Source of the DNA: Spirochaetaceae bacterium
GTDB taxonomy: Bacteria; Spirochaetota; Spirochaetia; DSM-2461
Direction: 5' to 3'
NCBI GenBank assembly: GCA_965224705.1
Contig: OZ245056.1
Span: 2,208,001-2,272,000 of the forward strand
DNA length: 64,000 nt
The position numbers were made by a program, and so were the translations under genes. Numbering within the stretch: position 1 is the stretch's first letter; each line of letters begins with the position of its first letter. Below are positions 1 through 64,000 of the stretch, piece after piece. A model generated the notes under the pieces. It had not been told where the DNA came from and did not search any database. It saw only the letters and a list, made by a program, of their open reading frames with translations.

Positions 1-81
1 GTTTCCTATGATTCATAACTCCCTTCTTGCGGCTCTCAAAAAAATCAAATAAAATACCCTTTAAGAAAAAGGAACCTTGAA

Positions 82-1902
82 ATGAAAAGACAAATCCTTC
101 TACTTGCGGCCCTCACCATCACAGCCATGATGCTGTCGGCCCAGAACAAAACCGCACTGGTTATTGGCAACGGCGAGTACGAAAACAACTTTGCCGCACT
201 GGCCAACCCGGTGCCCGAGGCCAGGAGAATGGCGGCGGCCCTGGAAGACATCGGTTTCAAGGTAATACGGGCCTACAACGTGCAGAACCAGGAACGGTTT
301 GATGCCCTGTTCGCCATGTTTGAAGAAGAGATAAAGGCCCGTGGCGGCATCGCCCTGTTCCACTACGGCGGCCACGGCGTACAGGTGGACGGCCAGAACT
401 ACCTGCTGCCCACCGAGCGGGACATTCCCGATGAACGGCGGGCGCGAACCCGCGGCATCAACGTGGCCGATGTGGTATCGGCGATGGAATCCGCCCGGGC
501 CGATGCCAACATCGTGATACTGGATGCCTGCCGTGAAAACCCCTTTGGCCGCGGTGCGGCCCGCGGTCTGGCCCGTGTGGATGCGCCTCCCAACAGCATC
601 GTCGTCTATGCGGCGGATGCCGGAGAAACCGCCCAGGACGGCCTGTTCACTCCCACCCTGCTCAAGTACCTGACCCGTCCGGGGATGAGCCTCACCGACA
701 TTCTGATGAACACCCGCCGGGATGTGCGGCAGGCATCGGGCAACCGCCAGCGTCCCGGCGAATACAGCATGCTGGAAACCGACATCTATCTGGCTGGATC
801 CTCAAGTTCCGCGCCTGCCCGCCCCAATGCCCCATCGTTCAGCCTGGAGCAGAGCTACGGCAGCCTGGAGGTATCGGTTCAAACGCCGGGCACCCTGTAC
901 CTGGATGGAAAATCCATGGGCCGGATTCCACCCGGTTCCAGGGCCAGGCTCACCGACATTCCCGCCGGTCGGCATAACCTGGAGATGCGCTACGGGGGCA
1001 AAAGCGAAAGCAAAACCATCACGGTACAGGTAAACCGCTTTCTGGCCGTGGCCTTTAGCTGGGTGGAGCGGCCTGACGGGCTTGAGGGTTATGTGCTGGT
1101 GGAAGGGGGCACGTTTCGGATGGGGAGCCCGTCAAATGAAGTGTCCAGGGATGATGATGAAGAGCCGCAGCACAGCGTAACGGTGGGATCGTTTTATATG
1201 AAGGCTACCGAGGTAACGCATCAGGAATTTCTGGCATTTCTGAACTCAGCGGGAGTATCCCGGACAGGGGAGCTTAACGGCAATGAAATCATTGATATGG
1301 ATGATGAGGATGTCGCCATAGCCTATTCGGGTGGACAGTTTAAGTTTACCGGTTCCTCGTATGCCGCATCGTTGAATACCCCGGTGATAGAGCAAACCTG
1401 GTATGGAGCGGTGGAGTACTGCAATTGGTTAAGCAAGGAGGAAGGACGAACACCGGTGTACCGGATAAACGGCAGCAGTGTAACGGCGAACTGGAGTGCG
1501 GACGGATACCGCTTGCCGACGGAGGCTGAGTGGGAGTATGCGGCACGGGGCGGTAAAAAATCAAGGGGGTATAAGTATTCCGGGAGTAATTCGGCGGGCA
1601 GTGTGGGATGGTACGATGAGAATTCTGGAAGTAAAACCCATCCTGTAGGGCAGAAGCAGGCCAATGAGCTGGGATTGTATGACATGAGTGGGAATGTCAG
1701 GGAATGGTGCTGGGATTGGTATGGGGATTATTCAAGCGGGAGTCAGAGAGATCCCAGAGGGCCGTCTAGCGGGTCGCGCCGCGTGTACCGCGGCGGCAGC
1801 TGGTACTACCCCGGCTGGTCCTTGCGGTCTGCCGATCGCTACGACAATTCGCCTGGCATTAGCTACCGCAACTTCGGCTTCCGCCCCGTTCGGAGGACGT
1901 AA
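82..1902 (+). CDS. DGR target protein: signal peptide + caspase-like (peptidase C14) domain + PEGA domain + FGE-sulfatase/C-type lectin domain carrying the VR
   Basis: Hydrophobic N-terminus; ALVIGNGEY, HYGGHG and ILDACR caspase motifs; PEGA-like LYLDGK..G..P; RLPTEAEWEYAARGG, NELGLYDMSGNVREWCWD and RGGSW...GFR FGE motifs; AAGGA RBS. Confidence 0.92.
   Translation: MKRQILLLAALTITAMMLSAQNKTALVIGNGEYENNFAALANPVPEARRMAAALEDIGFKVIRAYNVQNQERFDALFAMFEEEIKARGGIALFHYGGHGVQVDGQNYLLPTERDIPDERRARTRGINVADVVSAMESARADANIVILDACRENPFGRGAARGLARVDAPPNSIVVYAADAGETAQDGLFTPTLLKYLTRPGMSLTDILMNTRRDVRQASGNRQRPGEYSMLETDIYLAGSSSSAPARPNAPSFSLEQSYGSLEVSVQTPGTLYLDGKSMGRIPPGSRARLTDIPAGRHNLEMRYGGKSESKTITVQVNRFLAVAFSWVERPDGLEGYVLVEGGTFRMGSPSNEVSRDDDEEPQHSVTVGSFYMKATEVTHQEFLAFLNSAGVSRTGELNGNEIIDMDDEDVAIAYSGGQFKFTGSSYAASLNTPVIEQTWYGAVEYCNWLSKEEGRTPVYRINGSSVTANWSADGYRLPTEAEWEYAARGGKKSRGYKYSGSNSAGSVGWYDENSGSKTHPVGQKQANELGLYDMSGNVREWCWDWYGDYSSGSQRDPRGPSSGSRRVYRGGSWYYPGWSLRSADRYDNSPGISYRNFGFRPVRRT
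1768..1885 (+). repeat. DGR variable repeat (VR)
   Basis: Aligns without gaps to 2369-2486 and encodes the C-terminal SGSRRVYRGGSW...NFGFR segment. Confidence 0.93.
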
Positions 1903-1932
1903 ATTTTTGTTTTTTTACCTTTTTACCTTTTG

Positions 1933-2114
1933 GGATAAGCACGGAGTGTTTATCCGCCGCGTCAGCGGCATGGAGGAAGAGGAGCCGAAGGCTCACCTTA
2001 AAAGCCGCCGTTAGGCGGATCAATAAAAACGCACGGGCTTAGGCCCGTGCTCCCTACCTGCTTGTGCCAGGCCGAAGGCCCGGCACAAGCAGGTCCTGTC
2101 CGCCGCAGGCGGAC
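1933..2114. other. Array of seven short hairpins downstream of the VR, mostly with GNA/GNNA loops (candidate DGR target-recognition cruciform region)
   Basis: GGATAAGCAC-GGA-GTGTTTATCC (1933-1955); GCCGC-GTCA-GCGGC; GAGCC-GAA-GGCTC; CCGCC-GTTA-GGCGG; GCACGGGC-TTAG-GCCCGTGC; long GAA-loop stem 2056-2094; GTCCGCC-GCA-GGCGGAC. Confidence 0.75.
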
Positions 2115-2185
2115 CGAAATTTTTTTGGATTTTGGGGTATTTGGTGTGGCCATTATCACGATTAAATGATAATATGCGGTCATGA

Positions 2186-2276
2186 GAGCCAAGAGCCAAG
2201 AGCCAAGAGCCAAGAGCCAAGAGCCAAGAGCCAAGAGCCAAGAGCCAAGAGCCAAGAGCCAAGAGCCAAGAGCCAA
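2186..2276. repeat. Tandem heptamer repeat (GAGCCAA)x13
   Basis: 13 perfect consecutive units counted in the sequence. Confidence 0.97.
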
Positions 2277-2368
2277 GAAAATTATCTATAATCTCTTCAT
2301 CGTGTCAATCCTCTGACACAGATTTTCTGATTTCATATTTTACTAACAAAAAAAGGAAACGGCTTGCA

Positions 2369-2486
2369 AGCGGGTCGAACCGCGTGAACCGCGGCGGCAG
2401 CTGGAACAACAACGGCAGGAACTTGCGGTCTGCCAATCGCAACAACAACTCGCCAGGTAATAGCAACAACAATCTGGGCTTCCGCC
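2369..2486 (+). ncRNA. DGR template repeat (TR)
   Basis: Intergenic copy of the VR with 14 AAC/AAT triplets in the VR frame and 33 adenines; 18 of 23 mismatches to the VR are at TR A positions. Confidence 0.93.
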
Positions 2487-2545
2487 TTGCCTGCGAACCA
2501 AATCCTTCGTCCTGACACAGCCCCGGTAATTCTGACACAGCCTCC

Positions 2546-3243
2546 GAAACCAATATTGAGTCGACTGGAAGAGAGGCGGGCTTTCTCACCGAAGCGGGCA
2601 AACTCTGCTATGAAAAACTGCGGCAGTGGCGGCGGGAAACCGCAGACAAGGAGGGGGTTCCGCCAGGGTAATTGCATCTAATTCTGTCCCAAAAAGAATG
2701 AAAAACACTGATTTTCGGGGTCAATGGAAATTTTTATCTAGTGTCTCAAAGAATGTGGAATCTCCTCAAAGCGGCATTAAACCGCAGAGAGCGCAGAGGT
2801 ACGCAGAGAGATATAGGGCAGCTCTTAAAACCGCTTAGAGCTGCCCGTGGGCGCATGGACGCACCCACATTTTGGGCAAAACGCCCAAAAATGGAGAAAA
2901 AGTCTTACTTTAGTCCGGGTTTTCCGTCTCTATAGCACAAACAGATTGGTCAACATTTATCTTGAACACTCTGCGCTCTCTGCGTCCTCTGCGGTTAAAA
3001 ACCCATGAATAAGGCTTTGAAGAACACTCTGGCTAGTGGATTTTAGATGCGATTGCCCTGGGGGGTCCGCCCTTTGTTGTGGCCCGCAACAGCCAATTGA
3101 TAGAAATCATCACGAATGAACCGGTTAGCATTGAGGCATTGAAGCAGATAAACGGCTTCGGCCAGAAAAAATGCGCCAAATACGGAGCGGCCATAACAGA
3201 CATTATCCGTACCTTCTTTGAAAAAGAAACGCCAACGACATAA
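2546..3243 (+). pseudogene. HRDC-domain DGR accessory gene, 5'-truncated and split by a 397-bp insertion
   Basis: Joining 2546-2663 to 3071-3243 gives in-frame ...LCYEKLRQWRRETADKEGVPPFVVARNSQLIEIITNEPVSIEALKQINGFGQKKCAKYGAAITDII..., a typical HRDC sequence; its stop overlaps the avd ATG; no upstream in-frame ATG. Confidence 0.85.
2664..3060. mobile_element. MITE-like insertion with CAGGG ends (ISAs1-like termini, inferred)
   Basis: Terminal IRs CAGGGTAATTGCATCTAA / TTAGATGCGATTGCCCTG (16/18); flanking 10-bp duplication GGGGTTCCGC / GGGGGTCCGC; internal IR AACCGCAGAG...CTCTGCGGTT (2780-2996); no transposase. Confidence 0.8.
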
Positions 3244-3599
3244 TGACCAAAGACTATCCCCTATTCATAAAATGGCGCGGTCTCGTCTCTTATCTTTTAG
3301 ACCTTAGCGGCAAATATCCAAAAAATGTCCGCTTTAACCTCTGCGATCGCATCACCAACCTATCATTGGATGCCATGGAACTGATTGTTGAGGCAATCTA
3401 CACAAACCAGCGCAGCGTCCCATTGAAGAAACTCAATCTCACCCTGGAGAAAATCCGGGTTCTCATGCAAATCAGCAAGGAAATGAAGCATATTTCCCTG
3501 AAGCAGTACCACTACATTGTATCGGAAATCAACGAATGCGGGAAAATGGTTGGCGGCTGGAATAAGTCACAGCTGCTTGACAGGGAAGGCATGCCGTGA
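3243..3599 (+). CDS. avd: DGR accessory variability determinant Avd (four-helix bundle)
   Basis: 118 aa, basic, YPKNVRFNL and ECGKMVGGW motifs; overlaps the RT start codon. Confidence 0.88.
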   Translation: MTKDYPLFIKWRGLVSYLLDLSGKYPKNVRFNLCDRITNLSLDAMELIVEAIYTNQRSVPLKKLNLTLEKIRVLMQISKEMKHISLKQYHYIVSEINECGKMVGGWNKSQLLDREGMP

Positions 3600-4753
3600 A
3601 GCGTGTCGGCGGTCTGTGGGAACAGTTCTGTTCCTTTGAAAACCTGTACTATGCCTTCAAGAAGGCGTTCCGGTCCACCAAAACCGATGAATCCTTCCGC
3701 TTTGCCTATAACCTGGTTCAAAATCTCTCGGATATTCAGCAGACATTGTCTATGAAAACCTATATGCCGGGAAACTATACCTACTTCACCATCCACGACC
3801 CAAAAGAACGGATAATTTCCGTAGCATCCTTCCGTGATCGGGTGGTTCACCATGGACTAATCAATGTTCTGGAACCCATATATGAATCAGTCTTCATCTC
3901 CGACTCCTAGGAGCCTGTCGGACTTTAAGACTTCGAGGCGATTTTTGATGATTTTTTTCTGATACAAGGCGCCAAAAGCGGAGCGTAGCTGGGCTACGTG
4001 AGCATTTTGGCAACGCGGTAGCGGGAAAAAAGGGCAAAAATCGAGCCGTGAGGCGTAAGTCCGACAGGCTCCTATGCCACCCGGAAAAACAAAGGCACCC
4101 ATGCCGCCGCGAAAAGGGCACAAGGATTCTGTCGGCAGAACAAATACTATCTAAAAATGGATATAAGAAAGTATTTTGACTCCATAAATCATGCCGTCCT
4201 GACAGAAACAATCCACAGAAAAATAAAAGACCCCCTCCTTCTGAATCTCTGTCGGCAAATAATCGGCAAGGGCGGAAACGGAACAACTGGCCTTCCCATC
4301 GGCAACCTGACCAGTCAATTCCTGGCCAATGTCTACCTTGATCCTTTTGATCACTGGGTAAAAGAAACACTCTGCGTAAAACACTACCTTCGCTACATGG
4401 ATGATTTCATCCTCTTCCACAACAACAGGCACCATCTAAAAAAACTCTTCCATGAAATCACCGTTTATTTAACAAAAAAATCCAAATTGAACATAAAACT
4501 CGCCGCCATCAACCAAACGTCTATGGGCCTGCCCTTTTTGGGACTACGGATATTTCCCGCTTTGATTCGCATCCGCAGGGAAAACCTGAACCGAACACGA
4601 AAACGCCTGGCCCAAAGAATGAAAGAATACAAATCCGGCCGCCTTGATGAAATCCGCTATGAGCAAAGCCTACAAAGTTTGTATGGACTTCTTTCCTATT
4701 GGGATAAAACAACAGCCCTGAAAAGCCCGAAACACTGCTACCAGGGAAATTGA
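3596..4753 (+). pseudogene. DGR reverse transcriptase interrupted by a 163-bp MITE (330 aa when reconstructed)
   Basis: N-part has KERIISVASFRDRVVHH; C-part has KMDIRKYFDSINH, GLPIGNLTSQFLANVYL and LRYMDDF; joining 3596-3909 to 4075-4753 restores DSYATRKNKGTHAA in frame. Confidence 0.93.
3910..4072. mobile_element. MITE family A copy inserted in the RT gene
   Basis: Perfect 16-bp TIRs GGAGCCTGTCGGACTT / AAGTCCGACAGGCTCC flanked by a TA duplication; other copies in the window. Confidence 0.92.
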
Positions 4754-5057
4754 ATTGATGACTATCGCATCCTGACCATAAAAACCCGCGAAAAAATCCT
4801 TGACTTCCGATGGTCACAGCATAAGCCGCGGCAGCGGAATGGCGGAAGAGGAGCCGAAGGCCCAGCACGAGCACACCACCCCCACCATCGGCAGACCGAA
4901 TTTTTTTGACCTCCCGGCCAAAGTCCCGGTTTGAGGCAGAAGCCTCCGAGAGAAAACACCCCCCTCCATACTACCAGGCCCTCCGTGCGAAAGCCCCCTA
5001 CACCTGAGCCCCCCACCTCCGTCCCTCCGTGAGAAACTCCCTTCCAGCTAAACAAAA

Positions 5058-5270
5058 AAGGGGGATTCTCAAGGGGGGCACCCCCTTGAGTCGTATTTTT
5101 CTTTGTTAAACTTTCTTTTTGTCGAAAAAAAAGAAAGCTTAGGCCCAGCGGCCCGAGCGTAATTCTTTGTTAAGCTTTCTTTTTGTCGAAAAAAAAGAAA
5201 GTTTAGGCCCCGGATGCATGGCCGAGCAGGAAGCGGAGCTTCCGACCAGGCCCAGCGGCCCGAGCGCCTA
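5058..5270. repeat. Palindromic repeat block (CTCAAGGGGG..CCCCCTTGAG and two CTTTCTTTTTGTCGAAAAAAAAGAAAG units), repeated at 7350-7452
   Basis: Direct comparison of 5058-5160 with 7350-7452; internal tandem unit at ~5099-5146 and ~5163-5209. Confidence 0.75.
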
Positions 5271-5342
5271 ATGAATCAGCGGCAGCCAGCCCCTCCACCC
5301 GGCATTCCCTCACTCACAAAACCATGCTATGCTAAAAACGTC

Positions 5343-7121
5343 ATGAAAAAGTATCTGACTCAGGGCATCACCGATTTTAAGGAATTCATCGACAATAATT
5401 GCTACTTTGTCGATAAAACCCATCTCATAGCGCATCTTATCAATGACCCCAGCAAGGTTCACCTCATCACCCGGCCCCGGCGCTTCGGCAAAACCCTGAA
5501 CCTCAGCATGATCCGCTACTTTTTTGAGGCCCCGCCACCGGGCGGCGACAGCGGCGTTAGCGGCGATGCCCCCTCCGAAGAGCCGCCTAATACTGCGCTG
5601 TTCAACGGCATGTCCGTCGCAGAACATCCACGGCGCCGCGAATACATGGGGCAATATCCGGTGATACACTTGAGTTTCAAGGATGCCAAGGGTTCTTCGC
5701 ATACGGAGTGCATGGGGATCATTAGGAAAATGCTCTCAGTGGAATACCAGCGGCACGAGTATTTGCAAAATTGCGCTGTACTGCGCGAAGCCGATAAAGA
5801 ACTGTTTTCCAGGATATTGGACAGAAACGGCACGGATCAGGACTGCGCCCAATCCATTGAATATCTCTCCTCCTGGCTCAAACGCGCCTACGGCAAACCG
5901 GTCTACATCCTTCTGGACGAGTACGACACCCCGCTGCATGCCGCCTACGCCGACAACTTTTACGATGAAATGATAGCCTTCATCCGCAGCTTCATGGTGC
6001 AGAGCTTCAAGGACAACCCCAATTTGAAGCAGGCGGTGGTCATCGGGATACTCAAAGTGGCCCAGGAGAGCATCTTCAGCGACTTCAACAATCCCAGGGT
6101 GTCCACCCTCATGGATCCGGCAATGAAGGACTGTTTCGGCTTCACGGAACCCGAAGTGGAAGCTATGGCGGACTATTATGGGCTTGGGGACAAGATGGAC
6201 GGCATCCGGGAATGGTACAACGGCTACATCTTCGGCGGGGACATGGTCATCTACAACCCCTGGAGCATCATCAACTACCTGAGCGCCCCGGAGGCCGGAC
6301 TGCGTCCCTACTGGGTGCACACCAGTGCCAACAGGATGGTTAAGGAAACGCTGCAGCTGAACAAAAGGGATAGCCGGGAAACCATGGAGAGGCTGCTTAA
6401 GGGAGAGGAAGTGAGGCGGGAGGTGGTACTCAACATCGTCTACCCGCAAATACGAACCCGTCCGGATGTGGCATGGAGTTTCCTGCTCCACGGCGGTTAT
6501 CTCAAGGCCAGCGAAAGGCAGCAGCACGAGATAAGCCAGGACTACCGACTGGATATTCCCAACCGGGAAGTACGCTATTCCTACATGACCACAATCAAGG
6601 ATTGGCTGGAGGAGGATGTGGAGGCAGGCGAGTCCTTCCATTTCTTCATCCGCGGCATCAGGGAAGGGGATGCCGCCCTGATCGAGAGGGGTCTGGGGAA
6701 GGTTCTCTTAAGCATGGCCAGTTATTACGACACCGCTGATGCTGCTGATGACGATGAGGGAATAGAGCGGGTGGAAGGCTTCTACCACGGACTGGTACTG
6801 GGGATGCTGGCCTACCTAAGCGGCGAGTACACGGTGGAAAGCAACCGGGAATGCGGCATGGGCCGCCCCGACATCGTATTGATTCAACGCGGCCCTGGGC
6901 GGCCGGGCCATGTCCTGCTGTTCGAGTTCAAACGGGAGCCTGCCGCCGGAACCACACCGCTCAAGCAGCTGGCACAGGATGCCTATTCCCAGGCGGAGCG
7001 AAAATACCTGGAGGGGGCGCGGGAAAAGTGGCACCCGGAGGAGATTATCATCTACGGGGTGGGCTTTCGCGGCAAGGCACTGGCTCTGGAGGCAGGCGGG
7101 GGGAACGAAGCTCCCCCATGA
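5343..7121 (+). CDS. AAA-family ATPase with C-terminal PD-(D/E)XK nuclease-like domain
   Basis: GITDF, YFVDKT, ITRPRRFGKTLNLSM (Walker A), ILLDEYDTP (Walker B), YNPWS, EGFYHG and SNRE.G.GRPDI...FEFK; start taken at MKKYL. Confidence 0.88.
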   Translation: MKKYLTQGITDFKEFIDNNCYFVDKTHLIAHLINDPSKVHLITRPRRFGKTLNLSMIRYFFEAPPPGGDSGVSGDAPSEEPPNTALFNGMSVAEHPRRREYMGQYPVIHLSFKDAKGSSHTECMGIIRKMLSVEYQRHEYLQNCAVLREADKELFSRILDRNGTDQDCAQSIEYLSSWLKRAYGKPVYILLDEYDTPLHAAYADNFYDEMIAFIRSFMVQSFKDNPNLKQAVVIGILKVAQESIFSDFNNPRVSTLMDPAMKDCFGFTEPEVEAMADYYGLGDKMDGIREWYNGYIFGGDMVIYNPWSIINYLSAPEAGLRPYWVHTSANRMVKETLQLNKRDSRETMERLLKGEEVRREVVLNIVYPQIRTRPDVAWSFLLHGGYLKASERQQHEISQDYRLDIPNREVRYSYMTTIKDWLEEDVEAGESFHFFIRGIREGDAALIERGLGKVLLSMASYYDTADAADDDEGIERVEGFYHGLVLGMLAYLSGEYTVESNRECGMGRPDIVLIQRGPGRPGHVLLFEFKREPAAGTTPLKQLAQDAYSQAERKYLEGAREKWHPEEIIIYGVGFRGKALALEAGGGNEAPP

Positions 7122-7453
7122 AGTCTGCGTCAACCGCTTCAAAGCGGTCCGTGCCCGCCCCCTGTCCTATGAAGAGGGACCTAACCCATAAATATAACGA
7201 CATCTCCACTAAGCAAATTTTCCCCAAGTTCACCGAAAAGCCCCCGCCAAGCCGTCAGTCCAAATCACCCCGCACCCTTCACCCTTCGTCCTTCGCAACC
7301 AACCCCAAAGCCCCTGAAGAGAGCAAAAAACCCGCTTTTCACGGAGCGCAGGGGGATTCTCAAGGGGGTGTCCCCCTTGAGTCGTATTTTTCTTTGCTAA
7401 ACTTTCTTTTTGTCGAAAAAAAAGAAAGTTTAGGCCCAGCGGCCCGAGCGCCT

Positions 7454-7648
7454 CATGTCCTGCTGTTCGAGTTCAAACGGGAGCCTGCCGCCGGAACCAC
7501 ACCGCTCAAGCAGCTGGCACAGGATGCCTATATCCAGGCGGAGCAGAAATACCTGGAGGGGGCACAAAATAAGTGGAACCCGGAAAAGATTATCATCTAC
7601 GGGGTGGGCTTCCGCGGCAAGGCACTGGCTCTGGAGGCCAGCAGGTAA
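7454..7648 (+). pseudogene. Duplicated C-terminal fragment of the AAA/PD-(D/E)XK gene
   Basis: 7454-7638 matches 6909-7093 with 13 mismatches; no start of its own. Confidence 0.85.
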
Positions 7649-7927
7649 GGGACTGTGTCAGAACTTGTCTTTGATCCGCATACGGCGTTGAAAAAGCCGC
7701 TTAAAATGCTCATGTATTGGCGGCTACGTGAGTATTTTGGCAACGCAGCAGCAGGGGAGGCGAGTCTATAAACTCGCATCCTGAGAGAGTGCCGAGCGAT
7801 AGCGAGGAAAAGCCGCCACGGATGGCGGCGAAAGCGAACGAAGGCGGCCCGGAAGAAGCAAGCAGGAAGGTTGCTTCTGGAGGGAAGGGCAAAAATCGAG
7901 CCGTGAGACGTAAATCCGACAGGCTCC
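7649..7927. mobile_element. Longer composite variant of MITE family A
   Basis: Shares GCTACGTGAGTATTTTGGCAACGC and the right end AAATCGAGCCGTGAGACGTAAATCCGACAGGCTCC; extra internal hairpins. Confidence 0.65.
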
Positions 7928-7929
7928 TG

Positions 7930-8423
7930 GTGTCTCAAAGAATGTGGAATCTCCTCAAAGCGGCATTAAACCGCAGAGAACGCAGAGGTACGCAGAGAGA
8001 TATAGGGCAGCTCTTAAAACCGCTTAGAGCTGCCCGTGGGCGCATGGACGCACCCACATTTTGGGCAAAACGCCCAAAAATGGATAAATAGTCTTACTTT
8101 AGTCCGGGTTTTTTCGTCTCTATAGCATAAACAGATTGGTCAACATTTATCTTGAACACTCTGCGTCCTCTGCGGTTAAAAACCCATGAATAAGGCTTTG
8201 AAGAACACTCTGGCTAGTGGATTTTAGATGCGATTGCCCTGGGGGTTCCGTCCTTCGTTGTGGCCCGCAACAGTCAGCGAGTAGAAATCATCGCTAATGA
8301 ACCGGTTAGCATTGAGGCATTGAAGCAGATAAACGGCTTCGGCCAGAAAAAATGCGCCAAATATGGAAATCAACGAATGCGGGAAAATGGTGGGCGGCTG
8401 GAATAAGTCACAGTTGGTTGACA
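7930..8423 (+). pseudogene. Second DGR remnant: partial CAGGG-MITE, HRDC 3' half and avd 3' end fused by deletion
   Basis: 7930-8362 matches 2741-3182, then jumps directly to sequence matching ~3524-3581. Confidence 0.85.
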
Positions 8424-8424
8424 C

Positions 8425-8634
8425 TAAGCGGGATCTCTAAGAAGAAGTTTTGCAGGGCAGCGACCAGGTACTGGTTGAAAAGGATCTGTTTGAGCAAGGT
8501 CAATCCGGGCGTGTGAGTGGTGTAAATCAAGGGATGGAATCTGGCCGCTATGTTCCGTTGTATGTGAAGGTTCAGGAGGAAATCGGTCTCCCGGGATGGG
8601 TTTAAGGGGGTTTTACAGGCTTTCTGACACTGGG
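8425..8634 (+). mobile_element. Right-end fragment of IS family B
   Basis: Similar to 45670-45905; ends GCTTTCTGACACTGGG. Confidence 0.75.
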
Positions 8635-8651
8635 TATTCCAACGATGATTC

Positions 8652-10721
8652 CTAAAAAATCGACATCTTAATACGTTTCATAAAACTGATTTTCCGTATG
8701 GGATAATACCCTGTCTGTTCATCCGGTAAAGAGACTCCCACAAGAGTATGATCTCTTCCTCTTTTCTCCATGTGCTTGGGAATCAAGGTGATAACCTGAT
8801 TATCTTCCTTACCGGGAATGGTCAATTCCAGCCGCTGATTCCTTCCGGCCAGTGCCATTTCGGCAAGGTAAACTTTTCCCTGATAATCCAATCCCCTGGC
8901 CGTCATGATTTCACGCCGCCATGAACCAGGACGGATTTGTTCGGGCACCAGGATTAATCGGCGGTGGAGTCTCTTGATGAATATGTTCTTCTCTTCTTCG
9001 GGAAGCTGCTGCACGGCAGGGTGACTGGCAAATGCACCGATAGCAGCCGATAGCGGAAAGAAGTGGGGGAATGACCAGTTTTCCTTGATTGGAGGCTCGT
9101 CAATATCGTAATCGTATCTGAACGGTAATGAATCCTCTTCCTGTTCCAATTCTGCGTCGATTACATTGAGAAGGTGATCACTGAATCCCTGGATGTGCGG
9201 AATGTAGCCAATGTCCACTTTTTCAAGGGCAGTTCGCCATGCCTTTCTTGTCCGGTAGTCCAGCAGCCATACGCCTTCTGCCGGATGATCAATGAAAAGG
9301 GTTCTCAGGGCATGGGTTTTGTTCAGGAGTTTTTTACGATGACCTTTTACCTGTAGAACAACGGCAAACTGAAGGGAGATGGCACGGTAATCGGTTTCCC
9401 ACTCAGACATCAGCGTGGAGAGATTCTCCGGTACGGGATGCCCGGAATACTTCTCTATGTTATTAACAAAGGAATCGATAATTATTCCGGCATCCAGTCC
9501 TTTTATATATCGGTTTTTCTCCAGGCGAAAACTGCTCACCGCATCACAGATAACAGGTTCTGCTGTCAGGGCAAGATCGCAGAACAATGGGAGTTCGGGA
9601 TGGCAGATGAAATCACCGGACGGAGTTATGGTAAGACATGGTGCATTGGAAGGTTTCCGAGGTATGGGACGGCCAATTGTGCCATTTTCTCCGATGACAA
9701 ATTCACCAGTCAACACCAGACGGGACACAATGCTATGGGCGAATTGAGGAGAAATTGGATATCTTTCCCCGGCAAAAATCTGGATCAGGTTAGCAATTCT
9801 ATCGCCATTATAGGCAATCCCCAAAGGCATGGAATTGACAATTTTTTTTGCAATCTCAAGGGCGTTTTCCAGCGATAAACCGCGTTTTTTGATGATGCCG
9901 GAAATCACATGAATCCGCCGCTTATTCCGGGACCATTTCTCCATGTCCCTCCATACGTCCATATTCACCTTGAGTTTGCCGGATTTTCTACGCTGGTAGT
10001 CAATGGAAGATGGAGTTCCCAATCCTTCCCACTCCGGGATAACGATTTCATATCTTCGATTCCTAGATGATTCGTAGTCGGCTAAATCCAGTTCCAGCAA
10101 TACATTTCCGGCAAGCATAAGACGTTCATTACTTCTGTCGTCATGAAAAAGACGGGGAAAACGTTCTTTGATCAGTGCCAGAGTTTTTTTTCGCCAGCCT
10201 CCTCCCACTTTGAACAGATGATGAGATTCCAGAAGAAAACTCAAAGCTGAAGTTAAAAAACTGTCATCAAGCCATGATTCAATGCTTTCCTTAATCTCTC
10301 CGACAGGTTCACCAAGGATGATTCCCGGACCAAGGAAGCCGGCATTCTTTATCTCAATGCCAAGAGGAGTCAAAATGAAGGTTTCCATTTCATACTCATA
10401 ATTTCTGAAGATGAGAATTCGCTCTTCCAGGTTGAGCAGCCGCTCCCTTAATGAAAGCTGGCTTATGTGGGGTACCAGACATCTGAGGCTGTTTTCAGTT
10501 GGATATTCATATATATCTATACAGGTGAGGATGTGGGCATCCAGTTCATCAATGAACTCGATACTGCGGCGGATAACATCATCACGCTGAAGGAATTCCG
10601 ATAATTTTTTCATCATCTCAGGTTTGTGGAATGGAGTACTGACCGGTCCAAGATAGTGACGATAGACTTCAAAAAAAGACGATTCCGGCAGGGATGAAAA
10701 AACTCTCTCCCATCCATTCAT
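8652..10721 (-). CDS. Helicase-associated domain protein, partner of the XPB-like helicase
   Basis: Long ORF abutting the XPB-like gene; segment resembling the XPB N-terminal helicase-associated domain (VPENLSTLMSEW). Confidence 0.6.
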   Translation of the reverse strand: MNGWERVFSSLPESSFFEVYRHYLGPVSTPFHKPEMMKKLSEFLQRDDVIRRSIEFIDELDAHILTCIDIYEYPTENSLRCLVPHISQLSLRERLLNLEERILIFRNYEYEMETFILTPLGIEIKNAGFLGPGIILGEPVGEIKESIESWLDDSFLTSALSFLLESHHLFKVGGGWRKKTLALIKERFPRLFHDDRSNERLMLAGNVLLELDLADYESSRNRRYEIVIPEWEGLGTPSSIDYQRRKSGKLKVNMDVWRDMEKWSRNKRRIHVISGIIKKRGLSLENALEIAKKIVNSMPLGIAYNGDRIANLIQIFAGERYPISPQFAHSIVSRLVLTGEFVIGENGTIGRPIPRKPSNAPCLTITPSGDFICHPELPLFCDLALTAEPVICDAVSSFRLEKNRYIKGLDAGIIIDSFVNNIEKYSGHPVPENLSTLMSEWETDYRAISLQFAVVLQVKGHRKKLLNKTHALRTLFIDHPAEGVWLLDYRTRKAWRTALEKVDIGYIPHIQGFSDHLLNVIDAELEQEEDSLPFRYDYDIDEPPIKENWSFPHFFPLSAAIGAFASHPAVQQLPEEEKNIFIKRLHRRLILVPEQIRPGSWRREIMTARGLDYQGKVYLAEMALAGRNQRLELTIPGKEDNQVITLIPKHMEKRGRDHTLVGVSLPDEQTGYYPIRKISFMKRIKMSIF

Positions 10722-12416
10722 TTATTCGTCCTCCCAGATATCTATCGTATAACGGTAGCCCTGTTCGGTAAGGAAACGCTGTCGATTGAGAGCAAAGTTT
10801 TCTTCAACTGTTCCTCTGGAGACAAGGGAATAGAACCATGAATCCTTTTTTTTCGGTCTCAATATACGTCCCAGCCGCTGGGCTTCTTCCTGCCGGGAAC
10901 CAAAGGTTCCTGATAGTTGAATTGCCACTGAAGCATCCGGAAGGTCAATGGCAAAATTGGCCACTTTTGAAACGACAATGATTCGTTCCATTCCTTTCTT
11001 GAACTGATCGTAGATCCTTTCGCGTTCTGCATTGGGTGTTTTTCCCGTGATGATAGGGACACGGAGTTGTCTGGCTACTTCCTCCAACTGGGTAATGTAC
11101 TGGCCAATAACCAGTATCTGGTCTTCATATCGATTCTTGACCAATTGCAGTGCCGCTTCAATTTTTCTCGGATTTTCTGCAGCAATGCGGAATTTGCTCC
11201 GCCTGTCTGCCATGGCATAACGAATTCTTAATTCCTTTGGAAGGAACATGCGGATCTCCTGGCACCGGGCTTCGGCAATCCATCCGGAGGCTTCCAGTTC
11301 CTTCCAGGGTATGTCGACACGTTTCGGCCCGACCAGGGAGAACACATCCCGTTCGGCACCATCCTCCCTGATGAGTGTGGCCGTGAGGCCAAGGCGTCTT
11401 ACAGCCTGCAGCTCTGCGGTAACCCGGAACACAGGAGCGGGAAGAAGGTGTACTTCATCGTAAATGATCAACCCCCAGGGGTAGAGACGAAATAAATCAA
11501 AATGGGGGAATGGACTGTGTCTGCTCTGCCTCCATGTAATTATCTGGTAGGTTGCAATTGTCACAGGAGCGGTAGACTTTTTGTCTCCTGTGTATTCGGC
11601 AATATCCTCTTCTCTGATATGAGTTTTATCCAGAAGTTCGTTTCGCCATTGATGGACTGCCGCTACATTTGTTGTCAGTATGAGAGTATGACGACAAAGA
11701 CTGGCCATGGCTGCAATACCAACGACCGTTTTCCCGGATCCACAGGGCATAACCACTGTTCCAAACCCCGTTCCGGGCTCACCGGTACCGAAAAATGAAC
11801 GGACTGCAAATCTCTGATAATCCCTGATTACAAATGGTAATCCACTTGAGCATTTTTCTTTGATCTGGATATCAAATGTCTTTCCATCTCTCAGGGGAGC
11901 CAGATCAATGATTGGATAACCTATTTTAATCAGTTCAGCCTTGACAGTTCCCCGGTACATGAGGGATAAGATGAAATCATCCCCATCAGGTATAAGGAAT
12001 CTTGAAAGGGATTTATGAGAACGGAGTTCTGTTGCAATGTCTTTATCATCAATCTTGAGGGCCAGTCGAGCATTGGAAGCATTATTGCATTCGTCATCTT
12101 TTCCGGGGAGGGGAATCAGTCTGAGCTTTCCCCATCTGGACAGGATGTCCTGAATTTGAGTTATGACATTGTCCGGTACCTGGTATCGGCTCCACCTCTT
12201 GAGCGATGAGATGATCTGTGAACCAGTCCAGTGAGCTCCGGCCGCATTCCACAGGGAAAGGGGCGATATTCTGTAGGTGTGGATGTGCTCCGGGGATTTT
12301 TCCAGTTCGGCATAGGCTGAGATTTCTCCACGAGCTTTCTCAAACGAAGGAATATGTACATCAAGAAGGAGCGAACCATCCCCCTGTACGATGAGTGGAT
12401 TTTCTTCTAAACTCAT
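10722..12416 (-). CDS. XPB/Rad25-like DNA repair helicase (superfamily 2)
   Basis: PLIVQGDGSLLL, ELEKSPEHIHTYRISPLSLWNA, MPCGSGKT, DEVH, GLTAT and EEAQRLGRILRPK motifs. Confidence 0.92.
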   Translation of the reverse strand: MSLEENPLIVQGDGSLLLDVHIPSFEKARGEISAYAELEKSPEHIHTYRISPLSLWNAAGAHWTGSQIISSLKRWSRYQVPDNVITQIQDILSRWGKLRLIPLPGKDDECNNASNARLALKIDDKDIATELRSHKSLSRFLIPDGDDFILSLMYRGTVKAELIKIGYPIIDLAPLRDGKTFDIQIKEKCSSGLPFVIRDYQRFAVRSFFGTGEPGTGFGTVVMPCGSGKTVVGIAAMASLCRHTLILTTNVAAVHQWRNELLDKTHIREEDIAEYTGDKKSTAPVTIATYQIITWRQSRHSPFPHFDLFRLYPWGLIIYDEVHLLPAPVFRVTAELQAVRRLGLTATLIREDGAERDVFSLVGPKRVDIPWKELEASGWIAEARCQEIRMFLPKELRIRYAMADRRSKFRIAAENPRKIEAALQLVKNRYEDQILVIGQYITQLEEVARQLRVPIITGKTPNAERERIYDQFKKGMERIIVVSKVANFAIDLPDASVAIQLSGTFGSRQEEAQRLGRILRPKKKDSWFYSLVSRGTVEENFALNRQRFLTEQGYRYTIDIWEDE

Positions 12417-12605
12417 GGGACATGCAGTATACAGGTATTTTTTGATGCTATCAATGGTTCAATATGTTCTGAGAAATCTGGTATAAGTGATATACAGGAG
12501 TTTTCCTCCGATGGAGAGTCGTTGAAAAGGATTCTTATCTGGCATTGTATTGTGAGGATACAGTCAGCACTGAATCTGTGGAGAAGATCGGGTAAAACTG
12601 AAATT

Positions 12606-13913
12606 ATGAAATCGAATAAGACATTTGTTATCGATACCAATGTATTAATTCATCGTCCGGATGCTTTCATGTCATTCAGGGATTCACTGGTTATCATTCC
12701 ACTGTGGGTGCTGGAAGAGTTGGATAATCTTAAAAGTGACCACGCCGCACGCGGACGCAGTGCTCGTCAGGCTATTCGGCATATCAGTGCATTGTCGGAT
12801 AAGGACAATCTTCAGGAAGGAGTGAAGCTTGGAAATGGAAGTGTTTTGAAAGCTGGTTTTATCAAGGATGCCCGTATTCCGGACGATCTTGGATTTGATA
12901 AGATGGATAACAAGATAATCTTCTGTGCACTCAGCCTCAAACAGGCGGGAAAGAATGTCTTTTTTGTGTCAAAGGATATTAATGCCCGCATCAAAGCTTC
13001 TGCTCTGGGAATCAAGGCGGTTGATTACAAAAAGGATAGAGTGAGTCTTGAGGAGCTCTACGAAGGTGTTGCTGAGTCAACCATACACAATGAATCTTTA
13101 CAGGAATTTCATCAGTCCGGTTGGATTCCCTGGTCAGAAAATGAATTATTTCCCAATCAGTTTATTGTATTCAATGAAGCTGAAAAAGAAAGCAAAACTC
13201 TGCACATTGGCCGATGGTCTTCTGAGAAAGAACAGTTAAAATATATTCCATCATGGCAGGATACCATAATGGGGATAAAGCCATTGAATATCAAGCAGCG
13301 TATGGCATTTAATCTTCTCCTTGATGACAGTATTCCTCTGGTCACCCTGGTGGGGAAGGCGGGGACTGGTAAAACTCTTATTGCCATAGTTGCCGCTCTT
13401 CAAAAAACCCTGGTCGATAAGCAGTATGACCGGATTCTTGTCAGTCGGCCCATCATTCCCATGGGGAACGATCTTGGCTACCTTCCGGGAGAGAAGCGGG
13501 CAAAGATGTCCCACTGGATGCAGCCTGTTTTCGATAATCTTGAAATGATTATCAAGTCAGCCAAACAGCAGAATCTTAAAAGTGTCGATGATCTGATCAG
13601 AAACAAAACTCTGGACATTGAAGCCATTACGTATATTCGAGGCCGCTCCCTTCCGAAACAATACATTATCATTGATGAAGCACAGAACCTTACACCCCAT
13701 GAAGTAAAAACCATGGTCAGTCGGGCTGGAAAAGGTACGAAAGTTGTTTTGACCGGGGATCCTTATCAGATAGACAGTCCGTATCTGGATGCGGAATCCA
13801 ATGGTCTTACTTACATTGTAGAAGCATTCAAAGATCAGAAACTGGCTGGACACTTATTTCTGAATAAAAGTGAACGAAGTCCACTGGCCGAATTGGCGAC
13901 GGAGCTTTTATGA
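12606..13913 (+). CDS. PhoH-family protein with N-terminal PIN domain
   Basis: VIDTNVL and VLEELD (PIN); GKAGTGKT, YIRGRS, DEAQN and GDPYQID (PhoH). Confidence 0.92.
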   Translation: MKSNKTFVIDTNVLIHRPDAFMSFRDSLVIIPLWVLEELDNLKSDHAARGRSARQAIRHISALSDKDNLQEGVKLGNGSVLKAGFIKDARIPDDLGFDKMDNKIIFCALSLKQAGKNVFFVSKDINARIKASALGIKAVDYKKDRVSLEELYEGVAESTIHNESLQEFHQSGWIPWSENELFPNQFIVFNEAEKESKTLHIGRWSSEKEQLKYIPSWQDTIMGIKPLNIKQRMAFNLLLDDSIPLVTLVGKAGTGKTLIAIVAALQKTLVDKQYDRILVSRPIIPMGNDLGYLPGEKRAKMSHWMQPVFDNLEMIIKSAKQQNLKSVDDLIRNKTLDIEAITYIRGRSLPKQYIIIDEAQNLTPHEVKTMVSRAGKGTKVVLTGDPYQIDSPYLDAESNGLTYIVEAFKDQKLAGHLFLNKSERSPLAELATELL

Positions 13914-14230
13914 GTCAACAGTCCTACAAACCGGAAGTCAGGAAGGAACTTGCCAGGCTTACCAGGCTGTCCCTGCAGCGATTGGAGGAGAATCATCTTG
14001 AATCAATTATCACTGTTACTGATCAGTGGAAAAAGGGAGCGATACAGGCTGGAACTGCACTGATTGAAATCAGTCGGCTTTCGGAGATCAAGCTGCCTGA
14101 GTGGGCTGATGGAGTTAATCCCGGTGTTCCTGTCGCTCAGGCACTGGCCGATAAAACTTTGATGAGGTCTGATGTGAGTGAGGATACGTGGGCTGCCATT
14201 GAGCATCTGGTTACAATTGTAGAGATTTAG
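13910..14230 (+). CDS. Hypothetical protein
   Basis: ATGA overlap with the PhoH stop; 106 aa. Confidence 0.6.
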   Translation: MSQQSYKPEVRKELARLTRLSLQRLEENHLESIITVTDQWKKGAIQAGTALIEISRLSEIKLPEWADGVNPGVPVAQALADKTLMRSDVSEDTWAAIEHLVTIVEI

Positions 14231-14285
14231 CCGGACTTTTGTTCCAATAATCAATTATAAATATTGATTACAGGCCGAAAAGGAA

Positions 14286-16613
14286 GTGATGAGATCTGTT
14301 TGTGCTATAATTGTATTAACCATCCTGCCGTTTTGTGCAGAAGCAGGGGATCCTTCTCTAAATCCCATAGATCTTTCTTCCAGTAATGAGCTGTTGTTTA
14401 CCTGTACAACCATTCAGCCAGGATGGGATGAGTTCACGACAGTATTGAGAGCTGACCTGCAAAATCTTAGTGACGATGACAATGAAGCAGTTGAAGTTCT
14501 TACGTATTATCCCGGAGAGGTTTCCTATTATCCGGGCACCCGAGAGTTGGAAATTCTCAATCATTTTGGATTGTTTCGAGCTGATATTGATCAAGGGTAT
14601 TCCTTTAATCGCATCCCGTACTATCCTTCTTTCAAGCAGGGACATCGCATTCCAGAGGGCAGGATCCTTCCTGCAGCAGGATCTCCTGATGGTCGATGGC
14701 TCCTTATTCAAGAACCAACAGGTTCGGTTACTGGACATCTCTACCTGTATAATACCCGGACTGATACCAGAAGTTTGATATCCGACGATCATTCCCTGGT
14801 GTTCCAGAATGACTTTGCACTCTGGTCTGCTGATTCAAGGTATTTCATTTATTCACGAAACAATCTTCTATACTACATGGATATTCAATCGGCCGAGCAT
14901 TCAAGGATTTCTGATGAAAGTCATCGGGTGTTTGGGAAGGGAAATCTATCCAGTGTCCAGTGGATGGATGCGGATACATTTTTTTATATGACGGGTTATA
15001 TAGTGAACATGATTTCCGCCGCTGAATTGTCCTCTCGATCTTTTTATTCAAACCTTGTATCGGTTGGCAGTGTTTTGGGCCGGATCCCCCTGGATTTTGA
15101 TTCCAATATGGATCGATTCTGGGTATCTCCCGATGGCCAGTCGGTGTTATTGCTCAAGGGAGGGGGGAGAGCATTGTTTCTGTTCAATCTGGAAGCGGCT
15201 GAAAGGAATGTTCAGGGGCAGTCATCAAAATACCCCTGTCTCCTGCTGCCGAAAACGAAGAGAATACTTCAGCTTTGGTGGCGGGATAATGGTGATATAG
15301 ATCTTCTTGCCGGGGGCAAAACCAGCAATGATTCCCAAACATTTTTTTATCAGCTGGATGCAGACAGAGCCAGTAATCTGCAATTCAGGCGTAAAAAACT
15401 TGCCGATATCAGGCAAATTGTTCCATCCCCTGATGGTACAACTCTTGGAATTCTTGAAGACACAGGTGTTTCAATTCGTTCTGCTCACGATTTAAGTGAG
15501 ATTAAATACATCAATCATCCGGATCCGCGAAAAGTTGTGTGGGTGAATTCGGAAAGAATAATCATCGCCGGGAGTCATCATATTGAGTCTGTGCACTGGA
15601 GAAGTAATGAACGTGCCTTCATCACCCTGTCCCAGGTTGATGAAATTGGCTATGATATTGATGAGAATGTGGCTTCTGTGAGTGACGGACAGCACTATCG
15701 GTGGAATACCGAAACACAATCCTGGAAGGAAGCGGCGAAGAGTACGGGACAGGGGATACAGACCTCCGGTCTGGAAACAAGGTCATTCAGGGTTTATGTG
15801 GACACAAAGCTCTCATCCCGCAGTATTGATCGTGTTTTGATTCGGGATATCGCCGGAAACGGCAACCGCCGTCTGTTAAATTTCACGCAGGATACATGGA
15901 GCTCATCCGGAATTAAACTGAATAACGGTGTACAAACAGGATATGATGAAAGGGTTTTTAACAATGGTTCTCGAATTCGACAGAGGGAGATAGCACTTGT
16001 TTTCAATGCTGTTGATAATGATGTTGGCCTGGGTGAAGTTCTCAATACTCTGGCAGAATACAATCTTCAGTCAACATTTTTTCTTGGAGGGGATTTTATC
16101 CGCCGCAATCCTGAATCAACGAGATCTATTTCTTCAGAAGGTCATGAAATCGGCAGCTTATTCTACACTCATATAGATATGGCCGATTATCGTTACCGTA
16201 TTGATGAAAACTTTGTGGCTCGTGGACTGGCGAGAAATGAGGATGAATTTCACCGCGTCACAGATTCCGAAATTGCCAATATATGGCATGCCCCCTGGTA
16301 TGTAACAAGTGATCCAATACTTGATGCAACGGAGAATATGAAATACTTATATGTGGGAAGGGATATTGATACACTTGACTGGGTGAGTCTGGATGCATCA
16401 ACTGAAACCAGAGTACTGTATAGATCCAGTCTGGAACTGGTAAGGAAGATACTTGATGAAGTACGGCCGGGTTCCATTGTTCCAATCCGCATTGGCCTTC
16501 CGGGTAAGCGGGAAGATTATCTCTTTTCAAAACTTGATTTGTTAATCAATGGCATTTTACGGCAGGGGTATGATATAGTAACAGTCGGTGAATTAAGGAA
16601 ACACGCATTATGA
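14286..16613 (+). CDS. Exported protein with propeller-like N-terminus and C-terminal polysaccharide deacetylase domain
   Basis: Signal peptide; SPDG repeats; IALVFNA, STFFLGG, GHEIGS, WHAPWY and DTLDW (NodB-like). Confidence 0.75.
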   Translation: MMRSVCAIIVLTILPFCAEAGDPSLNPIDLSSSNELLFTCTTIQPGWDEFTTVLRADLQNLSDDDNEAVEVLTYYPGEVSYYPGTRELEILNHFGLFRADIDQGYSFNRIPYYPSFKQGHRIPEGRILPAAGSPDGRWLLIQEPTGSVTGHLYLYNTRTDTRSLISDDHSLVFQNDFALWSADSRYFIYSRNNLLYYMDIQSAEHSRISDESHRVFGKGNLSSVQWMDADTFFYMTGYIVNMISAAELSSRSFYSNLVSVGSVLGRIPLDFDSNMDRFWVSPDGQSVLLLKGGGRALFLFNLEAAERNVQGQSSKYPCLLLPKTKRILQLWWRDNGDIDLLAGGKTSNDSQTFFYQLDADRASNLQFRRKKLADIRQIVPSPDGTTLGILEDTGVSIRSAHDLSEIKYINHPDPRKVVWVNSERIIIAGSHHIESVHWRSNERAFITLSQVDEIGYDIDENVASVSDGQHYRWNTETQSWKEAAKSTGQGIQTSGLETRSFRVYVDTKLSSRSIDRVLIRDIAGNGNRRLLNFTQDTWSSSGIKLNNGVQTGYDERVFNNGSRIRQREIALVFNAVDNDVGLGEVLNTLAEYNLQSTFFLGGDFIRRNPESTRSISSEGHEIGSLFYTHIDMADYRYRIDENFVARGLARNEDEFHRVTDSEIANIWHAPWYVTSDPILDATENMKYLYVGRDIDTLDWVSLDASTETRVLYRSSLELVRKILDEVRPGSIVPIRIGLPGKREDYLFSKLDLLINGILRQGYDIVTVGELRKHAL

Positions 16614-16710
16614 AAGAAAAATCAATGTTTGATTTCCTGCCTTCAAGTTACAGGATCTATATGTCGAATTTAGAGTTAAAGGAAAAGACCTGAATGGAGA
16701 ACCGGGATTC

Positions 16711-17133
16711 ATGACAACTAACCCACTCAAAGCTTATCGGCAAACTCATGTGAAAACGTCCTCGCAGGGGAAACTCATTATTATGCTTTATGATGAAAGC
16801 ATAAAACAGTTACAGGCTGCCCGGGATGAGCTTGAGCGTCAGCAGCCAAATCTGGAATCTGCTCACAATGCCATTATAAAAGCCCAGGATATTATTACTG
16901 AGTTGATGGTTTCATTAGATTTTGAGAATGGCAATGAAATTGCCCGGAATCTCTTTCATCTCTATATGTATTTCAATCAAATACTGATTGATGCTAATAT
17001 TTCAAAGAATCCAGCAGGACTGATACAGGTCAGTGAATACATGGTTGAACTTCGTGATGCCTGGAATTCCATTGAGGGAACCGTGGGAATTGAAGGTAAG
17101 GAAATATCCCGCGGGATCAACCTGGCGGGATAA
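16711..17133 (+). CDS. fliS: Flagellar export chaperone FliS
   Basis: AYRQT.V.T.SQGKLIIMLYD, AQDIITELMVSLD and LYMYF motifs. Confidence 0.93.
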   Translation: MTTNPLKAYRQTHVKTSSQGKLIIMLYDESIKQLQAARDELERQQPNLESAHNAIIKAQDIITELMVSLDFENGNEIARNLFHLYMYFNQILIDANISKNPAGLIQVSEYMVELRDAWNSIEGTVGIEGKEISRGINLAG

Positions 17134-17139
17134 CAGTAG

Positions 17140-17559
17140 ATGAGTTATCCCGAGTGGTGGGGGGATGTTCAACGATCTCTGGACTCGTCCTTTGCTCAGT
17201 ACGATTCATGCCTGAAATCTATAGACAATCTCCTGCATAAGAATTCACTTATCCTGGATAAAAACTCATTTACTTTTCTTGCTGTTGAACTTGAACAATC
17301 CACCAGGCGAATGAAACAGGTGTTGAATATCGCAAGAACAAGAATAAAAGATGCAAAAGCAGCAAAGCGGCACACAGTCTTACTGGAACACAATGAAGAA
17401 GCGGCTGCAAAACTGGCATCGTGCAGCCATGAAATGTGTAAGAAGCTTGGAGAACGGATGAAGAAACTGGCCAATGAACTCAAACAGCGTCGAGTCTTTC
17501 CAACAGTTAATAATATCTATCAGATTCCTGCTCCCCAATATATTGATTTGCATCTATAA
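17140..17559 (+). CDS. Hypothetical helical protein downstream of fliS
   Basis: Co-oriented ORF filling the gap between fliS and polA. Confidence 0.55.
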   Translation: MSYPEWWGDVQRSLDSSFAQYDSCLKSIDNLLHKNSLILDKNSFTFLAVELEQSTRRMKQVLNIARTRIKDAKAAKRHTVLLEHNEEAAAKLASCSHEMCKKLGERMKKLANELKQRRVFPTVNNIYQIPAPQYIDLHL

Positions 17560-17570
17560 TACAAATTGTC

Positions 17571-20267
17571 ATGAACGAAGATGTATATATCCTTGATGGA
17601 TATGGACTCATTTACCGATCGTATTTTGCTCTTATCAACAGGCCTCTGACCGACAGGAATGGGAAGAATATTACGGCGATACATGCTTTCATTCGTCACA
17701 TTCTGTTTCTTCAAAATGAGTACAGTGCTGAGAAGATCATCGTAGCTCTGGATTCCGTCGGGCCAACTTTCCGCCATCAGCAATATCCCGAGTACAAGGC
17801 AAATCGGGATTCGGCTCCTGACGATCTGCATGCACAGGTGCCGCCCATTGAGGACATGCTTGGATTTCTGGGGATTCCGGTTGTTCGCATGGATGGATTT
17901 GAGGCGGATGACATCATGGGTTCTGTGGCTGAGTACTGCAATACACAGGGAATTGTATGCCGACTGATCAGTTCAGACAAGGATTTGATGCAGCTGGTGG
18001 GCGGTACCGTTTCAATGCTGAGACCGGGCAGGGGAATTGGACTCCAGCACATTGGTGTGGATGAAGTCCTGGCGGAAAAAGGTGTGAAACCCGAACAATT
18101 CATCGATTATCTGGCTCTGGTGGGTGATACATCGGACAACATCCCTGGAGTAGCAGGTATTGGCCCTAAAACCGCATCAGCACTGATTTCAGAATGGGGT
18201 TCCATGGATGAGTTGTACAATAATCTTGAAACAGCCGCCCAGGGTTCAAAGCTTGCGAAGCTTATTCAAGGGCGGGAGGATGCCTGTCTGAGCCGTCGTC
18301 TGGTTACGATTCGAAGAGATCTCGATATTGCTGATGTTGTTCACAGTGCGGGTTCCCTGCCAATGGACATTCATTCGGCCCTGTCGTTCTGCCGAGACAG
18401 GGATATGAAAATCCTCATGGATGAAATCGCCGCACTCCACCCCGAATACAGTGTCTCTGATAGAGACAATCATCAACTCCAATCCACCGCATATACGGCA
18501 ATTCTTAGCACAGATCAATTGGATTTCTGGAAGAAAAAAATTCTGGCGGCCGGAACAGTGGCCCTGGACACTGAAACAGATAATCGCGACCCAATGCAGG
18601 CTTCACTTGTTGGTTTGTCGTTTGCCGTTGATTCCAGGGAAGCGGCTTACCTGCCTCTCAGAAGATCCGATGGGGAATGCCTGGAAAGAAATCCTGTGAT
18701 TGAATGGCTGACGGAGGTCTTTTGTAACAATCCGGTTAGAATCATAGGCCAGAATTTCAAGTACGATATAAAAGTTCTCCGCCGAGCGGGAGTTCCAATA
18801 GGACCTGCATGGTTTGATACGATGATTGCCGCCTGGGTGCTGGACTCCTCTTTGCCGGTGGGAATGGATGCTCTGGCATCCCGGTACCTCAATACGGAAA
18901 CGATGAAGTTTTCTTCCGTTGTTCCCAAAGGGGGGACTTTCGTTGATGTTCCCCTGGATAAGGCTGTGGAGTATGCTGCCGAAGATGCGGCGATCACCTT
19001 GAAACTGTACAGGCATTTTATGCCGTTATTGGATGCGGATGAAGACAGATCCAGGGTGTTCTGGGATTATGAAATGCCGCTTCTCCCCATCCTTACGGAG
19101 ATGGAAATGAAAGGAATTGGACTGGATGTCTTTGAGCTGGAAGCTTATTCCGAAGAACTCAGGGAGGAAATTCATCGCCTGACAAAAAGAATTCATTCTC
19201 TTTGTGGAAAAGAATTTAACATTGCATCATCGAAGCAGCTCCAGAAGGTTCTCTTTGAGGAACGAGGCTTAACTCCGGGGAAGAAGACAAAAACCGGTTA
19301 TTCAACAGATAACTCAGTCCTCAATAACCTGGTCAAAGAAGATCCCCTGCCGGAGAAGATACTTTTATACCGTTCACTCACGAAACTGAAATCTACCTAT
19401 GTTGACACACTGCCGCAGTTGGTACATCCGCAGGACGGACGAATTCATACAAGCTATTCCCAGACAGGTTCCGCAACGGGTCGTCTGTCCAGTAACAATC
19501 CCAACCTCCAGAACATTCCCATCCGGGATGAAAATGGCCGTAGAATACGCAGGTCATTTAAAAGCATTCCCGGATGTCAGTTCGTATCAGCCGATTATTC
19601 TCAAATTGAATTAGTTATTCTTGCCCATATTTCCGGAGATACAGCTCTTACGGAGGCCTTTCGTACTGAAATAGATGTTCATGCCCAAACAGCGGCATTG
19701 CTGCATGGTATTGATACTTCTGAAGTAACCTCCGAGCAGCGGCGTCTGGGCAAGGTCATTAACTTTGGTGTTATGTATGGAATGAGTGCGTTCCGTCTTT
19801 CCAATGAGTTGAGAATAAGCCGAAAAGAGGCAAAGCACTTCATAGATGCTTATTTCTTAACCTATAGCGGAGTGAAGTCGTTCATCAATGAAGCTGTTAA
19901 GAATGCAGAAAGAGATTGTGGTATTAGAACCATGTATGGCCGGTTCCGCCCCCTGCCAGGGATCAACAGCCGTAATCGAATTGAAAAATCGGCGGCTGAA
20001 CGGGCAGCTGTCAATTCAATAATCCAGGGTACTGCTGCAGATATTATGAAACTGGCTATGATTTCTGTTGACCGGGTTCTCAAGGAACACCATCCCGGAG
20101 CACAGATGCTGCTGCAGGTTCACGATGAATTACTGATCGAAGCACAGGAAGCGGAGGTCCCACTGCTTTCCAGAAGGGTGAAGTCAGCTATGGAAGAGGT
20201 TGTAGAACTTTCGGTACCCCTCTGTGCTGAAGTTGAAGCAGGCACATCGTGGGGAGATATACATTAG
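17571..20267 (+). CDS. polA: DNA polymerase I
   Basis: 5'-3' exonuclease (EADD, GDTSDNIPGV), DTET exonuclease site, TGRLSSNNPNLQNIP, DYSQIEL and QVHDEL. Confidence 0.98.
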   Translation: MNEDVYILDGYGLIYRSYFALINRPLTDRNGKNITAIHAFIRHILFLQNEYSAEKIIVALDSVGPTFRHQQYPEYKANRDSAPDDLHAQVPPIEDMLGFLGIPVVRMDGFEADDIMGSVAEYCNTQGIVCRLISSDKDLMQLVGGTVSMLRPGRGIGLQHIGVDEVLAEKGVKPEQFIDYLALVGDTSDNIPGVAGIGPKTASALISEWGSMDELYNNLETAAQGSKLAKLIQGREDACLSRRLVTIRRDLDIADVVHSAGSLPMDIHSALSFCRDRDMKILMDEIAALHPEYSVSDRDNHQLQSTAYTAILSTDQLDFWKKKILAAGTVALDTETDNRDPMQASLVGLSFAVDSREAAYLPLRRSDGECLERNPVIEWLTEVFCNNPVRIIGQNFKYDIKVLRRAGVPIGPAWFDTMIAAWVLDSSLPVGMDALASRYLNTETMKFSSVVPKGGTFVDVPLDKAVEYAAEDAAITLKLYRHFMPLLDADEDRSRVFWDYEMPLLPILTEMEMKGIGLDVFELEAYSEELREEIHRLTKRIHSLCGKEFNIASSKQLQKVLFEERGLTPGKKTKTGYSTDNSVLNNLVKEDPLPEKILLYRSLTKLKSTYVDTLPQLVHPQDGRIHTSYSQTGSATGRLSSNNPNLQNIPIRDENGRRIRRSFKSIPGCQFVSADYSQIELVILAHISGDTALTEAFRTEIDVHAQTAALLHGIDTSEVTSEQRRLGKVINFGVMYGMSAFRLSNELRISRKEAKHFIDAYFLTYSGVKSFINEAVKNAERDCGIRTMYGRFRPLPGINSRNRIEKSAAERAAVNSIIQGTAADIMKLAMISVDRVLKEHHPGAQMLLQVHDELLIEAQEAEVPLLSRRVKSAMEEVVELSVPLCAEVEAGTSWGDIH

Positions 20268-20345
20268 AGTCTGTCTTGGAACTCTTTGAATGTGAGAACA
20301 GTTGTACTGAATGAGCACTGCTGAAACAATCCCCGGAGGAATAAA

Positions 20346-20927
20346 ATGCTGCTGGGCATATCGGGCAAGACAGGATCGGGCAAGAATCTGGCTGCTTCTT
20401 TTCTTGAGGGAAAAGGATGGCGATCCCTGGATCTTGATGTTGTGGCCCATGAGATCCTGAACATGAATGCCAGTCTTATTGAGGAGGAATTTGGACCTGA
20501 CATCGTTGATGATAAGGGTGAAGTCAATCGGCGAATTCTTGGTCTCAGAGTTTTTAATCAGCCCGAACTGCTTCAAAAACTTGAACTGATTACTTATCCA
20601 TTGATAGAAAAAAAAACTGATGAATGGATAGCTGAGAATCTGGTGGTTCCAGCTGCAATTCATGCTGTCAATCTGCATAGAATCAGTAATCTTCAGAGAT
20701 TTAACGCATTCATCTGGGTTTATTCACCCAGGGCAATACGCCGCAAAAGGGTTATTGCCCGGGAGGGTCGACCCTGGAAAGATCTGAAAGGACGTTTTAA
20801 GAGTCAAAATGGATTGAATTCTAAACTCTACTCTCCATACGCCGAAACCTATAGAGTGGGGAACTCTGGTAAACCTGAGCAATTGGAGTCCAGGTTGGAG
20901 GAGATCCTTCGTCAGATAGAGGGATGA
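20346..20927 (+). CDS. coaE: Dephospho-CoA kinase
   Basis: GISGKTGSGK P-loop, DLDVVAH, LELITYP; position after polA. Confidence 0.85.
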   Translation: MLLGISGKTGSGKNLAASFLEGKGWRSLDLDVVAHEILNMNASLIEEEFGPDIVDDKGEVNRRILGLRVFNQPELLQKLELITYPLIEKKTDEWIAENLVVPAAIHAVNLHRISNLQRFNAFIWVYSPRAIRRKRVIAREGRPWKDLKGRFKSQNGLNSKLYSPYAETYRVGNSGKPEQLESRLEEILRQIEG

Positions 20928-20928
20928 T

Positions 20929-21681
20929 ATGACCGAAGAAATAAAACAAAGCTCTCCCATGGTGATTCTGATTAGTGTTCTGGGAGTTCTCACCATCTCA
21001 TTACTTGCAGGTTTACTGTTGATGCGGATGAAAAGAGGGGAGGACTTGAGTTTCGACCCATCCCTCGTATTTGGACAGAATCCGCAAACAACCGATTATT
21101 TTGATCCTGTCAGCTGGGCACGGGAAGATGCTGCCTATCCTCCTCTTCAAGAGACAGAAGATGCGGGTGAATTGGCTGCTGATTCCAGTGGTGATGGCGC
21201 TCTTCCTGAAGTGAAGACAGATGAAAGTCCCGCAGTACCCACTCAAAATCCTGTCGTACAATCTGTTCCATCGCAGACAGAATCCTCCAATCAACAGACA
21301 GTCCCGCTGCACACACAGATTTCTGCCGAACAGGTGATACAGTCACTTACCCAATTACATGGTCAGAACAATTCAACCGTACTTGTGCAGGCTGAACAAT
21401 ACCGGGAAGTTACAGAAAAAGCATTCTGGGTTCAAATTTTTTCATCGACCGATCAATCACGAGCAGAAGATATACAGATGAAACTCGCAAAACAGGGCAT
21501 GCCTGCTGTTATACAGGTAAAGAGGATTGATGGAATCCTCAGGTACAGGGTTCGGCTGGGAGCATTCTCACTTCGAAGTGAAGCTGAACACTATGCTGCA
21601 ATCATACGCGAAATTGCTGGTTTTGGAACGAGTTATGTTGTAACAGCACCTGTTACTCGTCAGATACCCCGTGATTCCTGA
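20929..21681 (+). CDS. SPOR-domain membrane protein
   Basis: N-terminal TM helix, low-complexity linker, FWVQIFS...YRVRLGAF. Confidence 0.85.
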   Translation: MTEEIKQSSPMVILISVLGVLTISLLAGLLLMRMKRGEDLSFDPSLVFGQNPQTTDYFDPVSWAREDAAYPPLQETEDAGELAADSSGDGALPEVKTDESPAVPTQNPVVQSVPSQTESSNQQTVPLHTQISAEQVIQSLTQLHGQNNSTVLVQAEQYREVTEKAFWVQIFSSTDQSRAEDIQMKLAKQGMPAVIQVKRIDGILRYRVRLGAFSLRSEAEHYAAIIREIAGFGTSYVVTAPVTRQIPRDS

Positions 21682-21711
21682 TCCGGTCAGGCTCTGGTGT
21701 TATTGTATTTA

Positions 21712-22047
21712 CCCAGTGTCAGAAAGCCTGTAAAACCCCCTTCAACTCATCCCGGGAGTCCAAAATGAACTCGGACTCACTTCCGGCAAAGATGTTGATA
21801 TGGTTGGGATAGTACTGAGAGAAGGAAAAGGACTCCAGTCCATCCGCGGCCATGGATTCCCTCTGTGTGGTAGGAACTGTGTATCGAAAACCAGTTTTTT
21901 TGCTTTGAGGCACTGAAATGGATACATTTCGGGTTGGGGCAGTGAGGGAATGGCATGATCAAACTCCTTTATAAATTGTTTTCTTACTATGTTATAACAA
22001 GCCTGACAGAGGTTTTTTGCTGCATTAACAAGCTTTCTGACACTGGG
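21712..22047 (-). mobile_element. Internally deleted IS family B copy (336 bp)
   Basis: 16-bp TIRs CCCAGTGTCAGAAAGC / GCTTTCTGACACTGGG; keeps the transposase start MPFPHCPNPKC; inverted match to both ends of 45082-45905. Confidence 0.85.
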
Positions 22048-22207
22048 AGTCGGTCGGATTTTAAGGCTTCAAGGCGATTTTTGATGATTTTTCCTGATGC
22101 AAGGCGACGAAAACGGAGCGTAGCTGGGCTACGTGAGTATTTTGGCAACGCGGTAGCGGGAAAAAAGGGCAAAAATCGAGCCGTGAGACGTAAATCCGAC
22201 AGGCTCC
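22046..22207 (+). mobile_element. MITE family A copy
   Basis: Closely similar to 3910-4072; abuts the IS family B end. Confidence 0.9.
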
Positions 22208-22217
22208 TAAGTGTTTT

Positions 22218-23186
22218 TTATTCCGTACGGCCGAAAACCTTCACAAAGATACTGAATAAATCCTGGGCCTTTGTATTCTTTTCATTAACATGACCAATCT
22301 CCCGGATTTTTTTAGAGCGGTAACGGATAAGCTGTTCAGGTGATTTTGACATCAGTACCTTGAGATCTTTAAGAATCATTTTTTTTATTTCTCCGGCAGT
22401 GAACTCCGGGTTAAGATGGGCTCCTCCGGGGACTTCCGGGATAAGACCATGAATAATGCCGAACTCATTCACATCCTGGGCTGTTACTTTCATTATCTCC
22501 GCAGCTTCCTTGGCCTTATCGGCATCCCGGAGTAAAATAGATGCATATCCCTCAGGACTGATTACCGAGTAAATTGAGTTTTCAAGCATATAGATCTTAT
22601 CTCCAACACCAATACCCAGAGCACCACCTGAACCGCCTTCACCGATAATGAAGCAGATGATGGGGACTTTCAGTGTGCTGAATACCTTGAGATTCATCGC
22701 AATGGCTTCCCCTATGCCCCGTGCCTCGGCCTGGATTCCGGGGTAAGCCCCTGAAGTATCAATAAAAGTCACCACAGGTCGATGGAATTTCTCGGCCTGT
22801 TTTGCAATACGCAGGGCTTTGCGGTAGCCCTCAGGATATGCCCACCCGTAGTTTCGATCTATGTTTTCTTTCAGATTCTTTCCACGCTGGTGGCCGATAA
22901 AAGTAATGGCCCTGCCTTCGATGGTGCCGATACCTCCTATCATGGCTGGATCATCTCCATAATGACGATCTCCGTGGAGTTCAACAAACTCCTCACAGAT
23001 GAGATCTATGTAATCCAATGTATTGGGTCTGTCTATGCGGCGGGCGAGTTGAACTTTTTCCCATGTATCATTGAAGTCAGGGATGTAGCGTTTTTTCAGT
23101 TCATCCAAACCCGGTATTTTCATATGCTCTTTCTCAGCAAGAATCTTTATCTCTTCAATTTTGCTGTGGATTATCGATTCATCCAT
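22218..23186 (-). CDS. accA: Acetyl-CoA carboxylase carboxyltransferase alpha subunit
   Basis: ELHGDR..GDD, PEGYRKALR, GEGGSGGALG and SVISPEG. Confidence 0.96.
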   Translation of the reverse strand: MDESIIHSKIEEIKILAEKEHMKIPGLDELKKRYIPDFNDTWEKVQLARRIDRPNTLDYIDLICEEFVELHGDRHYGDDPAMIGGIGTIEGRAITFIGHQRGKNLKENIDRNYGWAYPEGYRKALRIAKQAEKFHRPVVTFIDTSGAYPGIQAEARGIGEAIAMNLKVFSTLKVPIICFIIGEGGSGGALGIGVGDKIYMLENSIYSVISPEGYASILLRDADKAKEAAEIMKVTAQDVNEFGIIHGLIPEVPGGAHLNPEFTAGEIKKMILKDLKVLMSKSPEQLIRYRSKKIREIGHVNEKNTKAQDLFSIFVKVFGRTE

Positions 23187-23188
23187 CT

Positions 23189-24034
23189 CTAAACCTCCTG
23201 TTCATGGGTGCGGAGCAGGAAACTCAAAGTTTTCCGTAACTCAGATCTGTGAACTATCATGTCCAGAAAACCCTTCGCCAATTGGAATTCAGCACGCTGA
23301 AATCCTTCCGGCAAATTCTCCTTGAGGGTTCCCTCTATAACTCTCTGACCGGCGAATCCGATGAGTGCTCCAGGCTCAGCAATATTAAGATCTCCCAGCA
23401 TGGCAAAACTTGCCGTCACACCACCGGTGGTGGGATGAGTGAGGACAATAAATAAGGGAACTCCAAGATCTTCCAGCAGGGCAGCTGCATTGGATGTTTT
23501 TGCCATCTGCATGAGGGAAAAGATTCCCTCCTGCATACGGGCTCCTCCGGATGCTGAAATCAGGATTACGGGCGTGGATTCATCGGCTCCCTTCAAAATA
23601 GCCCGGGTTATTTTTTCTCCCACAACAGAACCCATACTGCCGCCGAGGAACTGGAATGACATCACACCAAGTATGGCACGTTTTTTTTCGATCATCGCAG
23701 TTCCTGTCACTATGGCATCTTTGATGCCTGATTTCCCCTGAGCCTGGGTGATCTTTTCCTCATAGCCGCTGAGTGAAATTGGGTTTCTGCTTGACAATTC
23801 TTCTGAAAACTCAACAAATGTTCCTTTATCCACCAGGGTGGAAATGCGGTCATAGGGGTGCATGGGCATGTGAAAACCACATTCCGGGCATACTTGAAGG
23901 CTGGCGACAAGATCGTCTCTCTTGATTTCATTATTGCATTCTCGACATGTTGTATCCCCAACTGTTGAAAACAGCTCAGGCAGAGTTTCTTCATTCTTCC
24001 TGCGCAGTATACCTTTGATGGATTCCATTACCAT
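23189..24034 (-). CDS. accD: Acetyl-CoA carboxylase carboxyltransferase beta subunit
   Basis: CxxC zinc ribbon, GGSMGSVVGEK, SGGARMQEG and PTTGGVTASFA. Confidence 0.96.
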   Translation of the reverse strand: MVMESIKGILRRKNEETLPELFSTVGDTTCRECNNEIKRDDLVASLQVCPECGFHMPMHPYDRISTLVDKGTFVEFSEELSSRNPISLSGYEEKITQAQGKSGIKDAIVTGTAMIEKKRAILGVMSFQFLGGSMGSVVGEKITRAILKGADESTPVILISASGGARMQEGIFSLMQMAKTSNAAALLEDLGVPLFIVLTHPTTGGVTASFAMLGDLNIAEPGALIGFAGQRVIEGTLKENLPEGFQRAEFQLAKGFLDMIVHRSELRKTLSFLLRTHEQEV

Positions 24035-24039
24035 GTTTC

Positions 24040-25380
24040 TTACTCCATTATGATCTGACTGTAGAGGTCTGTTCCAAAGCGGCCGCTTCTAAATTGTGTC
24101 GACTCCAGAATCTTTAACTGCTCTTCCCTGTTCGTTGTAATTCCTTCGATGCGAATCTCCCGGAGTGCTCGAGACATTCGGGCCAGGCCGGACTTGCGAT
24201 CCGGTGCCCAGACAATAACTTTGGCAACCATGGAATCGTAATGCGGAGAAACCAGGCATCCCGGATACAGGAATGTATCAGTCCGGACAAATGGCCCTCC
24301 TGGAGGTTCAAATATGGTAACCCTGCCAGGGTTCAGGGTATTCAGTCTTGTTTCCAATGCATAGCCCTGAATTCGAAATGAGTCCTGGCCAATGTCCATT
24401 CTACCTTCACTGCAGGCAAGTATCTGCTCCCGAATTATGTCCACACCGGTTACGCACTCGGTTACGGGATGTTCTACCTGCACCCGGGCATTGACCTCCA
24501 TGAAATAATGCCTGTCATTTTCAACAAGAAATTCAACTGTAGCAGCACCGGCATATTCAAGTTTTCGGAAAAGCCGAATCGCATCCCTCTTCATTGTTTC
24601 ACGAAGTTTTGGACTGACGGCCGTTGACAGACTTTCTTCCAGAAGTTTTTGATGATTTTTTTGAACAGAACAATCTCTCTCTCCAAGGTAGATTACTTCC
24701 CCTTTGCCATCTGAAAGAATTTGAATCTCAACATGTCTTGGATTTTGAATATATCTTTCAATAAAAATTGTTCCATCAGCGAAGAATTTCATGGCCTCAG
24801 TTGAAGCAATACGAATACTCTCTTCCAGTTCCACGATATTCCGAATGATCCGCATACCCCGGCCGCCGCCTCCGGCAGCCGCTTTGACGATGATGGGAGT
24901 TCCAAGTGTTTTTGCTATGCGAACAGCTGCATCCACATTTTCCACCGGGCCATCACTTCCGGGTATCAAGGGAAGACCTGCCGACTGAGCCGTTGACTTT
25001 GCCTGGATTTTGTCTCCCAGAAGTCTGATCGTTGCACCTTCAGCTCCAATGAATACCAATCCAGACTTCCTCACAGCCGAGGCGAATTCAGCATTTTCTG
25101 ACAAAAACCCAACACCGGGATGAATGGCATCACAATGGGTAAAAAGTGCTGCTGTGATGAGGGCATTCTGGTTGAGATAGCTTTCTGTGGAGGAAGCTGG
25201 ACCTATGCAGACGGATTGATCAGCAATACGGACATGAAGGGCATCCGTATCGGCCTGTGAATACACCGCAACGGCTCTCAGCCCCATCTCCTTACAGGTT
25301 CGTATGATTCGTACTGCAATCTCACCGCGGTTTGCAACGAGTATGCTCCGAATAAAGGGCGTGGTTTTTTGTTTTTTCAT
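24040..25380 (-). CDS. accC: Biotin carboxylase
   Basis: LVANRGEIAVR, GGGGRGMR, ERDCSVQ and EVNARVQVEHPVTE. Confidence 0.96.
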   Translation of the reverse strand: MKKQKTTPFIRSILVANRGEIAVRIIRTCKEMGLRAVAVYSQADTDALHVRIADQSVCIGPASSTESYLNQNALITAALFTHCDAIHPGVGFLSENAEFASAVRKSGLVFIGAEGATIRLLGDKIQAKSTAQSAGLPLIPGSDGPVENVDAAVRIAKTLGTPIIVKAAAGGGGRGMRIIRNIVELEESIRIASTEAMKFFADGTIFIERYIQNPRHVEIQILSDGKGEVIYLGERDCSVQKNHQKLLEESLSTAVSPKLRETMKRDAIRLFRKLEYAGAATVEFLVENDRHYFMEVNARVQVEHPVTECVTGVDIIREQILACSEGRMDIGQDSFRIQGYALETRLNTLNPGRVTIFEPPGGPFVRTDTFLYPGCLVSPHYDSMVAKVIVWAPDRKSGLARMSRALREIRIEGITTNREEQLKILESTQFRSGRFGTDLYSQIIME

Positions 25381-25383
25381 GAC

Positions 25384-25821
25384 TCAGCTCTGAATTCGCT
25401 TAACCTCAAAGAGAGGGGCATCATATTCCACCATCTGACCATTCTCTGCAAGGATTTTGATGATTTCACATGGGAAATCAGCCTCAAGCCTATTCATTAT
25501 CTTCATAGCTTCAATGATGCACACAGCTTCACCTTTTGCAATTTGACTGCCCTCATCGACAAATGGCCGTGCATCAGCTGCCGGTGACCGATAGAAAGTA
25601 CCGATGAGAGGTGATTTGATTATCTCTACATCCTGGTCAGCTGTTGAATTGTTCGTGGAGACTGTTTCATGGGTTACTGCCGCTGCAGGGGCTGCCGTGT
25701 TCACATGAGAAACCTGGTTTTTTTTGAGAGTGATTTTAAAATCTTCCGATTCAATCTTGATTTCGGCCAGCTGGCTTTCCTCAAATTTCTGCATCAGTTC
25801 GTATATTTGTTCCTTGTCCAT
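25384..25821 (-). CDS. accB: Biotin carboxyl carrier protein
   Basis: SPLIGTFYRSP and EAMKIMN biotinylation motif; start taken at MDKEQ. Confidence 0.95.
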   Translation of the reverse strand: MDKEQIYELMQKFEESQLAEIKIESEDFKITLKKNQVSHVNTAAPAAAVTHETVSTNNSTADQDVEIIKSPLIGTFYRSPAADARPFVDEGSQIAKGEAVCIIEAMKIMNRLEADFPCEIIKILAENGQMVEYDAPLFEVKRIQS

Positions 25822-25849
25822 TCCGTGTTTCTCCCTTTTGAAAGTCACA

Positions 25850-25909
25850 ATGCTAATAATCAATCCTGTCTGTGTCAATATTGACAGTTTGTCAGGAAGA
25901 GTGAATAAT
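25850..25909. promoter_or_regulatory. Back-to-back sigma70-like promoters for the divergent acc and fab operons
   Basis: Palindrome TGTCAATATTGACA (25873-25886) gives TTGACA on both strands, with 17-bp spacing to AATAAT (+) and TAGCAT (-). Confidence 0.55.
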
Positions 25910-25935
25910 CCGTAAAACAGCAATTTGGAGGTTAG

Positions 25936-26916
25936 ATGACAGCTGGAATTCGATCTGTTGGTGTGTACATTCCTGCTCGGCGTGTCAGTAATGTGGAATT
26001 ATCAGAATCTCTTGATACTTCTGATGAATGGATTCGTTCTCATACGGGCATTGGAAATCGTCATATTGCTTCTGAGAGCGAGTCTGTGTCCCGTATGGCA
26101 ACAGAAGCCGCCAGAGATGCAATTACAAGAGCAGGTTTGAGAAATGAGGACATTGACTTCATCATTGTGGCCACTATTACCTCGGACTATAGAGATTTTC
26201 CTGCTACGGCTAATCTGGTTCAGAACAATCTATCGGCAGCCAATATCGGTTCTTGTGATATCAAGGCGGCATGTACAGGATTTGTCTATGGCCTTGAGTT
26301 GGGCCGCGGCTTGATTCTTGGTGGGACGGCAAAAAATATCCTGATCATTGGTGCAGAGAAGCTTTCCTCGATTATTGACTGGAATGACCGAAGCATAGCT
26401 GTCCTGTTTGGGGATGGTGCTGGAGCCGTTGTTCTGGGAAGGGAAGATTCTGGGAGAGGAGTGCAGGACAGCATTCTAAGAACGGATGGCGGTGGCGCTG
26501 AACATCTGTGCATGCCCGTTGGAGGGACAGCAACCCCATTTGATCCTGCGAAAACATATCTCGAACAGAACAGTCTGAAAATGGATGGTCAGAAGGTGTA
26601 TAATTTTGCAGTTCGGGTGAATACCGAGATTGTCAATGAGTTGATGGAACGAAATAATCTTCAATCCAGTGATGTTGATTATATTGTACCCCATCAGGCA
26701 AACTACCGTATCATTTCGGCTGCAGCCAGGCGGGCAAAAATCCCTATGGAGAAGTACTATGTGAATATTGAAGAATTTGCCAATACTTCTTCCGCATCCA
26801 TACCTCTGGCCCTGAGTGAAATGGATAGAAAGGGACTTCTAAAGCGTGGAATGAAGATTCTGACAGTTGGTTTTGGCGGCGGTCTTACATACGGTGGGAA
26901 TTATATTATCTGGTAG
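25936..26916 (+). CDS. fabH: Beta-ketoacyl-ACP synthase III
   Basis: DTSDEWI..TGI, AACTGF, FGDGAGA, HQAN and NTSSASIP. Confidence 0.96.
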   Translation: MTAGIRSVGVYIPARRVSNVELSESLDTSDEWIRSHTGIGNRHIASESESVSRMATEAARDAITRAGLRNEDIDFIIVATITSDYRDFPATANLVQNNLSAANIGSCDIKAACTGFVYGLELGRGLILGGTAKNILIIGAEKLSSIIDWNDRSIAVLFGDGAGAVVLGREDSGRGVQDSILRTDGGGAEHLCMPVGGTATPFDPAKTYLEQNSLKMDGQKVYNFAVRVNTEIVNELMERNNLQSSDVDYIVPHQANYRIISAAARRAKIPMEKYYVNIEEFANTSSASIPLALSEMDRKGLLKRGMKILTVGFGGGLTYGGNYIIW

Positions 26917-26976
26917 CATGCGGGCGGTTATCGTCTTAACTGTACTGTGATATAGTAATGGAGAGGAGTTGTAATA

Positions 26977-27717
26977 GTGTTACTTAACAAAAAAGTTGTC
27001 CTTGTAACCGGCGGAGCCCGGGGAATTGGCAAAGAGATTATTCTAAAGATTCTTTCAGAGGGAGGAACTGTTCACTACTGTGACCTGGAAGAAGGGCCTT
27101 TTAAAGGGAAAATGGATGAAGCCGCAGGAAATGGTGCCAGTGTAACATTTCATCCAACCAACATAACCGATGAGAATCAGGTGAAAAAACTTATTAAAGA
27201 TATTACTTCGGCTGGCTCTCTTGATGTTGTTGTGAATAATGCTGGTATTACGAAAGATGGCATGGTGTTCAGGATGCCCCTTGATCAGTGGGAATCGGTT
27301 CTCAAGGTCAATCTTACCGGGTCCTTTCTGGTTTCCAGAGAAGCGTCAGCTTTTATGGCACTCAAACAGAAATCGGGAAGTATTATCAACATGGCTTCTG
27401 TTGTGGGACAGATGGGAAATGCCGGTCAAACGAACTACTCGGCTTCCAAGGCCGGCCTTATAGGTTTTACAAAGAGTCTGGCCAAAGAAACAGCAAAACG
27501 AAATGTACGGGTTAATGCAGTTGCTCCAGGATTCATAGAAACGGCTATGACAGCAAAGCTTCCTGATGAAGTAAGGGCCGAATACGTCAGGGCCATCCCT
27601 CTGGGCAGAATGGGCTTGCCTGAAGATATCGCTAAAACAGTGCTGTATCTTGCTTCTGATCTGTCGTCCTATATCACTGGGCAGGTGATAAGAGTGGACG
27701 GCGGATTGGTTATGTAG
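26977..27717 (+). CDS. fabG: 3-oxoacyl-ACP reductase
   Basis: TGGARGIG, NNAGIT, GNAGQTNYSASK. Confidence 0.95.
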   Translation: MLLNKKVVLVTGGARGIGKEIILKILSEGGTVHYCDLEEGPFKGKMDEAAGNGASVTFHPTNITDENQVKKLIKDITSAGSLDVVVNNAGITKDGMVFRMPLDQWESVLKVNLTGSFLVSREASAFMALKQKSGSIINMASVVGQMGNAGQTNYSASKAGLIGFTKSLAKETAKRNVRVNAVAPGFIETAMTAKLPDEVRAEYVRAIPLGRMGLPEDIAKTVLYLASDLSSYITGQVIRVDGGLVM

Positions 27718-27725
27718 GGGGACGC

Positions 27726-28973
27726 ATGGAGAGTCGCAGGGTTGTTATTACTGGTCTGGGAACTGTTAATCCATTGGGTAACAATGTAGAGGATTCCTGG
27801 GAAGCAATAAAATCCGGAAGAAGTGGAATTGGGCCGATAACAGCCTTCGATACCGAACAATTCATCTGTAAAATTGCTGGAGAAGTTAAAGATTTTGATC
27901 CAACTGATTGGATGGATAAGAAAACAGCTAGAAAAATGGCACGATTCTCTCAATTCGCCATGGCAGGTTCCGTGGAAGCATTGGAAGATGCCGGCCTGGA
28001 TAAGGGAGGCGCTGATCCAGAACGTGTTGGTATAATAATGGGGAATGGTATCGGTGGGTATGAATGTGTTGAAGAGAGCCTTCGTCTGATGGTGAGCAAG
28101 GGCCCCCGAGGTGTGCCCCCGATGACTATTCCCAAGATGATTATCAATGAGGGTATGGCCAATATCTCGATTCGATTCGGTTTTCTTGGACCATGTTATG
28201 CTATAGTGACTGCGTGTACTTCCGGTACCGATGCAATCGGCAACGCAGCGATGGCCATTCGATCAGGGTTGATTGATGTTGCTGTCAGCGGGGGTGTTGA
28301 AGCTGCTATTACTCCATTTTCAATAGCTGGATTTATACAGATAACAGCTCTGACTACTCAGTTCAATGATAACCCCACTGCAGCCAGCCGTCCATTTGAC
28401 AGGGACCGCAATGGATTTGTAATGGGAGAGGGAGCCGGTATTTTGATTCTTGAAGAGCTCAATCATGCACTGAAAAGAGGGGCTGAAATTTATGGAGAGG
28501 TGGCCGGTTATGGGATAAGCTGTGATGCCTATCACCTTACAAGTCCGGATGCTGAGGGGAATGGTCCGGCAAGGGCAATGAAATGGGCCCTCCGTGATGC
28601 CAATATGCATCCTTCTGAAATTGATTATCTGAATGCTCATGGAACATCAACACCAACCAATGATCCCCTGGAAACCATTGCAATTAAAAAAGCTTTTGGC
28701 GAATGTGCCCGCAAACTGCCTGTATCGTCCACGAAATCCATGACTTCTCATTTAGTCGGTGGTGCCGGTGGGATGGAATCCATCATCAGTCTGCTGGCAA
28801 TGAGGGATAATTTCATTCCTCCTACCATCAATCTTGATCACCCTGATGAGGAGTGTGATCTGGACTATGTACCCAATGTAGGTCGGGAAGCTGATGTCCG
28901 GACGGTGATGTCAGATAACCTGGGGTTTGGTGGTCATAATGGTGTATTGATTTTCAAGGAATTTAATGAATAA
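27726..28973 (+). CDS. fabF: Beta-ketoacyl-ACP synthase II
   Basis: RRVVITGLG, TACTSG, GFVMGEGAG, NAHGTST and GFGGHN. Confidence 0.96.
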   Translation: MESRRVVITGLGTVNPLGNNVEDSWEAIKSGRSGIGPITAFDTEQFICKIAGEVKDFDPTDWMDKKTARKMARFSQFAMAGSVEALEDAGLDKGGADPERVGIIMGNGIGGYECVEESLRLMVSKGPRGVPPMTIPKMIINEGMANISIRFGFLGPCYAIVTACTSGTDAIGNAAMAIRSGLIDVAVSGGVEAAITPFSIAGFIQITALTTQFNDNPTAASRPFDRDRNGFVMGEGAGILILEELNHALKRGAEIYGEVAGYGISCDAYHLTSPDAEGNGPARAMKWALRDANMHPSEIDYLNAHGTSTPTNDPLETIAIKKAFGECARKLPVSSTKSMTSHLVGGAGGMESIISLLAMRDNFIPPTINLDHPDEECDLDYVPNVGREADVRTVMSDNLGFGGHNGVLIFKEFNE

Positions 28974-28987
28974 CATGGAGGAAATAT

Positions 28988-29416
28988 ATGGGATATAAGG
29001 ATGTAAAAGAGCTTCTTCCGCACAGGGAACCCTTCCTGTATGTCGATAGGCTTGACGAGGTAAGCGATAAACGCATCGTTGGTACAAGGATATATAAAGA
29101 AAGTGAGTACTTCTTCAAAGGGCATTTTCCAGAGTATCCAGTTGTACCTGGTGTCATCCTCGTGGAATCCATGGCTCAATGCGGCGGTGCCGGGGCAGCA
29201 GAGTCCGGGATATTGGGTGATAAGCTTTTTTTCCTGGCTACTGTCGATAAGGTTAAATTCCGTCGGCAGGTGGTTCCAGGCGATGAAGTCCGATTCGAAA
29301 TAGACAATGTTCAACTCACTTCAAGGGGAATCCGTCAGACCGGGAAGGCCTATGTGGGCGATCAAGTGGCCGCCGAAGCATCATGGCTTTGCCTGATGGG
29401 TGATAAAGAAGGATGA
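28988..29416 (+). CDS. fabZ: 3-hydroxyacyl-ACP dehydratase
   Basis: LPHREPFLYVD and FFKGHFP..PVVPGVILVESMAQ. Confidence 0.95.
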   Translation: MGYKDVKELLPHREPFLYVDRLDEVSDKRIVGTRIYKESEYFFKGHFPEYPVVPGVILVESMAQCGGAGAAESGILGDKLFFLATVDKVKFRRQVVPGDEVRFEIDNVQLTSRGIRQTGKAYVGDQVAAEASWLCLMGDKEG

Positions 29417-29441
29417 TAGAGAACAGTCAAGGAAGGTTTAC

Positions 29442-30614
29442 ATGGTTTTAGAACCCAAAATTATTGGCGGAGTATGCCTTACGGCTCATCCAGCCGGTCT
29501 CAAAAAGGCCCTTGAGCAGCAGATCGCCTATGTCAGAAATCAGGATCCCATCAATATGCCGAAACGGGTATTGATTATTGGGGGTTCAACTGGCTACGGT
29601 CTGGCAACACGAATCGCCTCAGCTTTTGGTGGTGGTGCCGGAACTCTCAGTGTTTCATTTGAACGGGAACCCACAGAGCGTAAACCCGCCAGCCCTGGCT
29701 GGTACAGCAATAAATACTTTGATGAAGAGGCTGGCTCCATTGGTCTGACGGCCGAAAGCCTCAATGCGGATGCCTTCTCTCATGAGACACGGAAGGTGGT
29801 CATTCAGAGGATTAAAGAGCTGTTTGGTCAGGTGGATCTTGTGGTTTACTCGATTGCTTCACCAATGCGCAAGGATCCCGATACCGGTGTTACTTACCGG
29901 TCTGTCCTTAAACCTATCGGCAGGGTATACAGGGCCAAGTCTGTGGACTTCATCAAAGGAACTGTTGAGGAGGCTTCCATAAATCCCGCTGAAGGCGATG
30001 AGGAGGCCCAGACGATCAAGGTTATGGGAGGTGAAGACTGGATACTCTGGATTGATGCTTTGATGGAAGCCGGTGCTCTCGCAGAAGGTACAAAAACCGT
30101 CGCTTATTCCTACATCGGCCCCGAAGTTACTTACGATGTGTACAGGGCTGGTACTATCGGTGCCGCCAAGGAACATCTGGAGAAAACGGCGAAAGAGCTC
30201 AATACCAGATTATCAGGCATTGGCGGTGAATCATTTGTCTCGGTCAATAAAGCCCTGGTAACACGTGCCAGCTCTGTTATCCCGGTCGTACCCCTGTACA
30301 TATCCCTGATTTTTAAGGTTATGAAAGAAAAAGGTATCCATGAAGGATGCATTGAGCAAATGTATCGAATGCTGGCCTCCAGGATATACGGTGCGGATGG
30401 TACAGTCCGGGATTCTGAAGGTTTAGTCCGTCTGGATGATTGGGAAATGAGGGATGATGTCCAGGCTGAAGTTCGTTCTTTATGGGATGCCGTCAATATG
30501 AACAATCTAAAGAGCCTAACCGATATTGAAGGTTATCGCAGTGACTTTATGCAGCTTCACGGTTTTGGATGGGATGAAGTGGATTATGGGAAAGAGGTGA
30601 GTACGCTCGGATAG
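29442..30614 (+). CDS. fabV: Enoyl-ACP reductase FabV / trans-2-enoyl-CoA reductase
   Basis: AHP.G, GGSTGYGLA, DLVVYSIA, VMGGEDW, Y..GTIG.AK and HEGCIEQ. Confidence 0.93.
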   Translation: MVLEPKIIGGVCLTAHPAGLKKALEQQIAYVRNQDPINMPKRVLIIGGSTGYGLATRIASAFGGGAGTLSVSFEREPTERKPASPGWYSNKYFDEEAGSIGLTAESLNADAFSHETRKVVIQRIKELFGQVDLVVYSIASPMRKDPDTGVTYRSVLKPIGRVYRAKSVDFIKGTVEEASINPAEGDEEAQTIKVMGGEDWILWIDALMEAGALAEGTKTVAYSYIGPEVTYDVYRAGTIGAAKEHLEKTAKELNTRLSGIGGESFVSVNKALVTRASSVIPVVPLYISLIFKVMKEKGIHEGCIEQMYRMLASRIYGADGTVRDSEGLVRLDDWEMRDDVQAEVRSLWDAVNMNNLKSLTDIEGYRSDFMQLHGFGWDEVDYGKEVSTLG

Positions 30615-30624
30615 GCCGGGCAGA

Positions 30625-30800
30625 AACCATACGGTCAGTTTATTGAGTGGACCACCAGTACGGATGAGATGATGGCTGACCCGGACATCGATGTGATTGA
30701 TGTCTCTCTTCCCAACAATCTGCACAAGCCAGTGGTTTTGGCCGCATTGAAAGCAGGGAAAGCCGTGTACTGTGAGACGCCTCTGGCTGGAACCCTGGAG
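30625..30800 (+). pseudogene. Fragment of a Gfo/Idh/MocA oxidoreductase
   Basis: MMADPDIDVIDVSLPNNLH...AALKAGKAVYCETP resembles the GK.V.CEKP motif; no N- or C-terminus. Confidence 0.7.
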
Positions 30801-30998
30801 CCTGGATGCAGGTATGATTCCCGGATCGATTGGCATGGATTCAGATACGCTCATTACTGATAATCATACTCCGGGAATCTGTGGGAAGTGATTTTGCTGC
30901 CTGAAGTTGCTTTTTCGAGTCATTTATGAAAATCAGTGATGTATAATGAAATTGAAAAAAACACTCCTGAAAAATGTCCTTTTTCACCGATAGTTTAA

Positions 30999-31643
30999 TT
31001 GGTGATGAGAATCTTCCATTTTTTAACAGTATTTGCTTTTCTCAGCATTGGAGCTGAATTCATTTCGGCTGCCCCGGTCTCATTGGGCAAAACTGAGGTG
31101 GGGATGGAGAGTTTTGAAGGGTACCAGGAAGGTATGGCATACTTCAGTACAGATGAAACCGGACAAACCCTGGAGATACTGATTGCCTACAAGGGTTTCG
31201 GACTGGATGAGGTGAACTGGATGTTTACCAATGAGGATCTGGAGATTTTTCAGGAATCAACCGCCAAAGCAGCCTGGTGGCGTTCCCGTCTTCTTGCAAT
31301 GGATGTTAATCAAACTGTCCTTAAGGATGTCGCAACGGTCAAGCCGGATATAACTTACAGTCACCAGGGTGCTGCATATCTCTTTGACAGTACGGACAGT
31401 ATTCTCCGGTTTGTGAGACAGGGAAAGGACTATGCCCTCATTCTCACCGAAATCTCATCAAACGTGGATTCTCATCGCAGCGGCAGGAAGTCTTTTCCTG
31501 TATTCACACTGCATTTTTCAAAGAAAGAATTACCGGTTATCCGGGATTTTCTCTCAGAGTCCCATATTGAGCAGGTAATTGAATCATATGCGGAGCAAAA
31601 ATCAGCTATAGAAGCAATTCTGACAGATTCGCCTGAAGCTTAA
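30999..31643 (+). CDS. Hypothetical exported protein
   Basis: 214-aa ORF with a signal-peptide-like N-terminus. Confidence 0.65.
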   Translation: MVMRIFHFLTVFAFLSIGAEFISAAPVSLGKTEVGMESFEGYQEGMAYFSTDETGQTLEILIAYKGFGLDEVNWMFTNEDLEIFQESTAKAAWWRSRLLAMDVNQTVLKDVATVKPDITYSHQGAAYLFDSTDSILRFVRQGKDYALILTEISSNVDSHRSGRKSFPVFTLHFSKKELPVIRDFLSESHIEQVIESYAEQKSAIEAILTDSPEA

Positions 31644-31804
31644 TCAGTTCAATTCTGTGATCAAACACTTTGAACACAACAAATCACCATGTGAATAACA
31701 CCTTTTTACCTTGAACATAGAACTTTTTATCTGTATGTTTTGTTTATAGTAATGTGCTTTGTACCAAAATATCTTGCAATATCAAATATAAGGAGAGAGT
31801 GAAA

Positions 31805-34165
31805 ATGAGATTGTCAAAAAAACTGTGCAGTGCTGCCGGGATGGTCTTGCTGATTTTTGCAGCTTTAACTGGTTGTACAAAGAGTAAGTCTGCAACTGTT
31901 GCTCAAGAACCGGAAACTCCAGAGGCATCAAATGCAGTAGAAGAGGCAGGTGATGCAGGTGATGCAGGTGATATTGAAATATCCGTGGCCTTCCTTTCCG
32001 GTGATGTAAAAGCTTTTAATTCTTCCGGTGAACGTTATATTGATATTGGAGATACCCTGGCGGTCGGAGAACGGATTATCACTGGTTCAGATGCATTCGT
32101 TGAAATCGAAATAGGGGATGTAGGGGTAGTCCGCATAAATAGTGATACTGAATATCTGCTGGATATTGCAGAAGAATCTGCTGGCAATACCCAGACTTCG
32201 GGTGCTCTGGTTGCCGGGTCAATTATATCCAAGGTCAGGAAGCTTTCAGGTAATGATGCCTTTGAAGTAAGCGTTCCAGGTGCAGTTTGTGCTGTTCGCG
32301 GTACACAGTTCCTTGTTGATGTCGATACTGATGGCACTGTTAATGTTGCAGTTAATGAAGGTGGAATTCTACTCGTACCTCCATCGCTGGCTCTTGCAGG
32401 TAACCATTCAGCCGATGTGGGGAAATTCAATGAGATACGATCCATAATGCCCGTCGTTTCCTCAGGAGAGGAAGTTGATTTCAATGCTGAAACATTCAGC
32501 GAACTTGAAGCAAGGCTTGCCTCCTGGATAGAAAAAGGGATGAGGGATAGTACGAAGGGATTAATCACAGAATTAGACCTGCTGCTGAAATCCATACAGG
32601 TAGAAATGACTGATATTAATGAGGAAAGTGATGCCGCTATTGATGATTCAGTTATCTCTCTTGCTGCATTATCAGGCACTCAAGAAGAATCCCGGGAAAT
32701 GGTTACTCTCCGTTTCAATACAGATCTCCAGGAAGCAGATATTTTTATCAATGGTCAGAAAGCCGGTCGGCAATCTGTCAGCAGTGCTTTCCCCGTTGGT
32801 GAAATACTGGAAGTAAAAGCCATCGCTGCAGATGGCAGAGTCAAAACCAGGAGAGTAAGAGCTGGAACTCCATTAGTTGTTGATTTACTGTTTAATGATA
32901 ATACTGATGAAGCTTTGAACAAACCGGATATCCTGCCATCAAGCAGCAGGGAGAAGCCTGGCGATTCTTCAACCATTACTGTCACTATAGATGTTGAACC
33001 CGCAAATGCAACCATATGGATCGGGGGAAAGCAGCGTGGACGAGGCCGTACTGAGATTACTGGAAAACCAGGTGATCATCTGGATCTGAGTATTTCCGCT
33101 CCAGGATATTCCATGCTGATGGATGAAGAAATCATTATAGTTCCGGATGTCTCTGTTGTTAAATTCAAACTGAACAAGCATACAATAGTTGGAAAGGTTG
33201 CTCTCCGCAGTCCGGGTGTTGGTACTCCGGCATCAGATGGCGACAATGCTGTAATGATAACGAGAAATGGTTATCTGTATACCTTGCAAAGAGATGGGGT
33301 CTTTGATTGGGTCAAGGGAACTGGAAATGATGGGTTGGAATATGCTTCACTTTCGATAATTGACGGTAAAGTGTATTCAATAGGTAATGAAGCATTCACA
33401 GTACATGATATGAGGGATGGGAAAATACTCAAACAGACAGCATTAAGTGCAAATCAGAGAAATCAATTTGGCCGACGTGTCGTTAAGGTTGGCCGGATGA
33501 CGATTCTTCCTGGTAACGATACTCTGGAAGTATTTGATGCGGCAGGAGATTCAGTAAAAACAGTCAATATCCCTGGTGGTTCCAGATCGACTCCAGCCGT
33601 ATGGAATAACAAGGTTCTCTTACCGAATAATGATGGATACTTACTTATCTTTAATTCCATGAGTTATGCCGTTGAGAGCAGAATAGAAACAGGCGTAACC
33701 CAGCCGACAGGACTATCTCCTGCCATTGTTGGCGATGTCGCTTTTCTGGCCGGTGTCAATGGTCAAATCTCAGCCGTCGACCTGAACAAGAGTAGTATTG
33801 TATGGACACGATCACTGGCAAAGGGTGAAGTTATTCCGGTGTACACTGATTTCGCCGCAGCAAATGATACCGTATACGTCTATGGCAAAGAGCGAGTGTT
33901 TGCCCTATCCGTGCATGACGGCCAGGAAAGGTTTCTGTCAATAGAAGGTATATCCGCACCACCCATGGTCGATGGCGATTTCTTATACCTTTGCCGCAAT
34001 GATGGTACCCTTGGGGTTTACAACCGACGCAATGGCAGGGAACTTGGCAAGATTTCATTGGGTGAAGAATCTGACACCAGACCGGCGAAATTAGGGAACT
34101 ACATCCTCGTTGCTGGCGTGGAATCGGCTGTGGTTGTTGACGCACGTTCGATAACAGAAGGTTGA
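31805..34165 (+). CDS. Lipoprotein with FecR-like, PEGA-like and PQQ-type beta-propeller domains
   Basis: LTGC lipobox; AVCAVRGTQFLV (FecR); VEPANATIWIGGK (PEGA); C-terminal propeller repeats. Confidence 0.7.
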   Translation: MRLSKKLCSAAGMVLLIFAALTGCTKSKSATVAQEPETPEASNAVEEAGDAGDAGDIEISVAFLSGDVKAFNSSGERYIDIGDTLAVGERIITGSDAFVEIEIGDVGVVRINSDTEYLLDIAEESAGNTQTSGALVAGSIISKVRKLSGNDAFEVSVPGAVCAVRGTQFLVDVDTDGTVNVAVNEGGILLVPPSLALAGNHSADVGKFNEIRSIMPVVSSGEEVDFNAETFSELEARLASWIEKGMRDSTKGLITELDLLLKSIQVEMTDINEESDAAIDDSVISLAALSGTQEESREMVTLRFNTDLQEADIFINGQKAGRQSVSSAFPVGEILEVKAIAADGRVKTRRVRAGTPLVVDLLFNDNTDEALNKPDILPSSSREKPGDSSTITVTIDVEPANATIWIGGKQRGRGRTEITGKPGDHLDLSISAPGYSMLMDEEIIIVPDVSVVKFKLNKHTIVGKVALRSPGVGTPASDGDNAVMITRNGYLYTLQRDGVFDWVKGTGNDGLEYASLSIIDGKVYSIGNEAFTVHDMRDGKILKQTALSANQRNQFGRRVVKVGRMTILPGNDTLEVFDAAGDSVKTVNIPGGSRSTPAVWNNKVLLPNNDGYLLIFNSMSYAVESRIETGVTQPTGLSPAIVGDVAFLAGVNGQISAVDLNKSSIVWTRSLAKGEVIPVYTDFAAANDTVYVYGKERVFALSVHDGQERFLSIEGISAPPMVDGDFLYLCRNDGTLGVYNRRNGRELGKISLGEESDTRPAKLGNYILVAGVESAVVVDARSITEG

Positions 34166-34219
34166 TCATTCGGATGCTGCCTGGTTCAATGAATTCTTGA
34201 GCCAGGGTATCATCAGGCT

Positions 34220-35803
34220 ATGAATGAAAAACCGCTATCGACCCATTGGGCGGATATCGTCGCCGATAGAATCATCCGGGAAAGAGGGGAGAAAGATGCT
34301 TACGTCTGTGCCTCAGGTATCACTCCTTCCGGGACCGTTCACATAGGTAATTTCCGTGAAATCATTTCAGTGGAACTCGTTGTGCGTGCTCTACGCGATA
34401 GAAAACGCCAGGCTCGGTTCATTTATTCATGGGATGATTATGATGTATTCCGCAAGGTTCCTGCAAATCTGCCCAATCAGGATCTGCTTGCCGCATATCT
34501 GCGCCAGTCCATTACGGATGTTCCTGATGTTTTGGGCAATGAAGTCAGCTATGCGTCTCATAATGAGAAAGCTCTTGAGAAGCTTCTTCCCACCGTTGGT
34601 ATCGAACCGGAATACATCTACCAGGCAGAGAGGTACCGTTCTTCCCGATATGCCGAGTGCATGAAGACTGTTCTGGATAACGGTGAACTCATTCGGAAGC
34701 AATTGAATTCCCACAGGACAGCACCTCTGTCAGAGGACTGGTGGCCCCTCAGTGTTTTCTGTACGCAATGCGGCCGGGATACCACTCATATAAAAGACAG
34801 GATGAATGACTACAGCATCCACTATGAATGTGAATGTGGAAATACTGAATCAATTGATTTACGGAAAACCGGTGCGGTCAAACTTCCATGGCGTATTGAC
34901 TGGCCGATGAGATGGTTCTATGAGAAAGTGGATTTTGAACCGGCTGGAAAAGATCACCATACTGAAGGCGGAAGTTTTGATACGGCAAAGCTTACCAGCA
35001 GAGAAGTTTTTAATCATGAACCTCCAGTTACGTTTCAATATGAATTTGTCCGAATAAAAGGAGGGAGCGGGAAACTCAGTTCATCGACTGGTGAAGTCGT
35101 ATCGCTCAAAGACATCCTTCGCTACTACCAGCCAGAGGTTGTACGATACTTCTTTGCTGGAACAAGACCGAATAATGATCTTGCCATTAGTTTTGATCTT
35201 GACCTTCTCAAAGTTTACGAAGATTACGACAAATCTGAGCGAAATTTCTTCAATAAGCCCGATAACCCGAAAAAAATGAAAAAGTGGAAAAAAGAAGCCC
35301 GGGTATATGAGCTTTCCCAGATTCATGGAGTTCCCGCCAGGCTGCCGTATCAGATTCAAATCAGGCATCTGACAACACTGCTGCAAATACATTCCGGAAA
35401 CATAGACAGGGTTATTGAGTACCTGGGTGATATCCTGTCAACTGATCTTGAAAGATTTAAATGCCGGGCAAATTGTGCCTGGAACTGGGTGAATGATCAT
35501 GCCCCGGAGGATTTCCGTTTTTCTCTGAGAAATCCCGATGACAGCCCAATAAGTCTGAATCCAGACCTTAAATCTACAGTGAAGGATTTTGGTATTCTGG
35601 TGAGGAGGCAACTGGGGAAAATATCGGAGAAAGACTTTTCAATTCTGATGTACAACCTTATCCGTGATAACAATTTGAAATCCGCAGATTTTTTCACTGC
35701 TGTCTATAGAGTTCTTATTGGCAGGGATAAAGGTCCGCGATTAATAAATTTTCTTCATATTCTGGGGCCTGATTGCGTTGGGGATCTGCTGGAGAGCATA
35801 TAA
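34220..35803 (+). CDS. lysS: Lysyl-tRNA synthetase, class I
   Basis: HWAD, SGITPSGTVHIGNFRE, KLPWRIDWPMRW, GKDH and KLSSS. Confidence 0.96.
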   Translation: MNEKPLSTHWADIVADRIIRERGEKDAYVCASGITPSGTVHIGNFREIISVELVVRALRDRKRQARFIYSWDDYDVFRKVPANLPNQDLLAAYLRQSITDVPDVLGNEVSYASHNEKALEKLLPTVGIEPEYIYQAERYRSSRYAECMKTVLDNGELIRKQLNSHRTAPLSEDWWPLSVFCTQCGRDTTHIKDRMNDYSIHYECECGNTESIDLRKTGAVKLPWRIDWPMRWFYEKVDFEPAGKDHHTEGGSFDTAKLTSREVFNHEPPVTFQYEFVRIKGGSGKLSSSTGEVVSLKDILRYYQPEVVRYFFAGTRPNNDLAISFDLDLLKVYEDYDKSERNFFNKPDNPKKMKKWKKEARVYELSQIHGVPARLPYQIQIRHLTTLLQIHSGNIDRVIEYLGDILSTDLERFKCRANCAWNWVNDHAPEDFRFSLRNPDDSPISLNPDLKSTVKDFGILVRRQLGKISEKDFSILMYNLIRDNNLKSADFFTAVYRVLIGRDKGPRLINFLHILGPDCVGDLLESI

Positions 35804-35823
35804 TCACCCTTCTCCTTCGATCT

Positions 35824-36750
35824 TCAGCGTTCTCCCCGAACATAGGGTTCACCCAGGGTTGCTGGAGCATTCATGCGGCGTTTACCGGATTTGGAAAGCC
35901 CAAGGATGAATAGAACAAAGAGGGTAGAGGCATAGGGGAGCATTGACAGAATATTCGGTGAGATTCCCAGAGGCTGCAGTATGTATTGGAGGACGAAAAT
36001 CCCACCGAACAGATAGGCTCCCAGAAAAGCTCCCCCAGGCTGCCACAGAGCAAAGATGGTCAATGCAATAGCAATCCAGCCCCTGCCGGCCACTATTCCT
36101 TCATTCCATGAGCCGCTGTAGGCCGTCGAAAGGTAAGCCCCGGCCATTCCCGCCAGCCCCCCACCAGCGAGTACTGCATAGTATTTTACACGATTAACGG
36201 CGATACCCTGAGCTTCAGCGGCCCTGGGATTCTCTCCCACAGATCGGAGGGTTATTCCCATACGGGTATGCTTGAGCATAAACCACAGTACTATACCAAG
36301 GAGGGCCGATAGATACACATACCAGTCGTGGTTAAATAAAATCTGACCTAGAATTGGTATGTCTGAAAGTCCCTGGATGTCGATAAAAGGCATTCGAACA
36401 GGAAGAGGCTGTCCAATATAAGGTTTTCCCCAGAGTCCGCTGATGCCCAGCCCCAACATGGTAAGAGCCAATCCACTGACTACCTGGTTGGAACGCAGAC
36501 CGATGCACACAAAACCATGGATGCTTGAAAGCAGTATACCAGCGAGGATGGCGGCCAGCAGTCCCAGCCATGGGTTCCCCGTGGTGAATGTAACGATGAA
36601 AGCCGTTACAGCTCCCGAGGACATCAGTCCTTCCATCCCAAGGTTAATAATTCCAGCTCTTTCTGTGAGAATTTCACCCAGAGTTGCCAGAAGCAGCGGG
36701 GTTCCGGCAATGATAGTCCGGGTGAGAACGGATGCAATAATATCAAGCAT
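35824..36750 (-). CDS. ABC transporter permease (nucleoside/simple-sugar type)
   Basis: ERAGIINLGMEG, LRSVGENP and GRGWIA. Confidence 0.9.
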   Translation of the reverse strand: MLDIIASVLTRTIIAGTPLLLATLGEILTERAGIINLGMEGLMSSGAVTAFIVTFTTGNPWLGLLAAILAGILLSSIHGFVCIGLRSNQVVSGLALTMLGLGISGLWGKPYIGQPLPVRMPFIDIQGLSDIPILGQILFNHDWYVYLSALLGIVLWFMLKHTRMGITLRSVGENPRAAEAQGIAVNRVKYYAVLAGGGLAGMAGAYLSTAYSGSWNEGIVAGRGWIAIALTIFALWQPGGAFLGAYLFGGIFVLQYILQPLGISPNILSMLPYASTLFVLFILGLSKSGKRRMNAPATLGEPYVRGER

Positions 36751-37828
36751 GGATTTTCCTCCCGAATCGAATACGAATCCTGTGAGAGATGAAGAAATCT
36801 TCCATAATCAGGAAAACCAGTATGATGCTGTTGAAAACATTCACCGTGGCGGCAGGCATTCCCATGGAAATCTGTATGGCATCTCCCCCGACAATGATAC
36901 CAGCAAAAAACAGGCCTGAAATTATTGTGTACGACGGGTGGAGTCTGGCCAGCCAGGCAACAATGATGGCGGTAAAGCCATAACCTGCACTCAGGGAATC
37001 AGGGTAACTCAGATAGTGGTGAATGGACATAAGTTCTCCGGCTCCGGCCAGTCCTGCCATACCACCGGAGATGGCCATGAGTAAAAGGGAGGTTTTGAAG
37101 AAGTTGATACCCGCGTACTGAGCCGCATGAGGATTTTCTCCGATAACTCGTACTTCATATCCAAAACGGCTTTTATAAACAAGCCATCCAAGAATCAATG
37201 CACCGGCAATGGCCAGAATAAGAAGAACTGGAGAAATCCTGGAGTAGGAGAAGGGCTGCAGGATGGCTGAGGCCGGTAGGTCATCGGTGTAGGGATATCC
37301 GCTCTTGGTAACCCCTTTCCATGGACCAACCACAAGGAATTTCACAAATTCAGCCGCAATGTAATTGAGCATCAGAGTGGATATTACTTCATTGATTCCA
37401 AATTTTACCTTCAGGACTGCTGGTATCATGCCCCAGAGTGCTCCTCCGATGAATGCCACCATGAACATAAGAGGAACGATGATGATGGGAGGCAGGTATG
37501 GTCCCCATGAAAGTCCAACCCAGGTGGCCAGTATTGCACCAGCCAGAAGCTGACTTTCAGCTCCTATGTTCCAGAATTTTGCTTTGTAGGCCAGGGCCAG
37601 TCCACTGCCGATGAGTATAAGGGGAATGGATTTTGTTATAGTTTCCTTGATGCCGTACCAGCTGCCGAAGGACCCTTTGAATATGGAAAAAACAGCTCTC
37701 GCAGGGTTTACACCACTCATTGAAAATACAATACCCACGGCCAGAAATCCGGCCGTAAGTGAACCAACAAGGATGAGAATACTCAGCTGAGGACTGATTT
37801 TCTCCCGTGGAAATAGTTCAATACGCAT
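36743..37828 (-). CDS. ABC transporter permease (nucleoside/simple-sugar type)
   Basis: WNIGAESQ, NEVISTLMLNY and GENPHAAQYAGI. Confidence 0.9.
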   Translation of the reverse strand: MRIELFPREKISPQLSILILVGSLTAGFLAVGIVFSMSGVNPARAVFSIFKGSFGSWYGIKETITKSIPLILIGSGLALAYKAKFWNIGAESQLLAGAILATWVGLSWGPYLPPIIIVPLMFMVAFIGGALWGMIPAVLKVKFGINEVISTLMLNYIAAEFVKFLVVGPWKGVTKSGYPYTDDLPASAILQPFSYSRISPVLLILAIAGALILGWLVYKSRFGYEVRVIGENPHAAQYAGINFFKTSLLLMAISGGMAGLAGAGELMSIHHYLSYPDSLSAGYGFTAIIVAWLARLHPSYTIISGLFFAGIIVGGDAIQISMGMPAATVNVFNSIILVFLIMEDFFISHRIRIRFGRKIHA

Positions 37829-37840
37829 AAATGGGCATCC

Positions 37841-39355
37841 TCATTGTGAAACTGAACCGGCCATCATCAGTCCGATTTTCTCAATAGACCAGGTTTCCGG
37901 GGTTAATTCACCCATAAGACTTCCGTTAAACATTACTGCGATGCGGTCGCAAACCATGAACAGTTCATCCAGATCCTCGGATACGAGCAGAACGGCACCA
38001 CCATTGTCTCGAAGCGCAATGATCTGTTTGCGGACATATTCTGTTGCTCCTACATCCAATCCGTAGGTTGGGTGGGCCGCTACAAGAAGTTCCGGACCGC
38101 AGGATATCTCCCTGCCGAGAATGAGCTTCTGTATGTTTCCGCCGGAGAGATTCTTCACCATGACATTGATGGATGGGGTGTCTACCTGGAAACCTTCTAC
38201 CAGAGAATTCGCATGTTTGTTAATGACATCATAGTTCATCTGTATCCAACTGCTGAATGGATAATCCCTGTGCTGCTTGAGAACAGAGTTTTCAGAAAGC
38301 AGCAGATTGGGAACCGTGCCATGTTTGATCCGTTCTTCAGGCACATGAGATATACCCAGAATGTGGGCAGATCTGGCATCGGAGTGATTCAATGCCTTCC
38401 CCTTCATCTGCACCGTTCCCCTCAATGGCTGCCTGAGTCCGGTTATGGTTTCCACCAGTTCCTGTTGACCATTGCCTGAGACACCGGCAATGCCGAGAAT
38501 CTCAGAGGAATGCACCTTTAGATGCAGATTGCGCACTGCAGGCAAACCCCGGTCAGAGTCCACATCAAGGTTTTTTGTTTCAAGGAGAACCTCACCGGGC
38601 TGAACATCAGCTTTATCGTAGGCCGTGGCTATTTGTCGGCCAATCATCATTTCGGCCAGTTTTCCTTTGTCCACATCATTGATAGCTGCTTCACCTGTAA
38701 GACAGCCTTTACGGAGAACCATAACCCGGCTGCAGATACTGAAAATTTCCTCAAGCTTATGGGTAATCAATATTACCGAATGTCCTTCAAGGGTCATTTT
38801 CCTTAAAATATCAAAGAGTTCACTGGCTTCCTGGGGAGTTAGAACCGATGTAGGTTCATCCATGATGAGCAGATCGGCATTCCGGGAGAGTGCTTTCAAT
38901 ATCTCTACCCGCTGCTGTTCTCCTGCGGATAAATCCCAAACAGGTTTATCAGGATTGACTTCCAGACCGTACTGGGCAGACAGTTTCTGTATTGTTGAAC
39001 GCAAAGTACGATGGGGGAAGAAAAAAGGGGTGTTTTCATAGCCGAGAGCTATATTCTCAAGTACGGAATGTTTTTCCACCAGCATGAAATGCTGATGAAT
39101 CATTCCAATGCCTGCCCGCATTGAATCCCTGGGGTTTTTCAGGTGAATTATCTCATCGTTGATCCGTATTTCACCTTCATCGGGAAGATACAGGCCGTAG
39201 AGGATGTTCATCAGAGTCGTCTTACCAGCTCCGTTTTCCCCAAGCAATCCGAGAATTTCACCGGATTTGATGCTGAAATTGATGTCCTGATTTGCCCTGA
39301 CTTCGAGAAATGATTTACTGATACCCCTCATTTCCAGGGACTCAATTCTATTCAA
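37841..39355 (-). CDS. ABC transporter ATP-binding protein (tandem domains)
   Basis: GENGAGKT, DEPTSVL and LSGGNIQK. Confidence 0.93.
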   Translation of the reverse strand: MNRIESLEMRGISKSFLEVRANQDINFSIKSGEILGLLGENGAGKTTLMNILYGLYLPDEGEIRINDEIIHLKNPRDSMRAGIGMIHQHFMLVEKHSVLENIALGYENTPFFFPHRTLRSTIQKLSAQYGLEVNPDKPVWDLSAGEQQRVEILKALSRNADLLIMDEPTSVLTPQEASELFDILRKMTLEGHSVILITHKLEEIFSICSRVMVLRKGCLTGEAAINDVDKGKLAEMMIGRQIATAYDKADVQPGEVLLETKNLDVDSDRGLPAVRNLHLKVHSSEILGIAGVSGNGQQELVETITGLRQPLRGTVQMKGKALNHSDARSAHILGISHVPEERIKHGTVPNLLLSENSVLKQHRDYPFSSWIQMNYDVINKHANSLVEGFQVDTPSINVMVKNLSGGNIQKLILGREISCGPELLVAAHPTYGLDVGATEYVRKQIIALRDNGGAVLLVSEDLDELFMVCDRIAVMFNGSLMGELTPETWSIEKIGLMMAGSVSQ

Positions 39356-39639
39356 AGAGCTCTCCGTTTACCTGAATTTCATCTACAACCTCGCTGGTTG
39401 TCATCTATATACCAGGCAGTGCTCGCGGAAATCGGTACATACTGAATGCAGGCGTATACCCGCAAATATGCACCGCTTTGTTTCCATGCTCCGAGGCTTT
39501 GACTTCTCCTTTCAGATATTCAATTCCGGATAGACTTCAGGCAGTCACACTATCAGGTGCAAAAACATGAAATCAGAAACGTTTCTCCGGGCCCTGGGCG
39601 GAAACTTACCCCCGTTCGGCCATACATCGTACACACTAT

Positions 39640-39669
39640 TCATACTCCGGGATATCTCCCGGAGTATGA
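39640..39669 (-). terminator. Stem-loop after the BMP gene
   Basis: TCATACTCCGGGA-TATC-TCCCGGAGTATGA perfect 13-bp stem. Confidence 0.6.
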
Positions 39670-39680
39670 GACTGTTTAGT

Positions 39681-40868
39681 TTACTGAGGAAGAGGTGATA
39701 TGAAGTTATCTACCTGGTAACTCATCTCCGCAAAGAGGTGTCCAATGCTGGCCAACTCTCCATCTGCGATAGTCATATTACCATCCTGATCGTAGATCGG
39801 TCCTACGAATGGATCAAAGACTTCCCGGCCCTGTATCATTTGTTCCCGGCGTTTCATTACAAGGTCGTAAATACTGATCTCACCCAGATCCGCATTATTG
39901 GTTTTCAGTTCTTTGAAAGTACTTACATAGGATTGATTTATTTTCTCATCCCATGATGCCCCAAGTTCCACAACCCCATCCTGTATAAGCCAGAGAAGGT
40001 CGTAGTTGGTCATATCATTGGCTTTGCCATCTTTGACGTCGTTGAGCATTCGAACGTAAAGTGGACCCCAGTCAGTCAGTTTGCCTGTGATGGCTGCATC
40101 AGGGCCGTAAGGCTGCATGGGACTGTAATGGGAGAGAGCATAAATCTCTCTTCCCTTATCCTGATACTCCTGAGCGACTTCAATGACAGTCGGCGTATCC
40201 TCGGTAAAACCAAGAACATCGCAGCCTTCGGCTACCAGAGACTCTGCGGCTTCACGGGCCTTGTCCGGACTGTACCACTCATAGATCCATCTGACACTGA
40301 CCGTGGCCTCCGGGTTGACTTCCTTAATTCCCAATGCAAAGGCATTCATGTGGCGGAAGAGCTCGGAGATGGGGAATGCAGCAATATATCCAATTTTGTT
40401 TGATTTGGTGATGGCTCCGGCCATCAAACCATTCAGATAGAAAATTTGATACATGTCAGCCATGTAGGTTCCAGCATTGATCGCTCTTTTGTACCCGGAA
40501 CAGTGAAAGAATTTCACATCAGGGTACTTTTCGGCGGCTTTAAGGGTGTCCTCCATATAACCAAAACTTGTAGTGAAAACAGCATCAACCTTTTGTTCCT
40601 GTATAAGACGATCTATGAAACGGATAGCATCACCTTCGGGAACACTTTCCACAACCACAGTTTCAAGCCAGGGGAGTTCCTTTTCAGCATACTGACGTCC
40701 CTGGTCGTGGGCGTACGTCCAGCCGAAATCACCGGCAGGGCCGATGAAAACGAATCCGGCTTTGAGGGTTTCCTGACCCGAGGAGGTCGTCTCCTCACTG
40801 CCTCCGCCTGCGAAAACGAACATGGATGCGACCAACATGATTGTAAGGGTCATCAATACTCTCTTCAT
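39681..40868 (-). CDS. BMP-family ABC substrate-binding protein
   Basis: GFVFIGP.GDFGWTYAHDQGR, FTTSFGY and NAFALG; VFAGG signal end. Confidence 0.9.
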   Translation of the reverse strand: MKRVLMTLTIMLVASMFVFAGGGSEETTSSGQETLKAGFVFIGPAGDFGWTYAHDQGRQYAEKELPWLETVVVESVPEGDAIRFIDRLIQEQKVDAVFTTSFGYMEDTLKAAEKYPDVKFFHCSGYKRAINAGTYMADMYQIFYLNGLMAGAITKSNKIGYIAAFPISELFRHMNAFALGIKEVNPEATVSVRWIYEWYSPDKAREAAESLVAEGCDVLGFTEDTPTVIEVAQEYQDKGREIYALSHYSPMQPYGPDAAITGKLTDWGPLYVRMLNDVKDGKANDMTNYDLLWLIQDGVVELGASWDEKINQSYVSTFKELKTNNADLGEISIYDLVMKRREQMIQGREVFDPFVGPIYDQDGNMTIADGELASIGHLFAEMSYQVDNFISPLPQ

Positions 40869-40988
40869 AGTTTTCTCCTTTTATTAATTAATCGATCGTC
40901 AGTCTAGTATCTGTCTGATTTTCTGTCAATTGGAAATAGTCATTGATTGATTGTTAGTCCAGTATTTGTCTGTTTTCTAAGTTCACCA

Positions 40989-41043
40989 GGAGTCTGTCGG
41001 ATTCTAAGGCTTCGAGCCGTGAGGCGTAAGTCCGGCAGGCTCC
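40989..41043 (+). mobile_element. Minimal 55-bp MITE family A derivative
   Basis: GGAGTCTGTCGGATT...AAGTCCGGCAGGCTCC with the interior deleted. Confidence 0.75.
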
Positions 41044-41289
41044 CAGGGAATTGATTTTGCGACGAACTCCCATCAGTCACTTGGAAAAGTCGTCTTCAAG
41101 TCAGATTTCTTCACTGTGCACTCGTTCCATTGTCCGCCGCATGGAGATCAGTGCCATTCAGGGTTGATCCAGCAGAATTACATGAATCAGCAGCATGGAT
41201 GTGACTGCGAATCATTTACTTTCTTCCGGGAAAACGCTATTCTCATTCCGGGCGATTTTCGCCGATAGAACACAGTGAGTGAGGAAGTT

Positions 41290-42372
41290 ATGGTAAAAAC
41301 ATACAGAATAGCCGTATTGCCCGGTGATGGTACAGGCGGTGAAGTTGTCGCCGAGGGAAAAAAAGTGCTGGATGCAGCAGCCGCAAAGTTCGGATTTAAA
41401 CTGGAGATGACGGAATTTGATTTTGGCGGTGATCGTTATTTGAGAACCGGAGAGGTTTTGCCCGATACGGCTGTCAATGATCTTAAGCAGTTTGATTCCA
41501 TCTATCTTGGAGCTATTGGTCATCCCGATGTGAAGCCGGGAATTCTGGAGAAGGGCATTCTTCTGCGGCTGCGTTTTGAACTGGATCAATACATCAATCT
41601 GAGGCCGGTGAAGCTTTATCCGGGAGTGGATACGCCATTGAAGGATAAGGGGCCTGAGCATATTGATTACGTTGTGGTTCGTGAAAATTCCGGTGGAATC
41701 TACACTGGAACCGGCGGAATCTCCATGAAAGGTACGGATCAGGAAGTGGCTGTGCAGAGCATGGTTTACAATCGCTTTCAGGTTGAACGCTGCCTGAGAT
41801 ATGCCTTTGACTACACGAAAAGACATGGGAAAAAGGCTTCGGGTAAGGGCAGGGAAAATAGTCTTGGTCTGGTTGGAAAAACAAATGTTCTCACCTATGT
41901 TTTTGATCTTTGGGAGCGGGTCTTTAATGAAATTGGCGAGACTGACTTTGCAGATATACGCCGGGACTACTATCATGTTGATGCGGCCTGCATGTGGATG
42001 GTAAAGAGTCCGGAATGGTTTGATGTTCTGGTTACAGGCAACATGTTTGGAGACATTATCACCGATCTGGGGGCCATTACCCAGGGAGGCATGGGCATTG
42101 CCGCCGGGGGAAACATAAACCCTGAGGGTGTTTCCATGTTTGAACCCATTGGCGGTTCAGCTCCCAAGTATACCGGTAAGGGTATCATCAATCCACTGGC
42201 TTCCATCGCTGCGGGTGCCATGATGCTGGATACTTTGGGCGAGTATAAGGCTGCCGAATCCGTAGAAAATGCTGTTATGCAGATCACCGGAACGAAAATC
42301 AAAAGCCTGTCTGCCGGTCAAATGGGATATTCAACAAGTGAAGTGGGAGATCTGGTCGCTTCGGCTCTTTGA
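41290..42372 (+). CDS. leuB: 3-isopropylmalate dehydrogenase
   Basis: LPGDGTG.EV, VVRENSGG.Y, NMFGDIITD and FEPIGGSAP. Confidence 0.85.
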   Translation: MVKTYRIAVLPGDGTGGEVVAEGKKVLDAAAAKFGFKLEMTEFDFGGDRYLRTGEVLPDTAVNDLKQFDSIYLGAIGHPDVKPGILEKGILLRLRFELDQYINLRPVKLYPGVDTPLKDKGPEHIDYVVVRENSGGIYTGTGGISMKGTDQEVAVQSMVYNRFQVERCLRYAFDYTKRHGKKASGKGRENSLGLVGKTNVLTYVFDLWERVFNEIGETDFADIRRDYYHVDAACMWMVKSPEWFDVLVTGNMFGDIITDLGAITQGGMGIAAGGNINPEGVSMFEPIGGSAPKYTGKGIINPLASIAAGAMMLDTLGEYKAAESVENAVMQITGTKIKSLSAGQMGYSTSEVGDLVASAL

Positions 42373-43007
42373 GGTGGTACATATTGCACTACTTATACTT
42401 TATACGGCATGCTGAGAGTGTGGCGAACCAGCACCGCCTTCTTGGCAGCCGTGTGGATTACCCTCTAACCGAGGCTGGCCTCAAGGATGCCTTGCGGATA
42501 GCTGAAGAATTGAAAGAGATAACCCACCTGGATGGCATTGTCACTTCTCCGGTACTTCGTGCCCGTCAGACAACCGATGCTTTTTCCGAAGTGTTCAACA
42601 TTGTTCCGATTGTGGATGACAATCTTGCTGAGCAGGAACTTGGACCTTTCTCCTGCAAGTCCTATGATGAAGTGAAGAACATGGACGGCTATGAGAATGA
42701 CACCCTGGCCCGATGGGATTGGAATCCCGGGGGAGGCGGCGAATCGTATTCCATGGTGGCCGACAGAGTTATTGAGTTTTTTAAGTCCGTAGAGAGCTTC
42801 CCTCTTGAGTCTACCTGGCTCATTGTTACCCATGCGGTAGTTTTCCGGCTCATTCGTGCAGCTCTTGAAAACACATTGCCTGTATACTCTGAGAAATTTC
42901 CAAATAATGGAGAAATATGGCGGGTCGCCTGTCAGGGATTGGGAGTGCGGCACGATATAAGAGCTATATTTCTTGGCGAGAGTCGGAAGTTTATTCATCT
43001 TCCCTGA
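42369..43007 (+). CDS. Histidine phosphatase family protein
   Basis: FIRHAES, TSPVLRARQT, GGES and IVTH; start uncertain. Confidence 0.85.
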   Translation: MRWYILHYLYFIRHAESVANQHRLLGSRVDYPLTEAGLKDALRIAEELKEITHLDGIVTSPVLRARQTTDAFSEVFNIVPIVDDNLAEQELGPFSCKSYDEVKNMDGYENDTLARWDWNPGGGGESYSMVADRVIEFFKSVESFPLESTWLIVTHAVVFRLIRAALENTLPVYSEKFPNNGEIWRVACQGLGVRHDIRAIFLGESRKFIHLP

Positions 43008-43572
43008 CAGAACGGCTATATTGGAGGAAAATGTATTGAAGAAGAAATTGTTTTTGACACTGGATCCAGCTATACAGGCCCACCTGGCATCCATGCGTGA
43101 GAATCTGGGTTTGTCTTCCAGTGATGAAACCATGGAAATTCTTGCCTCCGGCTGGCTTGAAAAGGAAAGAGCCTTCCTTGAAGAGTCAGTGGGATTGGGC
43201 ATGGAAAGTGTTGATGAATGCAGTAACCCTGCCTGTGGTTTTCTCGCTCTTACATGGTCGGGATCTCTGGTGGCCGTTGGGCCTGAAAACAAAAATAAGC
43301 GGCGGGCGGTTTACGTCAGCATTGATCGACGTCAGAATGTCCCCCGCCAGGCAGAATCCGACAATGCCAGGATTGTGAGTACCGTTGCGGTGGGCCATGA
43401 GATTGTATTCTCCACCGGTCCTGTTAGGCAAACCTCAGCGATCTACAAACTGGCTGTTTTACCGCCTGAATTGAATGTAGGGAGACAGAATAAGATTCTC
43501 GATGAAGCAACTGTAACACTGGTTGAAGAATTTCAGGCTGTTGATGATTCAAATGGGGCCGATATTGCCTGA
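42973..43572 (+). CDS. Hypothetical protein
   Basis: Co-oriented ORF in an operon-like run; true start probably near 43037. Confidence 0.65.
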   Translation: MARVGSLFIFPDRTAILEENVLKKKLFLTLDPAIQAHLASMRENLGLSSSDETMEILASGWLEKERAFLEESVGLGMESVDECSNPACGFLALTWSGSLVAVGPENKNKRRAVYVSIDRRQNVPRQAESDNARIVSTVAVGHEIVFSTGPVRQTSAIYKLAVLPPELNVGRQNKILDEATVTLVEEFQAVDDSNGADIA

Positions 43573-44584
43573 TTACGATGCCGAAAGTCTCTGGCGTGTG
43601 CTGCATAGACTTCATTACGGACAATCCCTTCCTGACAGGGGTGATTTATCCGTAATTCTTGAAACAGCTATAGAGACCCTGGCCAGTGAAAATCCTCTCA
43701 TTCGTCCCCGTGACTCTCATAATCGTCCGGGAGGACTGGTTCTTCTTCCCCATGACCGAACAACCATCATCGTGCCGGATCTCCATGCCAGAACGGGATT
43801 CATAATGACTCTGATGGATATGGAATTTAATGGACACCGTGTTATTGATTCCCTGTTTGCCCAGCGGCTGCAGATTGTCTGTGTCGGTGATGGGCTTCAC
43901 AGTGAGGCACGGGGTGCAGATCGATGGTATCGGGCCTTGCTGGAATATGAAACTGGTTTCCGGCAGCATGGGGCTATGGATGAAGAAATGAAGGAGGGTC
44001 TTTCTCTCATGGCTATGATTATGCTGCTGAAAACAGCCGTTCCCGACAGTTTTCATTTTCTCAAGGGAAACCATGAGAATGTGGCAAATTCCAACGAGGC
44101 AGGTAATCTGTCATTCTACAAGTTCGCTATGGAGGGGCAGATGGTGCGTGACTGGTTTTCAATGTTTATGGGATGGGACATGCTGATGAAATGGGCAGAT
44201 TTTGAATCATCCCTGCCCCTGTTGGCCGTGGGTGACCGTTTTATGATTTCCCACGCCGAGCCCCGGCATCCTTACAACCGCAGGGAAGTAATTGAATACA
44301 AAGGAAATCATCAGCTTATACTGGATTTTACCTGGACGGGGAATAATGAGGCCGAAGAAGGTTCTGTCGAGTCCATGCTGACCATGTATCTTGACGGGGA
44401 GTTGGAGGGAAGTCTTTATTTTGGAGGACATCGGCCAGTCTCCGGGTTGTACGGGCTCCGAGCCAATGGGTATTATGTTCAGATTCACAATCCTGATCAC
44501 TATGCTGTTGCAATCCTGGAGAGTGGAAGAACACCTTTACCTCAAAGAGATGTTATTCAGATAACAGGGAAGGACCATGGGTGA
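43523..44584 (+). CDS. Metallophosphoesterase-like protein
   Basis: PDLHAR, VGDGLH, KGNHE, SHA and GGH motifs. Confidence 0.8.
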   Translation: MKNFRLLMIQMGPILPDYDAESLWRVLHRLHYGQSLPDRGDLSVILETAIETLASENPLIRPRDSHNRPGGLVLLPHDRTTIIVPDLHARTGFIMTLMDMEFNGHRVIDSLFAQRLQIVCVGDGLHSEARGADRWYRALLEYETGFRQHGAMDEEMKEGLSLMAMIMLLKTAVPDSFHFLKGNHENVANSNEAGNLSFYKFAMEGQMVRDWFSMFMGWDMLMKWADFESSLPLLAVGDRFMISHAEPRHPYNRREVIEYKGNHQLILDFTWTGNNEAEEGSVESMLTMYLDGELEGSLYFGGHRPVSGLYGLRANGYYVQIHNPDHYAVAILESGRTPLPQRDVIQITGKDHG

Positions 44585-45017
44585 ACGCGGAGAAATCTTC
44601 AGTAACCGGGTGTATGTTGATGAAGGTCAGAAAACCTATTTCTTTAATATCAAGGAAAATCGTTTTGGTGATGTTTACCTCAATATCGTTGAGAGCCGTA
44701 AAACTGAGAGAGGATTTCGACGGTCATCCATCGTAATTTTCAAGGAAGATCTTGATAGTTTCATCATCAGACTGGATAGAACAGTTGCTGATATTCGTCA
44801 GCATCGAAATAGTAGCGGCCAGACTCTTATTGTTGGAAAGGGCCGCAGGGAGTACAGAATGAGCCTGGACAGGCGAAGAAAACCAGCACTTCGGATATCC
44901 GAGGAGAGGCAGGACCCGACAAATCCTCACAGGGAATCGGTGATTATTTCATTGGATGTTCTGGATGTTTTTATGGGTGGTTTCAGAAAGTCACTGAGGT
45001 ATATTCAGCCCGCTTGA
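44577..45017 (+). CDS. PUR-domain (DUF3276-like) nucleic-acid-binding protein
   Basis: MGERGEIFS...KTYFFNIKENRFGDVYLNIVES...RSSIVIF, resembling spirochaete PUR proteins. Confidence 0.8.
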   Translation: MGERGEIFSNRVYVDEGQKTYFFNIKENRFGDVYLNIVESRKTERGFRRSSIVIFKEDLDSFIIRLDRTVADIRQHRNSSGQTLIVGKGRREYRMSLDRRRKPALRISEERQDPTNPHRESVIISLDVLDVFMGGFRKSLRYIQPA

Positions 45018-45081
45018 GGCGACCGCCAGGGTATTGGAGTTAGCGTCATCAGATTTCAGGTAGTGATGCTTTTAGTCCATT

Positions 45082-45905
45082 CCCAGTGTCAGAAAGCTTG
45101 TTAATGCGGCAAGAACCCCTGTCAGGCTCGTTATAACATAGTAAGAAAACAATTTATAAAGGAGTTTGACCATGCCATTCCCTCACTGCCCAACCCGAAA
45201 TGTATCCATTTCAGTGCCCCAGAGCAAAAAAACTGGTTTCCGGTACACAGTTCCTACCACACAGAAAAAACGGGTCATGACATCTTCAAGGTCAGCCAGA
45301 ACCATGGATAATCCGATGCTTCCTATTAACTACATTGACCGTCAGATCAGGAAGATATTTCAGATCATGTCAGGGAGGCGGTCAAGTTTGCCGAATCTCC
45401 CGCTGCAATGATGATTCGATTTGTTCCTTATCGTCACTACCACAACTGCATGATTCCATGGCGGGTGAAGGAGGTCAGGAGCCTGTTGGACTTACGCCTC
45501 ACGGCTCGATTTTTGCCCTTTTTCCCTGTTGCTGCGTTGCCAAAATACTCACGTAGCCCAGCTACGCTCCGTTTTTGTCGCCTTGCATCAGGAAAAAATC
45601 ATCAAAAATCGCCTCGAAGTCTTAAAGTCCAACAGACTCCCCCGAAAGAAGAAGAACACAACTCATGCTGAGAAGGCCGGGATCACCAGGAAGAAACTTC
45701 GCAAGGCAGTAGGCAGGTACTGGTTGAAGAGGGCCTTTTTGAGCAGGGTCAATCCGGGTGCGGCAGAGAAGAAAACCTGGCTGTGTGAGTGGCGTAATTT
45801 GGGAGTGGAATCTGACCGTTCTGACCCGTTGTATGTGAAGGTTTAGGAGGAGATTGGACTCCCGGGATGGGTTGAAGGGGGTTTTACAGGCTTTCTGACA
45901 CAGGG
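45082..45905 (+). mobile_element. IS family B remnant with fragmented transposase
   Basis: TIRs CCCAGTGTCAGAAAGC / GCTTTCTGACACAGGG; frameshifted pieces MPFPHCP..., NYIDRQIRK, YHN..PWRVKE and THAEKAGI. Confidence 0.82.
45478..45640 (-). mobile_element. MITE family A copy nested in the IS family B remnant
   Basis: Reverse-complement match to 3910-4072, 163 bp. Confidence 0.9.
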
Positions 45906-45925
45906 TATTCTTCTCATGACCTGGT

Positions 45926-47668
45926 CTACATTGATTCTACATATGGTATGTTTAAAAGTTGGAAACCACTCTTTAATGTAGTAAGGACGGCCCGAGCCAA
46001 CGACATTCGTGAAGCTGCCAGCAGCTTGTCTTCTGCCCTGGCTATGGGAACTTCATGGTAGTAATGGCTGAAATCCCGGGCAATCTGATAGAGTCCGGCG
46101 GTCAATATGGAGGGGTCCAGTTTTTCTGCTGCCCTGGCCACGAGATCGGGGTATTCACCGATTCGCCGAAATATAGTCCATTCATCGTCCCGGGTTAACA
46201 GAGAAGAATCAGTTTCGATATCTCCGATATTATTCGAAAATCTTGAGATAAGACTTGCAATTCTTGCCACTACATACTGCAGATAGGGACCCGTATTCCC
46301 GGTGAAAGCAAGAGATTCCCTGGGATTGAATACCATATCCTTTGCCGGACTTATCTGGAGAAGATAGTAATGGAGGGCTGCAATTGCTATCTTTTCAGCT
46401 GTTTCTCCAGTATCTTCCATCCCCTGTTCCCGACCCTTTTCTTTTATTTCTTCCAGGGCGAGGGAAGCAAGATTGTCAATGAGATCATCAGCATCCACAA
46501 TGGTTCCTTCACGAGATTTCATTTTGCCCTCTGGTAGAAACACCATTCCATAGGAAAGGTGACGGAGTAGTGAGGCCCATGGATAACCAAGTTTTTTCAA
46601 GGCATAAAAAAGAACCTGGAAATGGTACTCCTGCTCATTTCCTACAACATAGATGAGCTGATCAAAGGGCCATTCTTCATGACGGCTGACAGCGGTACCA
46701 AGATCCTGAGTCATGTATACGGAAGTACCATCCGGGCGTAGAAGAACCTTCATCCCCAGCCCTGCTTCATCCAGATTCAACCGTACAGAATTATCTGAAT
46801 GCCTGTAGAACACGCCACTTTTCAAACCTTTCTCTATCTCTTTTTTTCCTGAAAGATATGTTTCACTTTCCTGGTACCACCTGTCAAAGTGCACCCCTGT
46901 CCGCTTGTAAGTTATATTGATTCCATCCAGAGCCCATTTGTTCATAGTTTCCCAGAGTTTGCGTACTTCCGGATCACCTGATTCCCAGGCGAATAACATG
47001 TTTTGAACCTGTTGTTCTGCATTTTCATCCATAGCGGCCCATTGAGCATATTTCGTGTAGTATTTTCCAACGAAATGATCACTTTTCATGCCACAGGTCT
47101 CTGGTGTTTGACCCGCACCGAATTTCTTATAGGCAAGCATGGATTTGCATATATGTGTCCCTCTGTTATTTACCAGGTTCACTTTTAAAACCTCAGCTCC
47201 CCTGGCAGCCAGGATGCGGGCACAACTCAGACCAAGAATATCGTTTCTCAAGTGACCAAGATGGAGAGGTTTATTAGTGTTTGGGCTGGAGAACTCAATC
47301 ATCACTTTACGACCGGCCAATTCCTGTCCGGCACCCCAGGTGTCACCGGCTTCTTTGATTTTGTTGAGAACCTCTTTGATGACGGCTGTCCGGTCAATGC
47401 GTACATTGAGGTAGGGACCAAGAGCATTTACTCCTGCGTCGATTCCCCCAAGCCTTTCGGAAACCATGTTTGCCAGGATTTGTGGTGATCGCTTTAAGAT
47501 TCCAGCACACGGAAACATTGGGTAGGATATATCACCCATTTCACTCTTTGGGGGTTTCCCTGCAACTAATACACCGGTAATACTGGCTGGATTTTCTTGT
47601 TCTTCCAAAGCCAGTTGTTCCAATACGCCCTGCACTTTTCCTGTCCATTGTTCGATAATCTCTTTCAT
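45926..47668 (-). CDS. argS: Arginyl-tRNA synthetase
   Basis: EFSSPNTNKPLHLGHLRN, GKMKSREG and GNTGPYLQY. Confidence 0.96.
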   Translation of the reverse strand: MKEIIEQWTGKVQGVLEQLALEEQENPASITGVLVAGKPPKSEMGDISYPMFPCAGILKRSPQILANMVSERLGGIDAGVNALGPYLNVRIDRTAVIKEVLNKIKEAGDTWGAGQELAGRKVMIEFSSPNTNKPLHLGHLRNDILGLSCARILAARGAEVLKVNLVNNRGTHICKSMLAYKKFGAGQTPETCGMKSDHFVGKYYTKYAQWAAMDENAEQQVQNMLFAWESGDPEVRKLWETMNKWALDGINITYKRTGVHFDRWYQESETYLSGKKEIEKGLKSGVFYRHSDNSVRLNLDEAGLGMKVLLRPDGTSVYMTQDLGTAVSRHEEWPFDQLIYVVGNEQEYHFQVLFYALKKLGYPWASLLRHLSYGMVFLPEGKMKSREGTIVDADDLIDNLASLALEEIKEKGREQGMEDTGETAEKIAIAALHYYLLQISPAKDMVFNPRESLAFTGNTGPYLQYVVARIASLISRFSNNIGDIETDSSLLTRDDEWTIFRRIGEYPDLVARAAEKLDPSILTAGLYQIARDFSHYYHEVPIARAEDKLLAASRMSLARAVLTTLKSGFQLLNIPYVESM

Positions 47669-47881
47669 CAATGGTATTGAATCACGTGGGCAGGGAGGGG
47701 TCAAGGATGCAATCGTCTCATTGATTGAACTGGCAGGGACGGGAAGGAGATTATCGATTCAGAATTCTCTTGATTCTTCCAGGTTGAGCCCGATTCATTG
47801 TCCCTGTCATTTTCAATGAGAGAAGGTAGTTTAGCATTTTTATGAATTCCACACAAAATCCTGAAAATCCAGTTTTTTACG

Positions 47882-48101
47882 GTGTCAGGAAGCTTGTAAT
47901 AGCCTGGTTTCATTTAAATCCTGTTAGAGGAGGATCCTTCCCAATATAGTAGTTCAATACTCATTGACAGTTGTGATCCAGCGAATTATTCATCAGGAAT
48001 GATGAGAAGTCTCTCCGGCAAGATGTTTTGTAAATGCTGTTCTATAGGATATTAATTCTTTTAATGGAAGCGATTATTTCATTCAACAGGCTTCCTGACA
48101 C
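47882..48101. mobile_element. 220-bp MITE family C copy
   Basis: GTGTCAGGAAGC / GCTTCCTGACAC ends; diverged copy at 56864-57083. Confidence 0.75.
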
Positions 48102-48150
48102 TGTACAAATCATTCACTCTATGTCAGTAAAGGGTCTTCCACTGAGTGCG

Positions 48151-48657
48151 TCAATACAAACGCGGCATGTAGAACAAAGGTACAGGTTCAACTCCTGCAT
48201 CCATCATATAGTTCTCTGAAAGACCACTCACGAATTTTTCAAAAGGGTAACTATACAGCACACCGCCTCTTTCAGAAATGTATCCTTTGGGAGTTGAATA
48301 ATCAAATTCACCAAGGAAAACAATATCTCCTGGTTTTACTTCAATGATGGTGAGTAATTCGACAGGGACGGGTACTGTATGTTTCTCACTGGTGTTTTTT
48401 GTTCCATCAATATAGACTGCTGCCCAGCGGCCCGGAGGAAGTTCAACAATACTTGGAATATCCATCATGCGAAATATCCGTTCAACTTTTTTCCTTGTAT
48501 CAAGATTGACGAATTTTATTCGATGATTAAAAACCTGAAAATATCCACCAATGTAGGATTTCTCATTCGATAATGCAGTATCCTGGGGGATATTGCTTAC
48601 ACATCCGATCAATAGAACTGCAGCGTACATAATCAAGCGATGAAGAAGTTTATTCAT
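48151..48657 (-). CDS. Hypothetical lipoprotein
   Basis: LLIGC lipobox-like N-terminus. Confidence 0.6.
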   Translation of the reverse strand: MNKLLHRLIMYAAVLLIGCVSNIPQDTALSNEKSYIGGYFQVFNHRIKFVNLDTRKKVERIFRMMDIPSIVELPPGRWAAVYIDGTKNTSEKHTVPVPVELLTIIEVKPGDIVFLGEFDYSTPKGYISERGGVLYSYPFEKFVSGLSENYMMDAGVEPVPLFYMPRLY

Positions 48658-49051
48658 TTTTACTTCCTAACTCAGTGATGTCAGTTACTTCATTGAGCTC
48701 ATCAAGACTGAAATCAGTCTCGTCAACTCTTTTTATGACGAAATGCCCGGTCAGTAGAAATGTATTCCGTTTTTCATTGTTGATTTCAATGAGATAAGAT
48801 TCAGTCCTCATGTATTCATATCCATCCCTGCGAAGACTCACCATCAGTTCTCCAGGGGGAGCTCGAAAGGTTATGTATTCATCATTATTCAGTACAAACT
48901 TGAGATGTTGATTGACAATCACCTGTAATTTTATTTCTACTCCAAGAATCTGAAATGGTCTGACAAGTAATACATCTACCAGAGGTTCTGCCGCAAATCC
49001 TGTAGAAACTGAAGAAATAATCAACAACAGCATTAAAGCAGTTTTTTTCAT
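48650..49051 (-). CDS. Hypothetical exported protein
   Basis: MKKTALMLLLII signal-like start with RBS. Confidence 0.6.
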   Translation of the reverse strand: MKKTALMLLLIISSVSTGFAAEPLVDVLLVRPFQILGVEIKLQVIVNQHLKFVLNNDEYITFRAPPGELMVSLRRDGYEYMRTESYLIEINNEKRNTFLLTGHFVIKRVDETDFSLDELNEVTDITELGSKNE

Positions 49052-49420
49052 TCTACTCTCCTCAATTCTATACAACCTACTACTATAGGGGTACGTTGAC
49101 ATCTAATGAAGACCTCGAATTGATATTATTTCACATTTTATTGATTTCGATAGACTTCATAGAGATAGTTGAATCCTCCGCCCGAATAGAAATCCCCTGA
49201 GAGTCAATGAATTTCCATCAGCAATGCATTCTCCAGTCAGCAGCCGGGCAGTGCAGAAAACACCTGGGCGCCCATTCCCCGGTGACCCTCTTGCAAAAGA
49301 TGCGTCAATCGCACCATCAATGAATCAGTCGTTTTCATTCATTTCTTGCTCGTTCTTTTCAAGCAGGTCACTTCCTATGAATAATAAGGTGCCCATAAGG
49401 CCATTCGCTTCAGTACTGAA

Positions 49421-49732
49421 CTATGAAATACATTTTGATTGTAGAATTCTGATGAAACAGCGAATTATCTCACGAACATAATCATCGGTTATTCGGTAGA
49501 TCCGCTTGTTTCCTTTGATGGAACACTCCACAATGTTATTCTTTTTGAGGACCGCAAGATGCTGACTGATCACAGGCTGAGACTCATTTAAACATCTCCA
49601 GAGATCTGTAACACAGGCATCCTGTTTCTCGATAAGACACAGTATATTGAACCTCAGAGGGTGCCCACAAACTTTGAGCTTCAGGGAGTACTCATTGGCC
49701 AGAGGATACAAAGAGTGAGTCGTATCAATCAT
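49421..49732 (-). CDS. ArsR/SmtB family transcriptional regulator
   Basis: HPLRFNIL and SQPVISQHLAVLK. Confidence 0.9.
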   Translation of the reverse strand: MIDTTHSLYPLANEYSLKLKVCGHPLRFNILCLIEKQDACVTDLWRCLNESQPVISQHLAVLKKNNIVECSIKGNKRIYRITDDYVREIIRCFIRILQSKCIS

Positions 49733-49792
49733 GGGTCCAGTATATCACAGAATTAACGCAAACATCACATGGCAAGCGATCACTTAAACTAT

Positions 49793-50368
49793 TTATTGCA
49801 CAATTCTATCGATGAACCATGCATGCAATTCAGCATTTCCTGCTAACTCCGGATGGAAACTCGCCGCAAGAATATTTCCCTGCCTGATCAGAACTGGTAA
49901 CTCTTCATAAGTTGAAAGGATTTCCACATTCTTTCCTGGAGATCCCCTTACAATTTGTGGTGCGCGAATAAAAACCCCATTGAATACCTTATCATCGATC
50001 TCCAACCCTGCTTCAAAGCTGTCAATCTGCCGTCCGTAAGCATTGCGAACCACCGTAACATCCAGGCCTTTGATTCGGGGCAGGCTGTCCCATTCCACCA
50101 GACGATCTGCCAGCAGAATCATACCCGCACAAGTTCCGAAAACAGGCAATCCGCCTGCTATCAATTCACGAATCGGATCAATGAGTTCCCATCGAACAAG
50201 CATCCTGCTCATGGTGGTACTCTCCCCGCCGGGCAATACCAGTGCATCAATACCGGACAAGTTTCCTGGTTCCCTCACTTCAACTGTTCTGGTATCAAGA
50301 CTGGAAAGAATTTCCATGTGCTTTGAGAAAGCACCCTGCAGGGCCAGGACGCCGATGATCTTTTTCAT
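49793..50368 (-). CDS. pdxT: PLP synthase glutaminase subunit
   Basis: GVLALQG, PGGEST, GTCAG, RNAYGRQIDSFE and FHPE. Confidence 0.96.
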   Translation of the reverse strand: MKKIIGVLALQGAFSKHMEILSSLDTRTVEVREPGNLSGIDALVLPGGESTTMSRMLVRWELIDPIRELIAGGLPVFGTCAGMILLADRLVEWDSLPRIKGLDVTVVRNAYGRQIDSFEAGLEIDDKVFNGVFIRAPQIVRGSPGKNVEILSTYEELPVLIRQGNILAASFHPELAGNAELHAWFIDRIVQ

Positions 50369-50385
50369 TATTATGCCACCCGGGA

Positions 50386-51294
50386 TTACCAGCCGCGCCT
50401 GGCCAATTTCTCCTTATCGGCAAGCTCGTCGCAGCCTATACCCACCATGGGTTCTCCCAATCCCTCTGATATCTGTGCCAGCTTATCTGCATCTTTGTAG
50501 TGAGTAACCGCTTCAACCATGGCCTTCGCCCTTCTGGCAGGATCGCTGGACTTGAATATCCCCGAACCAACGAACACCGATTCAGCACCCAGATGCATCA
50601 TCAGTGCCGCATCGGCTGGTATGGCCAATCCACCAGCAGAAAAGTTGGGAACTGGTAGTTTTCCAATTCCGGCCACTTCTTCAACGAGATCAAAAGGGGC
50701 ATTCAGTTCTCTGGCAGCAGTCATGAGCTGATCATGAGGCATCACGCTGAGAGATCTGATACCATCCATAAGGGTACGCATGTGGCGAACAGCTTCAATG
50801 ACATCACCTGTACCGGCCTCTCCCTTAGTGCGGATCATCGCAGCTCCTTCGCCAATGCGTCTCAGGGCCTCTCCAAGATTGCGGCAGCCACAGACAAAGG
50901 GGACCTTGAAAGCATTCTTGTCCACATGATACTGATCATCTGCCGGAGAAAGAACTTCGCTCTCATCAATGAAGTCAACACCGAGGGATTCAAGGATTCG
51001 GGCTTCCATGAAGTGACCTATACGGCATTTTGCCATTACAGGAATGGAAACTGATTTCTGGATACCATCAATCATTCTGGGATCAGACATCCGTGAAACT
51101 CCACCATCAGCCCTTATATCGGCTGGAACCCGCTCAAGAGCCATCACAGCAGCGGCTCCAGCATCTTCCGCTATTTTCGCGTGATCCGGGGTCACCACAT
51201 CCATAATGACACCGCCTTTGAGCATCTCGGCAAAACCAATTTTTATTTTCCATGTAGAATGCTGCCGATTAGACCAATGCATTTCTTCGCTCAT
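50386..51294 (-). CDS. pdxS: PLP synthase subunit
   Basis: [22 protein letters not shown] and [10 protein letters not shown]. Confidence 0.97.
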
Positions 51295-51324
51295 TCTTTA
51301 CTCCCGTCATTTATAATGACTTTT

Positions 51325-51397
51325 CGCGCCCTGCAGGATTCGAACCTGCGACCTACGGGTTCGAAGCCCGGTACTCTATCCACTGAGCTAAGGACGC
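51325..51397 (-). tRNA. tRNA-Arg (anticodon TCG)
   Basis: Cloverleaf GCGTCCTTAGCTCAGTGGATAGAG...CT-TCG-AA...GGTTCGAATCC. Confidence 0.93.
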
Positions 51398-51404
51398 ATC
51401 AATG

Positions 51405-51477
51405 GGTGGATGACGGGATTTGAACCCGCGACAACCAGAACCACAATCTGGCGCTCTACCACTGAACTACATCCACC
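51405..51477 (-). tRNA. tRNA-His (anticodon GTG)
   Basis: G-1 plus GTGGATG acceptor stem, CCAGA-TTGTGGT-TCTGG anticodon arm, GGTTCAAATCC. Confidence 0.93.
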
Positions 51478-51810
51478 ATGCAGGCATTTTTTACCCTTGT
51501 ATGGAATCTCTGTCAAGATGTAAAAACCCCTTCATCAGGGTGACCTGTCATAATTTTTTCAGTTCAGTACAGGTTACGTCCACCCAGAAGACATACTTCT
51601 TCAGTTTCACGGATGTTGATTCACTGTCAATGATGACTCACATACACCGGCACTGGACGATCCAATGTACCCGACCTTGAATGGCTCCTGGCTACAGAGA
51701 AACCTTCAGAGATTCCGCTGTTGATCTCGAAGTAGAGTTTCTCAAAGGTACTGCTGACACTCTGAACGATTTCTGTTAGAATTTTCCATCAGGATGCAAT
51801 ATCCAGTAAG

Positions 51811-53199
51811 GTGGCTAATATGAAGAAACGGATTGAACGTGACTCCATGGGAGAAGTACAACTCCCCGAAGATTCCTGGTATGGTGCCCAAACTCAAAGG
51901 GCAGTGGAAAATTTCGGCGTATCTCCCCTGAAACTTCCTGAAGAGTTTATCAAGGCTCTGGCTCTCGTTAAGAAGGCAGCCGCATTGACCAATAAAAAAT
52001 TGGGATCTGTCGATGGCAGTCTGGCCGATGCCATAGTTGAGGCTGCCGATGAAGTAATAGCCGGCAGGCTCAATGCAGAGTTTCCGGTTGATGTATTTCA
52101 AACGGGCAGTGCAACCAGTACCAACATGAACATGAATGAGGTTTTGGCCAACAAGGCCAATGTATTCCTCAGTGGAAGAAAAGGTACCCGGAGTCCAGTT
52201 CATCCCAATGATCATGTCAACAAGGGACAGTCGTCCAATGATGTCATTCCCACAGCACTTCATATTGCCAACCGGCTCGCTGCAGAAAGAATGACAAAAT
52301 CTCTTACAGTTTTAGAGAAATCTCTGGCCCGGAAAGAAGAGGAGTTTGCAGATGCTATCAAACTGGGCCGTACACATCTTCAAGATGCTGTCCCCATGAC
52401 TCTTGGGCAGGAATTTGGTGCCTTCCGTGAGCAGGTATCAAAGGGTGTTAAACGGATTGAGTCCACATTCGCCCATCTGGAGGAACTTGCTCTGGGAGGA
52501 ACGGCGGTGGGGTCTGGACTCAATTGCCCGGAGGGATTTGCCAGGGGAGCGATTGAAATTATCGCCGGTGAAACCGGTGTGCCTTTTGTCGGTGCACCCA
52601 GCCGATTTGAAGCCATTGCCTGCCGCGATGCCCAGGTGGAGCTCATGGGAGCCGTGAATACGGCAGCCGTATCTCTTGGAAAAATTGCCAACGACCTCCG
52701 TTTGCTTTCATCCGGCCCGAGGGCCGGATTGGGAGAAATTACTCTGCCGGCCCTCCAGCCTGGAAGTTCCATCATGCCGGGTAAGGTAAACCCTGTTATG
52801 CCGGAGATGATGGTGCAGGCCACCGCTTTTGCCCAGGGTCAGGCTCTGTCCGTGAGTATTGGGGGTTTGACAGGTCCTCTGCAGCTGAACATGATGCACC
52901 CTGTGATTTCCTGGTGCTCGCTGAGAGCCATGGAAATTCTCGGCAATGCGGCCCGGGCCCTGGCAGAGAGATGTATCAACGGCATTGAGGCTGTTCGGGA
53001 AAGGGCGGAGGCATGGATAGAGCAAAGTCTTGCCCTGGTAACACCTCTGGCCCTCAGCATTGGGTACGATAAGGCCGCAGCATTTGCCCATGAGGCCTTT
53101 AAAACGGGAAAAACCGTTCGGGAAGTGGTCAAGGCTTCCGGTGTATTGAGTGATGAAGAGGTGGATCGCCTACTTGATCCGCAGTCCATGATTCGCTGA
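51811..53199 (+). CDS. fumC: Class II fumarate hydratase
   Basis: RIERDSMG, FQTGSATSTNMN, GRTHLQDA and GSSIMPGKVNP. Confidence 0.9.
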   Translation: MANMKKRIERDSMGEVQLPEDSWYGAQTQRAVENFGVSPLKLPEEFIKALALVKKAAALTNKKLGSVDGSLADAIVEAADEVIAGRLNAEFPVDVFQTGSATSTNMNMNEVLANKANVFLSGRKGTRSPVHPNDHVNKGQSSNDVIPTALHIANRLAAERMTKSLTVLEKSLARKEEEFADAIKLGRTHLQDAVPMTLGQEFGAFREQVSKGVKRIESTFAHLEELALGGTAVGSGLNCPEGFARGAIEIIAGETGVPFVGAPSRFEAIACRDAQVELMGAVNTAAVSLGKIANDLRLLSSGPRAGLGEITLPALQPGSSIMPGKVNPVMPEMMVQATAFAQGQALSVSIGGLTGPLQLNMMHPVISWCSLRAMEILGNAARALAERCINGIEAVRERAEAWIEQSLALVTPLALSIGYDKAAAFAHEAFKTGKTVREVVKASGVLSDEEVDRLLDPQSMIR

Positions 53200-53287
53200 A
53201 CCTGGCTGTGATTTTCAAGCAGGAACTTTCAAGGAGTCTGTCGGACTTTTGACAGCTCTTCTCTACTACTTGAAATGACCCAGGCGG

Positions 53288-54115
53288 CTATCCTTTTACA
53301 GCCCCTGCAGTCAGGCCTTTGATAAATTCTCTTGACAGAAGTATATACAGTATCAGCATGGGTATGGCTGCCAGGGAAAGGACGGCCAGTGCACGAGTCC
53401 AGTCGGTGCGATACTGCCCAAACAGGAGTGATACACCCAATGCCACAGTTCGCGATTCAACTGAGCGGATGAAAACAAGGGGAAACCAGAAATCATTCCA
53501 TATCTTGATCATGTTAAAAATGGCGACGGTCGCCAGTGCTGGACGCATCAGGGGAATAACCAGACGGCTGTATACCTGCCATTCAGTTGTTCCGTCAATC
53601 TGTGCCGCTTCAAACATTGCGTTTGGCAGTTCCTTAATGAATGCGGTCAATACAAAAGTGGCAATCGGCATTCCCATGGCAATGTAGACAGGAATGAGAC
53701 TCCAGTATGTATCCTGTAGATTAAGTGCTTTGATAATACGAACCAGATCAATGGTTCCCAGACGAATGGGAATCATCAATCCCGCGATGAAGAAAACATA
53801 CAGAAACTTTGAATACCTTGATTTCCATTTTGCCAGTGCATAAGCCGCCAGTGAACCAATAAAAAGAATCAATCCCAGAGAAATAAATGTAACTATAAGA
53901 GTATTGACAAAGTACAAATCAAATCGGCCGGAACTCCAGGCAGCTTTGTATCCTTCCAGGGTAAAAGCTGATGGCAATCCAAATGGATTCTTAAAGATTT
54001 CTTTTTGCGGTTTGAATGAGTTTATTATAAGTGTCCATATAGGAAATAGAACTATAGCTGACCAGATGGCTAAGACAAGGTAGGTGATTATGTTTTTCAG
54101 GTTTCTACGATTCAT
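53288..54115 (-). CDS. Carbohydrate ABC transporter permease
   Basis: EAAQIDG loop, WNDF and GLTAGAVKG. Confidence 0.92.
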   Translation of the reverse strand: MNRRNLKNIITYLVLAIWSAIVLFPIWTLIINSFKPQKEIFKNPFGLPSAFTLEGYKAAWSSGRFDLYFVNTLIVTFISLGLILFIGSLAAYALAKWKSRYSKFLYVFFIAGLMIPIRLGTIDLVRIIKALNLQDTYWSLIPVYIAMGMPIATFVLTAFIKELPNAMFEAAQIDGTTEWQVYSRLVIPLMRPALATVAIFNMIKIWNDFWFPLVFIRSVESRTVALGVSLLFGQYRTDWTRALAVLSLAAIPMLILYILLSREFIKGLTAGAVKG

Positions 54116-54127
54116 AATTTCTCAGAC

Positions 54128-55084
54128 TTAATTTGATTCCTCTTTGCGTGAGTAGTACAGCCATAACAGAACACCGGACATGAGTATCAGAAAGGTCATT
54201 GTTGCAATTGTGGCCCCCATTCCCATATCGGGAATTCCCACAGGATGTTCCCCGGCTATGCCTGTTCTATAAAAAAGTGTCGCCAGTAGATCGGTGGAGT
54301 AACCTGGCTCTCCTCTGGCTCCAGCCATGGCATAGATAATGTCAAAAGCATTGAAGTTATCCACAAAAGTGAGAATTGATACAACGCCGATGACCGGTTT
54401 GAGCAGCGGGAATTTGATATGCCAGAAAATATGCCATTCTGATGCACCATCAATCCGTGCTGCTTCAAGTAATTCGTCAGATATCCCCATCAAACCTGCA
54501 AGAAACATAACCGTGGGCATCCCGACCCACTGCCAGACAGAAGCAAGTGAGATGATGGGAAGGGCCAGGTTTTCCCGGCCAAGCCAGGGAAGGGCCCACT
54601 GCTCAAGTCCTATGGCAATCAAAGTCTGATTCAATGCTCCCCAGTGTGGATTAAGAATCAGAGTCCATAAAAAACCAACAACCAGAACAGAGAGAGTAGC
54701 CGGCATAAAAATGATCGTGCGAAAGAAGTTTCTTCCTTTGAAATCCGAAGAAAGCAGATTGGCAAACAGCATGCCCAGACTGTTTTGCACGATCATATGG
54801 ATGGCAAAAAATATACATGTGTGCCAGAAAGCACCCAGAAACTTATTCAGCCAGAGAGGGTTGGTAAAAAGACTTATATAGTTTTGAAGACCAACAAACT
54901 CTGTTGGTCTATAGCCCTTTCCTGTGTAAAGACTCAGGCGCAGGGAGTCAAACAATGGCCCAGCCATAAAAACAAGATATGTCAGCAGGGCGGGAAGTAG
55001 AAAGATAATCCAGGTTATTCTGCGGTGATTTTCGGCATTTCTTAAACCGGAACTCTTTCGGAACAAAGAAAATGGCTGGTTCAT
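54128..55084 (-). CDS. Carbohydrate ABC transporter permease
   Basis: FVGLQNY and EAARIDGAS. Confidence 0.92.
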   Translation of the reverse strand: MNQPFSLFRKSSGLRNAENHRRITWIIFLLPALLTYLVFMAGPLFDSLRLSLYTGKGYRPTEFVGLQNYISLFTNPLWLNKFLGAFWHTCIFFAIHMIVQNSLGMLFANLLSSDFKGRNFFRTIIFMPATLSVLVVGFLWTLILNPHWGALNQTLIAIGLEQWALPWLGRENLALPIISLASVWQWVGMPTVMFLAGLMGISDELLEAARIDGASEWHIFWHIKFPLLKPVIGVVSILTFVDNFNAFDIIYAMAGARGEPGYSTDLLATLFYRTGIAGEHPVGIPDMGMGATIATMTFLILMSGVLLWLYYSRKEESN

Positions 55085-55115
55085 TCTGACTCCATCATTT
55101 AGGAAGAGAGGGACT

Positions 55116-55144
55116 CCCTCCTGTCTTTTCTGACGACAGGAGGG
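55116..55144 (-). terminator. Stem-loop after the sugar-binding protein gene
   Basis: CCCTCCTGTC...GACAGGAGGG 10-bp stem. Confidence 0.5.
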
Positions 55145-55150
55145 CTGCTG

Positions 55151-56431
55151 CTAAGGCGTATACCAGGCGGAAAGATCCGTATTAAAGGAATCTGCGGCTT
55201 CCACAGGGGATTTCTCATCCTTGAGAACTGCAATCACATTGTTATTCAGAGATGTGTAAGCATCAATACTTCCCGATGGTGCTGCCAGGAGTTTCTCCCA
55301 TACGAAACGGATATCAACACCTGCGGCTGAATTGTTGAAGGCCAGGAAATCATTTGCAACAGGATCATCCAGGCTGGGAACTGTTCTGGTCATGGGGAAG
55401 AAGCCGGGAAGACTGTTCCCCAGCAAACTGGCGAATTTTGAGGTTTCCAGCCATTCAAGAAATGTCATCGCGGCTTCAAGATTGGCTGAAGCAGTGTTTG
55501 CTCCTACAGCAGCATCGACATGGAATGTGACATATAAATCCTTTCCACTGAGTGCTGGAGGATAAAAAACGCCCCATTCGAAATCCAGATCGTTCTTCTT
55601 CAACTCACTGATACTCCACGATCCATCAAACAGCATTGCTGCCTCACCCTGCATGAAGAGCTGCCCGGCATCATAATAGCTTACGGCTTCAAACCCAGCG
55701 GGAAGATAGGGTTTTATATCTTTTATCTGCTGGAAGGATGCCACGATTTCATCACTGTTGAACGGACGTGTCCCATCCAGATAAGCCATTCGGCCTTCGT
55801 AACCGCCGATGTTGCTGGGGATTAACTGCATCATCACGACTTCATTAATATCCCATGCATCTTTTGTTCCATTTGCAAAGGGTATAATATCAGCATCAAG
55901 CAAAACCTTTGCATCAGCTATGAGGTCTTCCCACGTTTCAGGAATATCCAGCCCATTGGCCTCAAATAGATCTTTGTTGTAGTAGATCCCATGAGAAACA
56001 GCCATGATTGGCACGGCATAAGGTTCGCCTGTGGAGGTAGACCACGGTGCTCTGGAACCTTTGGAAAAAACATCCATGAGTCCGGGAAGATTGGACAGTG
56101 ATGCAATGTAGCCAGCCTCAAACAGCTCAAGTCCTGCTGCAAAAGATCGGACAAAGAAGAGATCGGGGCCAGTCCCGGTTTCCAACTGGGTGCGAAGGGT
56201 TGCATTGTAATCCGGCGGATTGGTGGGGTCAAACTTTACCACAATGCCGGGGTGGTCTTTGCTGAATTCAGCATTGATAGCCTCCCAGGCGGCAGCATCA
56301 TCCACCCGCCAGGAACCCAGTGTCAGGGTAACTGTTGAATCTTCAGCGGCATCGGCCTTTTTTCTCGCTCCACAACTCATTGTCATCAAAACAGATATGA
56401 TGGCGATTCCAAGTATTAGTTTATTACGCAT
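55151..56431 (-). CDS. Carbohydrate ABC substrate-binding lipoprotein
   Basis: TMSC lipobox, GPDLF, YYNKDLF...PETWEDL. Confidence 0.9.
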   Translation of the reverse strand: MRNKLILGIAIISVLMTMSCGARKKADAAEDSTVTLTLGSWRVDDAAAWEAINAEFSKDHPGIVVKFDPTNPPDYNATLRTQLETGTGPDLFFVRSFAAGLELFEAGYIASLSNLPGLMDVFSKGSRAPWSTSTGEPYAVPIMAVSHGIYYNKDLFEANGLDIPETWEDLIADAKVLLDADIIPFANGTKDAWDINEVVMMQLIPSNIGGYEGRMAYLDGTRPFNSDEIVASFQQIKDIKPYLPAGFEAVSYYDAGQLFMQGEAAMLFDGSWSISELKKNDLDFEWGVFYPPALSGKDLYVTFHVDAAVGANTASANLEAAMTFLEWLETSKFASLLGNSLPGFFPMTRTVPSLDDPVANDFLAFNNSAAGVDIRFVWEKLLAAPSGSIDAYTSLNNNVIAVLKDEKSPVEAADSFNTDLSAWYTP

Positions 56432-56518
56432 TTTTTACTCCTTTTATGTTTTACATGCATAGTTGAAAGGTATCAGTTAGAGAAGGAATGTCGCTACTCC
56501 TGGTGCTACCTCAGGCAG

Positions 56519-56547
56519 ATTTTCATTGAAAATGAAACTTTTGTCAA
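56519..56547 (-). promoter_or_regulatory. Putative promoter with an overlapping palindromic operator for the sugar ABC operon
   Basis: TTGACA-17-GAAAAT on the minus strand; TTTCAT-N5-ATGAAA palindrome at 56521-56537. Confidence 0.4.
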
Positions 56548-56863
56548 GCCTTTATATGAAAAAAGCTATCTTTCCATGTTTCAAACACATCTCTCTCTCA
56601 AAGCAGGAATCTCGGCCCGTTCCTTCCATGCCGCTTCTTTGTTTAGAGCCGACAGAATGGAGTATTGAAGTATCTTTTGTGCGGTAAGACGAAAACACCT
56701 TCTCATGTCCTCTGACGTAAAGCTGCCTGGGAAGAAACAAATCCTTGAGATGGGAGTTGCCCGCTCCACCTGCTTCTCATATCTCAGTAAGTTCTCCGGG
56801 TTGCTCCCCTCCTGGGTTGTCCCCGCTTACATGTCCCACAGGTTCATCTTTAAGCGTTTTCGA

Positions 56864-57083
56864 GTGTCAGTAAGCTTGTTGTAGCCTGGCTTCATTAGAA
56901 TCCATCCAGAAGTAGATCCCTGTCCGGTGTAGTCGTTTAATGTTGATTGATGGCTGTGATTCGGCGAATCACTCTCTGGAACGGTGAAAAGTCCTGTCGG
57001 CGAAGGTCATTGTAACTACGTATTCTATAAGATATTAATTTTCTGATGAAAGCAATCGATTTATTTAACAAGCTTTCTGACAC
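56864..57083. mobile_element. 220-bp MITE family C copy
   Basis: GTGTCAGTAAGCTTGT / ACAAGCTTTCTGACAC ends; same length as and colinear with 47882-48101. Confidence 0.75.
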
Positions 57084-57278
57084 TACATAGGCGTTTCAAC
57101 AGCCATGGCCTCCTATGATTGAAAACAGTGCAGCGGATGTGGTTTTTTCACCGTGACTTCAAATGCGGATTACAGAAAATTCAGTTGAATGAGTTTTCGA
57201 AGAGGCTCAGAATCAATACTGATTCCTACAATACTGTCACAGCGGATAACACAGGGCAGCAGGGCACCTGAAACTGTG

Positions 57279-59402
57279 TCAGCAGCGGAACAATTCCTGC
57301 AATGCTTCCAATTCCTTCCCTGATTCAGAGATAAATGTGTTGTCACAGAATTTTCCTATAACAGCATCCCGTTCTTCTTCTGAATCATAGATGCTGTTAC
57401 GAAAACTGTTTTCATAATCCTTCAGGCGGCTTGATTTTATTCCGTTAAAGATGAACCTGGCGGTGTTCAGGGCTTCGGAAATCAGTGTTTCAAGGTCAAC
57501 GGAGTCAGAAAATTCCATTAGAATCCGTTTCGCATGCTCACAGCGCCTCTTCCGATAGTGACCAGCTATTTTCTTATAGGCTCTGTGAACCCCATCCCAG
57601 GAATCAATTTTTCCAGATCTGATGTTTTCCTTCAATCTTTCCAGATCTGAATTCCTCATCAACTGACCTCCGATATTCTCCCATGAGTCAAAACCATGGG
57701 CTTCTTCATCTTGTGAGTTGCTGCTGGATGCAAGGGCTTTGGCCAGAGCTTCATAACCGCCGGAATCTAACAGGGTTCGAACAATGTAGAAGCGAATCAT
57801 CAGACCATAGTCCCGCCAACCCCTTCCGGCGTGGAGAATCCGCACGGGTCGTTTCCCGGATTCCACTGTATCAGTACCGATGATGAGTTCTGGATCTTCA
57901 GTTTGCAGAAGGCTTTTGCCATCGGGATAATCACCTTTTGTCACAGCCTGAGATTGATCAGCCCAGGATTCCAGATACTTGCGGCCTACCAGCATCTGAT
58001 CAACTGTATCGGGAGCCAGCCAGTCGTATTCAAGCTGCTGGCAGTCACCTGAACGGGAATCCCGGATGGCTGTTTTGGAGCTATTGCGTGCCAGGGCATA
58101 CATATTGTAATGGAACCAGTAGCCCGGCATTAAATTGAGTTCTCCTGCTGCTTCATTGTTACTCACCAGGCAGAAAGGAAGGGTGATATTGAGTTCTGAC
58201 GGGTAGGATCCCCGGGTAATGAGGCAGAATGCAGCAAACCTGGAATTGTGTTTGAGGCTGACACTTAAACCAGGCCAGAAACCACGGTCGGCTGTTATTT
58301 CCCCATCATTGGCCCGGGAGTTATGGTTGGATCCTATTGTTGCGGCTGCAGCCATATTGCTCATACCTTTGAAGATGCTGGCACAGAGGAATGAGGAGTT
58401 ATGATGCTGCTCATGAGCACCGAAGAGGAGGGAATTGAGGACTTCACAGCAGCTTATGGTGGAATTGGGACCCAGAATTGAATTGATGAGCCGGGCACCG
58501 TACTTAAGAACCGAGTGGTCACTCAGTACGAATCTGACAGCCTTGACACCGTAGAACACACGGCAGGCGTAACCGATAATCCCGTTCACAAGTTCACAGC
58601 CTTCGCCGATTTGAGTCGGCTGATCAGGAGAACTGTTGATTGTGAGGTTTTTAAGTTTGTTCGCTCCTTTAATATAGGCTGACTTCCCTATGCGGATGTC
58701 TTTAAGGATTCGGCTGTCCTTGATAACAGAACCATCATCAATGAGACTGTAATGACCCAGACGGGAATCTTCCAGTTTGTCCGTCATTCCAACAAAGCTC
58801 TTCATGAGTTTTTCATCGTCTCTGTACTTGGACCATATCCAGGCATCGGCCGGAAGAATTCCATCAAAAGGCAGTACTTTGCGGCCGGCATTTTCATTGG
58901 CAATTTCTACCCAGATCCTTATTTCTTCGGATTCTCCTTCCTTAATTACTCCATTTCCGAATTTTGCATGATTGGTGGTGATTACTTCATCGATGTTAAA
59001 AAGGATGCACCGTTCCCCAATCCGGGTATGCGAAAGATAGGCCACATTGTGAATGGCAGCGTTGTGTGAGATGTCGCAGGCAATAATAGTTGATGAATAG
59101 AGTCCAATGGGGAGTTTGAAGTCATGGTGTTCAAGGCAGGCATCCTGAAGAGCTCCGATGCGGTTGGGGCCATAGAAATGGCAGTGCCGAACCAATTCTG
59201 CCTGGAAGCCATGCTGTACAAGAATGTTATCCCATGAGTCAGCCTGATTACCCTGTGATTTCAGGATGGCTGTTTCATCAGAAGATAATGACCTCCAGTC
59301 TTCTAAAGTTGTGCCGAATGGTAGTGGACGTTCTTCATCCTTCCTGCCGGGAATGTAATTGAAGCCAAGAGAATTTCCAGGAATGATTCTGACGTTACTC
59401 AT
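57279..59402 (-). CDS. DUF4954-like protein with hexapeptide (left-handed beta-helix) repeats
   Basis: IGEGCELVNGIIG, ISCCEVLNSL, HEQHHNSSFL and GSNHNSR. Confidence 0.7.
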   Translation of the reverse strand: MSNVRIIPGNSLGFNYIPGRKDEERPLPFGTTLEDWRSLSSDETAILKSQGNQADSWDNILVQHGFQAELVRHCHFYGPNRIGALQDACLEHHDFKLPIGLYSSTIIACDISHNAAIHNVAYLSHTRIGERCILFNIDEVITTNHAKFGNGVIKEGESEEIRIWVEIANENAGRKVLPFDGILPADAWIWSKYRDDEKLMKSFVGMTDKLEDSRLGHYSLIDDGSVIKDSRILKDIRIGKSAYIKGANKLKNLTINSSPDQPTQIGEGCELVNGIIGYACRVFYGVKAVRFVLSDHSVLKYGARLINSILGPNSTISCCEVLNSLLFGAHEQHHNSSFLCASIFKGMSNMAAAATIGSNHNSRANDGEITADRGFWPGLSVSLKHNSRFAAFCLITRGSYPSELNITLPFCLVSNNEAAGELNLMPGYWFHYNMYALARNSSKTAIRDSRSGDCQQLEYDWLAPDTVDQMLVGRKYLESWADQSQAVTKGDYPDGKSLLQTEDPELIIGTDTVESGKRPVRILHAGRGWRDYGLMIRFYIVRTLLDSGGYEALAKALASSSNSQDEEAHGFDSWENIGGQLMRNSDLERLKENIRSGKIDSWDGVHRAYKKIAGHYRKRRCEHAKRILMEFSDSVDLETLISEALNTARFIFNGIKSSRLKDYENSFRNSIYDSEEERDAVIGKFCDNTFISESGKELEALQELFRC

Positions 59403-59453
59403 TGTATTTGATTTTTGATCCTGTCCTATACTTCTGAGTATACAGTTAACAGC

Positions 59454-60266
59454 TCAGCCCAGGGCCACATCCAGGGTCATCATAACAACGAATCCGCAAA
59501 TGGCCCCCATTGTGGCAAGGTCAATATTTCTATGCTCGTGGGCTTCAGGAATAAGTTCTTCAATAACAACATAAATCATTGCTCCAGCAGCAAATGCCAG
59601 TGCATAGGGAAGGATGGGGCGCATTGCAATGACAAGTAAGGCCCCCAGTACACCGAAGATTGGTTCTACCATACCGGAGAATTGGCCGTAAACGAAGCAT
59701 TTCCACCGGGTAAATCCCTCCCTCCGCAGGGGGATTGATACTGCCGCTCCTTCTGGAAAATTCTGTATACCAATACCAATGGCAAGGGCAATCGCGGCGG
59801 GCAATGTTGCTCCTGGAAAGCCAATCGCAGCGGTACCAAAAGCCACTCCAACAGCCAGGCCTTCCGGTATGTTATGTATGGTAATGGCAAAAACAAGAAG
59901 TATACTTCGCTGCCAGCGTGTTCTGGGTCCTTCGGCATCTGAGAGCGGCATCCCCAGATGAAGATGAGGGATTAATCGATCAGTAACACGGAGAAAAATT
60001 GCTCCAAGGAGGAAGCCTGCTGCTGCCGGGAACCAGGAAGGGACACCGGGCATCTCTTCCGACAGGGCAATGGCTGGTGCCAGGAGGGACCAGTAACTGG
60101 CTGCAATCATAACACCGGCGGCAAAACCCAGCATTGAATCCAGTACACGTCTGTTGATTCCTTTGAAGAAGAAGACCATGGCCGCTCCGAATGCTGTAAC
60201 ACTCCAGGTAAAAAGAGTTCCAATAAATGCCTGTATTACAGGATTTTGAGTATAAAACCATCCCAT
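59454..60266 (-). CDS. ZIP family metal transporter
   Basis: [27 protein letters not shown] and EELIPE. Confidence 0.93.
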
Positions 60267-60374
60267 TACTATGATTATCCTTTACGAATATATTTTTTCA
60301 TAGTATAAAAGAATCTTCATGAATCGTCCAGTTCCAGATTTCAGCAAGACTTCTATTATGCCTTTGATACCAGA

Positions 60375-62435
60375 ATGACACGAACCACAAAGCTGTCTGA
60401 AGTCTGGGTACAACTCCATTATCGATATAGGAATGAATCCTACAAATACAACCTTCCCCTCCCTGATGGAAGTAAGGCTCTGGATGGCGTGAAGGTTGAT
60501 TTTGATCGAAGAATTGTTCCCGGAGGACAGCGTTTTTTGGTGACAATGGAATCCATGGGTCTGGTGGATATTGAAACTTTTGTACTCACCGGTTCACTGG
60601 ATTATTCACGAGACCTCAAGGGAATCTTTGTGAATGGATACCAGTCCTGGACCGAAAGCAATGAGCTATATCCCGGGGAAAGGATAGCGGCACTTAATTC
60701 ACCCGGCCGGTTTTTATCTCTTCAGCGATCAGGTGATGCCTCTTTCTATCCATATTCCGAGCGGAAGGGGCGTTTCCATGGTTATTCTTATGCCTATTTG
60801 AGATACCCGGACCGCCTCTTCCTTGTTTGCAGTCTGGATGACAGTATTGGATACACAATAATTGGGACAGATATTCGCCAGGAGATGTTTACCTTAACCA
60901 AAGATCTCTCCGGATATCGACTCAATGGTAAACAGAAAATTCTTGATCTGGCCATATTGGAAGGGATGGAGGATGCTGTTTTTGATGCCTATGCGGATAT
61001 GCGCGGTCTTTCTGACATGAGATTTCCCCGGGTGTTCAGCTGGATCAGTGAGCCGTCAGGAGCACGCCGATTGGATGAGCTCTATATAAGGCGCAGTCTC
61101 GCAGTATTTCGGGATAATGAGATCCCTCTGGATTATTTCATTATTGGAAGCGGCTGGCAGTCGGCGCTTGGTGAATGGAAGCTGCTGGCTTCCGGTTTCC
61201 CATCGGGGATGTCTTCCCTGTGTGCTGAGATACGGGGCAGTGGTTATCGACCGGGATTATGGTTTGCTCCCTTTGTTGTGGGAGTTGATTCAACGATATT
61301 CCGAACACGGAAGGACTGGCTGATCAGGGAACCCGGGAAGGCATTGAAACCAGCCGGACGTTTTGCCCAGCACAGGGGTGCTGTCTTCGCACTGGACCTC
61401 TCGAGACAGGATGTTCGGGAATACATTGCGGAGAGCTATCAGCGGATTACAGAGAAATGGCGTTATGATTTCATTGCTCTGGACCTGCTTTATGCGTCAG
61501 GTATCTATCCCCGGGATGGATTGAGCAGGGGAGGGGCCATGAATGATGCGATGAAGTTTCTTACTTCACTGAAGGATGAGTCTACAACCTGGCTTGTCAA
61601 TGGAGTTCCTCTGGAGCCTTGTTTCGGAAAAGTTGAATACACCCGTATCTGCGCCAATACATCCCCGGCCTGGGAGCATACCTATCATAAGAGTATTCAT
61701 TTGAGAGAAAGGGTTTCCACCCTTAGCGCATTGCGTTCCACAGTTGGCCGACGTCACCTTAATGGCCGATTGTCTGAAAATGCCACCGGCCCATTTCATT
61801 TGAGATCGACAAGAAAATCCATGGATGAATCACAACGATACACTCAGCTTCTATTATGCCTGCTGCTCGGGAATTTCATATCGACTTCAGATCCTGTTGG
61901 AGACTACCAGCCGGAAACAATGAGACTGTTTATGTCCCTGTTTCCTTTTATTAATCCCCGAATTGAATCAGTGACAGAATTCAGGAGAACGGTCAGAGTG
62001 AATTACAGGGTCGGCGGGCGGACATACCTGAGTATTTCCAATCTGGCAGAACGCACACGATCGTATCAACTTCCTGATGGCAACTGGTTTGTGGCTGCTG
62101 CTGGAGGAAATCGTGCTCATCACATTATGGGAGAAACGCATCGGCAGATAAAATCAGGCGAATCACACAATTATCTGCTTATTGAAGAAGGAGATTGTTT
62201 TGCCGGCAGCGATGGACATGTTTTTCCCGGAGCTGAAATCAAATCTATACAGAAGATTGGTAACAACTGGGTCATTATCCCTGAGAAATCAGGTCATAAT
62301 CTTTTCAAAGTATGGCTGCGAGTTCCGGCGGATGATGCCAATACTACAATAAATGGATATTCTGTTGAGAAAGAAATACTCGCGAATGGAGAATGTCTGA
62401 TAAGCACCCATGTCGGCGATTCACCGGCAGTTTAA
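60375..62435 (+). CDS. Alpha-galactosidase-like (GH36-type) protein
   Basis: NGYQSW, FPSGM, GLWFAPF and LDLS..VREY; the canonical IDDGW and KLDF motifs appear degenerate (IGSGW, ALDL). Confidence 0.65.
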   Translation: MTRTTKLSEVWVQLHYRYRNESYKYNLPLPDGSKALDGVKVDFDRRIVPGGQRFLVTMESMGLVDIETFVLTGSLDYSRDLKGIFVNGYQSWTESNELYPGERIAALNSPGRFLSLQRSGDASFYPYSERKGRFHGYSYAYLRYPDRLFLVCSLDDSIGYTIIGTDIRQEMFTLTKDLSGYRLNGKQKILDLAILEGMEDAVFDAYADMRGLSDMRFPRVFSWISEPSGARRLDELYIRRSLAVFRDNEIPLDYFIIGSGWQSALGEWKLLASGFPSGMSSLCAEIRGSGYRPGLWFAPFVVGVDSTIFRTRKDWLIREPGKALKPAGRFAQHRGAVFALDLSRQDVREYIAESYQRITEKWRYDFIALDLLYASGIYPRDGLSRGGAMNDAMKFLTSLKDESTTWLVNGVPLEPCFGKVEYTRICANTSPAWEHTYHKSIHLRERVSTLSALRSTVGRRHLNGRLSENATGPFHLRSTRKSMDESQRYTQLLLCLLLGNFISTSDPVGDYQPETMRLFMSLFPFINPRIESVTEFRRTVRVNYRVGGRTYLSISNLAERTRSYQLPDGNWFVAAAGGNRAHHIMGETHRQIKSGESHNYLLIEEGDCFAGSDGHVFPGAEIKSIQKIGNNWVIIPEKSGHNLFKVWLRVPADDANTTINGYSVEKEILANGECLISTHVGDSPAV

Positions 62436-63961
62436 CAGTCGTAAAGAAGTCTGAAGTAATCAACTCGGCCAAAAACCTTCCCTACAGCTTCCCTAATGCT
62501 GCCTGGTGATGCGGATGGGGTTTTCGTGCCGAAACCTGCCAGTATTTCAGAAAATTTTCTGGCAAAAACAATGTCACTGAAATGGGATTCCAGGGTATCT
62601 GCCATGCTGGGTGCGGTTGCCATCAATGTGCGGCTGACCGAATCCAGCAGCTCGCGATTCAAGAGTCTGGCCTGTCTTATCCATTCGGGATCTCTGGCCT
62701 TTTCAAGCATGGCAAGTTGATCTGTAACGGAAAGAAATGATATATCAAGTCCTCCCCCAACTCCCATCTTTTTTACGGATGCTTTGATTGTTTTAATTGC
62801 TTTTTCAGGTAGATAGCCGCTGTGGATCTTGATCTTCTCCAGGTACTCCTGCTGTGTTTTTTGTATGAGCGTCTTATCAGCGGGTATTCGGAATTCGGCC
62901 CAGAACCGCCGTGGATATTCCCCTAAGATCTCAAGGATCCCATCGAGAGTGTCAAGATAACGGCCGATGAGAGGTTTCCGCCAGTGAAGGGCATTCAGAA
63001 AAAGGTATCCGAATCCTTCCTGTACCGAGGTGGAGATAATACCATCACTGCCGGATGCAAGTTTTGGGTAGGTCAGCAGGGGGCTGCCTGTTGCTTCGGG
63101 ACACCAGACTCCCGGGATCAGTCCTTTCTTAAAGGCAGTTTCAACAATCTTTGAGTAGGCTTTCTCCTGTGCTGAAACGCCCGGGAGAGTTACGATAACA
63201 TTGGCAGGCTCATCGAGAAGAATGGCCATCATGGCCGCTTCAAATATGTTCTTTCGGCGAATAGTCCGTACAGGGTAGAGGAGTATTCGCCCATCAGGTA
63301 AGAATCCCGGATTCAATTGGGAACAGCTGTCCATAAGTGCTGCCTTTAATTCAGCGGAGCTTATGTCGCTCACAGGGGGGGGAGGGACAGGATTGGACAG
63401 AAGATTGACGGAATTGTTCAGGCCGGCATTGCAGAGTATTTTCCGGTCTCTTTCATTGATAACCGCATAGCGAATCCCAGGACCCGAAGGATAGGGAGGC
63501 GTATCGAGGACGGCATCAAGTCGATTCAAATTCTCCAATCGTCCACATTCGGGAAAATCATGGATGTGGAGAAGCATATTGCGTTTCCCACTTCTGGCGA
63601 TATCCATCAATGCTGCTGTGAACCAGGGATTTTTTCCAATATGGTAATTATGGATCCACCACAGAGTATCCTCATCGTAACGGGCTTCAAGTCGTCTGGT
63701 GATTGCACTGACATCAAGTTCCTGTCCGCTTTCGGTATAGGCGATTTCACTCAAAACATCACTTTTCAACTTGTCTGCCAGAGGTCTTGGAAGATTTTTT
63801 CTGATCCGGTTCATCACATCATTAATCCCATTTGAAATACCGGAAACCAATCTGATTTCCTTGATGTTATTCATGTGGGTGAGAATGGCACGGACGGAAT
63901 ATACAATGACATCAGTGACACCACCGGGCTGAAGGTGATAATGAAACAGCACTATTTTCAC
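62432..63961 (-). CDS. Glycosyltransferase family 4-like protein
   Basis: HYHLQPGGVT, HIHDF, RTIRRKN and STSVQEGFG. Confidence 0.75.
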   Translation of the reverse strand: MKIVLFHYHLQPGGVTDVIVYSVRAILTHMNNIKEIRLVSGISNGINDVMNRIRKNLPRPLADKLKSDVLSEIAYTESGQELDVSAITRRLEARYDEDTLWWIHNYHIGKNPWFTAALMDIARSGKRNMLLHIHDFPECGRLENLNRLDAVLDTPPYPSGPGIRYAVINERDRKILCNAGLNNSVNLLSNPVPPPPVSDISSAELKAALMDSCSQLNPGFLPDGRILLYPVRTIRRKNIFEAAMMAILLDEPANVIVTLPGVSAQEKAYSKIVETAFKKGLIPGVWCPEATGSPLLTYPKLASGSDGIISTSVQEGFGYLFLNALHWRKPLIGRYLDTLDGILEILGEYPRRFWAEFRIPADKTLIQKTQQEYLEKIKIHSGYLPEKAIKTIKASVKKMGVGGGLDISFLSVTDQLAMLEKARDPEWIRQARLLNRELLDSVSRTLMATAPSMADTLESHFSDIVFARKFSEILAGFGTKTPSASPGSIREAVGKVFGRVDYFRLLYDC

Positions 63962-64000
63962 TATGTTTTCCCTATGTTGAGATTTCCCAGATGTCGAGTC

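Follow-up and report, generated by a model that had tools for sequence, protein, structure and literature searches.

Does the chromosome of this spirochete carry a diversity-generating retroelement (DGR), and can that element still rewrite its targets? The question is raised by the left part of the window (the whole 64,000-nt stretch of DNA that was analysed), where the original prediction described a complete element with HRDC, Avd and a reverse transcriptase (RT), hidden among the open reading frames by two broken genes. At a probability of nearly nine in ten, we read the locus as a chromosomal HRDC- and Avd-containing DGR (target-TR-HRDC-avd-RT) that was recently knocked out here, whole alleles persisting in related strains. 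The copying and replacement mechanism of DGRs is established for BPP-1, and the anatomy of the present cassette suggests the same course: the TR RNA would be copied by the RT together with Avd, adenines being miscopied, and the cDNA would replace the variable repeat (VR), so that as many as 18 residues in the tip of a C-type-lectin (CLec) domain would be altered.

The template repeat and its target genes

The repeats and neighbouring non-coding features are the following.

82..1902, + strand: target gene 1 (606 aa), with a caspase-like domain, a beta-sandwich linker and an FGE/C-type-lectin domain with the VR at its end
1768..1885, + strand: VR1, the variable repeat
1933..1955, + strand: hairpin with a 3-nt GGA loop, 3' of the VR (fold z -3.4 for 1880-2020)
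2031..2114, no strand assigned: three more GC-rich hairpins, between target and TR (fold z -7.5)
2185..2275, + strand: TR-leader array in which a 7-mer is repeated 13 times without error, the only such array in the genome
2369..2486, + strand: TR1, the template repeat
2480..2538, + strand: right-hand terminus of a small dispersed repeat, which joins the 3' end of the TR through a short sequence common to both
4825..4864, + strand: 90% copy of the post-VR sequence (1956-1995), placed 3' of the RT

The 3' end of target gene 1 (1768-1884) aligns without gaps to the TR (2369-2485) over 117 nt with 23 mismatches, 18 of which fall at TR adenines (Fisher p=2.4e-8) and change them to T (9), C (5) or G (4), and none of the 23 has an A on the VR side. 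The TR contains 33 adenines and 14 AAY triplets, each triplet being in frame with the target gene, and about 10^18.7 peptides are possible; the alignment length, the mismatch counts and the numbers of adenines and AAY triplets had been given exactly by the original prediction. As is usual for DGRs, whose VRs lie at the 3' ends of CLec or Ig-fold genes, the VR here lies at the end of a CLec gene and the adenines occupy first and second codon places. Another part of the genome carries a second allele of the TR, which agrees with VR1 at one of the adenine mismatches (TR 2455) and at 4 of the 5 non-adenine ones; the mismatches in common with that allele are probably not the work of mutagenesis by TR1. 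For the VR1/VR3 pair, it is conceivable that retrohoming replaced the 5' 80 nt only and spared the 3' block, contrary to the 3'-boundary rule of BPP-1.

Adenine-specific mismatches to the TR recur at two more targets. The best fit is a gene 3 kb upstream (C1:2205543; 14 of 16 mismatches at A, 2 non-A), and a third target lies 700 kb away (C1:2907971; 18 at A, 8 non-A). Judged by these repeats, the targets number three or more, and target gene 1 is not the one that fits best. One TR would have served several dispersed genes for exported proteins that pair a caspase-like protease with a CLec domain.

The product of target gene 1 starts, by inspection only, with a signal-peptide-like segment that has no lipobox Cys, and matches PF00656 at aa 23-236 (E 3e-28) and PF03781 at aa 336-604 (E 2e-55). 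The His-Gly and Asp-x-Cys-Arg dyad of caspase-like (C14) peptidases is found in its N-terminal part, and the two residues concerned, His98 and Cys150, are invariant across 60 homologues. In the predicted structure (pLDDT 90) the top fold match is Treponema denticola TvpA (2y3c), a lipoprotein, followed by FGE and MALT1; TvpA is also the best match by sequence. All four caspase-CLec target genes are intact and each begins in the same signal-peptide-like manner. The targets are described from their sequences as putative signal-peptide, caspase-like protease and C-type-lectin proteins, which would be exported, would bind a ligand through the variable CLec domain and would act as proteases. The variable domain most likely sets the binding partner, and hence the site of protease action. 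The claim that the locus diversified the C-terminus of an exported protein stands as regards the signal-peptide-like N-terminus and the C-terminal CLec domain with its VR, but it overlooked the further targets.

The stem of the hairpin at 1933..1955 recurs 3' of VR2, VR3, VRB and TR2. This predicted conserved stem-loop lies 48 nt after the VR, farther from it than in BPP-1, and is likely the target-recognition cruciform. At the paralogous locus the 7-mer of the TR leader occurs about twice. The dispersed repeat at 2480..2538 has two further copies in the genome with 86-90% identity over 58 nt, and shorter matches to 6 more, and its fusion to the TR is taken from the alignment to mark the place of the missing TR spacer and HRDC 5' part. 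A promoter scan returned 3 sites against 4.4 expected, and a terminator scan 8 against 8.2; the RNA runs X10-X13 contained a fraction of 0.12-0.20 of the words. A prophage origin was rejected: no phage Pfam family was found in any of the 18 flanking ORFs scanned, and the flanks consist of housekeeping genes.

Lesions of the cassette and alleles in related strains

Downstream of the TR lie the accessory and RT genes, together with the elements inserted in them.

2546..3243, + strand: HRDC accessory pseudogene (PF00570), residues 54-149 only, without start codon, interrupted
2664..3060, no strand assigned: 397-bp MITE in HRDC, with terminal inverted repeats and a 10-bp target duplication (9/10 match)
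3243..3599, + strand: avd, intact (118 aa, pI 9.4; NF033474 90.1 bits, cut-off 80)
3596..4753, + strand: DGR reverse transcriptase pseudogene, with LPIGNLTSQ and YMDD and a stop at codon 105 from the insertion
3910..4072, no strand assigned: 163-bp MITE in RT, with a 2-bp TA duplication and ends common to a full IS1182 element
7927..8423, + strand: second cassette remnant

Since the score of Avd lies above the NCBIfam threshold and the RT clusters with those of DGRs (see below), the locus is a real DGR of HRDC and Avd architecture; the three domains are all present as first described, as are the coupling overlaps TAATG (3241-3245) and GTGA (3596-3599). Aligned to the whole 149-aa HRDC protein of a relative (P0258), the remnant has no codons 1-53. 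PF00570 is found on both, which places the locus in architecture C (HRDC-containing), with the gene a pseudogene here; in the HRDC cluster 5 of 7 members have 149 aa and the other 2 end at the same MITE site.

The 397-bp MITE has 15 long matches in the genome, and a 10-bp duplication with at most one mismatch flanks 15 of 17 end-pairs. Its CAGGG ends and 10-bp duplication presumably fit ISAs1, a transposase of which, as a possible autonomous partner, was not found in the genome. The 163-bp MITE, across which the RT frame meets four stops, has 125 near-full matches genome-wide (2-bp duplication at 78 of 139 end-pairs); its first 21 nt are 90% and its last 24 nt 88% identical to the ends of a full IS1182 (C1:1526964-1528570) with an open transposase frame (323 bits, cut-off 270), which identifies it as an IS1182-derived MITE. 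To these two insertions, which account for the two broken genes noted in the original prediction, a third lesion that it missed has to be added, namely the loss of the TR 3' spacer together with HRDC residues 1-53. The full parts list thus supports the word 'complete', but three lesions, and a genome in which no other whole DGR RT was found, do not. The window copy has neither an uninterrupted RT nor an intact TR 3' spacer, and we infer that the DGR is non-functional in this genome; the three lesions would have left the target genes intact and the VRs frozen.

Further decay is seen elsewhere. In the second remnant on the same stretch, a 397-type MITE lies in HRDC, the C-terminal part of which is joined to the avd 3' end. 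Cassette remnants other than the main copy number at least five; they are scattered through the genome and broken in different ways. A weak Avd-like match at C1:1007707 (28.9 bits) proved to be a truncated four-helix-bundle ORF with no DGR-type RT match there.

Evidence from reads consists of contigs, one per run, at 82% likeness, with 15 of 172 joints and 40 of 1074 differences listed. It bears on the reading, improbable in our estimate, that the DGR is still active, through a mixed-population allele in the assembly, a split RT or an RT acting in trans. Among the joints listed, an empty RT site (joint exactly 165 nt), and with it a whole-RT allele, occurs in 3 of 4 runs; run X2, however, carries the allele of the window with 0 differences and reads into the MITE on either side, which shows that the insertion is real DNA. 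For the C-terminal part of the RT an ATG is available at 4157, but a split RT would be without residues 105-132. Although avd, the TR and the four target ORFs are intact, the sole other DGR-type RT of the genome is interrupted and truncated, a relative has nearly the same VR3 (differences at 2 of 39 residues), and the TR spacer, to which one report assigns cDNA priming in BPP-1 (PMC5703328), is missing here.

Less probable still is a reversible switch by which MITE insertions would turn diversification off and on. Inserted and empty alleles are both found, and the full IS1182 shares its ends with the MITE and has an open frame for a transposase, but the empty allele has no duplication and resembles a never-inserted site; with 125 genomic copies of this MITE, an insertion in the RT needs no special reason. 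The spacer/HRDC deletion is irreversible, and the differently broken remnants speak against a switch, as do simple losses of 950 and 470 nt across avd/RT in other strains (among the joints listed) and the internally deleted RTs also present among relatives.

The knocked-out DGR with whole alleles in related strains agrees with the proteins of relatives. Their sequences and the empty sites in the runs indicate that the RT MITE insertion is polymorphic among strains, and that whole RT (310 of 330 residues identical, 94%, in P0001), HRDC and Avd are encoded in relatives; these three (P0001, P0258 and P0133), known from proteins, would belong to one cassette, given that their contigs are equally long (28,589). 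Neither VR1 differences nor a joint of an empty HRDC site occur among the joints and differences listed. Of the seven VR2 differences in that listing, six are at TR adenines and one brings back the TR base; the 2 contigs that carry the six belong to a single run, so that these represent one allele. Compared with the translated TR, the VR peptides of seven relatives are changed in 85 of 126 A-codon columns versus 5 of 147 others, a comparison that is not adenine-specific because the A-codon columns are also loop positions. Both results place the variation among relatives mainly at TR-adenine positions, as the original prediction had required.

In a search with the whole RT against 38 genomes of the order, only G000 and G012 were retrieved at E<=1e-50, and therefore no whole copy of this cassette lineage is present among the 38. 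GTDB genomes gave three related loci, none close (RT identity at best 49-50%), JGI metagenome contigs gave 0 matches to a degenerate TR/VR pattern, and plasmids gave 2 distant FGE-type matches to the TR. The same-genus genome G012 carries a different DGR.

The class of the reverse transcriptase

The best PDB match of the RT is 8ub7 (328 aa, E 5e-26), ahead of a group II RT (2e-15) and a retron RT (4e-5). In the tree it groups with BPP-1, ANMV-1, Lagaffe and RTs with verified TR/VR pairs, the inner branches being starred; the outer branch separating all DGR RTs from others has a support of 87/95, is unstarred and includes one long-branch RT of unknown class. Together with the IGxxxSQ and YMDD motifs, this position in the DGR clade answers the phylogenetic check proposed at the outset: the RT is of DGR type and does not group with group II intron or retron RTs. 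A group II intron RT was rejected on the TIGR04416 scores of its two parts (97 and 31 bits, cut-off 300), on YMDD instead of YADD and on a position outside the group II clade, and a retron RT on a profile score of 68 bits (cut-off 235) and a position away from the single, long-branch retron-like outgroup. That the TR/VR likeness is an ordinary partial gene-end duplication beside an unrelated group II intron or retron RT, as a repeat-rich genome with three group II-like RTs and the TIGR04416 match of the RT half (E 1e-27) might suggest, is refuted by the one-directional adenine specificity (p=2e-8), the Avd score, the DGR motif and tree position, and the adenine-focused variation among relatives.

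Known systems and wider significance

HRDC-containing DGRs (architecture C) have the T. denticola TvpA DGR as prototype, and Wu et al. found HRDC in 14 of 372 DGRs, about half of those also with avd (PMC5758913, PMC4891356). Like the TvpA DGR, the present one is chromosomal, belongs to a spirochete, and has CLec/FGE targets, HRDC between TR and RT, overlapping genes and remote targets; unlike it, it combines HRDC with Avd, its targets bear a caspase-like domain and no lipobox, and the copy is broken. The DGR loci of Thiohalocapsa PB-PSB1, a multicellular proteobacterium, comprise 14 targets over several independent DGRs with ties to conflict systems (bioRxiv 10.1101/2023.09.22.558884). They resemble our locus in an IS-rich genome, duplicated loci, MITE-like sequences cutting or replacing RT and TR, the natural coexistence of interrupted RT variants with whole ones and a caspase-like domain on a target, whereas the targets here are predicted to be exported and 0 conflict-system genes were found among the flanking ORFs scanned. 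Cyanobacterial DGRs, too, have a caspase-like N-terminus grafted to a variable CLec domain, remote paralogous targets and transposases nearby, but their orthocaspase-CLec proteins are mostly predicted to be cytosolic (PMC7517822), unlike the four targets here with their signal-peptide-like starts. The BPP-1 DGR shares the TR/VR pair, Avd, RT motifs and, on the fold prediction here, a hairpin 3' of the VR, and differs in being phage-borne, in its single target, in being without HRDC and in the order avd-TR-brt. HRDC DGRs, remote targets, caspase-CLec targets and MITE-degraded DGRs each have published precedent; a literature search that covered few of the subscription papers found no paper on DGRs of mollusc-associated spirochetes.

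In G012, which has 21 CLec genes, a single TR fits 15 of 22 VR loci, more than the maximum of 7 non-adjacent targets given by Wu et al. It is conceivable, though we hold this only tentatively, that this animal-associated spirochete genus maintains, over the whole chromosome, a set of hypervariable exported proteins of lectin fold, some with catalytically intact caspase-like proteases, with one TR per DGR and MITE-driven switching between diversifying and frozen states; the variable domain would then be a programmable 'address label' for a protease at the host/microbial interface. The locus itself presents a known system as a well-preserved fossil and is a case of DGR decay amid IS expansion, with whole and broken alleles both in nature. 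If the wider pattern holds, it would offer a tractable model of what DGRs do for cells and of the role of HRDC beside Avd, in which frozen and diversifying repertoires could be compared between sister strains.

Anatomy and class of the retroelement

The locus is a real diversity-generating retroelement (DGR) of a known type that is disabled in the genome carrying it (G000; 3.0 Mb in one contig, C1, of which the window is 2208001-2272000); its anatomy, adenine bias and lesions, the whole alleles in relatives and the adenine-focused variation are all directly observed. The mismatch figures of the original prediction proved exact: in the 117-nt alignment of 1768-1884 with 2369-2485 there are 23 mismatches, of which 18 fall at the 33 adenines of the template repeat (TR1; p=2.4e-8, Fisher), and at none of the 23 does the variable repeat (VR1) carry an A. 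The 14 AAY triplets were likewise recovered and lie in the reading frame of the target gene, and both proposed gene overlaps, TAATG and GTGA, are present. The TR leader contains 13 perfect copies of a 7-mer at 2185-2275 (about two at the paralogous locus), an array that could be a slippage expansion capable of varying TR expression.

The Avd of the cassette passes the NF033474 cut-off, and the reverse transcriptase (RT) has the motifs LPIGNLTSQ and YMDD. The top match of the RT in a PDB search is 8ub7, which at 328 aa has the length of the BPP-1 RT and which we take to be that enzyme. In a tree of 28 rows, the RT nests in starred clades with RTs having verified TR/VR pairs, as the original class assignment implied; the outer DGR branch (87/95) carries no star and also contains a single RT, on a long branch, whose class is unassigned, and the nine RTs outside it are labelled group II-like from motif and size alone. 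A 426-aa RT, about 25% like the DGR RT, is present in three copies in G000 (C1:333k, 1072k and 1653k), presumed to be group II introns.

HRDC-containing DGRs constitute architecture C of Wu et al. (14 of 372, about half with avd; PMC5758913), whose Table S1/Fig. S3 may already include the HRDC and avd gene order seen here. In T. denticola, HRDC also lies between TR and RT, and remote targets and remnants are reported (Nimkulrat et al., PMC4891356).

The flanks consist of housekeeping and transport genes, and phage families were found in none of the 18 flanking ORFs scanned. An XPB-type helicase with a partner gene occupies 8652-12416 (-); the Atlas clusters nearest to the partner carry TP_0021_N and are mostly from Spirochaetota, which, together with named homologues of the target from Spirochaetia, makes a spirochete the probable host. 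Sequencing runs labelled as mollusc metagenomes contain the window stretch, and one of them, X5, covers all 30 bins; a search of the accessible literature found no publication on DGRs of mollusc-associated spirochetes.

Lesions in the cassette and whole alleles in relatives

Three lesions break this copy. In the first, a 163-bp element at 3910-4072, flanked by a TA duplication, interrupts the RT at codon 105 and adds four stops; it has 125 near-full matches genome-wide, and its ends also occur on a full IS1182. The second is a 397-bp element inserted in HRDC at 2664-3060 and flanked by a 10-bp duplication; a search of the genome for an ISAs1 transposase as its partner found none. In the third, HRDC lacks residues 1-53, compared with a whole 149-aa relative, and has lost its start codon, and the 3' end of TR1 directly abuts the end of a third, small dispersed repeat, so that the TR 3' spacer is lost; in BPP-1 that spacer primes cDNA synthesis (PMC5703328). 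Only one other DGR-type RT was found in the genome, and it is interrupted and truncated. Just upstream of the window, an IS1182 transposase fragment (93% over 609 nt) lies between the two targets at 10955-12016 (-) of the extracted locus L001; a 198-aa ORF at 10339-10935 of L001 contains internal repeats and has no match in Pfam.

In three of the four runs compared, one contig each carries the empty-site joint of the RT, with exactly 165 nt skipped; the fourth carries the insertion, shows 0 differences from the window and is not independent, since it is possibly the source of the window. Deletions of 950 and 470 nt through avd/RT occur in other runs, among the 15 joints listed out of 172. The relatives' protein P0001 is a whole RT of 332 aa (310 of 330 residues identical) in a cluster with two whole and three shorter members. 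In the HRDC cluster, five of seven members are whole and two stop at the same MITE site with the N-terminus kept, which places the MITE insertion before the 5' deletion. We infer that the RT P0001, the Avd P0133 and the HRDC P0258 are linked, as each comes from a contig of 28,589 nt. Chance hits in an IS-rich genome are a likelier cause of the decay than a designed switch; the PB-PSB1 preprint also describes DGRs degraded by MITEs, in which interrupted RT variants coexist with whole ones (10.1101/2023.09.22.558884).

Dispersed targets and variation at template adenines

In the 606-aa target, aa 23-236 form a caspase domain and aa 336-604 an FGE/C-type-lectin (CLec) domain; the best PDB match of the protein, by sequence and fold, is T. 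denticola TvpA, followed by FGE and MALT1. His98 and Cys150 are invariant across 60 homologues; Spirochaetia are among the named homologues of the target. The middle beta domain has no match in Pfam and may be PEGA-like; by inspection, the N-terminus resembles a cleavable signal peptide lacking a lipobox. The hairpin 3' of VR1 recurs 3' of the VRs of other targets. Four targets combine a signal-peptide-like N-terminus with caspase and CLec domains, the catalytic dyad being intact in each; the orthocaspase-CLec targets of Vallota-Eastman et al. are mostly predicted to be cytosolic (PMC7517822).

A genome scan found seven VR-like sites besides TR1 and a second template, TR2. The positions of these sites, of TR2 and of associated genes are:

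C1:1539360-1539175 (-), locus L002: TR2, unmutated
C1:2202573-2205677 (L001 6573-9677): 1034-aa target, 3 kb upstream of the window
C1:2205543: VR2, in the 1034-aa gene; 14 A and 2 non-A mismatches
window 1768-1885: VR1; 18 A and 5 non-A mismatches
C1:2907971 (-): VR3; 18 A and 8 non-A mismatches
four older VR-like sites: A/non-A mismatches 20/19, 21/18, 22/22 and 25/31
window 5214-7121, and near C1:520k, 527k, 1536k and 2910k: AAA-ATPase and PD-(D/E)XK genes

VR2 fits TR1 best, including the private 3' markers of TR1. The 1034-aa protein consists of a predicted signal peptide, a caspase-like domain, a coiled coil and CLec, and a degenerate TR 5' fragment lies downstream of its gene at C1:2206233. 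The AAA-ATPase and PD-(D/E)XK genes have about 29 matches in the genome, adjoin most targets and cassette remnants, and may help to disperse them through recombination.

In BPP-1, RT and Avd copy the TR RNA, miscopying adenines, and the cDNA replaces the VR; here, one TR would have acted in trans on dispersed targets. At least seven read differences fall in VR2, six at TR adenines and one restoring the TR base (p=0.003), among the 40 read differences listed out of 1074 and representing one allele from one run, with X5 sharing some. In line with the expected focus of VR variation on template adenines, the VR peptides of seven relatives depart from the translated TR at 85 of 126 A-codon columns versus 5 of 147 others; three further proteins entered had no VR motif, and P0140, P0141, P0143 and P0148 were left out (two of them stop short of the VR, one belongs to genome G012 and one is divergent). 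In one orthologous pair, 16 of 39 VR residues differ versus 15 of 565 elsewhere. VR3 is nearly constant in a relative (2 of 39 residues differ), and therefore not all targets have been recently rewritten.

TR2, whose leader is 90% like window 2262-2486, is joined to VR-downstream sequence and then a 163-type MITE; the locus has the appearance of a recombination between TR and VR in which the remaining cassette was removed. TR2 bases match four of the five non-A mismatches of VR1 and one 'A' mismatch. The final 38 nt of VR1 and VR3, a block bearing TR2-type markers, are identical: between these two sequences, 13 of 23 TR-A positions differ in the first 80 nt versus none of nine in the last 38 (p=0.004). 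Short gene conversion between paralogues, which are mosaic in G000, and retrohoming of the 5' part only account for this pattern equally well, even though the latter is unexpected from BPP-1, where 3' cDNA integration occurs near the VR 3' end (PMC3240598, PMC5703328).

Related cassettes and the target repertoire of the genus

At least five further cassette remnants are present in G000. Three remnants lie at C1:520141-520320, 526185-527489 and 222167-222647: in one, the N-terminal part of HRDC is fused to the C-terminal part of the RT, and the others are two second-lineage copies with HRDC frameshifted, RT interrupted or truncated and no avd seen. CLec genes number 8, 13, 13 and 21 in G000, G001, G009 and G012, the best-assembled of the genomes with many; the remaining 10 of the 14 genomes, most of these fragmented, have 0-3. 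With the RT query, only RT fragments were found in G001 and G009. G012 holds a whole DGR:

G012 C2:387682-389252: HRDC-like gene, RT and TR of a different lineage; VR loci among L047-L072

No Avd was found beside it. Its TR fits 15 of the 22 VR-like loci examined (out of 25 matches besides the TR), with 11-19 mismatches at A and no more than 4 elsewhere, and 14 of these are distinct; three of five G009 loci also fit it, with at most 3 non-A mismatches. A second DGR of G012 (C1:404.8-407k, L027) has an Avd-like ORF, an RT that is split, and an unrelated TR/VR pair in which 24 of 25 mismatches fall at A. For comparison, Wu et al. give seven as the maximum of non-adjacent targets (PMC5758913), and Vallota-Eastman et al. 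count 76 remote targets in 21 genomes (PMC7517822).

The genus pattern is to be read as that of one lineage, because kin are not independent. The variable CLec tip would set the binding specificity of an exported protein with a protease at its other end, and in G000 the VR repertoire would be frozen. In a tentative reading, to which we give rather less than even odds (about 0.3), exported protease-lectin fusions form a repertoire spanning the genus, diversified under single templates and frozen at the level of the strain.
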